Shown here: in pieces, positions 1-64,000 of the stretch
Numbering within the stretch: position 1 is the stretch's first letter
How the letters are laid out: the number at the start of each line of letters is the position of its first letter
Assembly: GCA_963808715.1 (NCBI GenBank)
Contig: CAWEHG010000040.1
Coordinates: 99,420-163,419, forward strand
Origin: Ignavibacteriota bacterium
GTDB lineage: Bacteria; Bacteroidota; Ignavibacteria; UBA10030; UBA6906
Length of the DNA: 64,000 nucleotides
Direction: 5' to 3'
Notes under the pieces: generated by a model
What the model saw: only the letters and a program-made list of their open reading frames with translations
Database searches by the model: none
Told to the model about the DNA's origin: nothing
Translations under genes and position numbers: made by a program

Positions 1-1998
1 CAGCCGGTCGATGGGTGCGGCCACGGTGATCGTCGTGTCGCCCCGGTACCGGCGCCTGTCGTTGAAGTCGTACCACTCGCCCGGTGGAAGCGTGACGGTG
101 CGGGTGGTCTGTCCTTCGTGCAGGGCCGGGGCGACAAGCAGGTGGTCCCCGAAAAGGAACTCCTCGACGTCCCTGAGGTACCGCTCTCGCGACGGGTGGT
201 CGAACACCACCGGGCGCATGGCGGGGATCCCGGTGCGCGAGGCCGCGCGCATTGCCGAGTAGATATACGGGAGGAAGCGATAGCGCAGCATGATGGTCCT
301 GCGGTTGATCGCCGTGAACTCCTCCCCGTACTCCCAGGGTTCCTTGTTCTTCTCTCCGATCGCCGAGTGGGCGCGCATCAGCGGGGTGAAGACGCCGAGT
401 TGCAGCCAGCGGGCGAACAGCTCTCCGCCGGGATAGCCGATGAAGCCACCGATGTCGGACCCGACGAACGGGAACCCCGAGACGCCGAGGTTCAGGCACA
501 TCGGCACCGACATCCGGAGGTGTTCCCACGAGGCGACGTTATCGCCGGTCCAGACCGCCGAGTAGCGCTGTCCCCCGGCGAAGCTCGCCCGCGTGAGGAC
601 GAAGGGGCGTTCCCCGGGGAGGCGGCGCAGCACGCCCTCGTAGGTCCCCAGGGTCATCATCATCCCGTAGACGTTGTGGAATCCCTCGTGAGGGACCGCG
701 CGGCCGTCCGCGTTGTGCCGCACGTCCGCGTCCATGGTCTTGGTCGGCACATTGAACACCGACGGCTCGTTCATGTCGTTCCACCACCCGCGCACGCCGG
801 AGTCGACCAGAGCCGAAAAACCGTCGCCCCACCAGCGCCGGGTCGTCGAGGAGGCGAAGTCCGGGAACGCGCATCGTCCCGGCCAGACGTCCCCTTCGAA
901 GCGCGTGCCGTCGGGCTTGCGCGAGAACACGTTCCCTGCCAGGCCTGAACGGTAGGCGTGGTATGTGGTGTCGGTCTTGATGCCCGGGTCCACGATCACC
1001 GCCACCCGGAAGCCGTCGCGCGCGAGGTCGCGCGTCAGTCCCCGCGGGTCGGCGAAGGTCCTGGGGTTCCAGGTGAAGATCCGGTATCCGTCCATATAGT
1101 CGATGTCGAGGTAGATCACGTCGCACGGGATCCGCTTGTCCCTGAAGGTCCTGGCGATCTCGCGGACGCGGGTGTCGGGCGTGTAGCTCCAGCGGCACTG
1201 CTGGTATCCGAGGGACCAGAGGGGAGGCAGGGGCATGCGGCCGACCAGCTCCGTGAACCGGCCCAGGATGTTCCGGGGGGTCGGGCCCGCGAAGAAATAG
1301 TAGTCGAGCGTCCCGCCGGTCGCGCCGAAGGAGTACTGCCGGTCGGATTCCTTCCCGAAGTCGAACGACGAGCGCCAGGTGTTGTCGAAGAAGATCCCGT
1401 AGGCGCGTCCGTTCCGGAGGCCATAGAAGAACGGGACCGAGACGTAGAGCGGATCGGTGCCGGCGTTGTAGGCGGGGATATCCGAGTTCCACATCGTGGA
1501 AGCGGTCGCGCGACGCTGGAATTCCCCCGCCTTCTCGGCGAGGCCGAAATACGATTCATCGCCGGGCATGGACTTCCAGACCCGCACTTCGTCGCCGCAC
1601 CAGGACATTCCTTTTCCGGGGTGGTCGCCGTTGAGGATCCGGCCCTCCGGGTCGCGGAACGTGATCCTCAGCGGCCGTTTCCCCACCGCGACCACGAGCT
1701 GGCTCGAGGAGAACCTCAGCTCTGCAGGTGTGTCCTCGATGGACGTGGCGACCTCGGGCCAGTCGCGGCGCACCACGGCCCAGGAGGTATCGGTGCCCGC
1801 GCGCGGCCCGGGCGGGACATCACCACGCGACAGACGTCGGGGGCCAGGAAGCGGATGCGAGACCGTGGCGGGTCCTGCGACGAGCAGCAGTTCCTGCGAG
1901 GACGGAGCGGAATATGATCCCAGGTCCCCGATGGTCTGCCACTGGGCCAGCAGCTGGACGGGGATGGTCAGTAAGAGAAGGAGGCGGAATGTCTTCAT
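1..1998 (-). CDS. GH31 alpha-glucosidase, secreted (3' end runs off window; frameshifted)
   Basis: Manual minus-strand translation: signal peptide MKTFRLLLLLTIPVQLLAQW from ATG at 1998; GH31 motifs GWWNDMNEP (~765-795), HNVYG, TRASFAGGQRYSAVWTGDN, WLQLGVFTPLMRAH, YLDIDYMDGYRIFTW. Confidence 0.92.
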   Translation of the reverse strand, partial: MKTFRLLLLLTIPVQLLAQWQTIGDLGSYSAPSSQELLLVAGPATVSHPLPGPRRLSRGDVPPGPRAGTDTSWAVVRRDWPEVATSIEDTPAELRFSSSQLVVAVGKRPLRITFRDPEGRILNGDHPGKGMSWCGDEVRVWKSMPGDESYFGLAEKAGEFQRRATASTMWNSDIPAYNAGTDPLYVSVPFFYGLRNGRAYGIFFDNTWRSSFDFGKESDRQYSFGATGGTLDYYFFAGPTPRNILGRFTELVGRMPLPPLWSLGYQQCRWSYTPDTRVREIARTFRDKRIPCDVIYLDIDYMDGYRIFTWNPRTFADPRGLTRDLARDGFRVAVIVDPGIKTDTTYHAYRSGLAGNVFSRKPDGTRFEGDVWPGRCAFPDFASSTTRRWWGDGFSALVDSGVRGWWNDMNEPSVFNVPTKTMDADVRHNADGRAVPHEGFHNVYGMMMTLGTYEGVLRRLPGERPFVLTRASFAGGQRYSAVWTGDNVASWEHLRMSVPMCLNLGVSGFPFVGSDIGGFIGYPGGELFARWLQLGVFTPLMRAHSAIGEKNKEPWEYGEEFTAINRRTIMLRYRFLPYIYSAMRAASRTGIPAMRPVVFDHPSRERYLRDVEEFLFGDHLLVAPALHEGQTTRTVTLPPGEWYDFNDRRRYRGDTTITVAAPIDRL

Positions 1999-2024
1999 GA
2001 GGATCCTCGGAAATCAATGGTGTT

Positions 2025-2143
2025 TCTCGCAAAGCCGCAAAAACAGCAGAAGACGCGAAAGGGGTTGTGGGTTCATTGGTCCCGTTCCCTTCACGCGTCT
2101 TCGCGCACTCGCTCTCATCAGGCTTTGGCGCCTTTGCGTGAGA
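2025..2143. repeat. REP-like long imperfect hairpin (CGCAAAG/CTTTGCG type)
   Basis: TCTCGCAAAGCCGCAAAA pairs with CTTTGGCGCCTTTGCGTGAGA; inner GAAGACGCGAAAGGG pairs with CCCTTCACGCGTCTTC; lies between malK and GH31. Confidence 0.7.
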
Positions 2144-2147
2144 CCCC

Positions 2148-3253
<1,106 letters not shown>

Positions 3254-3312
3254 GGGGTACGGGGGTTTTCTTGCGCAGCAGGGACGGTGCCTTCGAGCGG
3301 AGGCGTTCGAAG

Positions 3313-3341
3313 AATATACCGATGGCCGGAGAGAAATGCCA
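3313..3341 (-). promoter_or_regulatory. Putative sigma70 promoter for malK-GH31
   Basis: Minus strand TGGCAT-17 bp-TATATT, divergent from lacI promoter. Confidence 0.5.
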
Positions 3342-3410
3342 CACGCGCCTGCATGGCGGGTCGATCCCGGGGCTGGCGGACAAAATCTTACCAATAACGG
3401 CAACAGGGGC

Positions 3411-3438
3411 TTGACATTCCGTGAATTTCGCCTATCTT
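3411..3438 (+). promoter_or_regulatory. Putative sigma70 promoter for lacI-TBDR operon
   Basis: TTGACA (3411-3416)-16 bp-TATCTT (3433-3438). Confidence 0.65.
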
Positions 3439-3441
3439 CAT

Positions 3442-3455
3442 TGGAACCGCTTCCA
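3442..3455. promoter_or_regulatory. Putative LacI-family operator
   Basis: TGGAACCGCTTCCA: 14-bp near-palindrome with central CG, typical of LacI/GalR operators, located over the expected transcription start. Confidence 0.7.
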
Positions 3456-3491
3456 CAATTTCCAACCAGTACGGCGTCCAGAGTACCAGAG

Positions 3492-4571
3492 ATGGGTGTC
3501 ACGATCTACGATCTCGCCCGCGAGGCCGGCGTCGGCATCGGCACAGTCTCCCGATGCCTCAACAACCACCCGAGCGTCTCCGCCCGGACGCGCGAGCGCG
3601 TGCTCAGCGTCGTCCGCCGCCTGGAGTACCAGCCCCACACCCACGCGAGCGTCTGGCCTCGCGGCGCACCAACACGATCGCCGCGATCATCCCGTTCTTC
3701 ACCAACTACTTCTCCATCCAGGTGCTGCAGGGGGTGCAGGACAAGGCCAGCGAACTCGGACATCGATCTGATCCTCTACGGCGTCAACCACCCGGCCGAG
3801 GTGGAGGAGTACCTCCGGCGTTCGCTGCAGCGGGGACACGTGGACGGCGTGCTGTTCTTCTCGATGCGGTTCCCCGATTCGTACGTGACGAAGTGCCACC
3901 AGCTGCGGCTGCCGCTGGTCCTCATTGACGCGTACCACTCGGAGTTCGACTCCATCCGGGTCGAGAACAAGGAGGGGGCGATGACCGCCACCCGCCACCT
4001 CATCGGCCTCGGCCACCGCCAGATCGCGATGATCAACGCCAGCCTGGAGACCCTCCCCGCGCAGGAACGCCTGCAGGGGTACCGCGCGGCGCTGCTGGAG
4101 AGCCGGACTTCCGTATGTCCGGGAGAACGTCATCGCGGCCGGCGCCATGGCAGGCAGGACGGGTTCAACCGGGAGTCGGGTGCCATGGCCATGCGCCAGC
4201 TGCTGCCGGCCTTTGCCCGTCCCGATCCCGTCACGGCCGTGTTCGTCGTCAGCGATATCCAGGCCCTCGGCGCCCTGGATGCCGCACGCAAGGCCGGGAT
4301 CCGCGTCCCCGGCGACGTGGCCATCGTCAGCTTCGACGACATCGAGCTGGCCCAGCACGCGGGGTTGACCACCATGCGCCAGCCGATGCATCAGATGGGG
4401 ATGCTGGCGGTCGAGTGCCTGACCACCCGGATGGGAAATCCTGACGGGCCGGTCACGCTCACGACCTTTCACCCCGATCTGGTCATCCGTGATACCTGCG
4501 GAGCCCACGTCTCCCGTCCCGGCAGAGCATTCGCCCCGGCGCCCGACGTGGCGCACGAACCGACCGTCTAA
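3492..4571 (+). CDS. LacI-family transcriptional regulator (internal frameshifts)
   Basis: [27 protein letters not shown]; [36 protein letters not shown]. Confidence 0.95.
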
Positions 4572-4592
4572 TCAACGAGGAGTGCCGCTCGC

Positions 4593-7421
4593 ATGAACCG
4601 CCTCATTCTCAGCCTCGCCCTGGTTGTCCTCGTGACCGGCATCGCCGCCGGCGGCAACACCGGCAAGATCACCGGCATCGTCAAAGACGCCCAGACCGGT
4701 GAAACGCTGGTCGGCGCCAACGTGGTGATCGAAGGGACCATGATGGGGGCCGCGACGAACATCGACGGGTACTACGTGATCCTGAACATCCCGCCGGGCA
4801 AATACATCGCTCGTGGCTTCCGCGGTGGGATTCAACAAGAAGACCACCACCGGGGTGGTCGTCTCCATCGATCTCACCACGACCATCGACTTCGCGCTGA
4901 CCTCCACCGTCGTCGAACGTGGAAGAGGTGGTGGTCACCGCCGAGCGCCCGCTCGTGCAGAAGGACCTCACCGCCAAGACCGCGGTCGTGGGGGGCGACC
5001 AGATCGCCGCCCTCCCGGTGACCGAGGTGGCGAGGTGCTCAGCCTGCAGGCCGGCTTCGTCGCCGGGAGCCTGCGCGGCGGACGCTCCGGTGAGGTCGCC
5101 TACTGGATCGACGGCGTACCGGTCACGGATGCGTTCAACGGGAGCCAGGTCGTGGAGGTGAACAAGAGCGTGGTCTAGGAGATGCAGCTGGTCTCGGGTG
5201 CCTTCAACGCCGAGTACGGCCAGGCGATGTCGGGCATCGTGAACATCGCCACGAAAGAGGGGGGACAGAAGTTCTCCGGCGGAGCGGGGATCTACGGCGG
5301 GACAATACTCTCACGGACGATCAGGATCGCTCTTCCCGGGAACTCAATGCATTCAAGCCCACCGTCGATCCGCAACATCGAGGCGAACCTCAGCGGCCCG
5401 ATCCTCGGGGAGGACCTGACATTCTTCGTCGAACGGCCGGTACATCTACTTCGACGGATGGCAGAAGGGGTACAGCCGGTTCAATCCCTAGAACATCTCC
5501 TATACCGACGACGTCACCCGGCAGTTCACTCTCTACCGCGACGCCTCCGGGCAAGGGGACAGCGCGCTCACCCCCATGAACTGGAGCCGGCGGTACTACG
5601 GCCAGGGGAAGCTCACCTGGCGGGTCTTCTCCACAATGAAGCTGAACGCCAACTACATCTACGATAACACCGAATCCCAGGGCTACAACCGGATGTACTA
5701 TTATAATCCGAACGGGATGGGGACCAGCCACAATACCAGCCAGACCCTCATCATGCAGCTCTCGCAGACCGTCAGCCAGTCCACGTTCTACTCGGTGGGC
5801 TTCTCCTGGTTCCAGCGCGGCGTGAAGTATCACAAGTACGACCTGGAGTACGAGGCGACGAACGACGGCTCCGGCGACCTGATCGAAAAGGACGTCCCCG
5901 ACGGACCGCACTACGTCCATCCGAAGCTGTTCCTGACCAACGATCCGTACAGCTTCTACACCGGCGGGACCGATATGACCCGCTTCCGGAGGACCACGAT
6001 CACGAAGCTGCTGAAGGCCGACCTGTCGAGTCAGCTCGACAACTACAACCTGGTCAAGGTGGGGGTCGAGGTGCGCCGTCACAACATGACCTACGAGAAC
6101 ATCGCGCTCCAGCCGATCCAGACGCAGACGGACATCAACCTGGCGACGGATAGCCCGTACATCCGGACGCGGATCCTCCCGGTGTCGTCCCTCTCTCACG
6201 ACGTGTACGACCGGCGGCCGACGGAGCTCTCGGCCTACATCCAGGACAAGCTGGAGTTCCGCGACTTCATCCTGAACATCGGGCTGCGGTTCGACTATTT
6301 CGAGCCGGACGGGCACGTGCTGAACGACGAACATCCCGATGTGAACGATCCGCTCCACTACACCTATACCGTGGACGATCCGAACATCTACTCGCCGATC
6401 AAGCCGGAGAACCGCGCGCTCACCCTGGAAGAGCGCCAGGCGTTCTGGTACCGGAAGTCCAAGGCGAAGTCCCAGTTCAGCCCGCAGGATCGGGGGATCC
6501 TTCCCGATCACCGACGGCGGCGTGGTCCACTTCTCGTACGGGCACTTCTTCCAGATCCCCCGCTTCGAACGGCTCTACGAGAACCCGGATTTCAAGATCG
6601 GCTTCGGGACGGGGAACCAGGGGATCGTCGGCAACACCGACCTCAGGCCGGAGCAGACGATCAACGGCGAGATCGGCATCCACCAGCAGCTGGCCCCGGA
6701 TCTGGTCGGTCGACGTGACCGCGTACCTTCGTGACATCCGCGGCCTGACCGGGACCAGGGCGGAGGAGATCATCGTCTTCGGCGGAGCCTCGAAGTACAG
6801 CAAATACGTCAACAGCGATTTCGGGTTCGTGAAGGGGATCGTGCTGACCCTCAACAAGCGGTTCGGCGTCCGGGTTCAGCGCCACGATGGACTATACCTA
6901 CCAGGAGGCGAAGGGGAGCGCATCGGATCCGGCGCAGGCCCGCAATGCCCTGGCCGGGGGCTCACTTCCCGAGGTCCAGCTCACGCCGCTCGCCTGGGAT
7001 CAGCGGCACACGCTGAATGTCACCGCATCGTACACCGCCGCTAACTGGGGGGCCAGCGCGATCGGCCGGTACGGCAGCGGCTCGCCGTACACGCCGCGGC
7101 GGCACCACGGACATCACTTCGCTGCTGACCAACAGCCAGACCAAGCCGGCCTACAGCGGGCTGGACCTGCGCGCGTTCTACGAGCTCGCGATCGAACCGA
7201 TCCGGTTCGTCTTCTTCCCAGGGTCTTCAACGTCTTCGACCAGCCGGAACGAGGATCAGGTGTTCGACGATACCGGCCGGGCCGGCTACACGACGGATGA
7301 GGCACGCGTCCGTGCCACGGGGACCCGCGAGCTGGTGAATTCCCTGGACGCCTGGTTCACCCATCCGGAGTACTACTCGGAGCCGCGTCGCATCGAATTT
7401 GGCATGAACCTGGAGTTCTAA
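4593..7421 (+). CDS. TonB-dependent receptor with N-terminal carboxypeptidase-regulatory-like domain (frameshifts, two spurious TAGs)
   Basis: Signal peptide, GKITGIVKDAQTGETLVGANV, EEVVVTAERP, plug LRGGRSGEVAYWIDG and SGAFNAEYGQAMSGIVNIATKEG, SAYIQDKLEF..LNIGLRFDY, C-terminal PRRIEFGMNLEF. Confidence 0.9.
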
Positions 7422-10400
7422 ATGACCACCCGACCCTTCTTCCGAGGCTTGCTGCTCTTCGCCGTGGCGGCATCCGCGTTCGCCCAGAGCGGCCGCGAGA
7501 ACCAGCGCTCAGCCGTCATGAACGGCAACCAGGTCCGCACCGTGTTCGGGAACTGGGGCGTCATCGGCCAGCCCGCCGATACCCGGCCGCAGCGGTCCTG
7601 GAAGAGCGACAACAACGGGTACCTGGGCGACGTGAGTCCCTTCGTCGGCGCCGAAGTCCGATGGCAGGACACGTCGTTCCGTTCGGTCGTGACCACCCCG
7701 CCTCGCGCCCCTCCAGCACTGCCCGACACAGGACCCGGTCTGGGCAGCACTGGACCTTCCAACCGGTGAGCGGGTACTTCGCCGGGTCCCCCAACCAGAG
7801 CGTGGCCATGAGCAACAACACGCAGTCCTGGCCCGAGACCTGGCCCGACAAGCTGACGGATGCGCTCGATCCGGGATGGCACGGATCGTGGAACGGCTAC
7901 TTCGGCAAGCGGATCAGCGCCGATCTGGAAACCTATTTCGTCATGGACGACAACAACGACGAGCGGTTCAATCTTGCGATCAACAACCCGCGGGGGATCG
8001 CGTTCAGGCCCGATTCGCGCAACGCGGGACGGAACGGCCTCGGACTGGAGGTGCGCGTGCGGGGGATGCAGTGGGCGCAGTTCCTCGCGCAGGACAACAT
8101 CTTCTGGCTCTACGAGATCGCCAACACCGGGACGACCAACTACGACCGCGCGGTGTTCGGCATGCTCGTCGGGAACTACGTCGGGCGTGACCGGCAGCGA
8201 CGGATCCCCCAGGAATACGACGACGACTGGTCATTCTACGATGTCAACGAGAACATCACCTACACCGGCGACTTCGACCGGAGCACCAGCCGGAATCCGC
8301 GGTGGAACCAGCGATTCGAGTGGGCATGGTCGGCTACGCCTTTCTCGAAAGCCCCGGCAATCCGTTCGACGGCATCGACAACGACGGGGATGCCGACTCC
8401 GTCCTCGCCGCGGCAGCCGCCCCGTTCTTCACCGAGAACAGTTTTGACTCCATCCTCATCACGGCGGGCTCGAGGATCGTGCTGATCAGGGACGATTTCA
8501 CCCGCGTCGTGTATCACGGTCCCGAGCGGTGGACTCGGTCAAGGTCAAGACCCGCGGGATGAAGGATTCGGTCTGATCAATCCGGGGAGGACCACGGTCG
8601 TGGAAGGGAACGTCGTCCTGGACGTCTCAGGGCAACTCGTCGATGAACCGCAACGCCTACGACGGGATCGACAACAACTTCAACGGCCTGATCGACGAGA
8701 ACTAGTTCCTGCACTACCGGCAGTACAAGAAGAACCGGAATCCCCCGTACAGGTCCTGCTCGATATCCTCCGCCCCGTGCGCCACATCGACTACTGGCCG
8801 GACGGCGGCACGAGCGCGCTCAGCATGATCGACGAGCGGCGGAACGACGGTGTGGACAACGACCGGGACTGGAACTCAGCTGTTCGACGACGTCGGGCGT
8901 GACGGCATCGGCTCCTCCGCGGTGAACTACCCGGCCCCGACTTCGGAGAGAGCGACGGCCAGCCGACATCCGGCTACGATGCTAACGGGAACGACACCGG
9001 ACTGCCCGGCGAGCCGCAACGTCGACAAGACCGACGTGGACGAGTCCGACCAGATCGGGCTGTCCAGCTTCTACTACTTCTCTCCTGCGAACATGGTGCG
9101 TCTGGGAGACGATGAGGAGCTCTGGCGGAACCTCGCACCCGGATTCTTCGACGTGCCGACCTCGATCGTCAACAACCGGCCGGAACGGGGCGAGGACGGG
9201 GACTTCATCTACGGCTCCGGCTACTTCCCGCTGCTGGCGGGGGCGACCGAGCGCTTCTCGCTCGCGCTGGTCTACGGCGGCGGCGCGCGGCGGCAGCGTG
9301 CAGGACGACATCGACGACCTGCTGAAGAACAAGCGGACCGTCCAGAAGATCTACGACGCCAACTACCAGTTCCCCACGCCGCCCGAGAAGCCGACGGTAT
9401 CGGCCGTCACCGGCGACCGGTCGGTGACCCTCTACTGGGACCGCGTGGCCGAGGCCACGGTCGATCCGGTCCTCCGGATCAAGGATTTCGAGGGGTACAA
9501 GATCTACAAATCCACCGACCCCGACTTCAGCGACATCTTCACGATCACCGACGGATCGGCACCGTTCGCGGGTACCTGCCGCTCGCGCAGTTCGACCTGA
9601 GCAATGGCATCAAGGGGTACTTCAAGTCCACCGGGGACCTCTACCAGGCATCGGGCGGGTATGCCTACTTCCTCGGCGACGACGTCGGGCTGCAACACAC
9701 GTTCGTCGACAACGAAGTCGAGAACGGGCGCCGTTACTACTATGCGGTGGTCGCCTATGACCGGGGCGACGAGGTCGCGGGGATCTTCCCGGGCGAGAAC
9801 ACCAAAGTGGTCCGGGTGCTCTCCACCGGCGAGGTCGAACACGACATCAACGTGGCGGTGGTGGTGCCGAACATCCCGTCGGCCGGCTATTCGAAGGCGA
9901 AGGACGGCACGCCACTTGCCCATCCCGCGGGCCCGGCCACGGGCGCCGCAGCCTTCCAGATCGTCGACAACGGCAAGCTGACCGGGCACAAGTACCAGGT
10001 GTCGTTCCTCGACACGCAGATGGATTCGGTCGACAACAACAACAATCTGAAGCTGGACGCGGCGGACTCCACCGAATGGGACCGGCGAACCACGTTCTAC
10101 TACGTTCGCGACCTGACGGAATTCTCGGAGAATTTCACGGTGGAATCCACCGACACATCGGTCATCGTGAATCTCTCAAAGACCAACCTGGTTCCGGGAA
10201 CCGTGAGCGTGCTGACCTCCGGCGGCGCGGCGCTCGCCCACGTCGGCCTACACGGTCAATACGGCGCGCGGGATCATCCAGGCGACCAGCCGCGGATCGA
10301 TCCCGCCCGGGACCTACACGGCGAAGTACCAGTACTATCCGGTGTACCGCAGCCCGAATCTCCAGGGGACGCCGTTCCTCACCGAGAACGCGGAGTCCGA

Positions 10401-11266
10401 CATTTTCGACGGCCTGCAGATCCAGTTCTCGAACCACTGGGTGGTCAAGGACAGCGCGATCACCTGGGTGGGCAAGAACGCCTATGTCGTCAACATCGGG
10501 CCGACGAATCTTACGCTCCTGGATCCGCCGCTCATCGGGTATGCCCGTCCCGCCGACTACGAGATGCAGTTCGCCAACACGGTGGTGGACACCTCTACAC
10601 CCGGGCCGTTCCCGTACGACGTGCCGATCCCGACCAAGTTCAGGATCTTCAACCGGACCGAAGGGCGATACATCGAGTTCTACTACGTGAAGGGAGGGAT
10701 CAAGGATCCGAGCATGATCGAGCCTCTGGACGAAGTGATCCTGGCGGAACCCAACCCCCGCGGGCAGCTCGGCCCGACCTGGGATCTCTTCTTCCTGGCG
10801 AAGCCCGGCGAGCCGGGGGACACCCTTTACAACCTCGGGAACAACGACCGGCTCGTGATCACGATGTTCAAGCCGTTCCGGAACGGTGACGTGTTCGATC
10901 TCGAGACCACCCTGCCTTCGGTGGACCAGGCCGTGGCGAAGAGCACGCTCGACGACATCCGCGTCGTGCCGAATCCCTACGTTACCGCAGCCGCGTTCGA
11001 ACCTCCCCTCAACCCGGGGATCACGAGCGGGCGCGGGGAGCGGAAGATCGACTTCACGAACCTGCCGGCCGGATGCACCGATCCGGATCTTCACCTCCCG
11101 GGGGGACCACGTGGCCACGCTGCAGCACGACGGGTCGATCAGCAACGGGACGGTCTCCTGGAACCTGAGGAGCAAGGAGAACCTGGACGTCGCCTTCGGC
11201 GTCTACTTCTATGTGGTCGAGTCGTCGGTCGGCACCAAGACCGGCAAGATAGCCATCATCAAGTGA
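7422..11266 (+). CDS. Large (~1280 aa) secreted hypothetical protein with DGxDN-type Ca-binding repeats, FN3-like segment and T9SS-like C-terminal domain (frameshifted)
   Basis: Signal peptide ending SAFA-Q; repeats NPFDGIDNDGD, NAYDGIDNNFNGLIDE, RNDGVDNDRDW; VTLYWD..FEGYKIY..YYYAVVAYD; C-terminus IRVVPNPY..IDFTNLP..IRIFT..WNL..GVYFYVVES..GKIAIIK. Confidence 0.8.
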
Positions 11267-11308
11267 GCGGACGACCATGCACACGACTTCTATGAAGAAC
11301 CAGGTGTG

Positions 11309-11392
11309 GCCGCGGAGTCGCCGAGGCGCAGAGGCGGGCTTGAATTCTTCCCGCTCGATCCTCATGCTCAGCGTCCTCTGCGTCTCTGCGGC
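11309..11392. repeat. REP-like hairpin with 8-nt periodic arms (CGCAGAG/CTCTGCG)
   Basis: GCCGCGGAGTCGCCGAGGCGCAGAG pairs with CTCAGCGTCCTCTGCGTCTCTGCGGC. Confidence 0.75.
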
Positions 11393-12384
11393 GATCCTGG
11401 TGGTACATCTGTGCCCCACAGTTCGCGGTGGCGCAGGATAAGATCGGGACGACCGCCGCGCAGTTCCTGAGCATCTCCGTCGGCCCCCGGGCCATGGGGA
11501 TGGGAAGCGCGTACGTCGCGGAAGGACGGGACGCCAGCGCCCTCTACTGGAACCCCGGCGCCTTCCAGCAGGCCGGCCGCTCGGAGCTGTTGTTCTCCCA
11601 CACCAACTGGCTGGTGGGATCCAAGTTCCAGTGGTTCGGGTTCATGTACAACTTCGGCGACGAGAACGCGCTGGGCCTGAGCCTCACGCAGCTGGACTAC
11701 GGCGAGGACGACGTCACCACCGTCAGCCAGCCCACGGGGACAGGCGAGCGGTGGTCGGCACGCGACCTGGCCGTCTCCCTCTCGTACTGCCGGCGTCTGA
11801 CCGACCGCTTCTCCATGGGGGCCACGGTGAAGTACATCGGCCAGAGGATCTGGAACGAGACCGCCAGCTCGTTCGCCTTCGACCTGGGCCTGCTCTTCGT
11901 CACGGGGTTCAACGGGATGCGCCTCGGGGTGACGATGACCAATTTCGGCGGCGACCTGAAGATGGACGGGCGGGACCTGCTGATCCGGGTCGACATCGAC
12001 CCGGCAAATTCCGGTTCCAACAAGGCCCTCACGGGGAGCCTGAAGACGGATCCCTGGGCCCTGCCGCTCCAGTTCCGCGTCGGGCTGGCGATGGACGTGA
12101 TCCAGATGTCCGACATTCGGCTCACCGTGGCCACGGACGCCGTCCGGCCGAACGACAACGCGTCGTACGTCAACGCCGGGGGCGAGCTCGCCTGGAACGA
12201 GATGGTGTTCGTGCGCGGGGGCTACAAGTCCCTGTTCCTGAGCGACCGCGAGGACGGCCTGGCGCTGGGCGCGGGGGTGCGCTACACGCAGCCGGGACTC
12301 GGATCGATCGAAGTGAACTACGCGTACACGCAATTCGGCGTCTTTGGCAATCTGAATACGTTCGCCCTGGCCATTGCGTTCTGA
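11364..12384 (+). CDS. PorV/PorQ-family outer-membrane beta-barrel
   Basis: KIGTTAAQFLSISVGPRAMGMG..ALYWNPG N-terminal signature; alternating beta-strand pattern; terminal F; one indel near 11415 joins signal peptide MLSVLCVSAAILVV..AVA-QDK. Confidence 0.88.
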
Positions 12385-12413
12385 TGCGCAAGGGGGGGAG
12401 AACCGGCGCGGAC

Positions 12414-12442
12414 TTGACCGGTTCCCCGTAAAGGCGTATATT
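12414..12442 (+). promoter_or_regulatory. Putative sigma70 promoter for the T9SS surface protein
   Basis: TTGACC-17 bp-TATATT, followed by AAGGAG Shine-Dalgarno before ATG 12512. Confidence 0.7.
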
Positions 12443-12511
12443 CAAGTCCCTACAGGTTGGTTCAATATCATCTGTTGATGTTCAATCCACACCCACATAA
12501 AGGAGTGCCTT

Positions 12512-15500
12512 ATGAAGCGCTTCGCTTTGCTACTTCTGCCGTTGTTGATCGCAGGAGTCGTGTTCGGTGCTGCTGACCGGCGCGCGGAGAAACTCGCCAT
12601 GGAGCGAGAAGCCCGTTCGACGGATTTCGCGGCGAAGGTTCAGGCGGCGACCGGCGGTTGGTTGCTGATGTATCCTGAGGCGTCCGGCCACGATTTCCGT
12701 GGCGTTTCTCTTTCTCCCAGCGGGAAGATCTGGATCACAGGGTTCAACACGACGACGAACCTGGACTGGGTGTGGACGTCGAATGACAAAGGCGCCTCCT
12801 GGTCGAAGACCCAGGTCCTGACGGGACAGGGGATCACCGAGGTCGCGGCGGTGAACGACACCGAAGCGGTCTTCGGGACCTTCGATGGTCGTCTCTTCTA
12901 CACGAAGAACGGCGGGGTCAAATGGGACAGCGTCTATGCCTATGCTCCCGGCGTGGGCTGGTTCAACGGCATTCGTGTGGTCAAGGGCGACACGCTGATG
13001 GCCTTCGGTGATGCCGATGCGCAGGGTCTGTGCGTGGTGATGAGCGTCGACCGTGGCAAGACCTGGACCCGTTTCACGAACCTTCCGACGGAAGTGAAGG
13101 AAGCCGATGGCTACGCCGCCTACTCCACCTATCGCCAGGCCATGTCGGTCTACAACCGCACCGTCTGGATTTGCGCTGTACTTCGGGTCTTCAGCCGCAA
13201 CGCGCGCCTCCTGAAGACCACCGATATGGGCGCGACGTGGACGACCTGGGAAGTTACCCTGACCGGCGGTACGGCCCAGAACTACTACCTCCGGGCAATC
13301 AACTTCGTGGACGATTCGCTCGGGTTCGGTGTCGACCGGCAGATCGCCGTCGAGCAATGACCACTGGGTCCACAAGACCACCAACGGCGGTCTGACCTGG
13401 GGCGATACGCTGAGCCTTGAGCCCGGTCCGCATGCCCAGTTCAAGGTCCGTTCGGTGAAACCGGTTCCCGGCACCACCACCTGGTACGCCGCGGGCTGGA
13501 ACGCCACGGGGAACGTCTCCCGGGCATGGAAATCGATCGACAACGGCACGACCTGGACCCCGATGCATCCCGGTACGGTCGGGATCCTGACGAACTACGC
13601 GCCTTCAAGACCGACGACCGAGGGTATGTGGTCGGGGCCGGGATCGCGCTGAAGTACAATGCCAAGAACGTCCGCAAGGTCACGTTCAACCTGAACACCG
13701 CCACCGTGCCTGACACGCTGCCGGTGACCGGGAGCGTGACGCAGATCCGCGGCGGCGTCAACCATGCCGGCGGCGGATTCTCCCCGATCACCTGGGGGAA
13801 CGACGCGCAGAACAACATGACCCGCGTCGGCGGCGACTACTGGAGGAAGACCTCTACATGCAGGTCGGCGACACGCTGAGCTACAAGTACGTCATCGAGC
13901 ATCCGGCCGGGAACACGGGCTGGGAGCAGGGCGTGGTTCCGGCCAACTTCCCGAGCCAGACCAACGCGAACCGGAGCTACGTCGTGGCCGACAAGGACAC
14001 GGTGCTCCCGGTGGAGTTCTGGAACAACGGCGCGAACACCGCCCGCAGTATTTCCGTCCCTATGCGGCGGTGGCCGACAGCTACATGACGGTCTACTTCC
14101 GCGTCAACATGCTGGGCCCGATCTCCAGCGGCACGTTCGGGTTCAACAACGACAAGGACACGGTCGGCGTGCGCGGCGGCGGTCCGGCAGGCAGCGACCT
14201 GAACTGGGCTCCGACGTTCTACCTGAAGAAGGAGCCGGTAGCGTCGAACTGGGCCAACACGACGGTCCAGGCGGGCTCCTTCTGGTCGGGCGGGCTGAAG
14301 TTCCCGAAATCCGCGGTCAACGACCGGCGACTCCATCTCCTACAAGTTCCTCATCGGCTATGACTGGGGCCGGACGAGTTGCAGGGCGGCGCGCCGAACC
14401 GGAAGTTCACTGTTCCGGTCGGCAAGAAGGACACCACGCTCTACTTCTCCTACTTCAACAACGAACGCCCGACGGTGCGTGCGAACCCCGACACGGTGGC
14501 GATGACCTTCCGCGTCAATCTCGCGCAGACCGCGGCGAGCGGCGGGTTCAACGTGACCAACGATACGATCCAGGTGCGGACCGGCTACTTCAACACCCCG
14601 GCGATCCGGGCCGGACGCGTCAGATGGTCCGCGTCTCAGGGACGATCTTCCAGGTGACCGACACGATCGTCACCGCGAAGAACAAGCTGCTGGACTACCA
14701 GTACTACGTCATCCGTGACGGTGTGGAAATCCGCGAGAACTACTACAACTTCAACTACACCGGGCCGACTCCCAGCGAGGCGGAACGCCGTCAGATCCTT
14801 ATCCCGACGACGGCCTCCAAGGCGCAGATGACGTTCGTCTACGACACGTCCACCAGCATCACACAGGCCCGGCGTCAGCCGAACTTCCCGAACTCCCGCG
14901 AGCTCGCGCAGAAGGTGAGGGTGCGGTAGGAGGTCGACCTCCGTCCGGCATACTACACGCTGGAACTGGGCAGCGACTCGCTTGTTCGACATCCAGAGCG
15001 CGTTCCGGACGCTCATCCCGAAGGACAAGGACTCCATCATGAAGTGGGGAGTCTGGATGAACGGTCTTGCGGTGGGCGCCTGGAGCAATCCGACGGCGGC
15101 GACTGGGGCCTCGGGCTCCACGACAACCTGGCGAAGAAGATGTATGACAACGGCACCAACGGTGACCGCGTCGCCAGGCGACTCCATCTTGACGCGGTAG
15201 GTCCTCTGCGCGCCGGACAGCATCACTCGTCGGCACGAAGGACCGCGTGGGCCAGGTCTTCAAGTTCGGTGTCTACGGCGGTGACAACGAAGGTGGCAGC
15301 GGCGGTTTCGGCAACAACCACGCCGCGAACATCGTCGATCGCCGACACGATCTATACGATCGCCGACCAGTTCGGCAGCATCAACCCGGCGTACTACCGG
15401 TTCTGGGACTACGACAACAAGAAGCCCAAGGTCCCGACCGCGTGTCGGCGAGCTCCGGTGCCGCTGACGTTCGACCTGGCACAGAACTACCCGAACCCCT

Positions 15501-15727
15501 TCAACCCTGCCACGCAGATCACGTACTCCCTGCCGGTGGCGGCCAAGGTTGAGCTGAAGGTGTTCAACGTGCTGGGTCAGGTGGTGGCCACGCTGGTCGA
15601 TGAAGTGAAGCCCGCCGGTGCCTACACCGCGCGCTTCGATGCGACCAACTTCGCGACCGGGATGTACATCTACAAGATCCAGGCGGGGAGCTTCTCGAGC
15701 GTCAAGAAGATGTTGCTCGTGAAGTAG
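12512..15727 (+). CDS. T9SS type-A-sorted protein: BNR/Ycf48-like beta-propeller plus tandem CBM20-like Ig modules (frameshifted)
   Basis: Signal peptide; Asp-box repeats SNDKGASW, TKNGGVKW, SVDRGKTW, TTDMGATW, TTNGGLTW, SIDNGTTW; modules starting VTFNLN, VYFRVNM, MTFRVNL; CTD LAQNYPNPFNP..GMYIYKIQAG..KKMLLVK. Confidence 0.82.
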
Positions 15728-15750
15728 CACCGTGCTTTCAGGCTTTGCAT

Positions 15751-15791
15751 CAGGGCGACTCCGGGGAAGACCCGGCGTCGCCCTGCTGTTT
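15751..15791 (+). terminator. Probable intrinsic terminator
   Basis: CAGGGCGACTCCGGG-GAAGA-CCCGGCGTCGCCCTG stem followed by CTGTTT, 24 nt after stop. Confidence 0.6.
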
Positions 15792-15816
15792 CACACCGCA
15801 CCGGCAGTCCAGGATA

Positions 15817-15898
15817 GCCGCAGAGGCGCTGAGACGCAGAGACCCAAGACGGAATTCCCATGAACGTGCACCTCTCTGCGACTCTGCGTCTCGGCGGC
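15817..15898. repeat. REP-like hairpin with 8-nt periodic arms (CGCAGAG/CTCTGCG)
   Basis: GCCGCAGAGGCGCTGAGACGCAGAGA pairs with TCTCTGCGACTCTGCGTCTCGGCGGC. Confidence 0.8.
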
Positions 15899-17701
15899 CA
15901 TCTTGCGTTGTTCGCCATGTTCTCCCTGCCTGTCGGGTCTGCCGGACGTGCCCAGTCCGATCCCGTCGTCGCGCGGGCGGGGTCGATGTATATCTCCGAA
16001 GACGAATTCCTCGAACGCTTCGAACTCTCTCCCGGTCTCTACCGGCGCAAAGGCGCCCGGCTCGAGAGTGAGAAGCTGTCACTGCTCTACTCCATGATCG
16101 CGGAAAAGCTGCTGGCCCAGGAGGCTCTGGAGCGGAACTTCGATCGGGACACCCTGTACTCGTCCGCCCTTGACGCGGTGGCCCGGCTCCTGGCACGCGA
16201 CGAGCTCTACCGGCAGGAGGTCGGGCGGAAGGTCAGCGTCACGCCTGCCGAGATCACGCAGGGAATGCAACAGGCGCGCACGGAGCTGCTCGTCCGTTTC
16301 CTCTTCTGCGAAGACTCCACCACCGCCGCGTTCCTCCGCGGCCGCATCCGCACGGCGGAGGACCTCGATCGCATGGTGCCGGAGAGCGGCATGGGGGTGC
16401 TTCGCGACACCGCCACGGTGGTGTGGGGCGACGCCGATACCACCATCGAGAGGACCGCGTACGCCCTCGGCCCGCGGAGCGGTCTCGCCCGCGGTCCGCG
16501 CCGGCGACGGCTGGTATGTCCTGCGCGTGGTTTCAAAACGGCGGAGCCCGGTGTACGGTGAACTCTCCCCCGGAGCTCTCCGTGAACGGGTGGAAGCCAC
16601 GGTGCGCCGCCGGAAAGAGGCGGTCCGGGAGATCGAGTTCCTGCACGACTTCCTTCGCGACAAGATCGCCTATTCGCCTCCCCGGACTGCCCGGCGCTTC
16701 GCCGAGGCCGTGCGCGTGACCTTCGGGAACGTTACCGTCCCCCCTCCACCACTCTGGATTCGGCGGCGGCAGCCGCCCTGGAACAGCGATGCGCTCTCTT
16801 CCTCGATGACACTCTGCTCGTGGCCGGGCGGGAAGATATGGCGGACCGGCGAGATGATCGACCATCTCCGCCGCCGGGGATTCGCCGTTTCGGGGGATTC
16901 CGTTTTCGGCATCCCGGGCCGGCTTCGCGCCGTGTTCGAAGAAACGGCGCACCATGAACTCCTCGCTCAGGAGGCAATGCGTCGCGGACTCGATCGCACC
17001 CCCGAAGTGCAGAAGAAACTGGAGCCCTGGCGGCACCACTATCTTGCAGGCATCGCGCGCCGCAGGATCCCCCTTTCGGCCACCGACGGGGAGGTCTATG
17101 CGTATCTCCGCTCCACCGGCGCCTCGCCGGTCGTCCCGGAGGTCAGGTTGAGGGAGTTGCGCACCCCTTCCGTCGGGCAGATGGTGAAAGCGATCGAGCT
17201 GCTGGACGCCGGTGGTTCGTTCGAGGAGGCCGTGGCCCGGTTCTCGTCCGATCCCGCAGCGAAGGACGCGGGCGGGTTGACAGCGATTCTTTCCTGTTAC
17301 CGAGCGGCAACCCATAGGCTCGATCGCCGCGGCGATGAAGGTCGGACAGATCTACGGCCCGTTGCGCGACTCGCTCGGACTGCTGCTCTTCCGGCTGGAG
17401 GCATTGCGGAACACGCGCGACAGCGCGGATACCTCCTCCGCCCGGGCGTTCGAGACGCGCACGGAGGGAACTGCTCAGAATGAAGCAGCAGCGGGCGACC
17501 ACACTCCTGATCTCCCGCGCGGCCAAAGACCGGGGATTCGAAGTGTACACAGACCGGCTCAAACAGCTGAAAGTGACCCCCTTCCCGATGGTGGCCTATC
17601 GCATCCTCGGGTTCGGCGGGAGGATGTTCGAAGTCCCCTTCGTCGAGCCGCAGCTCGAGTGGCTTGAGACCGAACCGCCGGCGGAAAGGATCCTGCCATG
17701 A
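15860..17701 (+). CDS. PpiC/SurA-like peptidyl-prolyl isomerase family protein (frameshifted)
   Basis: VVARAG..ISEDEFLERF, LLYSMIAEKLLAQEA; two parvulin-like segments (VSPAVRAGDGWYVLRV; SFEEAVARFSSDPAAKDAGG..MKVGQIYGP). Confidence 0.72.
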
Positions 17702-19677
17702 GTTCCTCCAAACTCTCCCGCGGCAAGCTGCTCCTGTTCAGCGTGATCCCTGCGGCGGTCCTGCTCGTGCTGCTCGTTGGGACGGAACTGCTGATCAGGG
17801 TCCTCCATCCGGAAGACGACCTGGCGCTGGTGCGGGAGGTCCGCTATGACGGGATCGACTGGTATGAAACCAACCGCTCGGCCCTTCGCCTCTACTTTCC
17901 CCCCGGCACGCCTGCGGTGCCGGAGTTCAAGACCTCGTTGTTCAGGCGGCAGAAAGTCACGGGGGCCCTGAGGATCTTCTGCCTGGGCGAGTCCTCGATG
18001 TTCGGGACCCCGTACGACATGAACGCCAACATCCCCGGGATCGTCCGGAAGCAGCTTCGCAGGCTGATGCCCGGAAGGGAGGTGGAGGTCGTCAACTGGG
18101 GGGCTTCGGCGATCAACAGCAACGTCGTGCGGGATCTGGCCCCGGCGATTGCTGCGGTTCCAGCCAGATGCCGTCTTCGTGTACCTCGGCCACAACGAGC
18201 TCTACGGGCCGGACGGCGTCGGCGCCTCCTGGATCGAGAAGCAGTTCCCGGCGATCACCGGGTGGAAATATGGCCTCAGGAGGCTCCGCCTCTTCCGGGC
18301 CGCCCAATCGTTGCTCCCGTCGCCGGCTCCGTCACGCGAGGAGGCGGCGAACCTGATGAAGGAGGTCTCCGGGGGTCATCTTGTGTCTTCCGATTCTCCC
18401 GACGCCCGGCGGGTATACGGGAACTTCGAAACGAATCTCCGGGCCATTGTCGGGGTGTTCACGCAGGCCGGCATACCGGTGGTCCTCAGCGATGTGACGT
18501 CGAACCTGATGTTCCCGCCCTTCGTTTCCGATGCGGCCGGGCGGGCCGATTCGACTCTCCGTTCGCTCTACTCTGCAGGTGACGATGCGGGCGTCCTGGC
18601 CCGCTACGCGGAACGTTCCTCGGAGGGCCGGCTCGCGTGCTGTCGACCATTACTGGGCGGGCCGGGCGTTGATACGGACGGGTGATACAGCCGGTGCGAG
18701 GAGTGCGCTCGTGCGTGCGAGAGACGCCGACCTCCTGAAGTTTCGCGCCCCCTCGGAGATCAACAGCGTGATCCGGCGGGTCGCCGCCGGCGCAGGGGTC
18801 CCGCTGTCTCGCCGCTGATTCGGTCTTCAGTTCAGCCAGCGAGGGGGGGATCCCCGGGGACAGTCTCTTCTGGGAACACCTGCACCCGACGCTGCGAGGC
18901 TACTACCTGCTGGCGAACGGATATGTCGATGCCGCCAGAGGGCTCCTCTCTCTCCCGGCCGGTTCGGCGGCAATGATACCGCTGGATCCCGATTCGCTCT
19001 CGATCGCATGGATGGAGCTCGCCTACGCCGACCTCTCCATCCGCCATCTGACCGGCCGGTGGCCGTTCCAGGACTACCGGCGGGCCCCCGCGGTGATCGG
19101 CGGGGCCGACCCTGTCCCGCTCGAGATCGTCTCCGGTGTGTACGGTCGCCGTACGATCTGGAACGATGGGTGTTATCAGACAGCGACCTATTTCTGGTCG
19201 AAGGGGGATCTCCGGAGCGCGCGCACCACGTTCGAAGCGATGCTGGAAGACTACCCGTTCTCCTTCTACACGAACTACCTGCTGGGGAGCCTGCTGAGCA
19301 CGTCCGGTGAGCGGACGCGCGCGGTGCCGTACTACCGGCGCTCCATCGTGTCGAACCCCGAGTATCCCCATGCGCGGCTCGAGCTGGGCCTGCTGCTGGT
19401 GAACCTCTCCGATTATGACGGCGCGATCGCGCAACTGGAAGGGCTGACCGTCCGCTCCGCGCCGCAGAACGACCGTATGATCACCGCCACCGCCTGCTAC
19501 GGCCTCGGCGCGGCGTACGCGAACAAGGGGGATCTTCGTAGGGCGCTGGAGATGCTGGACAGGGCGCTGGCGCTTATGCCCGGATACGCGGACGCTGAGC
19601 GCCTCCGCACCCAGATCCGCCAGGCACTGCCAGGGGCGGATGGGCCACGGGGACACGGAGCTACGGAGGGGAGATAG
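17698..19677 (+). CDS. Membrane-anchored SGNH/GDSL hydrolase with C-terminal TPRs (frameshifted)
   Basis: N-terminal TM; RIFCLGESS (block I), VVNWG, YLGHNELYG, FWEHLHP (block V); TPR helices at C-terminus. Confidence 0.8.
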
Positions 19678-19709
19678 GCTTCTCTCCGTGGCTCCGCGCC
19701 TCCGTGGCC
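19643..19709. repeat. REP-like hairpin with 8-nt periodic arms (ACGGAG/CTCCGT), possible bidirectional terminator
   Basis: GGCCACGGGGACACGGAGCTACGGAG pairs with CTCCGTGGCTCCGCGCCTCCGTGGCC between convergent genes. Confidence 0.75.
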
Positions 19710-19715
19710 GTCCTG

Positions 19716-21722
19716 TCAGAGGGTGTGGAGTTGATCTCGGCGAGGAGCTGCACAGCAGGCAGATAGTCGGGCTTCAATGCAAGGACCTGGTTGACGCGGC
19801 TTCAATGCCGCCTCGCGCCGGCCGAGCCGGAAGAGGGCCACTGCCAGGAGGTTCCCGTTCTCCGCCTGCTCATCGCGGGTCTGCGGAAAGGCGAATGTCC
19901 GCTCATACATCTTCGCGGCCTCGTCGAACGACTTCGCGTTCAGGGCGATATCGCCAAGAGCCCTGCATGCGAGGATCGTCGGTTTGACGTCCAGGGAGGC
20001 CTCGAGCAGCGCACGCACCTCGGGGATCCTCTGTTCGTCCAGCAGCAGCCGGGACAGCTGCAGGTAGGGCTGGACGTCGAACAGCGGAAGCTGGCTGATC
20101 AGCGTGCGATACTCGCGTTCCAGGTTGCGCGCATCGCGGCGGTTGTAGTAGAACCGGACCGCCTCCCAGTGGGCCTCATGCCAGAAGAGCTGTGCGCTGG
20201 CGACCCTGTCGGCGAGCTGGCCCAGGGTGTCCGTCGGGGGGATGGCGTCCACCACGGGGATCCCTTCGGCGAACGGCCAGGCCGAGAGCAGGACCTCGGT
20301 TCTCCGGGCGGCGATCCGTTCGTCCAGTTCCGTGGTGTTGCGTTCCTCCCAGAACTTCCGGTCGGGGATGGTGTCGCGGGCTGCCCAGGCCTCGCGCGGA
20401 GCGAAGAACCCCCGTTCCTTCATCACCCGGGCGTACTCCTTCGCGAGGAGGAAGTAGCCTTTCGTGTTGGGGTGTAGATGCTCCAGGATCAGACTCTTCC
20501 CGACGAGCGAATCGGGAGACGCTGCGCGGAACGCCGCCTCCATGTCCGCCACGGCGACCCCGCCGCGGTCGTCGAACGAGCGGAGGACGTCGTTGAAGTC
20601 CGTGGAGGTGCGGAACCGGAGCTCGTCATAGTCGCGGGCGAGCCGGTACTCCGCTTCCGCTTCCCGTTTTCGCCCGAGGGTGTCGAGGGTCCTCGCCAGG
20701 AGGTAGCGGGCCTCGGCGTGGTGCCCGTCCAGCGCCAGCGCCATGGCGGAACAGTGAAGCTGCGGTGTCGGGTCGTCCGTTGAGTCCCTGCTCCAGTCCG
20801 GCGTTGACGAGCCGATGGAACTGCTCCCGCCGGGCCGGTGGCCATTCCTCGGGAAGCGAAGAGACGAACGGCTTGAGGTCCCGGAGGTTGGAGACCTGTG
20901 TTCCCATGACCAGAGGGACCCCGCGGCTGCGGAAGACCTCTGTCATGTCCGCGAGGTTGGCGCGCCAGGTCTCCAGAGCCCGCTGATAGAGCGGACTGCC
21001 AAAGGGGATGGTCCGGTCGCGGGCGAGCTTGGCCATCATCCCGAGGCCGCGGCTGTCGGGTGGGGGACCGCTCACCAGCGTCGCGGCCTTGCTGAGAAGG
21101 TCCCTGAGCAGGAGCACCGTCTTGAAGCGGATGGCCTTCAACGAAAGCAGCTGAAGCCATCGGGCACGTCCCATGGATTCGTTGGAGGCGACGCCGAGGG
21201 CGCCGTAGAACTCATTGTGCCCGTCGTACACGATCACCAGGTCCGGTTCGTAGTCGACCACTTCGCGGGCCATGTCCAGGGTGGTGAAGCTGTTCGTCGC
21301 GGTCATGCCCAGGTTGATCACCTCGATCTTCCGCTCGGGGAAAGAGCCGACGCAGGCGATCCCGCAGGAAGGACGAGAACGAGGTGTTGTAGTAGTAGGG
21401 GAATCCCACGGTGGTGGATCCGCCCAGGCAGAAGATCCGGAACGTCCCTGCCGGCTTCGGCACCAGGAAGTAGTCGGGGGACGTGGAAGGACTGAACGGG
21501 ACCCGGTAGAAGTACCGGCTCTTCACCTCCGGATTCATGAGGTGATACTGCTTTCCGTTCTGCACGTCGGTGATGAAGAGCGAGAGGTCGGGTCCGTACC
21601 CCGACCAGCGCAATCCCAGCTCCAGCAGGACGAAGAAGACCACAGGGAACAGCAGGGTCACTACAAAGAACAGGCGTTGACCTGGAGGCGGGCGGAGGCG
21701 TGCGTTTCGGGCGTACCGGCAT
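19716..21722 (-). CDS. Second SGNH/GDSL hydrolase-TPR paralogue (frameshifted)
   Basis: TM helix LFFVVTLLFPVVFFVLLELGL; RIFCLGGST, INLGMTA, YDGHNEFYG, ILEHLHP; TPRs. Confidence 0.8.
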
Positions 21723-21727
21723 GGGGA

Positions 21728-21756
21728 AATATACGTCCTTTGGAAGTGAAGTCCAA
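21728..21756 (-). promoter_or_regulatory. Putative promoter, possibly giving a leaderless mRNA
   Basis: Minus strand TTGGAC-17 bp-TATATT, then only 5 nt to ATG 21722. Confidence 0.5.
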
Positions 21757-21765
21757 CGAGTTCCG

Positions 21766-21794
21766 TTGCAGATTGGCGCCGTATTCGATACATT
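21766..21794 (+). promoter_or_regulatory. Putative sigma70 promoter for GH13-GH57 operon
   Basis: TTGCAG-17 bp-TACATT upstream of GTG 21816. Confidence 0.55.
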
Positions 21795-21815
21795 GAAGAC
21801 AATCGGAGAGATTGC

Positions 21816-24609
21816 GTGAAGAGATCCCTGGCCCTCAGTGTGCTTGCCCTCGCCGCGTTGCCCGTTCTCGCGCAGTCCCCAGCGGACAGTGTCCGGATCA
21901 CCTTCCGCGCGCACCTGCCTCCCAGCTCCTTCCCGGTGTTCGTCCCGGGACAGTTCAACAACTGGGGCCCGAATGCGGGTGGAACCATCAGCATCGGCGC
22001 GGCCTCCCAGATGGATTTCGACAACGGTACCGCGAGCTGGATCAAGACCTACACCTTCAGGATCCACGATCCCGCACGCACTCCGCTCGGGGATTCCGTC
22101 TACCAGTACAAACTCAACCGCGGTGGAGCATCCAGCGGATGGTACAGCGATCCGCTGAACCCGGAGGTCAACCCCGCGGACAACAACAATTCCGTTCTGC
22201 GGCTGAGCCGCCTCTTCTGGTTCCAGTTCTTCGCCGACACTGCCGGCGGGAAGATCCGGCGTCTGACGGTGGGCCTCGTTCATGCGAACAGCGACACGAT
22301 CCTCTCCCTGACCCTCGGGACCGCCGCCACGGCGGCCGGGCCGATCACCGTGACCGATCTGCTGGGGAGCTACGACGAGGGGCTGCGTATCATGGATGTC
22401 ACTCTCCCCGCTCCGCTGGAGAAGGCGTCGTACATCCGGCTGTCGGCGCGCACCAACCGCGGCGACTCCATTGTCTACACGCAGGGTGGAGTGCCGGTCG
22501 CCGAACTTCCCATGCCGTCATACGCGAAACACGGCGTAACGCTCCCATCTCCCGCGTCGAATGACTCCGTGACGTTTCGCCTGCGCGTTCCGGGGAAGGC
22601 GTGGGCGGTCTTGAAGATCGCCCCGGTGGGCCAGGATCCCACCACTGCGACGGCGGTGCCGATGCGCCGGTCGCCGGGGACCGACAACTGGTGGGTCAAT
22701 CTGAAGCTTCCGCCAGGGACGGAGTACGAATATCTGTACGAGCTGGAAGGAAACATCCGGATCTACGACCCCTGGGGGCGATGGAACGGGACAAAAGGCT
22801 CGAGGTTCTCCACGGGGCCGGAAGGGCGGACCGCCGACAACTATTCCTGGAACGACGCCTCGTTCCGGCGACCGCCGCTGAACACGCTCGTGCTCTACGA
22901 ACTGCACATCGGGGAGTTCACCGGGGGGTTCTTCGGCCTCTCCGGCGGGCAGGGGACGCTCTCGCACCTGACGACGATGATCCCGTACCTGGATTCGCTC
23001 GGCATCAACGCCGTGGAGCTGATGCCGGTGATGGACTTCGGCGGGATCGGGAAGTCGGGTTTCTCCTGGGGATACGATGTGAATTCCACTGTTCGCCCTC
23101 GAACCGTCGTACGGAACCCCCGCGGACCTCAAACGCTTCGTCGACTCCGCGCACGCTCACGGCATCGCGGTGGTGCTGGACGTGGTGTACAACCACCTGA
23201 ACGGTACCGGCCCGCTCTGGCAGATGCTTCCCGACGTTGCCGCCAATCCATACTTCAAGGCCAACAACGATCTCCGGTACAACGAAGACGGCCCAAATCC
23301 CTACTTCAACGACCTGGACCATTGGACCGACGAGACCCAGGAGCTGGTGTACGCCACGATCCGCATGTGGATCGACGAGTATCACATCGACGGATTCCGC
23401 TACGACTACACGCAGGGGATCGGCTGGGACGTCAATCAGCCGACGAAGGGAGTTCTCGGCTGGGCCGACCGGATCGCCCGGGACTACAACAACGGGATCT
23501 ACCAGATCGCCGAGCATCTGCCGGAGAGTCCCGCACTCCTCTACAATAGCGGACTCACCGGCGGCTGGCACAACAGCTACCGGAACAAGGTGTTCGACGA
23601 GGCACGGTACGGGAATATCCCGCTGAGCGAGATCACCACGCTTGTGCTCGGTCTCGGCGCGTTCCAGGGGAACGACACCCCCTCCTCGCCCTCCACCTAC
23701 AGCGATCGTACCGAGCCGGTGAACGACAACGTCAACCACGACGAGCAATCGCTCCTGTTCGAAATGACCACGTTCCAGGGGGTGCCGGTGGACGTCGCCT
23801 TGCAGCGGGACAAGCTGTACGCCACGTTGATGTTCACCTCCCTTGGGATCCCGATGCTGTGGGAGGGGATCGAGTTCAGCGCTCCCAGGGGATGGGCCAC
23901 CAGCGGCGAGAGGCTTTCGTACCGTCCCGTGGAATGGAACTACTACCCCACCCCGCGGGGCCGGTCACACTACGGCTACTACAGGGCGCTCATCCACCTC
24001 CGGAAGACCAACCCCGCGCTGCTGCGCGGAACCTATTCGGTCCCGTACGTGAATCTTGCGCAGAAGTCGCTTGTCTGGGGGTTCCAGGATACCGCCTCGA
24101 CCGCCAAAGTGATCGTGGCCGCGAATTTCACCGGAGGTCCCCAGGTGCTCACGAACGTCGGATGGTTCTCGGCCGGCACCTGGTACGATGTGTTCAGCGG
24201 GAAGCCGGTCTACTTCCCCTCCACGGTCCTGGATACACTCCGGATCCCGGCATATACCGCGCTGGTGTACAGCACGATCCGGGACACACTCGCGACGGGG
24301 GTGGAAGGCACCCGTGAAGTTCCCCGGTCGTTCGGGCTGGAGCAGAACTACCCGAATCCGTTCAACCCGGTCACCACGATCGAATATGCCATCCCGGCGG
24401 CCGGAGAACAGGGGCCTGGCGCCGGTGTTGCCCGGCTGGCGGTGTATGACGTGCTTGGCAGGGAGGTGAAGCTCCTGGTGAACGAGAGGAAGGAGCCGGG
24501 CATGCATTCGGTCAGGTTCGACGCGTCACCGTTCCCGAGCGGAGTCTATTTCTACAGGTTGACGGCCGGCGCATTCAGCGCCACTCGTAAGATGATCCTC
24601 GCCCGGTAA
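21816..24609 (+). CDS. Secreted GH13 alpha-amylase family enzyme with CBM48-like domains and T9SS type A CTD (one frameshift ~23090)
   Basis: LYELHIGEF, INAVELMPV, WGYD, VLDVVYNH, IDGFRYD, IAEH, NHDE; CTD LEQNYPNPFNP..GVYFYRL..RKMILAR. Confidence 0.92.
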
Positions 24610-24615
24610 GAATCC

Positions 24616-27232
24616 ATGCGCTTCATCCTTCCCGGTCCTTCTCGTTGCCCTCTCGATCGTTCAGGCGGACGGGCAGCCGCGCGCCGTCCAGGGGGGCGTG
24701 GTCTTCGTGTATCGTGATGCCGCGGCGGTCTCCGCAGTCCGTGGTGGGGGACTTCAACGGTTGGTCGAAGGACGAGGGCCGGATGGCGAAGGACTCCAGC
24801 GGAGCCTGGAGCCGGGTCGCCGTCATGAGGCCCGGCCCCGCGCAGTACAAGATCCTCGTCGATGGGACGCGGTACATCACGGATCCGGCGAACCCCGCCA
24901 CCGTCGACAACTACAACCGGACATCCCGCAATTCCGTCTTCGTCCTGACGGAAGGAGGAGACGTGCTCCTGACCGCTGTACCCCCCATGCCCGTCCGCAA
25001 TACGGGAGACGTCTACCCGCCGCGGACGGACCGCAAACCGGTCTTCCTGAACATCATCTGGCACCAGCACCAGCCGCTCTACCTCGATCCGGCGACGGAC
25101 CAGCTGGGCGGCCCATGGGTCCGCACGCACGCGACCAAGGACTACTACGACATGGCCGCGATGCTGCGGGAGTATCCCGACATCCATTGCACGTTGAACC
25201 TGACCTCGTCGCTGCTGCGTGCAGCTCGCAGCAATACTACGTCGCCCGTCTCCGGGACTTCGTGGATCTCCGGGCAAACCGTGTGGACGCCGCGCGGCTT
25301 TCTGAAGAAGTGGGCCGGGAAGACCGATCCCTGGATCGATCTCGCGCTGAAGCCCGCCGAGAAGTTCGACCGGCGCGACAGGGATCTTCTCTACCGGAAC
25401 AGCTGGAACGCCTTCGGCATCAGCCCGGTGCAGATCGAGCGTTTTCCCGAGTACCTGGCGCTGCGGAAGAAGCTCGACGGCGGCCAGGCCGCGCCGGATG
25501 ACCTGTTCACGGTGGCCGAGCAGCGGGAGATCAAGTTCTGGTTCTACTGCCGCCCATTTCGATCCGGACTTCCTCCGCGGAACGGTCACGCTGCCCGATG
25601 GGTCGACCTGCGGTTTGAGCGATCTGCTCCGGGAGGAGAACGGCAGGTTCTTCCTTCGCCGGCCGGTGACGGAGGACGACTGCAACCGGATCGTGGCCGA
25701 GTCCTACAAGGTCATGGCCAACGTCGTTCCGGTCCACCGTGCGTTGAAGCTCGACCCACGGTCGCAGAAGGGGCAGATCGAGGTGATCACGACGCCGTAT
25801 CTACCATCCGATCCTGCCGCTGATCTTCGACAGCGATCTCGCGCGCACCTGTCAGCCGAACGATCCCCTCCCGACGCGCTTCTCGTATCCCGAGGACGCG
25901 GACGCGCAGGTCGCCAAGGCGGTTGGACTCTATACCGGATCTGTTCGGCGCGCCCCCCGCCGGCATGTGGCCCGGCGAGGGGTCGGTCGCCCAGGAGATC
26001 CTGCCGGTCCTGGCGAAGAACGGGATCCTCTTGACGGCGAGCGACGTGAAGGTGCTCCAGCGCTCCACCCCGGCCGGGCGCCCGAACACCACGCCGTACG
26101 TCTTCCCGGCGGGTGACCGGGAGGTGGTCCTCGTGTTCCGCGACACGGAACTCTCCGACCGGATCGGATTCACCTACCAGAACTATGAGGGGGAGGATGC
26201 GGCGGAAGACTTCGTCCGCTCGATCCTGGCCATGGCTCCGGGCAAGGATGAACCCGACGCGCTGATCACGGTGATCCTCGACGGTGAGAACGCCTGGGAG
26301 TGGTACCGGAAGGACCTCGACGGGAAGCAGTTCCTCAACGCCCTCTACCGCAAGCTCAGTCGCCTGCATCGCGACGGGCAGGTGATCACCGCCACGGTTC
26401 CCGAGTACATTGCGCGGGAACGGCCCGGGGCGTTCCTGCTCACCCGGTGTCGGCCCTCCCGCATATGGAGCGGTTCTGGCCGGGATCCTGGATCAACGGC
26501 AACTACGATACCTGGATCGGTGAGCAGGAGGAGAACCGCGGCTGGGAGTATCTGCTGCGGGCGAGGAAGGATCTGGCGTCATCCGGGATCCCGCGGCCCG
26601 ATCCGAAAGCGCCGCCGCCGACGCGCGGAACGAAGCAATGGTACGGCTACATGGCCTGGGAGGCGATGTACGCCGCGGAGGGATCGGACTGGTTCTGGTG
26701 GTACGGCGCGGATCAGGGCGCTCCGGGGGGCGATGCGCCCTTCGACAAGGCCTTCCGGACCCATCTGCGGAACGTCTACTGCCTTCGCGGAAAAAGCCGG
26801 CGCACGTCTCGTCCGTCCGGAATTTCCTCCCATCATCACGGGGGAGAGCCGCGGAGGGGGACAGGGGGTGATGCGGGGCTGCAGCGGTAGGCAGGGACGG
26901 AACTGCAGGAGGTGGTGTTCGTGTGCGACGCCACCGCCGAAAAGGTTCCGTCGGCGATCTACATCGCCGGCGGAAGGCCTGAGCTGGGCGAGTGGCAGCC
27001 GAACCTCGTCAGGATGTACGACGACGGCACTCATGGCGACCGGATCGCCGGCGACGGCCTCTGGTCCCTTCAGGTGAAGCTGCCGGCGAACGCGGAGATC
27101 CAGTACAAGTACACCAACAGCGGCGATCCCGGACAGTGGGTCCCCTCGGAAGAATTCGCGGGGAGGAACCGGTCGGTGAACATCCGCAGGCAGGCGGAGC
27201 CGCTTTTCGTCAACGACGTCTTCGGCAGGTGA
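24616..27232 (+). CDS. GH57 amylopullulanase with N-terminal CBM48-like and C-terminal CBM20-like domains (frameshifted)
   Basis: VVGDFNGW..YKILVDG; IIWHQHQP, WVRTHATKDY, YHPILPL region, GMWPGEGSV, VILDGENAWEWY, AEGSDWFWWYG; IYIAGG.PELGEWQP..YKY. Confidence 0.92.
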
Positions 27233-27235
27233 ACC

Positions 27236-29166
27236 ATGCGACAGCGAACAGCCCGTGCACTCGATCTTGTGGAACGCGCCCTCCGGCTCCAGCGGAAGAA
27301 ACAGGGGAAGCGGAGGATCAGGTACTTCGTTCCTTCGCTGTGGGGCGGTCCGCGGGGAACCGCCTCGGCGGTGAAGGTGGATCCGTTCGCCTACTACCTC
27401 GGGATCGTCCGGAAGATCAAGCGGGGCCGTGCCATCCGTCTGACCGGACGCGGAGGGGAATGGTCGCAGAAGGCGGTGATCTACAACATGTTCGTCCGGA
27501 CGACCGCAGCGTTCGACCACAACCGCGACGGGAAGCTGGATCTTCGACGCGCCGCTCTTCCGGGAGACCGGGACCTTCCTGAAGGCGATAGCGATGCTCC
27601 CGTACATCAAACGTCTCGGGGTGAACACGGTCCACCTCCTGCCGATCACGTCGATCGGGCAGGACGGGAACAAGGGGACGCTGGGCTCGCCCTACGCCAT
27701 CCGCAACGCGTACGAACTCGACGAGCGCCTGAGCGAGCCGGCGCTGGGACTCGACGTCAAGACGGAATTCAAGGCGTTCGTCGAGGCGGCGCACCGGCTG
27801 GGACTGCGGGTGGTCGTGGAGTTCGTGTTCCGGACCGCTGCGAAGGACGCCGACTGGGTGAAAGAACATCCCGAATGGTTCTACTGGATCAAGGAAGGTG
27901 GTCCCGCTGCGGGATCCTTCCCACCAGGACGAGCGGAGCTACGGGTCTCCGCTCTTCACGCGCGAAGAACTGGACCGGATCCATGCGGACGTCAGGGAGG
28001 GAAGGATGGACGCCCTGATCCCGCCGCATCAGGTCTACCGGGATTTCTTCACGCTTCCCCCGTCGCCGGACAGGGTGTCGAAGGAGAAGGGGAGGTATAT
28101 CGGGACACTGGCGGACGGCACCCGGGTCAAGATCCCCGGAGCCTTCGCCGACTGGCCGCCGGACGACAATCAGCCGCCGTGGGGCGACGTGACCTACCTG
28201 CGGATGTACACGCACCCCGACTTCAACTACATCGGCTACAACACGATCCGGATGTACGACACGCGGCTGACCCAGGACCGGTACGTGAACCGTCCGCTCT
28301 GGGACAAGATCGTCGGCATCGTCCCGTACTACCAGAAGGAGTTCCGCATCGACGGCGTCATGATCGATATGGGGCATGCCCTCCCGATGAAACTCAAGGC
28401 GGAGATGGTGGGGACCGCGCGGAAACACAACCCCGACTTCGCCTTCTGGGACGAGAACTTCGCGGTCACCCGGAAGAGCCGGGAGGAAGGGTACAACGCG
28501 GTCTTCGGGTTCTGCTGGGTGGACCAGGCCCACGCGGACCGGATGAAGAACCTCTGCTGGCGGCATGCGTCCGAAGGTTTTCCGATACCGTATTTCTCGA
28601 CCCCCGAGAACCACAACACTCCGCGCGCAGCCGCCCGTCCCGGCGGCCTTCCGTATGCACGGTGGACCATCGTCGTGAACAGCTTCCTGCCGGCGATCCC
28701 GTTCCTCCATTCGGGCTTCGAGCTTGCCGAACGGTTCCCGATCAACACCGGACTGGACTTCACGAACGAGGATCTCAAGAAGCTCCCCTCGGAAACACTC
28801 CCGCTCTTCAGCGCCTATGCCTACGACTGGATGAGCAAGGAACAGTTCGCCGGTTGGGTGGCCGGGGTGATCGCGTTGAGGAAGCGGTACGCCGACCTGG
28901 TGGTGGACCCGACCCCGGGCAGCTTCCGGATGCTGGAGGAGGGGAACGGCAACATCCTCGCGTTCTCGCGTGTGGGACCTTCGGAACGGAAGCGGGTGGC
29001 GGTCATCGGGAACATGAACTTCGCCGGCACCGAGACGACCGCGACGAAGCTCCCCGCGGAGCAGAAGGTCCTGAGGGACCTGCTCGGGAAGCGCCGGCTG
29101 CATCTCGACGACGGCGTGCTCCGCATCTCCCTTGCTCCCGGGGAATGCGTGGTGACGGAATACTGA
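27236..29166 (+). CDS. GH13 maltodextrin glycosyltransferase (Thermotoga maltosyltransferase-like; frameshifted)
   Basis: [74 protein letters not shown]; no signal peptide. Confidence 0.82.
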
Positions 29167-29203
29167 TCTCTCACGAACGGTCGCGGCTGATCGAGGATCC
29201 TGC

Positions 29204-30469
29204 ATGCTCGATGCACAACGGAAACTGACAAACCCCTTCTACGCGCTGATCGCCCTCCCGGCCACCGCGATGGGCTTCGCGCTTTCCATCCAGATCTCGG
29301 CTCTCAGCTGGCTGCTGACCACGCGGTACGGTCTGGACATCCACCAGGTCGGGATCGTCTGGGCCGCGGGGCCGCTGGCCGGCATCATCGGGCAGGTGCT
29401 CATCGGCCTGATCAGCGACCGGGCCTGGTTCTGGGGCGGACGCAGGCGTCCCTTCATCCTGATGGGAGGGACGCTCGCCGCGGTCGCCCTCTTCGCGCTG
29501 CCGAGGATCGGTGCGATCGACGCCGGGCTCGGGGTCGGCAATCTCCTCGCGGTCGCGATCGTGGTGGCCCTCTTCCTGGACCTTGCCATCAACATCAGCT
29601 TCAACCCGACCAGGTCGGTGATCGCCGACGTGACGCCGGACGGCAACCCGCGCACGAAGGGGTACACCTGGATGCAGACGATCTCCGGGTTCTTCGGCGT
29701 GCTCGCGTACGTGATCGGGGCCGTCGCCGGAAACATGGTGCTGATCCACGTCGGGGTCGTCGTCGTCTTCCTCTGCTCCGTCGTTCCGATCCTGTTCGTT
29801 TCGGAACCGCGCGAGTTCCGCGGCCCCGCGGCCGCCGAAGGGGGGACGACCCGGTGGGGGCAGCTCTTCAAGATCTACGGGGCCCATGCCTTCTCGTGGA
29901 TCGGCGTGCAGGCGATGTTCGTCTACATCATCGCCTTCCTCCAGCAGAAACTCGATCTGCCCGGGGACCCTGCCGCCGCCGCGGCGGCGGTCGGGACCGT
30001 CATCGCGATCTCGTTCGCCGTGCTGAACACCGTGGGCTTCGTCCTCCCGGCGCCGGTCCTGGAACCGCTCGCGGAACGGTTCGGACGGGTGCGGGTGCAT
30101 ACGGCGGCCGTGGCCATCATGGCGCTGGGCTACGCCGGGGTCGTGTTCTTCGGCGCGACCCCCATGGCCATCTACGCGCTGATGGCGGTGCTCGGCATCG
30201 GGTGGGCGTCCATCGTCTCGCTCCCGTTCGCGATCATGTCGGAAGAAGTGGACAAATCCCGTATGGGATTTTTTATGGGGATCTTCAATCTCTCCGTCGT
30301 GCTGCCGCAGCTGTTCGTCAGCCTGGTGCTCGGTGCGGTGGTCAGGGATGCGGCGGACAAGTCGGTCATCTTCTGGATCAGCGCCGTGTCCCTCGCGCTC
30401 TCGGCGGTGGGCTGGCTGTTCGTCAGGGATGCCCGTCCCGGGAAGGTCGAGGCCGCCCGGAAGGCATGA
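29204..30469 (+). CDS. MFS sugar permease (SLC45/sucrose-maltose type)
   Basis: ~12 TM; GLISDR..GRRRPF motif; [17 protein letters not shown]. Confidence 0.88.
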
Positions 30470-31716
30470 GACGCTGTTCCCTCACATCCGGTGTTCTGCT
30501 TGTCGCCGTGTTCGCGGGCGCCGCGGCCATCCACGGTTGCCGCCCGTCGGACGCCGGACGGACCCGGATCATCATCTGGCATCAGGACCGCGCGGATGTC
30601 CGTGCCGTTCTGCAGCGGCAGATCGACCGGTTCATGGGGCTCCATCCCGAAGTGAAGGTGGAGCAACTGTTCAAAGAGACGGAGGAACTCCGTTCGGGGT
30701 TCATCATCGCCGCGCTGGCCGGTCAGGGGCCGGATATCGTCTACGGCCCATCGGACCAGGTGGGCCCGTTCGAGGTCATGCAGATCATTCAGCCTCTCGA
30801 AACGATCTTCGACAGCGCCTGGTGCGCGCAGTACGATCCCCGGGGCATGACCCGGTACAGGGGACACCTCTACCAGGTGGCCGACAAGCTGGGGAACCAC
30901 CTGACCCTGGTCTACAACAAGAAACTGGTCCCGGTTCCTCCTACCACCGAAAAGGAACTGGTGGACATCGGCCGTTCCGTGACGGCGGATCTGGACGGCG
31001 ACGGCAAGACGGACCGCTACGGCCTCACCTGGAACTACACCGAGCCATTCTTCTTCATCCCCTTCATGACCGGGTTCGGGGGGTGGATCATGGACAGCAC
31101 CGACACTCCCACGCTCGAGAACCGCGGCACGATCGACGGCCTGGCGTTCGTGAAGGCGCTGCGGGACGTGCACGGGATCATCCCCAACGAAGCGGACTAC
31201 AACGTCGCGGACATGCTGTTCAAAGACGGGCACGCGGGGATGATCATCAACGGCGACTGGTCATGGGTGGACTACCGGAAGGCGGGGATGGACTTCGGCG
31301 TCGCGCCCCTGCCGCTGATCACCTCCACCGGCCTCTGGTGCGGATCCATGGTCTCGCCGAAGGGCTTCTCCATCAACGTGAACGTCTCGGAGGCCAAACA
31401 GCCCTGGGTGGTCGCGCTGATCCGCTACCTGATGCTGCCGGAGAACCAGCGCGAATCGACGGAGGCCCTGTACACGATGCCGACCCACCTGGAGATCCAG
31501 CGGAGCGAGTTCGTCCAGCAGAACGAGATCCTCCGGAACTCCCGCGCGGCGATCGACCACGGACACCCCATGCCGGTCGTGCCCCAGCTCCGTGCCGTCT
31601 GGGATGCCATGCGGCCGAGCTACCAGGCGGTCCTCGCCGGGACCACCACGGCCGAGCGGGCGGCACGGGAGATGCAGCAGCGCGCCCTGCAGCGGATCAA
31701 AGAAATGGACGAGTGA
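30466..31716 (+). CDS. malE: Maltodextrin ABC transporter substrate-binding lipoprotein
   Basis: Lipoprotein-like signal (AIHG-C); GQGPDIV, LVYNKKLV, MIINGDW, MPVVPQLRAVW; ATGA overlap with upstream gene. Confidence 0.85.
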   Translation: MRRCSLTSGVLLVAVFAGAAAIHGCRPSDAGRTRIIIWHQDRADVRAVLQRQIDRFMGLHPEVKVEQLFKETEELRSGFIIAALAGQGPDIVYGPSDQVGPFEVMQIIQPLETIFDSAWCAQYDPRGMTRYRGHLYQVADKLGNHLTLVYNKKLVPVPPTTEKELVDIGRSVTADLDGDGKTDRYGLTWNYTEPFFFIPFMTGFGGWIMDSTDTPTLENRGTIDGLAFVKALRDVHGIIPNEADYNVADMLFKDGHAGMIINGDWSWVDYRKAGMDFGVAPLPLITSTGLWCGSMVSPKGFSINVNVSEAKQPWVVALIRYLMLPENQRESTEALYTMPTHLEIQRSEFVQQNEILRNSRAAIDHGHPMPVVPQLRAVWDAMRPSYQAVLAGTTTAERAAREMQQRALQRIKEMDE

Positions 31717-31717
31717 A

Positions 31718-32623
31718 ATGGCCCCGACGCGCACCTGGCAGCACCGGCTCTTCGTGTTCTTCCTCGTGGCCCCCGCCTTCGTGGTCCTGTTCGGCGTGGT
31801 GATCTACCCGTTCTTCTACAACGTGGTGATCTCCCTCTCCAACATGAACCTCCGTCACATCCGGGACTGGAAGCTGATCGGGTTCGACCAGTACGTCAAG
31901 GTGTTCACCGAGCAGTCCCAGCCGGACTTCTACGGGGTGTTCTTCAAGACGGTGGTCTGGACGGTGGTGAACCTCTTCTTCCACGTGGTGATCGGGGTGT
32001 TCCTGGCCATCGTCCTGAACCAGAAGGAGATCCGCGGGAAGGCTCTGTTCCGCGCCATCCTGATCCTCCCCTGGGCGGTTCCGCAGCTGATCGTGGCGTT
32101 GACCTGGCGGGGGATGTTCAACGCCGAATACGGGGCCATCAACCTGATGCTCACCAGGTGGTTCGGGTTGGCGCCGGTGGAATGGCTCCGGCACCCGACG
32201 GAAGCGTTCATCGCCGTGATCGTCACCAACGTCTGGCTGGGCTTCCCGTTCATGATGGTCATCGCGCTGGGGGCCCTGCAGAGCATTCCTCACGACCTCT
32301 ACGAGGCGGCCGACATCGATGGCGCGGGGTGGTTCCACAAGCTGAAGAACATCACCATCCCCCTGATCCGTCCGGTCATGGTTCCGGCCATCACGCTGGG
32401 GACGATCTGGACGTTCAACAATCTGAACATCGTCTGGCTGGTGAGCAATGCCGGCGAGCCGTCGGACCAGACGCACCTGATGGTGTCGTTCGTCTACAAG
32501 GCGGCCTTCAACTTCTACCGCTACGGGTACGGGGCCGCGCTGTCGATGATCATCTTCTTCGTGCTGCTGGTCTTCAGCCTCGTGTTCATGCGGCGGACAA
32601 AGGCCGTCGAGAACGTCTACTGA
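31718..32623 (+). CDS. malF: Sugar ABC transporter permease
   Basis: LILPWAVP, NVWLGFPF, EAA loop LYEAADIDGAG. Confidence 0.88.
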   Translation: MAPTRTWQHRLFVFFLVAPAFVVLFGVVIYPFFYNVVISLSNMNLRHIRDWKLIGFDQYVKVFTEQSQPDFYGVFFKTVVWTVVNLFFHVVIGVFLAIVLNQKEIRGKALFRAILILPWAVPQLIVALTWRGMFNAEYGAINLMLTRWFGLAPVEWLRHPTEAFIAVIVTNVWLGFPFMMVIALGALQSIPHDLYEAADIDGAGWFHKLKNITIPLIRPVMVPAITLGTIWTFNNLNIVWLVSNAGEPSDQTHLMVSFVYKAAFNFYRYGYGAALSMIIFFVLLVFSLVFMRRTKAVENVY

Positions 32624-32654
32624 CCGATCGCTTCTTCCACCGAAAAAGGCCGAC

Positions 32655-33497
32655 ATGGTCCGGAGCAAAAGGAAAACCGCCGTTCGCGTGGCCGCAAGCT
32701 ACGCGGTGCTCCTCGTCTTCTGCTGCATTGCGCTCTTCCCGATCTCCCAGATCGTGACGATCTCCCTGCGGCCGGAGGACAAGCTGCTCTCCAGGTCGCT
32801 GGAGATCATCCCCGAGAACGCCACGCTGGCCAACTACGTCGGGCTCTTCGCCGACCGCCCGTTCCTCGTCTGGCTGGGGAACAGCACGTTCGTCGCGGTG
32901 GTGGTCACCCTCAGCGGCGTGGTGCTGGCCTCCACGACCGGCTATGCCTTCTCACGGTTCAACTTCATCGGTAAGAAGTTCGGCCTGCTGAGCCTTCTGG
33001 TCACCCAGATGTTCCCCGCCACCATGTTGCTGCTGCCGATGTACATCATGCTGGTGAAGCTGCACCTCGTGAATACCTATCTGGGGATCGTGGTGATGTA
33101 CTCGGCAACGGCGCTGCCGTTCTGCATCTGGCAGATGAAGGGCTACTACGATACCATCCCGACGAGTCTCGAAGAGGCGGGACGGATCGACGGCTGCAAC
33201 CAGTTCCAGACATTCTACCGGATCATCCTGCCGCTGGCGTCTCCGGCGCTCGTCATCACCGCCCTCTTTTCGTTCATGGCCTCCTGGACCGAATACGTGG
33301 TGGCCGCGCAGATCCTGCAGGATACCGAAATGTGGACGCTGCCGCTCGGGCTCAAGTCCTTTGAATCCAACATGGGAACGGAATGGGGGCTCTACGGGGC
33401 GGCCTCCGTGATCGTCACGATCCCCGTCGTCATTCTGTTCCTGTCGCTCAGCCGCTGGCTGGTCTCCGGCCTGACCCTCGGAAGCGTGAAGGGCTGA
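32655..33497 (+). CDS. malG: Sugar ABC transporter permease
   Basis: GYAFSRF, TQMFP, KGYYDTIP..LEEAGRIDG, C-terminal GLTLGSVKG. Confidence 0.9.
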   Translation: MVRSKRKTAVRVAASYAVLLVFCCIALFPISQIVTISLRPEDKLLSRSLEIIPENATLANYVGLFADRPFLVWLGNSTFVAVVVTLSGVVLASTTGYAFSRFNFIGKKFGLLSLLVTQMFPATMLLLPMYIMLVKLHLVNTYLGIVVMYSATALPFCIWQMKGYYDTIPTSLEEAGRIDGCNQFQTFYRIILPLASPALVITALFSFMASWTEYVVAAQILQDTEMWTLPLGLKSFESNMGTEWGLYGAASVIVTIPVVILFLSLSRWLVSGLTLGSVKG

Positions 33498-33526
33498 GTT
33501 CTCCTCATGAAGGGATGAGTTCTCCT

Positions 33527-34849
33527 ATGGACAAACCGCGCCTGTCGTTCTGGCAGATCTGGAACATGAGTTTCGGGTTCTTCGGCATCCAATTCGGCTG
33601 GGGGCTGCAGATGGCGAACATGAGCGCCATCTACGAGTACCTCGGGGCGGAACAGAACCAGATCGCGTGGCTCTGGATCGCGGCGCCGCTGACCGGACTG
33701 ATCGTCCAGCCGATCGTCGGATACTTCAGCGACCGGACGTGGGGCGGCCTCGGCCGGCGCAGGCCGTATTTCCTCGCAGGGGCGATCCTCTCGACCCTGG
33801 CCCTGATCGCCATGCCGAATTCCTCCACCGTCTGGATGGCCGCGGGGCTGCTCTGGGTTCTGGATGCCAGCATCAACATCACCATGGAGCCGTTCCGGGC
33901 GTTCGTGGGGGACATGCTGCCGCAGGAACAGCGGAAGACCGGATTCGCCATGCAGAGCCTGCTGATCGGGTTGGGCGCCGTCCTCTCCTCCGCATTGCCG
34001 TACGTGCTGACCAACTGGCTGGGAGTGACGGGACACGCGGGAACGGGGATGATCCCGCGAACGGTGCAGCTGTCGTTCTATGCCGGATCGGCGGTATTCC
34101 TGACGGCCGTGCTCTACACGATCCTCACCACGCGGGAGTACCCGCCGCCAGATATGGAGCAGTTCAGGAAGCTCAAGGCCGCTTCGGCAGGCGTGGGAAA
34201 CGTCCTGCGAGGGATCTTCGGCGGGATCGGGGAGATGCCCCGGGCGATGCGCCAGCTGGCGGTCGTCCAGTTCTTCACCTGGTTCGCGCTCTTCTGCATG
34301 TGGATCTACTTCGTTCCCGCGGTCGCGACCAACGTATTCGGCGGCGTTCCGGGAACGCCGGAATACCAGCGCGGAAATGAGTGGGGAGGGGTGTGCTTCT
34401 CGGTCTACAACGGCACGGCGTTCCTCTTCTCGTTCCTCCTGCTCGCCCTCGTGAGGCGGTTCGCCCCGCGGAGCCTGCATCGCATCTTCCTGATCGCCGG
34501 AGGGGCCGGGCTGCTCCTGGCGGTCCTCTCACCGCACCAGTATTCGCTCCTCCTGTCGATGGTCCTGGTGGGGATCGCCTGGGCGAGCATCCTCTCCATG
34601 CCGTACGCGATGCTGGCCAATGCCATCCCGGCGGAGAGGATGGGGTTCTACATGGGGGTGTTCAATTTCTTCATCGTGCTGCCGCAGATCCTGACCGCTC
34701 TGGGCCTGGGGTTGCTGATGGAGCACTTCCTCGGGAACGATCCGATGAAGGCGGTGCTGCTCGGCGGATGCTCGATGATCCTCGCGGGTCTGTGCGTGGG
34801 ATTCGTGTCGAAGAACGTGGACGATTTCGGGCCGGCGTCTGCCGCATAA
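33527..34849 (+). CDS. MFS maltose/sucrose permease (SLC45-like)
   Basis: KPRLSFWQIWNMSFGFFGIQFG, SDRTW..GRRRPYF, MEPFRAFVGD, GFYMGVFNFFIVLPQ. Confidence 0.92.
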   Translation: MDKPRLSFWQIWNMSFGFFGIQFGWGLQMANMSAIYEYLGAEQNQIAWLWIAAPLTGLIVQPIVGYFSDRTWGGLGRRRPYFLAGAILSTLALIAMPNSSTVWMAAGLLWVLDASINITMEPFRAFVGDMLPQEQRKTGFAMQSLLIGLGAVLSSALPYVLTNWLGVTGHAGTGMIPRTVQLSFYAGSAVFLTAVLYTILTTREYPPPDMEQFRKLKAASAGVGNVLRGIFGGIGEMPRAMRQLAVVQFFTWFALFCMWIYFVPAVATNVFGGVPGTPEYQRGNEWGGVCFSVYNGTAFLFSFLLLALVRRFAPRSLHRIFLIAGGAGLLLAVLSPHQYSLLLSMVLVGIAWASILSMPYAMLANAIPAERMGFYMGVFNFFIVLPQILTALGLGLLMEHFLGNDPMKAVLLGGCSMILAGLCVGFVSKNVDDFGPASAA

Positions 34850-34895
34850 CGGACCGCCGCGCTCTTCCGTGGCGTGTCGCCGGGGCGCGCCCTCT

Positions 34896-37800
34896 TCAGG
34901 GCTTCCGCTTCCCAGCCTCCAGCCGGTCATACACGTTCGACCCGCCCTGCTGCCCACCGCCGTTCCACTCGCCGGCCTTTTCCGCGACCGTCCTGAATTC
35001 CCCGATCCCTGCCCCGCCGTGGTCGTCCTGGGCCCCCGCCAGAACGGTGAACCGCGTGCGCGCGTCGATCCGGCCGAGCAGTTTCAGGGGAAGCGCGAAG
35101 GTGATGGTGCCGGTGCGGGCATCACCGAGCGGATCGGCAAGATCCTCCGGGATCGGAAGATATGCTCCAAGGATCTTCCCTGCGGCATCCTCGACCTGCA
35201 CCCCGCCCCCGACAAGGATCAATCTCTCAAAACCGGCCGCCGCATCCAGCCGGCACCCCGAGTGGTGACCGATCTCCACCGAGCCCCCGGGCGCCGTGTC
35301 CACCGCGATCGCGCAGAAGGTGAGCTGGAAGCCATACTCAGGATGCCAGCCCGGATCCGAAAGTCGCGCGAAACGGAGGGTGCAGTAGAGATGTGATGCG
35401 TCGACTCTTGCGGTGAACCGGACAAGGTCAAACGAGCCGCGGACGAAATGGTGCGAGAGCGGATACGAGTAGTTCAACGCCCTCCCCGTGAGGCATTCCA
35501 CGCCGGTGTCGTCCCCGGTGGGATCGCTTGCGTCCACGAGGTTCCGGGCCCGCCGGTTGGTTCGCTTGATCGTGGCATGGTCGATCAGCGGATACGGAGG
35601 GCCTTTCAGGGCCCGCAGTCCCGGTGCGATCGCCGGAACGGCGAAGCTCAATTCGCCGTCGAGCCGTCGTGGCGGTTCCGTGCGGTGGGATGCCGCCGGG
35701 ATCGATGCCCCATCGCAACGGACCATCGCCTTGCCACCGGCGAACTCGCAGACCGTCACCTTCCCGCCTTCCAGGGTGAATGTCTGATCGACATCGTCGA
35801 TCCCCACGGTTGCCGTGAACCGGGTCGGGCACTTCCGCGCATCCAGCGTGATCCGCGTTGTGTCTCCGCTCCGCCGGATGGCCAGTTCCAGCGGGGTCTC
35901 TTCCAGAGCGATCGTGGTCCGCACCTCTGTGAGTGAAGGCGGGAGGTGGGGACGGAGCTGCAGCGTATTGCTCAAGAGGGAAACATGCACGCCGAGGTAG
36001 TCTTCGAAGAAGTTCCTGCCGAACTCGGCGAGGTTCCAGGCCTGGGAGAAGGTCCCGGAGAGTCGAGGTTCTTTTTCGCCCGGCCTTGCGACCGCATCCA
36101 GCAGTTCGGATTGTGACCCGGCGGCCCCCCGATCGAGGATCTGATGGACCGCGTCCTGCGTAAGTCTCCAGGCGATCTCCGCTCTCCCCAAACGGCAGAC
36201 TTCCGAAATGAGGGGGCCCTGGAGCCACGTCCAGACCGTTCCGTTGTGATACGCGGCGTCCTTCGGATAGTACGGCGGGTACTCGTGGTACGGGTGGAAG
36301 TTCTGGTCTGTCTGTGCAAGCGAGGCAACGCCGTACGGATAGGTCAGACGGGTCACCACGCTTCTGACCCCGGCTTCGAAGACGCTGTCCGGGACAAGGC
36401 TTCGCGTGAACAGGATGTTGGGGCGCTCCTGGTGGTCGGGCGTCCCGTCGGCATTGAGGTGGTCGGCGATCCTGCCGTCGACGATGAACGCGCGGGGAAA
36501 GTTGATCTCGAAGCTGGCGAAGGGCCCTACTCCACGAACTCCGCCGGGCGGTGTCGCCCATGGCGCCGGCGAAACGAATGCCGGCCTCCAGCTGATGGGC
36601 CCAGAGGGCCTGAATGTCGTTGGCCCGGTTTCCTCTGGGGCTCCACGGCCCCTGTGGGCCGGCGGCGTCCATCCAGGTTTCGGCATCACCGTGGCAGAGG
36701 AAGCCGAGCGAGTCGGTATGGTGGCGGAGCGTGCCTTCGATCGACCGGACGATGGTCGGATAGATGGTCGACACGAAGCCCGTGTCGCCGGAGCGGTCCA
36801 CGTACTCCCATGCCGTCATCACGAACCGCGGGGTCCCGTCCGCGGTGTTGTAGGCCACGTTGCCCGGGATCGACGATGTTGGGGATGCGCCCGTGGTCGC
36901 TCGACGATGTATCCAGCTGCTGGAACGACGAGAACGAGAGGAGGATCTCCCGGGCTTCCCGGAAGCGTCCGGTCACCAGCACCGCGCCGGGAAGACTGAT
37001 GAAGCTGTCGCGGCCCCAGTAGTTGGTGAACCAGGGGAGCCCCGCGAAGATCCCCTTCTTCCCCTGGCGCATGATCAGGGCATCGAGGGAGAGGACTGAC
37101 CATGACAGGGCCGCGTCGAATCCGGGGTCGGACGAAGTGACGGCGGTCCTTTCGATCAGGCGTTCCATCCTCCGGCGTCTGGCTGCGGCGAGGTCGCCGA
37201 GGCGGGCAACGGAGAGCCGGGCCAGGGTGACAGTTTCCGCCGGATCATTCCCCGCCGCGAAGACCGCGGTGTGGAGAGTGGTGGGGGGTGTGACCAGTGA
37301 GACAGGGGCGTTCCGGGGTAGCGGCCCCCCCTGCTGAAGCTGTGCGCCGGGGGAGTGCATCGCGATCCATGACGGGGAGGAGCCTCCGGGCGCCCGTCCA
37401 CCGGCGGTCGCCACCGCCGCAGCATCCCCCGCGGAAGAGAATTCGAGGTCTCCCGCGGAGGCCCCGTCGCTCCGGATCATCGAGAAGGTGACGCTCGCAG
37501 GGCGGGGCGTACGGACGGTGACCCAGCAGAGCGGAAGACTGTCGGCCAGGGAGAATTCCTCCGAGATGCCGCCGGGGTACTTGCGGACCAGGCGGTCGGG
37601 GTAGACGGTGGTTGCGGCAGTGGACCGGTCCAGCGGCCGTCCGTCGAGGTTGATCGCGTAGTCGTCGAAGAGCTTTCTGCCCGCGACATGGAACCCCATC
37701 CAGCTTGTCCGCTGCGGTGCTCCCGTGAGGCCATAATAGAACGCGGTCTCCTTGTTGGTGAAGGAGAACTCCCGCGACGTCGGGCCGGCGGGGATCCCGA

Positions 37801-39029
37801 TGCGGTCCAGCGGTGGGGAAGCGAAGAGGTATTCGAGGAGATCGTCGATCCTCGCCCTCCAGTTCCCCCAGTTGTGTCCCTCCGGGGACGTCTGCAGCCT
37901 GACCGCGTAGCCCCGGCCGGTCAGCACCTCGACCATGCGCTGCGATTGCTCGAGGGCGTCGCGCATGGTTCCGCTGTCGATGTGGATCCTGACCGCGGCG
38001 CGGGGGAGGGTCCGGGCCAGGTCGAGGATCGCACCTTTCTGCCACTGGTAGGCGGGCGACTGGGCGCCACAGAGCCCGAACACGTCGGGGCGTGAGAGGG
38101 CCGCGTAGGTCGCCACCAGCCCGCCGAGCGAAGCACCCATGATCCCCGTTTCGGAAGGGAGGGTCGAGAGCCCGTACCGCTGTGCGAGGGGTCCGCGAAA
38201 GTCGCTCACCAGCGCGGACGACGAACACCGGATTCATCCCGTAGTCCGCCATCCGCGTGCTCGATGATGGATCGCCGGGATCGGTCCGGGGGTCGATGAA
38301 GACGGCTGCGAGCGGGGGGACGCGTCCGGCGAAGATGAGGTTGTCCAGGATCGTCGCCATGGAGGCAAGGGAGAGGTATTCGCCTCCATCCATCACGAAG
38401 ATGACCGGCAGGGGACGGGCCTCACGAGGGGGCGTGGTCCCCGCGGGGAGGTAGACATAGACCGGATGGGTCCGCCGGAGGATCGGGCTGGCGACGCGCA
38501 GAGTATCCAGGGTCCCGCGCGGGACTCCGGGGCGGGGGAGGATCTCCTTCGGTGCGACGTACGCCGGCATCCTGACCTCGGAATTCGGCCCGAACCCTCC
38601 CATGGCGGTCATGCTGTTGAGCGGGTCCAGCATCCAGGCCCCATCCGCCACGAGCTTGTATTCGAACCGGGCAGCGGGATCGAAGCGTTTCTCGAGGATG
38701 AAGAACGGCGTGCCACGGACCGGGGCAAGGGTGTCCGCGTTCGGATCCCAGCCATTGAAATCTCCTGCGACGGAAACCCGGCGTGCGGATCCCTGAAAGA
38801 TGAAGAGCACCGATGAATCCGCGATGGGAGGCCGGCCCGCGACGGCCAGCCGCTCCCCCAGCCCGTCTGACCGAATGGCACGCCGCTCCGGGTTCGGTTC
38901 CCTGGCGACTGCTGTCAGCAGATCGCGGACCTGGGCAGGCTGCAGAAGCCATTGGGAGTTCGCGGCGGGAGCCGCCGCCGCACAGGCGAGCGTGGCTGCC
39001 AGCACCAGACTGGTGAGCGGGGATGACAC
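34896..39029 (-). CDS. Apparent fusion: signal peptide-CBM48-alpha/beta esterase (Fes-like)-amylo-alpha-1,6-glucosidase (GH133)-glucodextranase DOMON-like domain (frameshifted)
   Basis: VSVAGDFNGW..YKLVADG; VYLP..DG; GASLG; EGHNWGNW; then in frame IFAGLPWFTNYWGRDSFISLPG, GRIPN, NTADGT, TWMDA, YHNGTVW, QAWN; C-terminal DPTGDD..NYSYP..WHPEYGFQ. Confidence 0.8.
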
Positions 39030-39065
39030 GGTGGTCCTCGATGGGTATTGGCGTCGGATCGTTGT

Positions 39066-39290
39066 TCAGCGAAGGGCGTTCCAGAGAATGGGGAGGAGGA
39101 TATAGGCGGCGCTCATGCCGGCAACGATCAGCGCGGCCATGGATCCGACCGCCCAGAAGAACATCCGCAGCTCGCCGTCCTTCTCTCGAGCCGCCTTGAG
39201 CGCGCGGACCATGCAGAAGGCGGATGCGGCGAACGTGAGCAGGGACATCGCGCCGAACACCAGGGACAGTATGAGATCCAATCGGGCCAT
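39066..39290 (-). CDS. Small two-TM membrane protein
   Basis: 74-aa ORF MARLDLILSLVFG.. with two hydrophobic helices; AAGGAG upstream. Confidence 0.65.
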   Translation of the reverse strand: MARLDLILSLVFGAMSLLTFAASAFCMVRALKAAREKDGELRMFFWAVGSMAALIVAGMSAAYILLPILWNALR

Positions 39291-39345
39291 GGGCGGTCTT
39301 GCTCCTTGGGGGAATATACGAAACATCCCCCGAAAAATGTTCCGT

Positions 39346-39374
39346 TTGCACATCCAGCACGCAATATCTATATT
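39346..39374 (+). promoter_or_regulatory. Putative sigma70 promoter
   Basis: TTGCAC-17 bp-TATATT in AT-rich divergent intergenic region. Confidence 0.6.
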
Positions 39375-39404
39375 AAATGACCATCACCTTGCATGAGACG
39401 AGCC

Positions 39405-39788
39405 ATGGGCGAAGCGGCAGGGAACGCCGTCCTTCTGGTGGAGGACGAGGCGGAGTTGCGCAGTCTCTTTGCTGTGCTCCTGGAGATGGAATCGATCACC
39501 GTCTTTCAGGCGGAAGACGGTGAGCAGGCGCTCCAGGTGTTCGAGGAGCACAGGGACGAGATCGGGCTGCTGATCACCGACCTCGGGTTGCCGCACGTCG
39601 GCGGGGTGGACCTCATCGGCCGGATGCGCGCCATGAAGCCCTCCATGCGGATCCTCGGGACCAGCGGGCTGAGCGCCGACGAGGTGCGGGAGATGGTCAT
39701 CACCGCCGGTGCGGATGACTTCATCCCCAAACCGTTCAGTCCACAGGAGGCCATCGATAAGGTCCGGACCTACCTCCCCCGTCCATGA
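39405..39788 (+). CDS. Single-domain response regulator (REC)
   Basis: [26 protein letters not shown]. Confidence 0.92.
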
Positions 39789-40198
39789 AAAGCGCCACCG
39801 AATACCTCTGGTTCGACACGAAAGGGCACCGGGAGTACGTCAATATCACCCGCCGGGTGCAGGAGGTGGTCTCGAAGGGGGGGATCCGGGAGGGGATGGT
39901 TCTGGTCTCCGCGATGCACATCACGGCCGGTGTGTACGTCAACGATGCTGAGGACGGCCTGATCCGGGACATCGATGACTGGCTCGAGCGGCTGGCGCCG
40001 TACAACGAGGGGTATCGCCACCACCGGACGGGCGAAACGAACGGCGATGCGCATCTCAAGAGCCTTCTCGTGCACCACCAGGTGATCGTCCCGATCACCG
40101 AAGGCACGCTGGACCTGGGTCCGTGGCAGCAGATCTACTACGCCGAGTTCGACGGCCGGCGCCGGAAACGCGTGGTCGTCAAGGCCATGGGTGAATAG
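39785..40198 (+). CDS. yjbQ: YjbQ/UPF0047 secondary thiamine-phosphate synthase family
   Basis: [37 protein letters not shown]. Confidence 0.93.
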
Positions 40199-40237
40199 TG
40201 TTGATAGTCCCCTAACGACGATAGCACAGGGATCCTC

Positions 40238-41607
40238 ATGCATTCGTACCGCTTACGCGCCGCGATCTTCCTGATCGTACTTCTCGCACAGACCGCTCCC
40301 GCACAGGTCTTTCTGCCGAGAGAGCAGCTGCGTTTGGTGGTCGACGTCGCTCGGTTCCGGGGGAGCGATGACCAGCAGAGCATGGTGGAGCTGTACTACG
40401 CATTCCCGCGACTCGCCCTGACCTACAAAGCCGATTCCGCGGGAGTTGCGGGGGCCGGCGACATCACGGTGTGGGTTCGCCAGCGGGATTCGGTGGTCCA
40501 GGCCGACCGCTGGCTGGTGCCGCACCGGATCCAGGACACCACCCAGGGGGCCCTGGGGACCAACCTGGTCGGGGTCCACACGTTCCAGGTCCCGCGCGGG
40601 GACTACCAGATCAAGGTGCTGGTGCGCGACAGGCACGATCCGCAGCGGAAGGACAGCCTCATGCTCCGCCTCCCGGTGAAGGTGCACGGCACGGCGGGAC
40701 CGGAGCTGAGCGACATCGAGCTCGCCGCCTCCATTCGTCAGGGCGCGGAAGCCGGAACGTTCTACAAGAACACGCTCGAGGTGGTGCCGAACGTGGGGGG
40801 GATGTACAGCGCTGACCAGCGCGTGTTCTACTATGGCGAGGCGTACAACCTGTTGTCGGGTGAAGACCGGAGCGACTACAGCACGCAGGCTGATCGTTCA
40901 GGATGCCATCGGGAAGGAGGTCCTCTCGCGGGAACGGATCCGCAAACGCGTGGGCGAATCCTCCGTGATCGTGGACCAGTTCTCCGTCTCCGCGCTGCAC
41001 AGCGGCACGTACCAGCTCATCCTGGCCCTCATGGACTCTTCCAGGCGGATACTGGGATCCACCGCGCGGAAGTTCTACGTCTACAACCCGAAACTGGGGG
41101 TGGATTCGTCGCTCCTGTCGGGCAGCTCCCGGCTCCCCATGACGGAGTATCTCGCGATGGACGAGGCCGAACTGGACCGCGAATCGCGCTGGCTCCGGTG
41201 GGAGGTGTCGGAGGAGGAAAAGAACCAATTCAAGCGCCCTGACCGGGGTCGAAGCGAAACGGAAGTTCCTCTCGGATTTCTGGAGGAAGCGACCCCTCGG
41301 CCTGCGGGACGAATATCTCGCGCGGGTCAACCACGCGAACATGAACTTCGCCGTGATGGGACGTGAAGGCTACCGTGCGGATCGCGGGAGGGTGCACATC
41401 GTCTACGGCCCGCCGGATGATATCGAGCGGCATCCGAACGAGACGGACTCGCGCCCGTACGAGATCTGGAGCTACAACAACATCCAGGGGGGTGTGATCT
41501 TCGTGTTCGTGCAGAAGAACTCCGGCGGGGATTACGAGCTGGTCCATTCCACGCACCGGAACGAGCTGCGCGACGACAACTGGGACCGGGTCGGAGTGAC
41601 CCGGTAG
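40238..41607 (+). CDS. GWxTD domain-containing protein (frameshifted)
   Basis: Signal peptide; LSDIELA, PNV, YYGEAYNL; FLSDFWRKR..EYLARVNHAN..GYRADRGRVHIVYGPPD..YEIWSY. Confidence 0.85.
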
Positions 41608-41628
41608 CTTTCCCCTGTCCACTTATCC

Positions 41629-41653
41629 GCGGGATGCCGGTCCGGCATCCCGC
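41629..41653. repeat. Perfect 12-bp inverted repeat upstream of lpxL
   Basis: GCGGGATGCCGG-T-CCGGCATCCCGC. Confidence 0.7.
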
Positions 41654-41661
41654 TCCTGCCC

Positions 41662-42579
41662 ATGTCACGCCGAAGTCCATTCTTTGAGGCTCTCGAGTAC
41701 TTCGGGTTCAGGTGCATCGCCGCCTGTGCCGGAACCCTGTCCCACCGCGGCGCAACTGCCGTGGGACAGGCCGTGGCGTTGCTGGGGTATCGCCTGGGCG
41801 TACGGCGGAAGGTCACGATGCAGAACCTGCAGTACGCGTTCCCGCAGGCCACGGACCATGAACGGTCTGCGATCGCGCGCGGCGCCTTCCGCAACTACGG
41901 GATCTCGCTTGCCGAGATGATGTGGTCCTCCCACGCATCCGTCGACGAGGCGCGTGCACTCGTGACTCCTGTCCGCTACGAGGTCTTTGCCGACGCCTTC
42001 AAGCGCGGGAAAGGCGTGGTTCTTCTCTCCGGGCATTACGGATCATGGGAGATCATCGCCTCGGCGGCGCCCCACCACCTTCCGGCTCCGCTGACCATCA
42101 TCTACCAGACCCAGAGGAACCGACGCGTGGACGCGTTTCTGCTGGCCCGGCGGACCCGCTTCGGATGTCTCCTCGTTTCCATGCGCGACGCTCCCCGCGA
42201 AGTGCTGCGAACCCTTCCCCGGGGAGGGATCGTGGCGATGCTGGGAGACCAGAGCGGCGCCTCGGAGTCTCCGTACGTGGAATACTTCGGCAGGCCCGCG
42301 GCCACACACCGTGGTCCGGCCCTTTTTGCGCTGAAGACGGGGGCCCCGCTGGTGATGTACTTCCTCGTCCGGCAGCCCGACGGAAGCTACACGATGGAAT
42401 TCGAGGAGGTGCCGACCGCCGACCTGAACGGCTCGCTGGACGAGAAGGTGCTGGAGCTGACGCGGCGGCACGTGGCGACGCTGGAACGTCATGTCCGCCA
42501 GCATCCGGACCATTGGCTCTGGATGCACAAGCGGTGGAAACATACGGAAGCGTATCTCCAGAGGACGGGGCAACGATGA
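41662..42579 (+). CDS. lpxL: Lipid A late acyltransferase (LpxL/HtrB family)
   Basis: GKGVVLLSGHYGSWE (HX4E), LGDQ, YFGRPA, PDHWLWMHKRWK. Confidence 0.9.
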   Translation: MSRRSPFFEALEYFGFRCIAACAGTLSHRGATAVGQAVALLGYRLGVRRKVTMQNLQYAFPQATDHERSAIARGAFRNYGISLAEMMWSSHASVDEARALVTPVRYEVFADAFKRGKGVVLLSGHYGSWEIIASAAPHHLPAPLTIIYQTQRNRRVDAFLLARRTRFGCLLVSMRDAPREVLRTLPRGGIVAMLGDQSGASESPYVEYFGRPAATHRGPALFALKTGAPLVMYFLVRQPDGSYTMEFEEVPTADLNGSLDEKVLELTRRHVATLERHVRQHPDHWLWMHKRWKHTEAYLQRTGQR

Positions 42580-43613
42580 CCTCGCCGCCGCGGATCCTGG
42601 TGTTTCAGACGGCGTTCATCGGGGATGTCGTCCTGACCTTGCCGATGGTGCAGACGGCGGCGAAGCTCTTCCCCGGAGCCCGTATCGCGTTCGTGGCGAT
42701 CCCCGCGGCCGCAGAACTGCTCCGGAACCATCCCGCGATCGCCGAGATCATCCCGTACGACAAGCGGGGAACCGCAAAGGGGATCCGCGGTGCGCTGGCC
42801 CTTGCCCGCAGGCTCAGGAAAGGGAGCTACGACATCGCGCTGGTCCCGCACCGTTCACTGCGGAGCGCGCTGATCGTCCGGTGGAGCCGGATCCCGCGCC
42901 GGATCGGCTTCTCGACCAGCGCCGGCCGGCTGCTGTTCACCGACGTCATCCCGTACGATCCTTCGGTGCACGAGATGCTCCGGAACGCGGATCTCCTGGG
43001 CCCGCTGGGGATGACCTGGCGCGACCCCGGCATGCCCGCGGTCCATCCATCGGAGGAGGACCGGCGTGCCGTCGACCTGCTCCTCGCCGGGCATTTCCCC
43101 TCAGGGGCCGCGGAACGCCCCCCGGCGCTCGTTGCGGTCGCCCCGGGTTCCGTGTGGGCCACGAAACGATGGCCGGAGTCCTCATTCGCCGCCCTGGCCC
43201 TGGAGCTGGAGTCCGCCGGAGTCTCGGTCGTCCTCGTCGGGGGCGACGCGGACCGGGGACTGTGCGAGCGGATCAGCTCTGTCCTGCGGCACGGTCTGGT
43301 CACGGCCGGGAGGCTGACGCTCCTGCAGTCGGCTGAACTCCTCCGTCGATGTCGCGTGGTGGTGTCCAACGACAGTGCTCCGGTGCATCTGGCGGCGGGT
43401 GTGGGGGCACCGGTGATCGCGATCTTTGGAGCCACGTCGCCCGCGTTCGGGTTCGCCCCGCGGGGGCCACGGGACGTTGTTGTCGAGACCCACGGCCTTC
43501 CCTGCCGTCCGTGCGCGATCCACGGCGGGGACCGGTGCCCCGAGAAACACTTCGCGTGCATGGAAAAGATCCATCCGTTCCAGGTGCTGGAGCAGGTCCG
43601 GCTGTTCCTCTGA
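42576..43613 (+). CDS. waaF: LPS heptosyltransferase II (GT9)
   Basis: ILVFQTAFIGDVVL, APGSVWATKRWP, SNDSAPVHLA, IFGAT, CRPC..C..CM. Confidence 0.88.
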   Translation: MTSPPRILVFQTAFIGDVVLTLPMVQTAAKLFPGARIAFVAIPAAAELLRNHPAIAEIIPYDKRGTAKGIRGALALARRLRKGSYDIALVPHRSLRSALIVRWSRIPRRIGFSTSAGRLLFTDVIPYDPSVHEMLRNADLLGPLGMTWRDPGMPAVHPSEEDRRAVDLLLAGHFPSGAAERPPALVAVAPGSVWATKRWPESSFAALALELESAGVSVVLVGGDADRGLCERISSVLRHGLVTAGRLTLLQSAELLRRCRVVVSNDSAPVHLAAGVGAPVIAIFGATSPAFGFAPRGPRDVVVETHGLPCRPCAIHGGDRCPEKHFACMEKIHPFQVLEQVRLFL

Positions 43614-43661
43614 TCGGCGCTGATCCGGCGACGGTTGATCGGTGTTGCGACCCGAGGTCCC

Positions 43662-44303
43662 ATGTCGATCACGCTACAGGTGAATGCGGAAGCCCCCGAT
43701 GATGCTCCTCTTGTCCGCGCGGCAGGCGTGTTGCGGTCGGGGGGGGTCGTGGTCTATCCGACGGAGACCCTGTACGGGTTGGGGGCGCTTGCGACGGATG
43801 CCCGGGCGGTCGACCGGATCCATGCGCTCAAACGCCGCGAGACGGGAAAGCCCATCCTCGTCCTTGCCGCCTCCAGGGATGAGGCCGCCGGACTGGCCTC
43901 CAGGATCACCCCTGCCGCTGATGCACTGATGTCCGCCTTCTGGCCCGGGCCGCTCACCCTGGTGTTCCCGGTGGGAGAGGTGTTCCCGCCGGGGCTCACG
44001 CAGGGAGGGGGGAGCCTGGGTGTCCGGGTCCCCTCGAGCCCGCTCTGCCTGAGACTCCTGGAGTTGACCGGCGGGCCCATCACCTCCACCAGCACGAACT
44101 TCACAGGCGGACCGGCGCTCCTGTCGGTCCCGGCGATCGCAGCCGCCTTCGGTGAGGGGGTCGATCTGTATCTCGACTCGGGGGAGATCCCGGCGCGTGC
44201 GCCGTCCACCGTGGTGGATGTCACCGGAGAGGTCCCGCGTCTGCTTCGAGCCGGGGCGATCTCCGCGCAGGCACTGAACAGGGTCACAACGGTGCTGGAC
44301 TAG
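43662..44303 (+). CDS. tsaC: L-threonylcarbamoyladenylate synthase (Sua5/YrdC)
   Basis: YPTETLYGLG, KRR..KP, FWPGPLTLV, STSTN, PSTVVD, RAGAI. Confidence 0.93.
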   Translation: MSITLQVNAEAPDDAPLVRAAGVLRSGGVVVYPTETLYGLGALATDARAVDRIHALKRRETGKPILVLAASRDEAAGLASRITPAADALMSAFWPGPLTLVFPVGEVFPPGLTQGGGSLGVRVPSSPLCLRLLELTGGPITSTSTNFTGGPALLSVPAIAAAFGEGVDLYLDSGEIPARAPSTVVDVTGEVPRLLRAGAISAQALNRVTTVLD

Positions 44304-44351
44304 GTGTGAGGCGGGAGTTCCCCTCCCGTCGGGGTCTCCGGAGCTGAAGCC

Positions 44352-45222
44352 ATGGCTCTTCGTCATGTCGTCGCAGCGGGTGCCTGGTTCCTCGCGGGTT
44401 GTGTCCCGGCCTCGATCGAACACCAGGAGGCCGGTGACGTGTTGCTGGCCGAACAACGGTATGCCGAGGCGGCGTTCGAGTACACGCTGGGACTGCAGGC
44501 TGACCGCTCGGCCGGGCTGCTGGTCCGCCGGGCACAGGCGTGGGAAGGCCTGGGGCGGATCGATGACGCGATCCTCGATTACGATGCAGCGCTCGATCTT
44601 GATCCGGAGTCCATTGAGGCTCTTGTGGGGAGGGGACTGGTTCGCGTCCAGGATGGGTTGCGCCGCCGCTCCTCAGCGCACGATACCACGATGTCCGAGT
44701 TCTACTCGGCTCTCCGCATCCTCGCCCTGGGCGATCTGGACAGGGCCGTGACCCTCTCGAGGAGGTGGGACCCGTACGTGTTCCGGTCCCGCGCCTATGC
44801 CCTGCATCACTTCGGCGACCATGCGGGCGCGTTGAAGGATCTCGACCGCGTCCTCAGAGCTCGGGGCAGGGGACCTCTGGACCTACGATCTTCGCGGCAA
44901 GGTACGGCAGGCGCTGGGGGATTGGGCCGGAAGCACCGAGGAGTTCACCATTGCCATGATGATCTCGCCCTGGGAGCCCGGCGTCTATGCGCGAAGGGGG
45001 TTCGGGTATCTGAACTCGGGCAGGTTCGCGGAGGCCGAGCAGGACCTTTCGCGGAGCCTGGCCCTGGATTCGCTCGACGGCCATACGTGGTACCTCCGGG
45101 CGCTGGGCCGGGTCATCCGGAACGACCTCACCGGCGCCTGCAACGACGCCTGCCGTGGGTCGGTGCTGGGGGACCGGGACGCCGCGGTCCTGGCGCGCGC
45201 CTTTGCTTGCGAATGCCGGTGA
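44352..45222 (+). CDS. TPR-repeat lipoprotein (frameshifted)
   Basis: Lipobox LAG-C; repeated TPR helices (AILDYDAALDLDP, AEQDLSRSLALD). Confidence 0.75.
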
Positions 45223-45235
45223 ACTTTTGTACATT
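45207..45235 (+). promoter_or_regulatory. Putative tRNA promoter
   Basis: TTGCGA-17 bp-TACATT 12 nt upstream of tRNA-Arg. Confidence 0.55.
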
Positions 45236-45247
45236 ACAAATCACGAC

Positions 45248-45321
45248 GCGCCTGTAGCTCAATTGGATAGAGTGTTGGCCTCCGGAGCCAAAGGTTTCGG
45301 GTTCGACTCCCGACAGGCGCA
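45248..45321 (+). tRNA. tRNA-Arg(CCG)
   Basis: Acceptor GCGCCTG/CAGGCGC, D-arm GCTCAATTGGATAGAGT, anticodon arm TTGGC-CTCCGGA-GCCAA, T-loop TTCGACT; CCA not encoded. Confidence 0.96.
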
Positions 45322-45359
45322 CGATCCTTTCATCCATTCTCAACGACCCGATCCAGGAT

Positions 45360-46050
45360 ATGCTCCGACCACAGAAAAAAGTCCACAAAAAAGAGCTCAA
45401 GGAAGACGCGCTGATCTCTTCCTACGTCAATCTGACGACTTGGTACGAGACCAACAAACGGATCATCAGCATCGTCGTCGTGTCGGCAGCCGTGCTGATC
45501 GGCGCGACGCTGGTGTACCTGAAGAACAGGGCGGACGACGACGTAAAAGCAGCGACGCAGCTCGGCCAGATCTTCAGCTACTATGACAGCGGCCAGTATC
45601 AGGTCGCCATCGACGGGGTCCCCGAGCGGAGCCTGCCCGGGCTCAAGTCCATCGTGGAGAACTTTGGCGGGAGCCATTCGGGGAACATTGCCCGCTACTA
45701 CCTGGCCAATGCCAGCTTCGAGCTCGGGAAGTTCTCGGAAGCGCTCGAGGAGTATGAAGCGATGAGCTCCGGCCAACGACCTGATGGAAATGGCCCGGCT
45801 GGCGGGGATCGGCGCCTGTTACGATGCGCAGGGAAACAACAAGGAAGCGGCCGCGTATTACGAGAAAGCGGCCTCGGTGGATGCCAAGCATACCACTGCC
45901 CCGGACAACCTGCACCAGGCTGCCCGGAACTACGGGATCGCGGGAGACAAAGAGAAGGCGATCGAGCTGTACAAGAAGCTGAAGAAGAACTACCCGACCA
46001 GCCCGTACGCGCGCGAGGCGGACCGCTACATCGCCGCGCTCTCGGTCTGA
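45360..46050 (+). CDS. Membrane-anchored TPR protein (YfgM-like; frameshifted)
   Basis: Basic N-terminus ..KELKED, single TM, TPRs, ends YPTSPYAREA. Confidence 0.8.
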
Positions 46051-46093
46051 GGGATTCCGCACAACAGCCGGGGACGGCCAGGGGCGAGACCGC

Positions 46094-47443
46094 ATGGGTG
46101 TGCTTCGTGACAGGGCGCTCACGCGCCGGGTCCTGAGAATCTCAACGCCCGCCGTTGCCGGCCTTTCCTTTCAGATGGTCGTGACCGTCTTCGAGACCGC
46201 CATGGTCGGCCGGCTCGAGAACGCCACCGTGGTCCTCGCCGCCATGGGGCTCGGCGCCCTCGCCACCTGGGCCATCACCAGCGTCTTCTCCAGTCTCGCC
46301 ACGGGGGTCCACGTGCTCGCGGCGCGCCGTTCCGGCGAGCGCGATCTTCCCGGTTCGGGCGGCGTTCTCAACAACGCCCTGTTGCTCTCCTTCGTACTCG
46401 GGCTGGCGTTCGGCCTCCCCGGATATCTGTTCTCGCGCAACATCCTCGAGTTCTTCGCCGCCGATTCGGCCGTCGCGGCAGCCGGCACCGGGTACATGCA
46501 GTGGCGATTCATCGGACTCCTCCCGTTCCTCTTCATGGTCTCGTATCGCGGGTTTTTCAACGGGATCGGCCAGACAAAGATGTTCCTCTATTCCGCGATC
46601 ATCATCAACCTGTCGAACGTCGCCCTGAACTCCGTGCTCATCTTCGGGGAATTCGGCATCCCGCGGATGGGAATGACCGGCGCAGGATGTGCGTCGGCGA
46701 TCAGCAATGTCATCGGGGTGCTCTTCTTCTTCACGGCCTCGTTGGCGCCGGGGTACCGGAAGCGGTACGAGTACTTCCGAGCGCTGCACTTCCGGTGGGC
46801 CGTGATCCGGCAGCTCGTGAAGATCTCCCTCCCCGTCTCGTTCCAGAACATCCTGATCCTGCTCGGGTTCCTGGTGTTCGTGGCCATCACCGGGCTCATC
46901 GGGACCATCCAGCAGGCGGCGAGCCAGGTCGTGATCACGGCGCTGTTCATGTCGTTCCTCCCGTGCTTCGGGTTCGGGACGGGGGCGCAGACGCTGGTCG
47001 GGCAGGCGCTCGGGCGGGGCGACCATGATCTGGCGCGGCGTGCGGGGTACGAGGCGGCGAAGCTCGCGACCTATTTCACGATCGTCCTCGGGATCTTCTT
47101 CGTCTTCCTGCCGGATTGGGTCATCATCCTTATCACCAACGACCCGACCGTCACCGCGGTCGCCCGGCCGGTCTTGCGGGTGGCCGGCGTGGCCCAGGTG
47201 ATCTATGCCTCGGGGATCGTGCTGGCCCACGCCCTGCAGGCCGCGGGAGCGACGGTCTATGTGATGGTCATCGAGATCCTGACGCACTGGTTCGTGTTCC
47301 TCCCGATCAGCTACGTGTTCGGGGTGACGCTCGGCGGAGGGCTGGTGGGTGCATGGAGCGCACTCCCCGTCTACATCGTGTCGTACTCGTTCTTCATCCT
47401 GCTCAAGTACCGAAAGGGGGACTGGCACCTGATCCAGGTGTGA
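46094..47443 (+). CDS. MATE-family transporter
   Basis: 449 aa, ~12 TM; MVGRL, RGFFNGIGQTK, FGIPRMGMTGAG, TLVGQALG. Confidence 0.9.
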   Translation: MGVLRDRALTRRVLRISTPAVAGLSFQMVVTVFETAMVGRLENATVVLAAMGLGALATWAITSVFSSLATGVHVLAARRSGERDLPGSGGVLNNALLLSFVLGLAFGLPGYLFSRNILEFFAADSAVAAAGTGYMQWRFIGLLPFLFMVSYRGFFNGIGQTKMFLYSAIIINLSNVALNSVLIFGEFGIPRMGMTGAGCASAISNVIGVLFFFTASLAPGYRKRYEYFRALHFRWAVIRQLVKISLPVSFQNILILLGFLVFVAITGLIGTIQQAASQVVITALFMSFLPCFGFGTGAQTLVGQALGRGDHDLARRAGYEAAKLATYFTIVLGIFFVFLPDWVIILITNDPTVTAVARPVLRVAGVAQVIYASGIVLAHALQAAGATVYVMVIEILTHWFVFLPISYVFGVTLGGGLVGAWSALPVYIVSYSFFILLKYRKGDWHLIQV

Positions 47444-47452
47444 CCGCGGGCC

Positions 47453-49600
47453 ATGAAATTCCGGCGCATCATCTATATCGGCGGGGCGTTCTTCCTGGTC
47501 GTCGTCAAGTTCGCGATCGACGTGATCAGCAAGAACATCGGGCTGGAACTCCCGGGCCTGGGGGTCCTCCGTGAGCTGCTGGTCATCGGCGCCTTCACCC
47601 TGGTCGCGTTCGCGGTCCGGGTGGTCGACGACCGCCGGACGGTCCATTCCGTCCGCAGGCTCGGCATCCTGGTGGTCGCGGTCGTCGGGCTGCTGGGACT
47701 GCTCGGTGCGCTCTCGGCGATCCCGCTGAGCGGATTCGACGCCAAGAACTTCCAGCTGGTCCCGCTCGACTACGCGACCATCTTCGTCGGCTCCCTGGTG
47801 AGCGTGGTGCTCGGCCTGTTCTTCATCGGGGTGCTGATCATCGTCCGCACGCTGATCTACGCCCACCGGACCCGGTCCACCGTCCGGAACTTCGTGATCC
47901 TGCTCGTTCTCATGGCGGTCACCGCCCTGTCCGCCGCCTTCAAGCGTCCCCTGGAATCCTCGCTGATCACCAACATCCTCTTCAGCCTCGGGGTCATGGC
48001 CGCCGTGGTGAACTCGTTCCGGCTCCAGTGGATCGCGTATCTGGCGAAGCGGGAGAAGATCTTCACGCTGATCTACGGATTTCTGCTCTTTGTGGTCTTT
48101 GCCGCGGCGACCGTGTGGACGACCCAGGGGACCCTCCTGCACCGCTCCGTGCTCTATTATTCGGCGCCGCTGCGCGAATTTGTCGGATTGATGGGGGTCT
48201 TCGCCACGATCTTCTTCGGGGTGACGTTCGTCAGCACGTTATTCCACCTTCCGACGGCGGACGCGTTCGACCGGAAGAGATCCGAACTGACCTCGCTCCA
48301 CACCCTGGGCAAGCTGATCACGCAGGTCTTTGACATCCGCGAGCTGGCGGACACGGTGACGGGAATGACCCTCCAGGTGGCTGAGGGGGGGAGCGCCTGG
48401 CTGGAGATCATCCACCGGCCGGACGACCTTGCGACACGGCCGGCGGACGAGGGATGGTTCGTGGAAGCGGGGGTGCGCATCCAGGTGGTCGGGATGAAGA
48501 ATATCGCGCTGGACGAGATCGCGCACCTGATGTCTCTGTCCGACCGGAGTCTCCGGAATGTGGTGCTGCAGGAACGGCGCCGGATCGTGATCGACGACCT
48601 CGAGGCCGATCCGCACTTCAAGGGCCGCGGGAAGCCCCTGCGGCCGATAGGAACGATCGTCAGTGTCCCGCTGGTGTTCCACGAGGGTGTGGCGGGGATC
48701 CTGTACGCGACCCGGGAGACCCCGTACGGGTTCGCGAGCGACGATGTGGATGTGATCAGCGCCTTCGCGGACCAGGCGACCATCGCCGTGGAGAACTCCC
48801 GCCTGATCAAACGGTCCATCGAGCGCGAGCGGCTCGATCAGGAGATGGCGCTCGCACGGGAGATGCAGCGCAAGCTGCTGCCGCAGGTCCTCCCCAGCTA
48901 CCCGTCGCTGGAGATCGAGGCGGCGTCAACGCCCGCGTTCGAGGTGGGCGGGGATTACTACGATCTGGTGGAACTGCCCGACGACCTGGTGGGGGTGGTG
49001 GTAGGGGACGTCTCGGGGAAAGGCGTTCCGGCCGCGTTCTATATGTCGGAAGTGAAGGGGATCTTCCAGTCCCTCAGTCCGCTCTACCATTCGCCGAAAG
49101 AATTCCTCGTCCGTGCCAACGACGTCCTGTGCCGTTCTATTGACAAACACTCATTCGTTAGCTTACTTTATGCCACGGTCGACGTCCGGTCCGGGCGTCT
49201 GCAGCTGGCCCGGGCGGGTCACTGCCCGATGCTGCTGCTGTCCGGAGACCGGGTGGAATACGTCCGGCCGGATGGCATGGGGATGGGGCTGAGCGCCGGG
49301 GCGACCTTCGCGGACGCGGTGCAAGAGTTGACCCTCCGGCTGCTGCCGGGCGACGTCTGTATCCTCTACACCGACGGGGTCACCGAGGCGCGGCGTGGGG
49401 AGGAAGAGTTCGGGTACGAGCGGTTGCTGGCGGTGGCCCGGTCATCGCGCCATCGCGACGCTGCCGGTATCAAGGAGCAGATCCTCGGCGCGGTCCACGA
49501 CTTCGTCGACGGCCAGGCGTCCCATGACGACATGACGCTGGTGGTGTTGAAGTGGCTGGGCAGGGCTTCCGAGACGATGCATCAACAGGAGAGCGTATGA
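47453..49600 (+). CDS. Membrane-bound SpoIIE/RsbU-type PP2C phosphatase with GAF domain
   Basis: ~8 N-terminal TMs, GAF (..QATIAVENSRL), AREMQRKLLP, EVGGDYYD, GDVSGKG, RAGH, YTDGVTE, DDMT. Confidence 0.92.
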   Translation: MKFRRIIYIGGAFFLVVVKFAIDVISKNIGLELPGLGVLRELLVIGAFTLVAFAVRVVDDRRTVHSVRRLGILVVAVVGLLGLLGALSAIPLSGFDAKNFQLVPLDYATIFVGSLVSVVLGLFFIGVLIIVRTLIYAHRTRSTVRNFVILLVLMAVTALSAAFKRPLESSLITNILFSLGVMAAVVNSFRLQWIAYLAKREKIFTLIYGFLLFVVFAAATVWTTQGTLLHRSVLYYSAPLREFVGLMGVFATIFFGVTFVSTLFHLPTADAFDRKRSELTSLHTLGKLITQVFDIRELADTVTGMTLQVAEGGSAWLEIIHRPDDLATRPADEGWFVEAGVRIQVVGMKNIALDEIAHLMSLSDRSLRNVVLQERRRIVIDDLEADPHFKGRGKPLRPIGTIVSVPLVFHEGVAGILYATRETPYGFASDDVDVISAFADQATIAVENSRLIKRSIERERLDQEMALAREMQRKLLPQVLPSYPSLEIEAASTPAFEVGGDYYDLVELPDDLVGVVVGDVSGKGVPAAFYMSEVKGIFQSLSPLYHSPKEFLVRANDVLCRSIDKHSFVSLLYATVDVRSGRLQLARAGHCPMLLLSGDRVEYVRPDGMGMGLSAGATFADAVQELTLRLLPGDVCILYTDGVTEARRGEEEFGYERLLAVARSSRHRDAAGIKEQILGAVHDFVDGQASHDDMTLVVLKWLGRASETMHQQESV

Positions 49601-49965
49601 GCGAGTTCAAGATCGGCCACCGGGAACGCGAGAGCGTCTACGTCCTGGACCTGCAAGGGTATCTCGATGCCCATACCGCCCCGAAGCTCGAGGAGGCATT
49701 CCAGGAGCTGCTGAAGAACCAGCGGTTCAATATCGTCGTCAACTGCAAGGACCTCTCCTACATCAGCAGCGCCGGGCTGGGGGTCTTTATGGCCTATATC
49801 GAGGACGTGCGCAACCACCAGGGGGACATCAAGCTCTCGAATATGTCATCGAAGGTGTACAATGTGTTCGATCTGCTGGGGTTCCCGCTGCTGTACGAGA
49901 TCGTGAAGGACGAATCCGACGCGGTTCGGCGGTTCTTCGACAACAGGCAGAAAAAGAACGGGTGA
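49597..49965 (+). CDS. STAS anti-sigma-factor antagonist (RsbV/SpoIIAA-like)
   Basis: GYLDAHTAP, LSYISSAGLG (phospho-Ser), VFDLLGF. Confidence 0.93.
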   Translation: MSEFKIGHRERESVYVLDLQGYLDAHTAPKLEEAFQELLKNQRFNIVVNCKDLSYISSAGLGVFMAYIEDVRNHQGDIKLSNMSSKVYNVFDLLGFPLLYEIVKDESDAVRRFFDNRQKKNG

Positions 49966-50381
49966 AACCCCAGTCGTTGACAATCGAGAGCCGGACCGAG
50001 CGTCTCATCAGCGTCCGCGAGTTCGTGTCCACCGCCGCCCGGAAGTTCGGGTTCTCCGACGAGGAGGTGGGCAAGATCGCGCTGGCGGTCGACGAGGCGT
50101 GCACGAACGTCATCAAGCACGCGTACCGGTACGAACCGGACAAGCCGATCACCGTGATCATCAGCGGGGAGGGGACGACGTTTGAGGTCGCGATCCGCGA
50201 CCAGGGACTCCAGTTCGATCCGGGCGTGGTCCCCACGCCGAACATGAAGGAGTACCTGACCCACTACCGCAAGGGGGGACTCGGCGTCCACCTGATGAAG
50301 TCGCTGATGGACAAGGTCGTCTATTCCATCAAACCCGGCAAGCCGAACGAGGTCCGGTTGATCAAGTACCGGACCCCGTGA
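49962..50381 (+). CDS. Anti-sigma factor Ser kinase (RsbW/SpoIIAB-like)
   Basis: LAVDEACTNVIKHAY, IRDQG..FD, GGLGVHLMKSLMD. Confidence 0.93.
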   Translation: MKPQSLTIESRTERLISVREFVSTAARKFGFSDEEVGKIALAVDEACTNVIKHAYRYEPDKPITVIISGEGTTFEVAIRDQGLQFDPGVVPTPNMKEYLTHYRKGGLGVHLMKSLMDKVVYSIKPGKPNEVRLIKYRTP

Positions 50382-50405
50382 GGCGGGTCCCTTCCCGCGC
50401 CCTCC

Positions 50406-52147
50406 ATGCCCCGCAAAGGCTCCTCCGCCGGCCGTTCCGCCCAGGGTCATTTCGACAATACCGCCCTGTTTGAGTTCAGCAGGGTCGTGAACGCCTCGCT
50501 CGAGTTGCCGTTCATCCTGAATCACGTCCTGCTCACCATCATGGGAAAGATCCTGTCCACCCGCGGCATGGTCGTGCTTGCCCGCGGCGACGGCCACTGC
50601 CGGGTCGAGATGGTGAAAGGATTTCCCCCCGGACTCCTCCACCGGGAATTCGACGTACACCGGGTTCCCGTGGACCTGGTGGACCCGAAGGCGGTGCATG
50701 CCCGCAGTCATCCGTGGATCAAGTTCTTCCGCGATGCCGAAGTGGCCACGCTGCTCCCGCTCTTCAGCGGGAACACGCTGGTGGGGTTCCTCGGCTTCGG
50801 CGAGTCCGCCGGGCGCCGTCAACTGCGGGAACAGGAATTCACCTACCTGAGGTCCATCGCGAATCTCTCCGCCACCGCGATCGAACGGGTCAGGGTCGTG
50901 GCCGAGCTGCAGCTCGTGAACCGGAGGCTGGACGGGAAGATCCAGGAGCTGAACACGCTGCTGGAGCTGGGGAAGGAATTCGGGGCCGTGCTGGACCCGG
51001 AGAAGCTCGTCCGACTGCTGGTCTTCGTCCTCCTGGGACACACCGGCACCGGCCGCTATCTCATCTGCGCGAAGGAGGGGGCGGACATGCGGGTCCTGGC
51101 CCAGCGGATCGACGGCCCGCCACCGCAGGGCGAGCTGCTCGCCGGGATGCTGCACGTCAAAGACCCCCTCTCCGGTCGCCGATATGGTCGTCGGAGCGGG
51201 CCCGGATCCGCGTCCATTGCTGATGAGGCTCGGACTGCTGGTCGTCGTGCCGATGGTCCTGCAGGACCAGACCCGCGGGCTGATCCTGCTCGGCGACAAG
51301 ACTGGACCGGCAGCCGTTCGCCCCGGGGGATCTGGAGCTGGTCTCTTCCATCGGGAATCTCGCCTCCATCGCCCTGGAGAATGCCCGGCTGTTCAAGGAG
51401 GCCATCGAGAAGCAGCGGATGGAGGACGAGCTGGTCCTGGCCCGGGAGATCCAGAAGGGACTCCTGCCCGGCGTGCTTCCCTTCCATCCGGGGTGTCTCG
51501 AATCGGGGCGACGAACATCTCCTCCAAACAGGTCGGCGGGGACTACTACGACGTCATCGCCGCTCCCGGACGAACGGTACGTGATCGCCATCGGGGACGT
51601 GTCGGGCAAGGGTACGCCCGCGTCGCTGCTGATGGCGAATCTGCAGGCGACGATCCGCGCCCTCGTGCCGCTCAAGCTGACCCTCAGCGAACTGACGGCC
51701 CGCGTGAACGACCTCATGTGCCAGAACACCGGCGGGAACAAGTTCGTCACCTTCTTCTGGGGGATCGTGGACCCGGTCACCCGGACCCTGACCTATGTCA
51801 ACGCGGGACACAACTACCCGATGCTCTTTCGCCGCGACGGGACGATCGAGCGTCTGGAGCGAGGCGGGATGATCCTCGGGGTATTGAAGACCACGATCCC
51901 GTACGAGGAGGAGACCGTGCCGTTGCGCGACGGGGACGTGCTCGTGCTGTTCACCGATGGCGTCAGCGAGGCGATGAGCAAGGAGTCCGTGGAATACGGT
52001 GAGGAGCGGCTCCTGGCGACGGTCCGGGAATGCGAGGGGTGCGAACCGGACGTCATCATCGCCAGGATCCACGACGACATCCTCCAGCACGCCGCAGGCG
52101 CATCCCAGTCCGACGACATCACCATGATGGTGCTCAAGGTCGGGTGA
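50406..52147 (+). CDS. Cytoplasmic GAF-GAF-SpoIIE phosphatase (frameshifted)
   Basis: Two GAF-like regions; AREIQKGLLP, QVGGDYYD, GDVSGKG, VNAGH, FTDGVSE, DDIT. Confidence 0.88.
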
Positions 52148-52171
52148 CCCCGCCGCGGCCGCCGCGTCGCG

Positions 52172-52200
52172 TTGCATATGCCGCGAGGGTTTGTTAAATT
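52172..52200 (+). promoter_or_regulatory. Putative promoter for recombinase-like gene/leuS
   Basis: TTGCAT-17 bp-TAAATT with extended TG; ATG 10 nt downstream, no obvious SD. Confidence 0.55.
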
Positions 52201-52210
52201 CTGTTATTGC

Positions 52211-53116
52211 ATGACCCGCTCCCCGTATCCACCCGTCCGGCTTTCGCCCAGAGCCCTGGCGAACCACTACCAGGGATTCGTGCGGAGCCTCGCCGACCGC
52301 CGGCCCGAAACGCGGGGGACCTACACCCGCGCGCTGCGGGAGTTCCTCGTCTGGTTCCCCCGGCAGGCCCGCTTCGTCTTCGGGGTGGCGGACGTCGTCC
52401 GGTACAAGCGGCATCTCAGCGTGCGGAGGCGGCTCGCCAGCGTGTCGGTGGCAACGTACCTTACCGCTCTCCGGCGTTTCTTCGACTACCTCGTGCTCCA
52501 GGGTGTGCTGCCGGCCAACCCCGCGAAGGAGGTCGGCGGAGCGAGCAGGCCCGCGGGGCATTCGCGCGGCACCCTGACCGCTGACGACGTGCGCCAGATC
52601 CTCGACAAGTCGTCGACCGGAGCGACAGGCGCGGACTGCGTGACTTCGCTGTCCTGCAGCTCATGGTCGGCTGCGCGCTTTCGGAGGTCGAGTTGGTCCG
52701 GGCGGACGTGGGTGACCTCCAGACGAAGGGGGGAGAGACCGTGCTGATGGTCCAGGGGAAGGGGAGGACCAGCAAGGATGCAGAGGTCCACCTGGCCCAG
52801 GCCGAGCGAGCAGCCCTCGATGCGCTATCTGGCGGCACGCGAAGAGGTCCATCCGTCAGATCCGCTCTTCGTGAGCGACGGGAACCGGACCAGGGGGATG
52901 CGCATGACCACGCGCGGGATCCGCGACCGGGTGAACCAGGTGCTGGACCGTTCCGGCGTCCGCAGGGGGAAGACGAAAAAGGTCTCTCCCTACTCCCTCC
53001 GCCATACGGCAGCCGTGCTGCTGGCGGCCGGCGGCGCGAGTCCGGATGAGGTCCGGCTGAAACTCCGGCTCGGCACCGTGGCCACGGCCATGCTGTACTA
53101 TGAAGAGAAGACGTAG
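52211..53116 (+). CDS. Tyrosine recombinase-like protein (XerC/D fold) with degenerate active site (frameshifted)
   Basis: SAM-like N-domain (TRGTY.RAL.EF, YLTALRRFFDYL, NPA); RDFAVLQL, VQGKG, SPYSLRHT, TAMLY. Confidence 0.85.
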
Positions 53117-53164
53117 GCGCCCCCGTCGGCGACCGGGTCAACGATCATCTGAAGAAAGAGGTCC

Positions 53165-55750
53165 ATGGGCTACCCGTTCCAACTGATCGAAGAGAAGTGG
53201 CAGAGCACCTGGGATCGCGAAAAGACCTTCCGTACCAGAGCCACCGGCGGCGCTCCCAAGGCGTATGTGCTGGACATGTTCCCGTACCCTTCCGGGGCCG
53301 GACTGCACGTCGGCCACCCCGAAGGGTACACGGCGACCGACATCTTCTGCCGCTTCCTCCGGATGCGAGGCGTCGACGTGCTCCATCCGATGGGATGGGA
53401 CGCCTTCGGGCTCCCCGCGGAACGGTACGCGATGCAGACCAACATCCATCCGCGGGATGACCACCGGCAGAACATCGCCACGTTCCGACGCCAGATCAAG
53501 ATGCTCGGGCTGAGCTACGACTGGGAGCGCGAGGTCGACACCACCGATCCGGCCTACTACCACTGGACACAGTGGATCTTCCTGCAGATCTACAACTCCT
53601 GGTATCGACCCGCGGTCCCGCAAGGCTCGCCCGTCGCGGACGCTGGCAGAGGAGTTCGCGCAGAGAGGTTCGTCCGGACTGCCTCAGGCGGCGGAATTTC
53701 ACGGCGGCAGAGTGGAAGGCCAGGAGCCGCCGTGAACAGCAGGAGATCCTCTCCGGGTTCCGCCTCGCCTACGTGGCCGAGATCCCGGTCAATTGGTGTG
53801 AGGAGCTGGGGACCGTGCTGGCCAACGAGGAGGTTCCGGAGTGGACGGAAAAGGGATACACCGTCGAGCGCCGGCCGATGCGCCAGTGGATGATGCGGAT
53901 CACCGCCTACGCGGAGCGCCTGCTTGCGGATGCGGAGACGCTGGACTGGCCCTCGTCCACCCTGGAGCAGCAGCGGAACTGGATCGGCCGCTCCGAAGGG
54001 GCGGAAGATCGACTTCCCGATGGCCGGCGGCGGCGGGGCGATCCGCGTGTTCACCACGCGGCCCGACACGATCTTCGGCGCCACCTACATGGTGCTCTCT
54101 CCCGAACATCCGCTGGTGGACCGATTGACCGATCCCTCGCGGAAGGCGCGAGGTGGAACGTCTACCGGCAGCAGGCGCTGCTGAAAAGCGACCTCGAACG
54201 GGGGATCGACGCGGAAAAGAGCGGGGTCTTCACGGGAGGCATGGTCATCAACCCCGCCACGGGTGCGCCGATCCCCGTCTGGATCGCGGACTATGTGCTG
54301 ATGGGCTACGGAACCGGCGCGATCATGGCCGTGCCCGCCCACGACGAGCGGGACTACGCCTTTGCCCGCGCCTTCTCGCTCCCGATCGTGGAGGTGGTGG
54401 AAGGAGGGGATGTCGCGAAGGAGCCGTTCACCGGGGAAGGAAAAGGGGTCAACTCCTCGAACGCGGAAGTGTCGCTCAATGGTCTCGGCACCGCCGAGGC
54501 CAAAGCGAAGATCACCGCGTGGCTCGTCTCCCGCGCGCCTCGGGAAAGGCACGGTCCAGTTCAAACTCCGGGACTGGCTCTTCTCCCGCCAGCGCTACTG
54601 GGGCGAACCGATCCCGATCGTCCATCTCGAGGACGGGACCATGGCAGCGGTCCCGGAGTCCGAGCTCCCTCTGCTGCTTCCCGACCTCAAGAAGTTCCAG
54701 CCCAGCGGAACGACGGAATCGCCCCTCGCGCTCGCCACCGAGTGGGTGAACGTGACCGATCCGGCGACCGGTCTCAGGGGACGGCGTGAGACCAACACGA
54801 TGCCGCAGTGGGCGGGCTCCTGCTGGTATTACCTCCGGTACATCGACCCGGCGAACACCTCGGCCTTCTGCGATCCCGCCCTGGAACGCCGCTGGATGCC
54901 CGTCGATCTCTACGTCGGCGGTGCGGAGCACGCCGTGCTGCATCTGATGTACGCCCGGTTCTGGCACAAGGTGCTGTTCGACCTCGGTCATGTGAGCACC
55001 ACCGAGCCGTTCATGAAACTCCGGCACCAGGGGACCATCCTCGGCGAAGATTCGCGCAAGATGTCCAAGTCCCGCGGGAACGTCGTCAACCCCGACGACG
55101 TGGTGAAGGAGTACGGCGCGGATGCCCTGCGGCTGTTCGAGATGTTCATGGGTCCGCTGGAGGAGTGAAGCCCTGGAGCACGCGCGGCGTGGAGGGGGTT
55201 TCACGGTTCCTCAACCGGGTCTGGCGGCTGTACGTCGAGGACGACGGCCGTCTCGACCCGATGGTCCGCGAAACGCCGGTGACGCGGGACCTGGAACAGC
55301 TGATGGCCGCCACGGTCAAGAAGGTCGGTGAGGACATTGCAGGCCCTCCGATTCAACACGGCCATCTCCCAGATGATGATCTTCGTGAACGAGATCATGC
55401 GTGCGGACGTGCGGCCCAGGCAGCTCCTGGAACCGTTCGTGCTGCTCCTGGCCCCGTTCGCCCCGCACGTCGCCGAGGAGCTCTGGGAGAAACTCGGCCA
55501 CACGGTCTCGCTGGCCTACGAGCCGTGGCCCGCCTACGACCAGGCCGCCCTGCGGGAGGCGGCGGTGGAGGTGATCCTGCAGGTGAACGGCAAGCTGCGC
55601 TCCAGGCTGACGGTCGCTCCCGGCACGTCCGAACATGAGCTGCAAGCCCTCGCCCTGGCGGACGAAGCCATACGCCGCCACTGTGAAGGAAAACAGATCG
55701 TCAAGACCATCACCGTCCCCGACAAACTGGTGAACATCGTCGTCCGATGA
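53165..55750 (+). CDS. leuS: Leucine-tRNA ligase (several frameshifts)
   Basis: [69 protein letters not shown]. Confidence 0.97.
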
Positions 55751-57582
55751 ATACCGCCCGCCGCATCCTCGGCTACATCCGGCCCTACTGGAAACAGCTC
55801 GGCCTTTCCATCCTCTGCTCGGTCGTCTTCTCGGTGTTCAGCGGGGTGTCGCTCTACCTGCTCATCCCGCTCCTGGAGACGCTCTTCAGCGGCAACATCG
55901 CCCCTGTGGCCGCCACGCCCGCCACCTCGCTTTCCCCGGGGTGGTTGATGAGCATCCGGCAGGGATTCACGGACGGGTTCAGGGATCTCGTCTTCACCGG
56001 GGATTCTTCCACGACGCTCCTGAACATCTGCATGGTGATCCTCGTGGCGTTCCTGGTGAAGAACCTCGCCGGGTACCTGCAGTCGAACCTGATGATCTAC
56101 GTGGAACAGGGGCTGATCCGGGATCTGCGCAACGCGCTGTACCGGCATATCCACGCCCTGCCGCTCGCGTACTTCACGAACGAACGGACGGGCAACCTCA
56201 TTTCGCGGATCGTGAACGACGTCCCGGTGATCAACACGGGGTTGACCGCGGTCTTCCACACGATGATGCGGGAGCCGCTCCTGATCCTCGTCTACCTGGG
56301 GATCGCCCTGATGCTGAGCTGGCAGCTGACGCTGATCTCGTTCGTGGTGTTCCCTCTTGCGTTGCTGGTGATCGCCTATGTCGGGCGGCGCGTGCACACC
56401 GAAAGCGGTATGGTCCAGGAGAGGATCGCATCGATCACGTCGGTGCTGCAGGAGACCATTTCGGGGGTGAAGGTGGTCAAGGCGTTCGGTATGGAGGAGT
56501 TCGAGAACCGGAAGTTCGGCCAGGAGGCGCAGGGACTGTTCGCCACGGTGATGAAAGTGACCCGCATCCGCAACCTCTCATCGCCGAGCACGGAATTCCT
56601 GAGCGCCCTCGCGGGAGGCGTGATCATCTGGTACGGCGGCATGCAGGTGCTGTCGCACGAGAACCTGAAGGCCAGCGAGTTCATCGGCTTCCTGTTCGTC
56701 ATGTTCCAGATGATGCCCCCCATCAAAGAGCTGAGCACGGTCAACAATCGCCTCGCGGAGGCGACGGCCGCCGGGAAACGGGTGTTCGAGATCCTGGACA
56801 CCGAGCCGAACATCCGGAACGTCCCCGGCGCCGTACGGCTCACCGGGTTCGAGAGGCCATCGAGTTTCACGGGGTCGGCTTCCGGTACGCCGAAGGGGAC
56901 GAGGTGCTGCGCGACTGTCAACTTCCTGATCCGCAAAGGGGAGGCGGTGGCGATCGTGGGACCGAGCGGCGCCGGCAAATCCACGCTGGTGGACCTCGTC
57001 CCGCGGTTCTACGACCCGACCGTAGGGAAGATCACCATTGACGGCCGCGACCTCCGGGAGGTGGACCTCAAATCGCTGCGCGACCAGATCGGGATCGTCA
57101 CCCAGGAGACCATCCTCTTCAACGACAGCGTCCGCAACAACATCGCCTACGGGCTGGATACCTGTCCGGAGGAGGCGCTGATCGCGGCGGCCCGCGCCGC
57201 CAACGCGCATCAATTCATTGCCGACATGCCCAACGGCTACGACACCGTGATCGGCGAGCGGGGGGTCAAGCTCAGCGGCGGCCAGCGCCAGCGGCTGGCG
57301 CTCGCGCGGGCGATCCTGAAGAACCCCCCCCTCCTCATCCTGGACGAGGCGACCTCGGCCCTCGACACGGAATCGGAGCTGCTGGTCCAGGAGGCCATCG
57401 AGCGCCTGATGGCCGGACGCACCTCGATCGTGATCGCCCACCGGCTCTCCACCATCCAGCATGCCGACCGGATCGTGGTGATCGACGGCGGGCGCATCAC
57501 CGAGACCGGAAGACACCGGGACCTGGTCCGGAGGAAGAACGGCCTCTACCGCAAGCTGTACGAAATGCAATTCCGGATCTGA
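55747..57582 (+). CDS. msbA: ABC exporter permease/ATPase, MsbA-like
   Basis: TMD plus [39 protein letters not shown]; LPS gene context. Confidence 0.85.
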   Translation: MNTARRILGYIRPYWKQLGLSILCSVVFSVFSGVSLYLLIPLLETLFSGNIAPVAATPATSLSPGWLMSIRQGFTDGFRDLVFTGDSSTTLLNICMVILVAFLVKNLAGYLQSNLMIYVEQGLIRDLRNALYRHIHALPLAYFTNERTGNLISRIVNDVPVINTGLTAVFHTMMREPLLILVYLGIALMLSWQLTLISFVVFPLALLVIAYVGRRVHTESGMVQERIASITSVLQETISGVKVVKAFGMEEFENRKFGQEAQGLFATVMKVTRIRNLSSPSTEFLSALAGGVIIWYGGMQVLSHENLKASEFIGFLFVMFQMMPPIKELSTVNNRLAEATAAGKRVFEILDTEPNIRNVPGAVRLTGFERPSSFTGSASGTPKGTRCCATVNFLIRKGEAVAIVGPSGAGKSTLVDLVPRFYDPTVGKITIDGRDLREVDLKSLRDQIGIVTQETILFNDSVRNNIAYGLDTCPEEALIAAARAANAHQFIADMPNGYDTVIGERGVKLSGGQRQRLALARAILKNPPLLILDEATSALDTESELLVQEAIERLMAGRTSIVIAHRLSTIQHADRIVVIDGGRITETGRHRDLVRRKNGLYRKLYEMQFRI

Positions 57583-57586
57583 CGCC

Positions 57587-58345
57587 ATGGCACGCCTCTC
57601 CGTGATCGTCCTGACCCTCAACGAGGAGCGCAACATCGGCGACTGCCTGGAGAGCGTGTCCTGGGCCGACGAGATCATCGTCGCGGATTCGGGCAGCACC
57701 GACCGGACCGTGGAGATCGCGCGGAAGTACACGGAACGGATCCTGACGATCGCCTGGACCGGATACGGGGCGGCGCGGAACATCGCGATCGCCGCATCGA
57801 CGGGAGACTGGATCCTCTGGCTGGACGCGGACGAGCGCGTCGGTCCGGAGCTGGCCGCCGAGGTCCGCGCGATCGTCAACAACACCGCCTGCCCGTACGA
57901 CGGGTTCCTGGTGGCGCGGAGAGCCTATTTCCTCGGGAAGTGGATCAAGCACAGCGGCTGGTACCCATCGCGGGTGCTGCGGCTCTTCCGGCGGGGGAAA
58001 GGGACCTTCACCGAGACCAGGGTCCACGAGCGTCTCGAGCTCGCAGGGCCGGCCGGGCGGACGGACCACGACATCCTGCACTTCACCGATCCGGACCTCG
58101 ACCACTACCTGACGAAATTCAACAGGTACACGTCGCTTGCGGCCGGGGACCTCCAGGCAGCGGGGCGGCGGCCCGCCGTGGCCGATCTGCTGGTGAGACC
58201 GCCGTTCCAGTTCTTCAAGATGTACGTGCTGCGGAGGGGTTTCCTCGACGGGCTCCACGGTCTGGTTCTTGCGGTCCTCTCCTCGGCCTACGTCTTCGTC
58301 AAGTATGCCAAACTCTGGGAACGCTCACTCGGGGAACGTCACTGA
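57587..58345 (+). CDS. GT2 glycosyltransferase (WaaE/KdtX-like LPS glucosyltransferase)
   Basis: LTLNEERNI..CLES, DSGSTD.T, LDADE, VHE, KFNRYT, GFLDG..G. Confidence 0.88.
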   Translation: MARLSVIVLTLNEERNIGDCLESVSWADEIIVADSGSTDRTVEIARKYTERILTIAWTGYGAARNIAIAASTGDWILWLDADERVGPELAAEVRAIVNNTACPYDGFLVARRAYFLGKWIKHSGWYPSRVLRLFRRGKGTFTETRVHERLELAGPAGRTDHDILHFTDPDLDHYLTKFNRYTSLAAGDLQAAGRRPAVADLLVRPPFQFFKMYVLRRGFLDGLHGLVLAVLSSAYVFVKYAKLWERSLGERH

Positions 58346-58357
58346 AGGGGCCATGCC

Positions 58358-58624
58358 ATGGATCCTGAGGATCACCATCAACTGCTGTTCGTCCAGCTCG
58401 TCGCGTCGCTCCATGCGGAGACGATGCACTTTCTCGGAAAGACCAAACACCCCGTGACCGACAAGGTCGAACGGAATCTTGACGCCGCGCGCAACGCCAT
58501 CGACATGCTGGAGATGCTCGAGGTGAAGACCCGGGGCGGCGTCACGGAGGAAGAGCGGCGGTTCCTCACCCAGGTCCTGAAGGAGGTCCGGCTGAACTAC
58601 GTGGACGAGGTCAACAAGCCATGA
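58358..58624 (+). CDS. DUF1844 family protein
   Basis: LG..HP.T..NL..AR.AIDMLEML..KT.G..EE..L..L..RLNYV pattern. Confidence 0.8.
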   Translation: MDPEDHHQLLFVQLVASLHAETMHFLGKTKHPVTDKVERNLDAARNAIDMLEMLEVKTRGGVTEEERRFLTQVLKEVRLNYVDEVNKP

Positions 58625-59490
58625 AGTTCGCGATCATCGGCAACATCGAGAAGCGGGGGATCCTGGAGGCGACGCTGCGCCTCGCGAGAAAGCTGGCGGC
58701 GTCCGGCATGGAGTTCGTCGTCGAACGGAAGATCGCGGAACTGGCGGAGCCGGGCTCGCTGCTCTCGGCCCACGTCGAGGAGCTCGAGCGGTGCCTGGAT
58801 GGGGCAGACATGGTCGTGGCGTTCGGCGGGGACGGCACCATCCTCTGGGCGGCCCGGGTGGTGGGATCGCTGGGGATCCCGATCCTGGGGGTGAACCTCG
58901 GGAAGCTGGGGTTCCTGGCGGAGTTCTCGCCCGACGATATCGAACAGGCGATCACGGACCTGGCGCAGGGGCGGTATCGGATCGAAGAGCGCCTGGCGCT
59001 CGAGGCCTCCAGCCCGGCGAGGCCGGGAAGGACCTTCTCGGCGGTGAATGACTTCGTCCTGGACAAAGCGCGGTCGTCCAGGTTGATCGACGTCGAGGTC
59101 TCGATCGATGGTGCGTTCGCGGTCACCTACCGCGGCGACGGCCTGATCGTCTCCACTCCCACCGGCTCCACGGCATACGCCCTTTCCAACGGCGGGCCCA
59201 TCATCACCCCGGACAGCGACGTCATCGGTATCACCCCCATCTCGCCGCACACGCTCGGCGGACGGCCGCTCATCGTTCCCCGTACGTGCGAGATCCGCAT
59301 CGTGGCGCACGCCCCCGGCGGCGAGGTACTGTTCTCGGCCGACGGACAGGAAGAAGCTCTCCTCACCCCTCCCGCGGAGGTCGTCGTGCAGGCCGCGCCG
59401 TTCCCCCTCCGCCTGGTCCGCAGGACGGACCGGACCTACTACGACGTCCTCCGTGCCAAACTCCTCTGGGGGCAGGATCCCCGGGGATAG
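58621..59490 (+). CDS. nadK: NAD kinase
   Basis: GGDGT, GVNLGKLGFL, GDGLIVSTPTGSTAYALSNGGP. Confidence 0.95.
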   Translation: MKFAIIGNIEKRGILEATLRLARKLAASGMEFVVERKIAELAEPGSLLSAHVEELERCLDGADMVVAFGGDGTILWAARVVGSLGIPILGVNLGKLGFLAEFSPDDIEQAITDLAQGRYRIEERLALEASSPARPGRTFSAVNDFVLDKARSSRLIDVEVSIDGAFAVTYRGDGLIVSTPTGSTAYALSNGGPIITPDSDVIGITPISPHTLGGRPLIVPRTCEIRIVAHAPGGEVLFSADGQEEALLTPPAEVVVQAAPFPLRLVRRTDRTYYDVLRAKLLWGQDPRG

Positions 59491-59512
59491 TCCCCGATGT
59501 GCAGCGGCATCC

Positions 59513-59944
59513 TCAGTTGTTCGGCGCACCTTCCACTATCCAGGTACGGATCCCGTCGGTCTGGTTCTTGTTGAGGGGATTCCCGCGGGGAGGCATGCGC
59601 GGTCCCAGCGCCCCCTCGATACGGAGCACAAGCGTGCTCTGTCCGGGGGAACCGGCAACGACCACGCCGGGAACCGCAAAGACCGTGTTCCAGTGCGAGG
59701 TCAGTCGGAGGGAACTCGTGTTCGAGGGGTTGTCGTCGTGGCACCCCGACAGCGTGCAGGCCTGGTTGAAGAGGGTCTGGACGTCCCGGTTGTACTTGAC
59801 GTCGTTGGACGGGAAGATCACCGAGGAAGGGCTCTCGCCGGTGAGGGGGTTCTCGTCTTTGCAGGCCGGGAGAGCAACGATCGCGAGCCCGAAGGCCAGG
59901 ATCGTGCCCGCGAGACGCACCGGTCGGCGCAACGCGGTCACCAT
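59513..59944 (-). CDS. Small lipoprotein with probable c-type cytochrome domain
   Basis: Lipobox LPA-C; DVQTLFNQACTLSGCH (CX4CH); S.L..RI..RMPP..L..I..WI..GA.NN pattern. Confidence 0.75.
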   Translation of the reverse strand: MVTALRRPVRLAGTILAFGLAIVALPACKDENPLTGESPSSVIFPSNDVKYNRDVQTLFNQACTLSGCHDDNPSNTSSLRLTSHWNTVFAVPGVVVAGSPGQSTLVLRIEGALGPRMPPRGNPLNKNQTDGIRTWIVEGAPNN

Positions 59945-60625
59945 GCGGGCGCAACGGCGCGCGGGCCGACCCCGGGAAAATGCTCGCGGTAGAGCGCCCC
60001 CGCGAGGTAGGCGGAGACCGCGAACGCATAGAAGATCGTGACCAGCACCCCCAGGAACAGCGCGATCAGCCCCACCGCGGCGAAGGACTGGAGACCCACG
60101 GCGATCAGCGCCACCACCACCGTGTCCTGCCAGTGCGCCGTGAACAGGCGCACGATGGACGAGATGTCCAGAGCGTCCGAGATCCGCTCGTGTTCAGCGA
60201 ACCGATAGACGATGATCGGCATCAGCAGGTTCAGGGCCAGGCTGTAGGGGATGACCAGCATCGTGAACCCGAAGGCGTAGATGCCGGCCACCAGGCCCAG
60301 CACCTCCCGCTGCGGGGAGAGCTCCGAGGCAATGGTCATGACGATGAGGGGGACGGTCATCAGGAGAATGGGGAGCAGGTAGAGCACGATAGACCATCGC
60401 AAACTTGAACCCGGTCACGAACTTCACCCCGATATCCTTCCACTCGGGGAGGGCGGGGTCCTCGCCGCGCATGACACGCTGGGTGATCTGGATCAGATAT
60501 CCGGCGATGACGAAGATCCCGAGCCCGATCAGGCACAGCATCAGGAAGACGCAGGCGACGACCAGTTTGCCGACCCAGTTGCGGTCCCTGAACACGAAGG
60601 AAAAAGCGTTCCCGAGGTCTTTCAT
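59938..60625 (-). CDS. DUF4013-like membrane protein (frameshifted)
   Basis: DLGNAFSFVF.D..W..KL, IAGY, LPEW..G.KF..G; multiple TMs. Confidence 0.75.
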
Positions 60626-60770
60626 GTCTGTCCGATGAGGGCGATGGAGACGGAACGGGGATGATGAACTGTTGTCTATGATAGCTGTTCGCCGGATGAA
60701 ACGCAATCTCCTCACGGCACCTCCCTGGTTGGTCGCGAGGTGTTCGTGGTGCCGGGCTGACCGATTTCGC

Positions 60771-60799
60771 TTGACTGTCACGATCCGCCAGAGTACTTT
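60771..60799 (+). promoter_or_regulatory. Putative sigma70 promoter
   Basis: TTGACT-17 bp-TACTTT; GAGGAGG SD before ATG 60879. Confidence 0.6.
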
Positions 60800-60878
60800 G
60801 GTCCCAGCGGTTCCATCTTTTCCTCCCCCTTAGTCGATAACGTGGTTTGGTGGGCTCTCCTTGATCTGAGGAGGATCT

Positions 60879-62480
60879 ATGAAAACCATTGTTGGACTCT
60901 TGCTCGTCCTCCCGCTTCTGATGTTCTCTTCCTGCAAAAAGGAGAGTGGCCCGGTGGAGCCCTCCTCTGACGCTACCGGCGGCAAGATCTCTGCCGGGAC
61001 GCCCGTCGAAGTCGCGAGGCAAACCATCCCCGGTACCGGCGGGAAGCTGTCCATCAGGAAGCCGGGCGATCCACTCGATGGCTTCGAGCTGTCCGTTCCA
61101 ACGAACGGCTTCACACAAGCCCAGGAGTTCGTCGTCTCGTACGCAGAGATCAAGTCCCATCAGCTGGGACCGAACTTCAGTCCGATCTCACCCATGATAC
61201 GGATCACCTCCCAGGGGGGATATTCGGCAGGCGTCATGAGTCTGAAGGTCCCGGTCAAACTCCCACCGGGTCACTTTGCCATGGGCTTCCACTACGATGC
61301 CGGGTCGGGAAAACTGGAGCCGGTACCTCTGGAGCGACTGGACAGCAGTTCTGTTACCCTGCTGACACGGCATCTTTCTCCCGCCAATGCCACACTCGGG
61401 AAGCGATCTCTCCTCTCTCCTCAGAACGTCACTTGGGACATGGTGGTCAGCTCGATCCAGGCATCGTTGCTCGACGGTCAACCCACGCTCACGAGCGGTT
61501 TCACACCCGGTGTGGACGATTGGGAGTTCCCGAACTACGGATCGTACGTATCTTCCGGCGGACACTGTGCAGGCCAGGCCATGACCGCGATGTGGTATTT
61601 CTTTGAGAAACGACTGAAGGGGGAGCCCGCGTTGTATGGCAGATTCGACGACTTCACCGACCCTGCCAAACCAGATGCGCTCTGGGGCGACAATCCGCGA
61701 GGGTATCGATTCGCGTCGACGATCCAGGAGGACATCGACTTCGGCAACTGGATGGTGAAAAGCCTGCCGGCTCAGTCGTGGGTCCCCTCACTCACCTACT
61801 ACTCGTTCATCTACGCGATGCTCATCACCGGTGAACCGCAGTTTGTGGGGATCAGGAACAGCACAACGTGGGCCGGCCACGCGATGGTCGTGTACAAGGT
61901 CACGCCGGCAACGGGGACGCTCTATATCGCGGATCCGAACTACCCGGGAAACAGGGATCCTTCCACGGGCAGTCCCACGACACGTACCATCGAATATCAG
62001 AACGGAAGATTGAAGCCCTACTCATCCGCGTTGTTTTCCGGCCCGGCATCCACCTTTGATCTCATTGGATATATCGCGAAAACAGCGACTCATCGAGTGG
62101 TCGGCAATATCTGACCGCTGGGTCGAATTTCAGAACGGCACGATCGGGAACGATCGCTTTCCCCGCTATTCGATCTGGTGTCCACAACGGTGGTGGCTCC
62201 GAACTCCTGGACACGTTGAGCACGTATTCCGATACCCTGGTAGTGCACTGCTCCTCCGGCGAGGCAGAACAGTGCATACCGGGCACCAATGGCTTTCAGG
62301 AATTCCGGGTGTACGACGGTGACGCAAAGGACCTGGGATCAGGCGATGCGGGCAACGGTGGGATCCTTCGGCTCCCGCTCCAGAAAGGGAACAACAGGCT
62401 CGGCTTCCATGTCTGGGGGGCGAGGGATGGGAAGTATCGCAACTATGTGGATTTCCGGTGGACCGACGGCGTCGCTATCA
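60879..62480 (+). CDS. Lipoprotein with probable papain-like Cys-His-Asp domain; 3' end uncertain (frameshifted)
   Basis: Lipobox FSS-C; DDWEFPNYGSY..GGHCAGQA, GHAMVVY, LYIADPN; continues through ORFs at 62056 and 62216. Confidence 0.65.
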
Positions 62481-62501
62481 TGGTGCGTCGTCGATCTTTT
62501 G

Positions 62502-62574
62502 TGGAGCTGAGGGGGATCGAACCCCTGACCTCGTGAATGCCATTCACGCGCTCTCCCAGCTGAGCTACAGCCCC
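62502..62574 (-). tRNA. tRNA-Ala(GGC)
   Basis: GGGGCTGTAGCTCAGCTGGGAGAGCG..CGTGA-ATGGCAT-TCACG..GTTCGATCC..CAGCTCCA; G3:U70 pair. Confidence 0.96.
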
Positions 62575-62586
62575 AACGGACCCCAT

Positions 62587-62615
62587 AATATACGGGGTCC
62601 GGGCACCAGAATCAA
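62587..62615 (-). promoter_or_regulatory. Putative tRNA-Ala promoter
   Basis: TTGATT-17 bp-TATATT on minus strand. Confidence 0.55.
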
Positions 62616-62618
62616 CCG

Positions 62619-64000
62619 CTAGAGGATGAACTTCACCGAGATCATCGCGTCGTGGTACTGGATCGTCTGCTCTACGGTGGCATCGGACGGTGTCGAAACC
62701 TCGTCTTCCCGCTGGTCCCTCCAGCCGTAGAGATAGCCGATGTCGAAGTAGAGTCGGTCTCCGGAATTGATGCCAAACCCGAGGGTGATGAACTTCTGGT
62801 CGTATCGGCTGGGATCCGCCTTGTACGGCGACGGACGGTACATCGCTCCGGCGCGCGCGATCAGGCCCGTGAAGGGGAGCCTGAATTCCGCCCCGGCGTT
62901 GAGGTTCAGCACCCGCGTGAACTGGTCCTTGATCTGCTTGTTGATGTCGCTCTGGTCAGGGTAATCCATTCCTCCCGTGACCTTCATCTGGCTGTAGTCC
63001 ACGTAGGTGGCTTCGGCGGTTCCGGTGAGGATCCAGAGGTTCACCATCGCGCCGACGGTCGCTTCGTAAGGAGGGGTCATCCGGTAGCTTCGCGAAGCGC
63101 CCACCGGGTCCACGTTCAAGATGGTCCCGCTCGAAAAATTCGTCGTCCCGCTCAGGTACTGCGTCTGGCTCACGGTGTGGGCGAAGGGGACCTTGAATGA
63201 CGCGCTCACTCCAATGAAGTTCCAGAGCCTGTAGACCATGCCGAACCGGACGTCCCATCCCCGGTACTCCGTGCTCCGGATGTCGCGGTACGAGCCGTCG
63301 ATGAAACCGGCGGTCCGGGGGTCGCCGGGCACCGTCCGGAGGCTGTCCGCGTAGGTGTTCCGGGTATCCTGGGCGATGAAGTTCCGGTCACTGCTGTACG
63401 TCCCGAGGTTATAGCTCCCGCTCACGCCGAAGAAGACGTTCGGGGCGGCCTCGAGGGAGATCCCCGTCGAAAAGTGGAGCATGTTCCCCGCGTCCAGCAC
63501 GTAGCCCTCTTCGTTGAAATCCCCGGCCAGTACGGTCTGGTCGCCCAGGTACCTCCCGGCGTTGTCGTAGGTCGGGTAGATCAATCCCAGGTTCCGGCCG
63601 ACGTTCGTGGGGTTCTGCGTCAGCAGCTGGAGGAACGACGTCTTGCCCTCGTTGTATCCGGCGTACTTCCCGCCGGTGTTGAAGTCCTTGTCCTGGGTGT
63701 AGCCGAGCGCGAAGACCGCCTGACGGGTGGAATCCATCCTGATGGGGAAGGTGAACCCTGCCTGGCTCAGGGAGGTGTTCGTCGTCGTGAAGTTGGTCTG
63801 CGTTCCGTAGAATCCGCTCTGGTACATGAAGCCGTTCGTGTTCACGGACATCGTGTAGGTCGTCCCCTCCGCGAATCCGAGGGTGGCCGGATTCATCCGG
63901 AGCGCCGTGAAATCGTAGCCGATCGTCGAATAGGCGTTCCCCATGCCCAGGGAGCGCGCGTTGAAATTGAGTCCCTGGCGGGAGATCCGGATCGCGTCGT
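62619..64000 (-). CDS. FadL/OmpP1-like outer-membrane barrel (5' end outside window)
   Basis: NARSLGMGNAY..NPATLG N-terminal hatch motif; beta-strand pattern; C-terminal ISVKFIL. Confidence 0.72.
   Translation of the reverse strand, partial: DAIRISRQGLNFNARSLGMGNAYSTIGYDFTALRMNPATLGFAEGTTYTMSVNTNGFMYQSGFYGTQTNFTTTNTSLSQAGFTFPIRMDSTRQAVFALGYTQDKDFNTGGKYAGYNEGKTSFLQLLTQNPTNVGRNLGLIYPTYDNAGRYLGDQTVLAGDFNEEGYVLDAGNMLHFSTGISLEAAPNVFFGVSGSYNLGTYSSDRNFIAQDTRNTYADSLRTVPGDPRTAGFIDGSYRDIRSTEYRGWDVRFGMVYRLWNFIGVSASFKVPFAHTVSQTQYLSGTTNFSSGTILNVDPVGASRSYRMTPPYEATVGAMVNLWILTGTAEATYVDYSQMKVTGGMDYPDQSDINKQIKDQFTRVLNLNAGAEFRLPFTGLIARAGAMYRPSPYKADPSRYDQKFITLGFGINSGDRLYFDIGYLYGWRDQREDEVSTPSDATVEQTIQYHDAMISVKFIL

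Follow-up and report, generated by a model that had tools for sequence, protein, structure and literature searches.

The locus analysed here raises the question of how a glycan could be captured at an outer membrane where a TonB-dependent receptor (TBDR) is followed by a large secreted protein of a family without a name, and not by a SusD-like lipoprotein. In the window (the whole stretch of 64,000 nucleotides that was analysed), positions 4593-12384 carry a TBDR, a large secreted protein and an outer-membrane barrel of the PorV/PorQ family, in this order and all on the plus strand. The original prediction had described three genes behind a LacI gene in an alpha-glucan locus, and all of these genes were found at the places it gave. 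The cassette is surrounded by GH31, MalK, GH13, GH57, GDE, MFS and ABC sugar-transport genes, and the locus is an alpha-glucan locus. Its features are as follows:

3492..4505, plus strand: LacI-family regulator, head of the locus (Pfam LacI and Peripla_BP_3; single-frame tblastn match to the orthologue, residues 1-337)
4593..7421, plus strand: TBDR with N-terminal carboxypeptidase-regulatory-like domain, plug and barrel (profile matches, orthologue alignment)
7422..11266, plus strand: large secreted protein, approximately 1,280 aa, family without a name (translation, orthologue alignment)
7422..7487, plus strand: Sec signal peptide of the large protein, MTTRPFFRGLLLFAVAASAFA/Q, without lipobox cysteine (translation)
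7488..9396 (approximate), plus strand: head of the large protein, modelled as a galactose-mutarotase-like beta-supersandwich with inserted acidic DxDxD repeats (orthologue model)
9397..10941 (approximate), plus strand: stalk of the large protein, modelled as FN3 followed by more all-beta structure (model, structure matches)
10942..11263, plus strand: C-terminal domain of the large protein, predicted T9SS CTD fold (structure match to PorZ; predicted barrel binding)
11364..12384, plus strand: PorV/PorQ-family outer-membrane barrel, private paralogue (NF033709)
12479..15724, plus strand: BNR/sortilin-like surface protein with type A T9SS tail (frameshifted; profile and orthologue matches)
15929..17698, plus strand: SurA-like peptidyl-prolyl isomerase/chaperone (frameshifted; tblastn to the orthologue; orthologues with Pfam Rotamase/SurA_N)

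The TAA stop of the TBDR gene (7419-7421) directly abuts the ATG of the large gene (7422) with zero spacing, and the large gene ends at a TGA (11264-11266). CBM20 is present in some orthologues of the BNR/sortilin-like protein. Of the 22 loci that continue for 5 kb or more downstream, 13 have a SurA-like gene after the cassette.

The reading frames of the cassette are broken in the window. Frameshift-aware alignment to orthologues required approximately 27 frame changes, 10-13 of them within the TBDR gene and 14 within the large gene, after which the TBDR was identical to the G015 orthologue at 668 of 923 aligned codons and the large gene to the G018 orthologue at 799 of 1,252 (corrected identity to orthologues, 64-72%). 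One assembly indel lies near 11074, within the C-terminal domain of the large protein. In the PorV-like gene, the signal peptide starting at ATG 11364 is in a different frame than the mature part (11425-12384, a single frame), indicating one probable indel. Contigs of four public runs from three studies differ from the window by single nucleotides; among the 12 differences listed of 50, 10 lie within 10 nt of the inferred breaks and have the frame-restoring sign. Repair of the frameshifts, proposed with the original prediction, thus traced the breaks to the assembly: because independent contigs carry frame-restoring differences at the same places, they are assembly errors rather than pseudogenes. 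A decayed gene array without function in the host organism, as the number of frame changes over two genes might suggest, is hardly credible, given these contigs, the identity to orthologues once corrected, and the fact that the essential-looking SprA (split into more than 10 pieces) and PorU are likewise broken elsewhere in this genome (G000), whose completeness is 61.8%.

A survey of co-occurrence, also proposed earlier, revealed that the three-gene cassette is conserved. All 19 loci found in relatives have the PorV-like gene adjoining the large gene, and 18 of the 19 also have a full TBDR, the remaining one being cut by a contig end. Of 80 loci from genomes of other species, 47 extend far enough to both sides (4.2 kb or more upstream, 1.3 kb or more downstream), and all 47 have the three genes together on one strand; regardless of flank, the TBDR is present in 73 and the PorV-like gene in 66 of the 80. 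The order is TBDR-large-PorV in 51 loci and TBDR-PorV-large in three, and the gap between the TBDR and large genes is mostly 0-50 nt in the other loci. The distance matrices of the three families correlate over 68 trios (r 0.83-0.89, with 0 of 500 permutations as high), which is not proof of binding, since operon partners have a common history. The cassette occurs at no fewer than 595 places across species-representative genomes and in 120 of the 301 sampled genomes of the phylum, with approximately 1-8 copies per genome, and its carriers span several FCB lineages. Loci of paralogous cassettes harbour GH130, GH2, GH63-like, CBM9 or CBM20 proteins and sugar ABC transporters, and sugar-utilisation genes lie beside the cassette in every locus whose neighbours were scanned. 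In G016, 11 of 14 further PorV-like paralogues are also part of cassettes formed by a TBDR, a middle protein and a barrel. A MAG labelled Melioribacter roseus contains six cassettes and showed no SusD Pfam match.

The window gene at 4593-7421 is, as judged from its sequence, a TBDR in which both plug and barrel were found. Its fragments match CarboxypepD_reg, the TonB-dependent receptor barrel and OMP_b-brl_4 (PF25183), and an intact orthologue matches PF00593 (E 8.4e-27) and Plug (PF07715, E 6.5e-6). The SusC/RagA model TIGR04056 scored 53-64 bits in three intact orthologues (cut-off 368), and the match did not extend beyond the N-terminal domain and the first part of the plug. Membership of the SusC/RagA family was ruled out by these scores, far below the cut-off, and by the following gene, which has no SusD domain. 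The SusD Pfam families PF07980 and PF14322 were not detected in any of five genomes (G000, which is incomplete as stated above, and four relatives), while the Bacteroides thetaiotaomicron positive control was matched, so that the missing SusD of the original prediction is borne out for this genome and its close relatives. The original prediction had further presented the cassette as an alternative to SusD; across the phylum, 71 of 301 genomes carry both, and the cassette is therefore not simply a SusD substitute.

The large protein combines a signal peptide, DGxDN-type acidic repeats and a tail of the form VVPNPY...GVYFY...KIAIIK, and its orthologues are intact ORFs of 1,238-1,297 aa. It has no sequence match in Pfam, NCBIfam or PDB, and in ESM Atlas clusters it appears only as 'hypothetical protein' without a family name. 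SusD models (PF07980 and PF14322 included) matched none of 19 large proteins, and the N-terminus MTTRPFFRGLLLFAVAASAFAQSG contains no lipobox cysteine; a SusD/RagB protein was ruled out on these grounds and because the models are all-beta. The head model of an orthologue (pLDDT 91.6, pTM 0.90) resembles the non-catalytic N-domains of GH15, GH94 and GH65 enzymes (Z 15-19). Using VIA-align, the best matches were the N-domains of dextran dextrinase (9ju0; Z 19.0, rmsd 3.3, 255 aligned), glucodextranase (Z 18.7) and glucoamylase (Z 18.4). The original prediction had named a match to a SusD HMM or to a catalytic CAZyme as evidence against it; both were searched for, the latter in Pfam, NCBIfam and PDB sequences, and none was found, the structure matches being restricted to the non-catalytic N-domains. 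The stalk model (pLDDT 90.5) gave FN3 matches (Z approximately 8) over its residues 6-178 and, by Foldseek, strings of several FN3/Ig domains; its middle (model residues approximately 180-520) was barely probed and is called all-beta from the model. The confident models portray a probably non-catalytic galactose-mutarotase-like supersandwich with an inserted Ca-repeat region, followed by FN3, further all-beta structure and a PorZ-like tail.

The C-terminal domain of the large protein is, according to its model, a T9SS CTD fold closest to PorZ (5m11; Z 11.5, rmsd 1.7, 85 aligned, 27% identity), followed by the C-terminal domain of mirolase (Z 8.1) and the C-terminus of PorU (Z 7.7). The tail contains an invariant PNP(Y) motif and GVYFY...GK.AIIK, and it weakly matches NF052228 (PorZ C-terminus, E 2.2e-4). 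The type A (PF18962/TIGR04183) and type B (PF13585) tail models tried on the 19 large proteins gave no match over the cut-off, Por_Secre_tail weakly matching one (E 0.0022) and CHU_C two (E 0.004); NCBIfam gave no tail match in four intact large proteins. The barrel matches the PorV/PorQ family model NF033709 over profile positions 1-326 (205.5 bits, cut-off 90; 199-208 bits in orthologues) and falls below the equivalog cut-offs of PorQ (NF033711, 95.9 vs. 220), PorV (NF033710, 71.7 vs. 250) and PorV2 (70.9 vs. 325), PorQ being its top score among these models. The NCBIfam scan of the barrels gave no match to a PorP/SprF model, and the barrel of one paralogue weakly matched BamG (NF053685, 25.7 bits vs. 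a cut-off of 250). That the barrel is the housekeeping PorV was ruled out, as it is below the PorV cut-off and the real PorV of this genome adjoins PorU on contig C36.

The large-protein tail is predicted to bind the barrel of its own cassette. A prediction of the complex between the cargo tail and the PorV-like barrel, suggested with the original prediction, gave a confident interface: the ipSAE was 0.90 in three runs (0.00 in the best of three controls), the runs had at least 83% of their contacts in common, and the pLDDT of the partner was at least 77. Among solved complexes, 58 of 80 attain this mark, against 2 of 110 mismatched pairs; these rates apply only roughly here, given that own alignments were used. 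Since complexes of PorV with cargo have already been solved, this result may mirror known structures rather than prove the binding of this pair.

The original prediction had called the large protein T9SS-exported, and this stands in part. In its favour, besides the predicted CTD fold, SprA, PorU and PorV are over their cut-offs in G000 and four relatives, and SprA is present in 237 of the 301 genomes of the phylum and in 7 of 7 of the family to which the window belongs. Against it, the GldM models PF12081 and TIGR03517 matched in 0 of 5 genomes (G000 and relatives), and GldL (TIGR03513) was not matched in G000 either. In the sample of 301 genomes, GldM matched in 74 and GldL in 76, but none of the 120 genomes with the cassette had either of them over the cut-off. 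The sole overlap with the cassette genomes was a sub-cut-off GldL match in G215 (31.6 vs. 68.3 bits); such a profile search would miss divergent motors. The export route of the large protein would therefore run without a recognisable motor.

We propose, with a rough probability of 0.5, that the large protein is the surface partner of the TBDR for glycan capture, anchored by a private PorQ-like barrel. The trio would make up the outer-membrane core of a polysaccharide-utilisation locus that works without SusD and in this case targets alpha-glucan or maltodextrin, with oligosaccharides imported through the TBDR. The protein of approximately 1,280 aa would be exported by Sec and then cross the outer membrane by a C-terminal-domain-dependent, T9SS-type SprA/PorV/PorU route, and it would be retained at the surface by its PorZ-like C-terminal domain, which would stay bound to the PorV/PorQ-family barrel of the cassette as PorZ does to PorQ. 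Its presumably non-catalytic supersandwich head, stiffened by Ca-binding loops, would sit on the stalk formed by FN3 and further all-beta domains and serve beside the TBDR as a generic partner that captures or hands over glycans, in functional terms the equivalent of SusD and of other glycan-binding proteins of the surface. Neighbouring T9SS proteins that bear CBMs, together with secreted glycoside hydrolases, would confer most of the substrate specificity; the BNR/sortilin-like protein is likely the substrate-specific starch binder of this locus. Surface retention, glycan binding and a physical or functional coupling to the TBDR are what we infer from these data. A broader proposal is tentative and, in our opinion, rather doubtful: that the products of the three genes assemble into one stable outer-membrane machine, in which the large all-beta protein, keeping its tail and tethered to the PorQ-like barrel, is the substrate-capturing lid of the TBDR, a non-SusC transporter; that this is an independently evolved second answer to the SusCD 'pedal bin', serving as the chief glycan importer in Ignavibacteria, Rhodothermia-like lineages, Marinimicrobia, Calditrichota and KSB1; and that export by SprA/PorV/PorU proceeds without the canonical GldLM motor.

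Compared to SusC/SusD, the cassette is similar in having a TBDR with an N-terminal carboxypeptidase-regulatory-like domain followed directly by the gene of a large surface protein, and in being repeated many times per genome, in loci that also encode glycoside hydrolases, regulators and inner-membrane sugar transporters. By contrast, its TBDR is outside the SusC/RagA family, and the partner is an all-beta protein of 1,280 aa with a Sec signal without lipobox and without the SusD domains. The cassette also has an obligatory third gene, the PorV-like barrel, and contact between partner and TBDR is putative. As for the tail and its barrel, the original prediction had drawn a parallel to type B cargo and SprB-SprF. 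SprB-SprF and other type B proteins with PorP-like partners follow the principle that a cargo depends, for its export or anchorage, on a dedicated PorV-like barrel encoded together with it (PMC10202324), and the cassette shares this principle. The cassette tail, however, is not type B, being closest to PorZ, and the barrel belongs to the PorV/PorQ family, closest to PorQ, which makes PorZ-PorQ the better precedent. PorZ, in the T9SS attachment complex of P. gingivalis, retains its C-terminal domain for binding PorQ, and cognate PorV-like barrels have been proposed to shield such tails from cleavage (PMC10202324). In the cassette, a kept C-terminal domain would likewise be bound by the barrel, anchoring the cargo on the surface, as suggested by the nearest structure of the tail, the best equivalog score of the barrel and the predicted binding. 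The differences are that the barrel is under the PorQ equivalog cut-off, that many private copies exist per genome, each beside a cargo and a TBDR, and that the cargo body differs and is located in sugar-utilisation loci rather than in the secretion machinery. In the BAM complex of Bacteroidota, surface subunits are held by BamG, a FadL/PorV-like barrel. BamG is described as a 14-strand FadL-type barrel that gives an extracellular protein its socket in the membrane (PMC12578637), the role proposed for the cassette barrel; it belongs to a separate complex with lipoprotein partners, and the match to it, on the barrel of one paralogue, is weak.

The original prediction knew of no functional description of this arrangement; the arrangement had been noticed in passing in the genome paper of M. 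roseus, a cultured organism of the class Ignavibacteria, whose starch operon is described there as having three outer-membrane genes beside GH13 and GH31. In that paper, Mros0761-0759 were named SusC, SusD and SusE, the account of the operon giving these names without a family description (Kadnikov et al. 2013; PMC3534657). By the tests used here, these genes would not be homologues of SusD or SusE. Mros0759-0761 are a candidate for this trio, the contig of the MAG that bears the CBM20 neighbour being a short one.

Since contact of the large protein with the TBDR is putative, co-regulation without contact would explain the synteny equally well. The large protein might be a surface binder or adhesin only, anchored by the barrel and binding polymers or particles, with the TBDR working alone and the genes being merely co-regulated. 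The anchor evidence and the non-catalytic fold fit equally well with this explanation, and the TonB-dependent transporters of other phyla function without a lid protein. We consider it unlikely, as the trio is kept in all of the 47 loci, across lineages and paralogues for different glycans, the abutting stop and start of the first two genes are tighter than loose co-regulation predicts, and most of the further PorV-like paralogues of G016 are in cassettes of the same composition.

The head might also be a new enzyme, an unclassified glycoside hydrolase, lyase or epimerase trimming polymers at the surface for the TBDR. All of its nearest structural neighbours are carbohydrate-active enzymes. 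The invariant acidic residues of the head (E151, D158, E290, E528 and D530, A2 numbering) and the fact that a supersandwich fold can be catalytic speak against the non-catalytic reading; galactose mutarotase itself is a catalytic supersandwich. We nevertheless judge an enzyme improbable, because the matches cover only non-catalytic N-domains, the head model has no (alpha/alpha)6 or TIM domain, and the acidic residues lie, by sequence, within DxDxD-type repeats typical of Ca sites. Moreover, the same head is found at 35-40% identity in loci for alpha-glucan, GH130/mannan-type, GH2 and other substrates, which disfavours a substrate-specific catalyst. Very improbable is an export or biogenesis module, in which the TBDR-like and PorV-like barrels would secrete or assemble the large protein rather than take up glycans, and which could offset the missing GldLM motor. 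The TBDR-like Oar exports a protease in Myxococcus, and the position of the TBDR outside the SusC family with a match to PF25183, the lack of GldL/GldM matches over the cut-off in the cassette-bearing genomes searched and the frequent SurA-like chaperone gene after the cassette would suit such a module. It is opposed by the plug domain and usual architecture of the TBDR, by loci with glycoside hydrolases, inner-membrane sugar transporters and sugar-responsive regulators, and by the presence of SprA, PorU and PorV together with hundreds of ordinary type A tail proteins without a private TBDR in these genomes.

The picture of glycan foraging in the FCB group has largely been built on SusC/SusD pairs, and the trio is a different three-gene outer-membrane core. 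Because locus prediction relies on these pairs, Ignavibacteria, Marinimicrobia, Calditrichota, KSB1 and their kin look poor in polysaccharide-utilisation loci. Cultured carriers exist (Melioribacter and, by MAG labels, also Ignavibacterium and Caldithrix), making the idea directly testable. If the trio is a working uptake machine, it would raise the question of how tail-dependent secretion runs without a recognisable GldLM motor, it would be a marker for glycan loci in abundant sediment and ocean lineages, and it would add to the use of PorV-like barrels in secretion that of a permanent socket for nutrient importers at the cell surface.

Three plus-strand genes occupy 4593-12384 of the window (G000:C40:99420-163419 in source genome and contig, ~64% G+C): a TonB-dependent receptor (TBDR) gene, a gene for a large secreted protein and a PorV/PorQ-family barrel gene, together called the cassette. 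Profile matches and translation confirmed the trio of the original prediction (a TBDR, an abutting secreted protein of ~1,280 aa and a PorV-family barrel, behind a LacI gene in an alpha-glucan locus). Judged by gene content, an alpha-glucan locus fills the remainder of the window.

Features of the window
3492-4505, plus strand: LacI gene, upstream of the trio
4593-7421, plus strand: TBDR gene; fragments match CarboxypepD_reg, the TonB-dependent receptor barrel and OMP_b-brl_4, and the intact orthologue also Plug
7422 (ATG) to 11264-11266 (TGA), plus strand: large-protein gene, by translation
11364 (ATG) up to 12384, plus strand: PorV/PorQ-family barrel gene (NF033709)
12479-15724, plus strand: BNR/sortilin-like protein with a type A T9SS tail, downstream of the trio
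15929-17698, plus strand: SurA-like peptidyl-prolyl isomerase, downstream of the trio
Upstream of the trio, minus strand: GH31 and MalK of the alpha-glucan locus
Downstream of the trio: T9SS-tailed GH13 amylase, followed by GH57 and a GH13-like gene
Downstream of the trio: two MFS genes, a solute-binding protein and two ABC permeases
Downstream of the trio: GDE_C/glucodextranase-type genes

The TBDR stop codon (TAA, 7419-7421) abuts the ATG of the large gene with zero spacing. The large protein begins with a Sec signal peptide (MTTRPFFRGLLLFAVAASAFA/Q) without cysteine, carries acidic DGxDN-type repeats and ends in VVPNPY...GVYFY...KIAIIK. The barrel is a full-length PorV/PorQ family member (NF033709, 205.5 bits vs. 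a cut-off of 90) and stays under the cut-offs of PorV, PorQ and PorV2 proper in the NCBIfam models. A weak PorV-family match (E 9.7e-4) at 63822-63968 on the minus strand (G000:C40:163241-163387) may be the edge of a further barrel gene.

When orthologous proteins were aligned to the window with frameshifts allowed, the TBDR gene required 10-13 frame changes and the large gene 14. With the frames corrected, identical codons numbered 668/923 against the TBDR of G015 and 799/1,252 against the large protein of G018 (both related genomes). The PorV-like gene was also considered as fully intact in the assembly; this was rejected, as its signal peptide (ATG 11364) and mature part lie in different frames, giving one break. 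Contigs of four public runs (three studies, with runs X1 and X3 representing one sample) were aligned to the window; they were 90-99% alike and covered only parts of it, and one run is possibly the source sample, so that the runs are not all independent. Relative to the window they carried single-base insertions or deletions at 50 places, 12 of which were listed. Ten of these 12 (4806, 4914, 5031, 7103, 7244, 8750, 8876, 8932, 9016 and 10237) were of frame-restoring sign and lay no more than 10 nt from inferred breaks, while the remaining two (8791 and 8803) cancel each other. Elsewhere in G000, the source genome, SprA is in more than 10 pieces and PorU in two, and the completeness score is 61.8%. 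The frameshifts in the cassette are assembly errors; the frame-restoring differences, the broken SprA and PorU and the low completeness indicate that the cassette genes are to be read as intact in nature. Indels numbered ~27 in the 6.7 kb of the TBDR and large genes (4593-11266), 0 in the 1-kb LacI gene and 1 in the PorV-like gene; their contexts were not long homopolymers, and their spread along the locus was uneven.

A search with 217 clean residues of the large protein detected relatives in 33/41 related genomes, the open frames being ~1,000-1,300 aa long. Twenty orthologue or paralogue loci were fetched: a PorV-like gene adjoined 19/19 intact large genes, and a full TBDR was upstream of 18 of them, the nineteenth (L013) ending at the contig edge. 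A scan of one genome per species gave at least 595 confirmed places of the large family. The best 80 of these came from Ignavibacteria-type, Melioribacteraceae, Neomarinimicrobiota, Calditrichota/Caldithrix, KSB1, Kryptonium, Stahlbacteria and Rhodothermales MAGs, among others (submitters' labels, which may be loose). Synteny over the best 80 loci was counted with home-made profiles where the large gene had at least 4.2 kb of upstream and 1.3 kb of downstream sequence; the trio was complete and on one strand in 47/47 loci with this much flank, bearing out the co-occurrence on which the original prediction depended, and 33 loci were uncounted because the contig end was too near. Among all best 80 loci, the TBDR was found in 73 and the PorV-like gene in 66. 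The order TBDR-large-PorV was seen in 51 loci and the order TBDR-PorV-large in 3, one of them in a MAG labelled M. roseus; loci outside these two orders were cut by a contig end or had tandem large genes. Two loci considered as synteny exceptions (L066 and L069) were rejected as such, their order being TBDR-PorV-large. Some cassettes harbour two or three tandem large genes between TBDR and barrel (e.g. L076:4989-11845).

The distance matrices of the three families correlated (r 0.83-0.89 in 68 complete trios; 0/500 permutations reached these values). Cassettes thus duplicate and diverge as units; the correlation does not demonstrate protein contact. Distinct copies per genome ranged from 1 (G040) to ~8 (G015), with four in G000. 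The three additional G000 copies (C31:210010-214393, plus strand; C31:217413-221837, minus strand; C28:16486-19328, plus strand) each have a PorV-family gene nearby and are frameshift-broken too. Another genome, G016, has 21 PorV-family genes over the cut-off, one adjoining PorU and six adjoining the large family. Fourteen other fetched paralogues from this genome (L111-L124) included 11 in cassettes of TBDR, middle protein and barrel, the middle proteins being 500-1,100 aa long with a weak match to the large-family profile; the architecture thus extends beyond the large family. The usual ...IIK-type tail is absent from two G016 middle proteins (L116:3888-7103 and L118:8471-11746).

The original prediction saw no SusD-like lipoprotein here and took the large protein for a binding partner of the TBDR; no sequence match to a SusD or a catalytic CAZyme was found in Pfam, NCBIfam or the PDB. 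Nineteen intact large proteins gave no Pfam family beyond sub-threshold tail matches, four gave no NCBIfam family, and the window fragments gave weak tail matches at most against both. A profile search of PDB sequences with the large family returned 0 matches at E up to 1, and the corresponding ESM Atlas clusters are 'hypothetical protein' with no Pfam family. Structure was modelled on the G018 orthologue (alignments of 70-71 sequences) as residues 24-668 (pLDDT 91.6, pTM 0.90) and 655-1286 (pLDDT 90.5, pTM 0.87). The N-terminal part, or head, is modelled as a galactose-mutarotase-like beta-supersandwich. Its best VIA-align matches were all N-terminal non-catalytic domains, led by that of dextran dextrinase (9ju0; Z 19.0, rmsd 3.3, 255 aligned) and followed by those of a GH94-like cyclic-glucan synthase domain (Z 18.8), glucodextranase (Z 18.7), bacterial glucoamylase (Z 18.4) and GH94/GH65 phosphorylases (Z 15-18). 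This fold was visible through VIA-align but not Foldseek, which gave nothing for the head against the PDB at E up to 0.001 (best 1.2e-3, TM 0.20). The aligned residues range over the whole head model (5 to 641) but number ~255 of 645, so that the acidic-repeat region forms a large insertion within the sandwich. No catalytic (alpha/alpha)6 or TIM domain was found in either G018 model; with its invariant acidic residues, the head may nonetheless have a catalytic role. The C-terminal half starts with an FN3 domain (Z ~8), and the stretch between this and the C-terminal domain, or tail, is all-beta (model residues ~180-520); Foldseek with this half gave generic FN3/Ig strings and nothing more specific. 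The tail best matched the PorZ C-terminal domain (5m11; Z 11.5, rmsd 1.7, 85 residues, 27% identity), followed by the mirolase and PorU tails.

Complex prediction with the tail (117 residues, 72-row alignment) and the cassette barrel (352 residues, 66 rows) gave an ipSAE of 0.90 in each of three runs, vs. 0.00 in the best of three controls; at least 83% of contacts agreed between runs and partner pLDDT was at least 77. In the calibration of the tool, rough when own alignments are used, the mark was reached by 58/80 solved complexes and 2/110 mismatched pairs. Tail contact residues include the invariant PNP(Y), GVYFY and GK.AIIK strands. The tail is predicted to bind the cassette barrel, as originally proposed; since PorV-cargo structures already exist, the pass may reflect likeness to them. 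The housekeeping PorV adjoins PorU on another contig of G000, which makes the cassette barrel an extra, private paralogue. According to a review (PMC10202324), PorZ retains its tail, which binds the PorQ barrel, and cognate PorV-like barrels are suggested to shield tails from cleavage. PorZ-PorQ is the closest precedent for the cassette anchor, although the cassette barrel is under the PorQ equivalog cut-off.

The original prediction also saw in the cassette an alternative capture machine replacing the SusC/SusD pair. The cassette can be likened in its working to a SusCD-type locus core, but both TBDR and large protein fail the SusC/SusD family tests: intact TBDRs scored 53-64 bits against TIGR04056 (cut-off 368) and are not SusC. 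Among 301 high-quality genomes of the phylum, the large family was present in 120 and SusD in 166; 71 had both, 49 the cassette alone, 95 SusD alone and 86 neither. In the window's own family, the cassette was in 7/7 genomes and SusD in 1/7. Mutual exclusion is rejected by the 71 genomes with both, and the cassette cannot be regarded as simply taking the place of SusD. The earlier interpretation is supported in part: the conserved trio and the predicted tail-barrel binding stand, the simple SusD replacement does not.

The classical T9SS has GldM among its defining parts. Neither GldM nor GldL was detected in G000 or relatives, and GldK gave sub-threshold matches only. As a positive control, the models matched GldM (PF12081) in 74/301 and GldL (TIGR03513) in 76/301 genomes; in the 120 cassette-bearing genomes no GldM or GldL match reached the family cut-off, the single overlap being a sub-cut-off GldL match (G215). 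SprA was found in 237/301 genomes, including every family of the window's class. Cassette-bearing genomes have SprA, PorU, PorV and many tail-bearing proteins without recognisable GldL/GldM. Either the motor is too divergent for the models, or export is energised differently.

Two kinds of gene accompany the cassette. A SurA-like peptidyl-prolyl isomerase (~500-610 aa) follows it in 13/22 loci that extend at least 5 kb downstream and may serve the cassette outer-membrane proteins as a dedicated periplasmic chaperone. Cassettes also lie beside a gene for a secreted protein that combines a type A T9SS tail with a carbohydrate-binding module (CBM), which is CBM20 in alpha-glucan loci and CBM9 elsewhere; these neighbours are likely substrate-specific binders.

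Companion genes of the cassette
SurA-like isomerase: window 15929-17698, plus strand; L012:12975-14801; L015:14894-16717; L126:4314-5837
Type A tail/CBM neighbour: window 12479-15724, plus strand; L012:10784-12832; L125:283-2217; L094:3-1805; L127:7384-10080; L129:9079-11271

The enzymes of cassette loci differ (GH13/57/77/31 at the window; GH130, GH2 and GH63-like elsewhere), and head identity between paralogues is 35-40%; a head conserved across loci with different enzymes suggests a generic role.

The M. roseus-labelled MAG, of unstated completeness, carries six cassettes and gave no match to SusD in Pfam, and the M. roseus genome paper (PMC3534657) names Mros0761-0759 of a starch operon SusC, SusD and SusE. 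The trio was probably seen there earlier and named by position; the contig of the MAG that carries a CBM20 neighbour spans just 7.4 kb, L094 is a separate locus with a CBM9 neighbour, and the Mros tags are not tied to the cassette. A full-text literature search, with subscription journals and supplements outside its reach, found no published description of the cassette. We rate it as known part types (TBDR, tail-bearing cargo, PorV-like barrel) in a conserved combination for which no family name or functional study was found.

Gene content, synteny, folds and the presence of secretion parts are established here, and tail-barrel binding is predicted; that the large protein stays at the surface, binds glycan and is coupled to the TBDR we infer. 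It would be exported via a tail-dependent route, held at the cell surface by its private PorQ-like barrel and, next to the TBDR, would act as a generic glycan-capturing partner; we give this whole reading a probability of about 0.5. Specificity would come from the neighbouring CBM-bearing T9SS proteins, with a contribution from the secreted GH13 enzymes.
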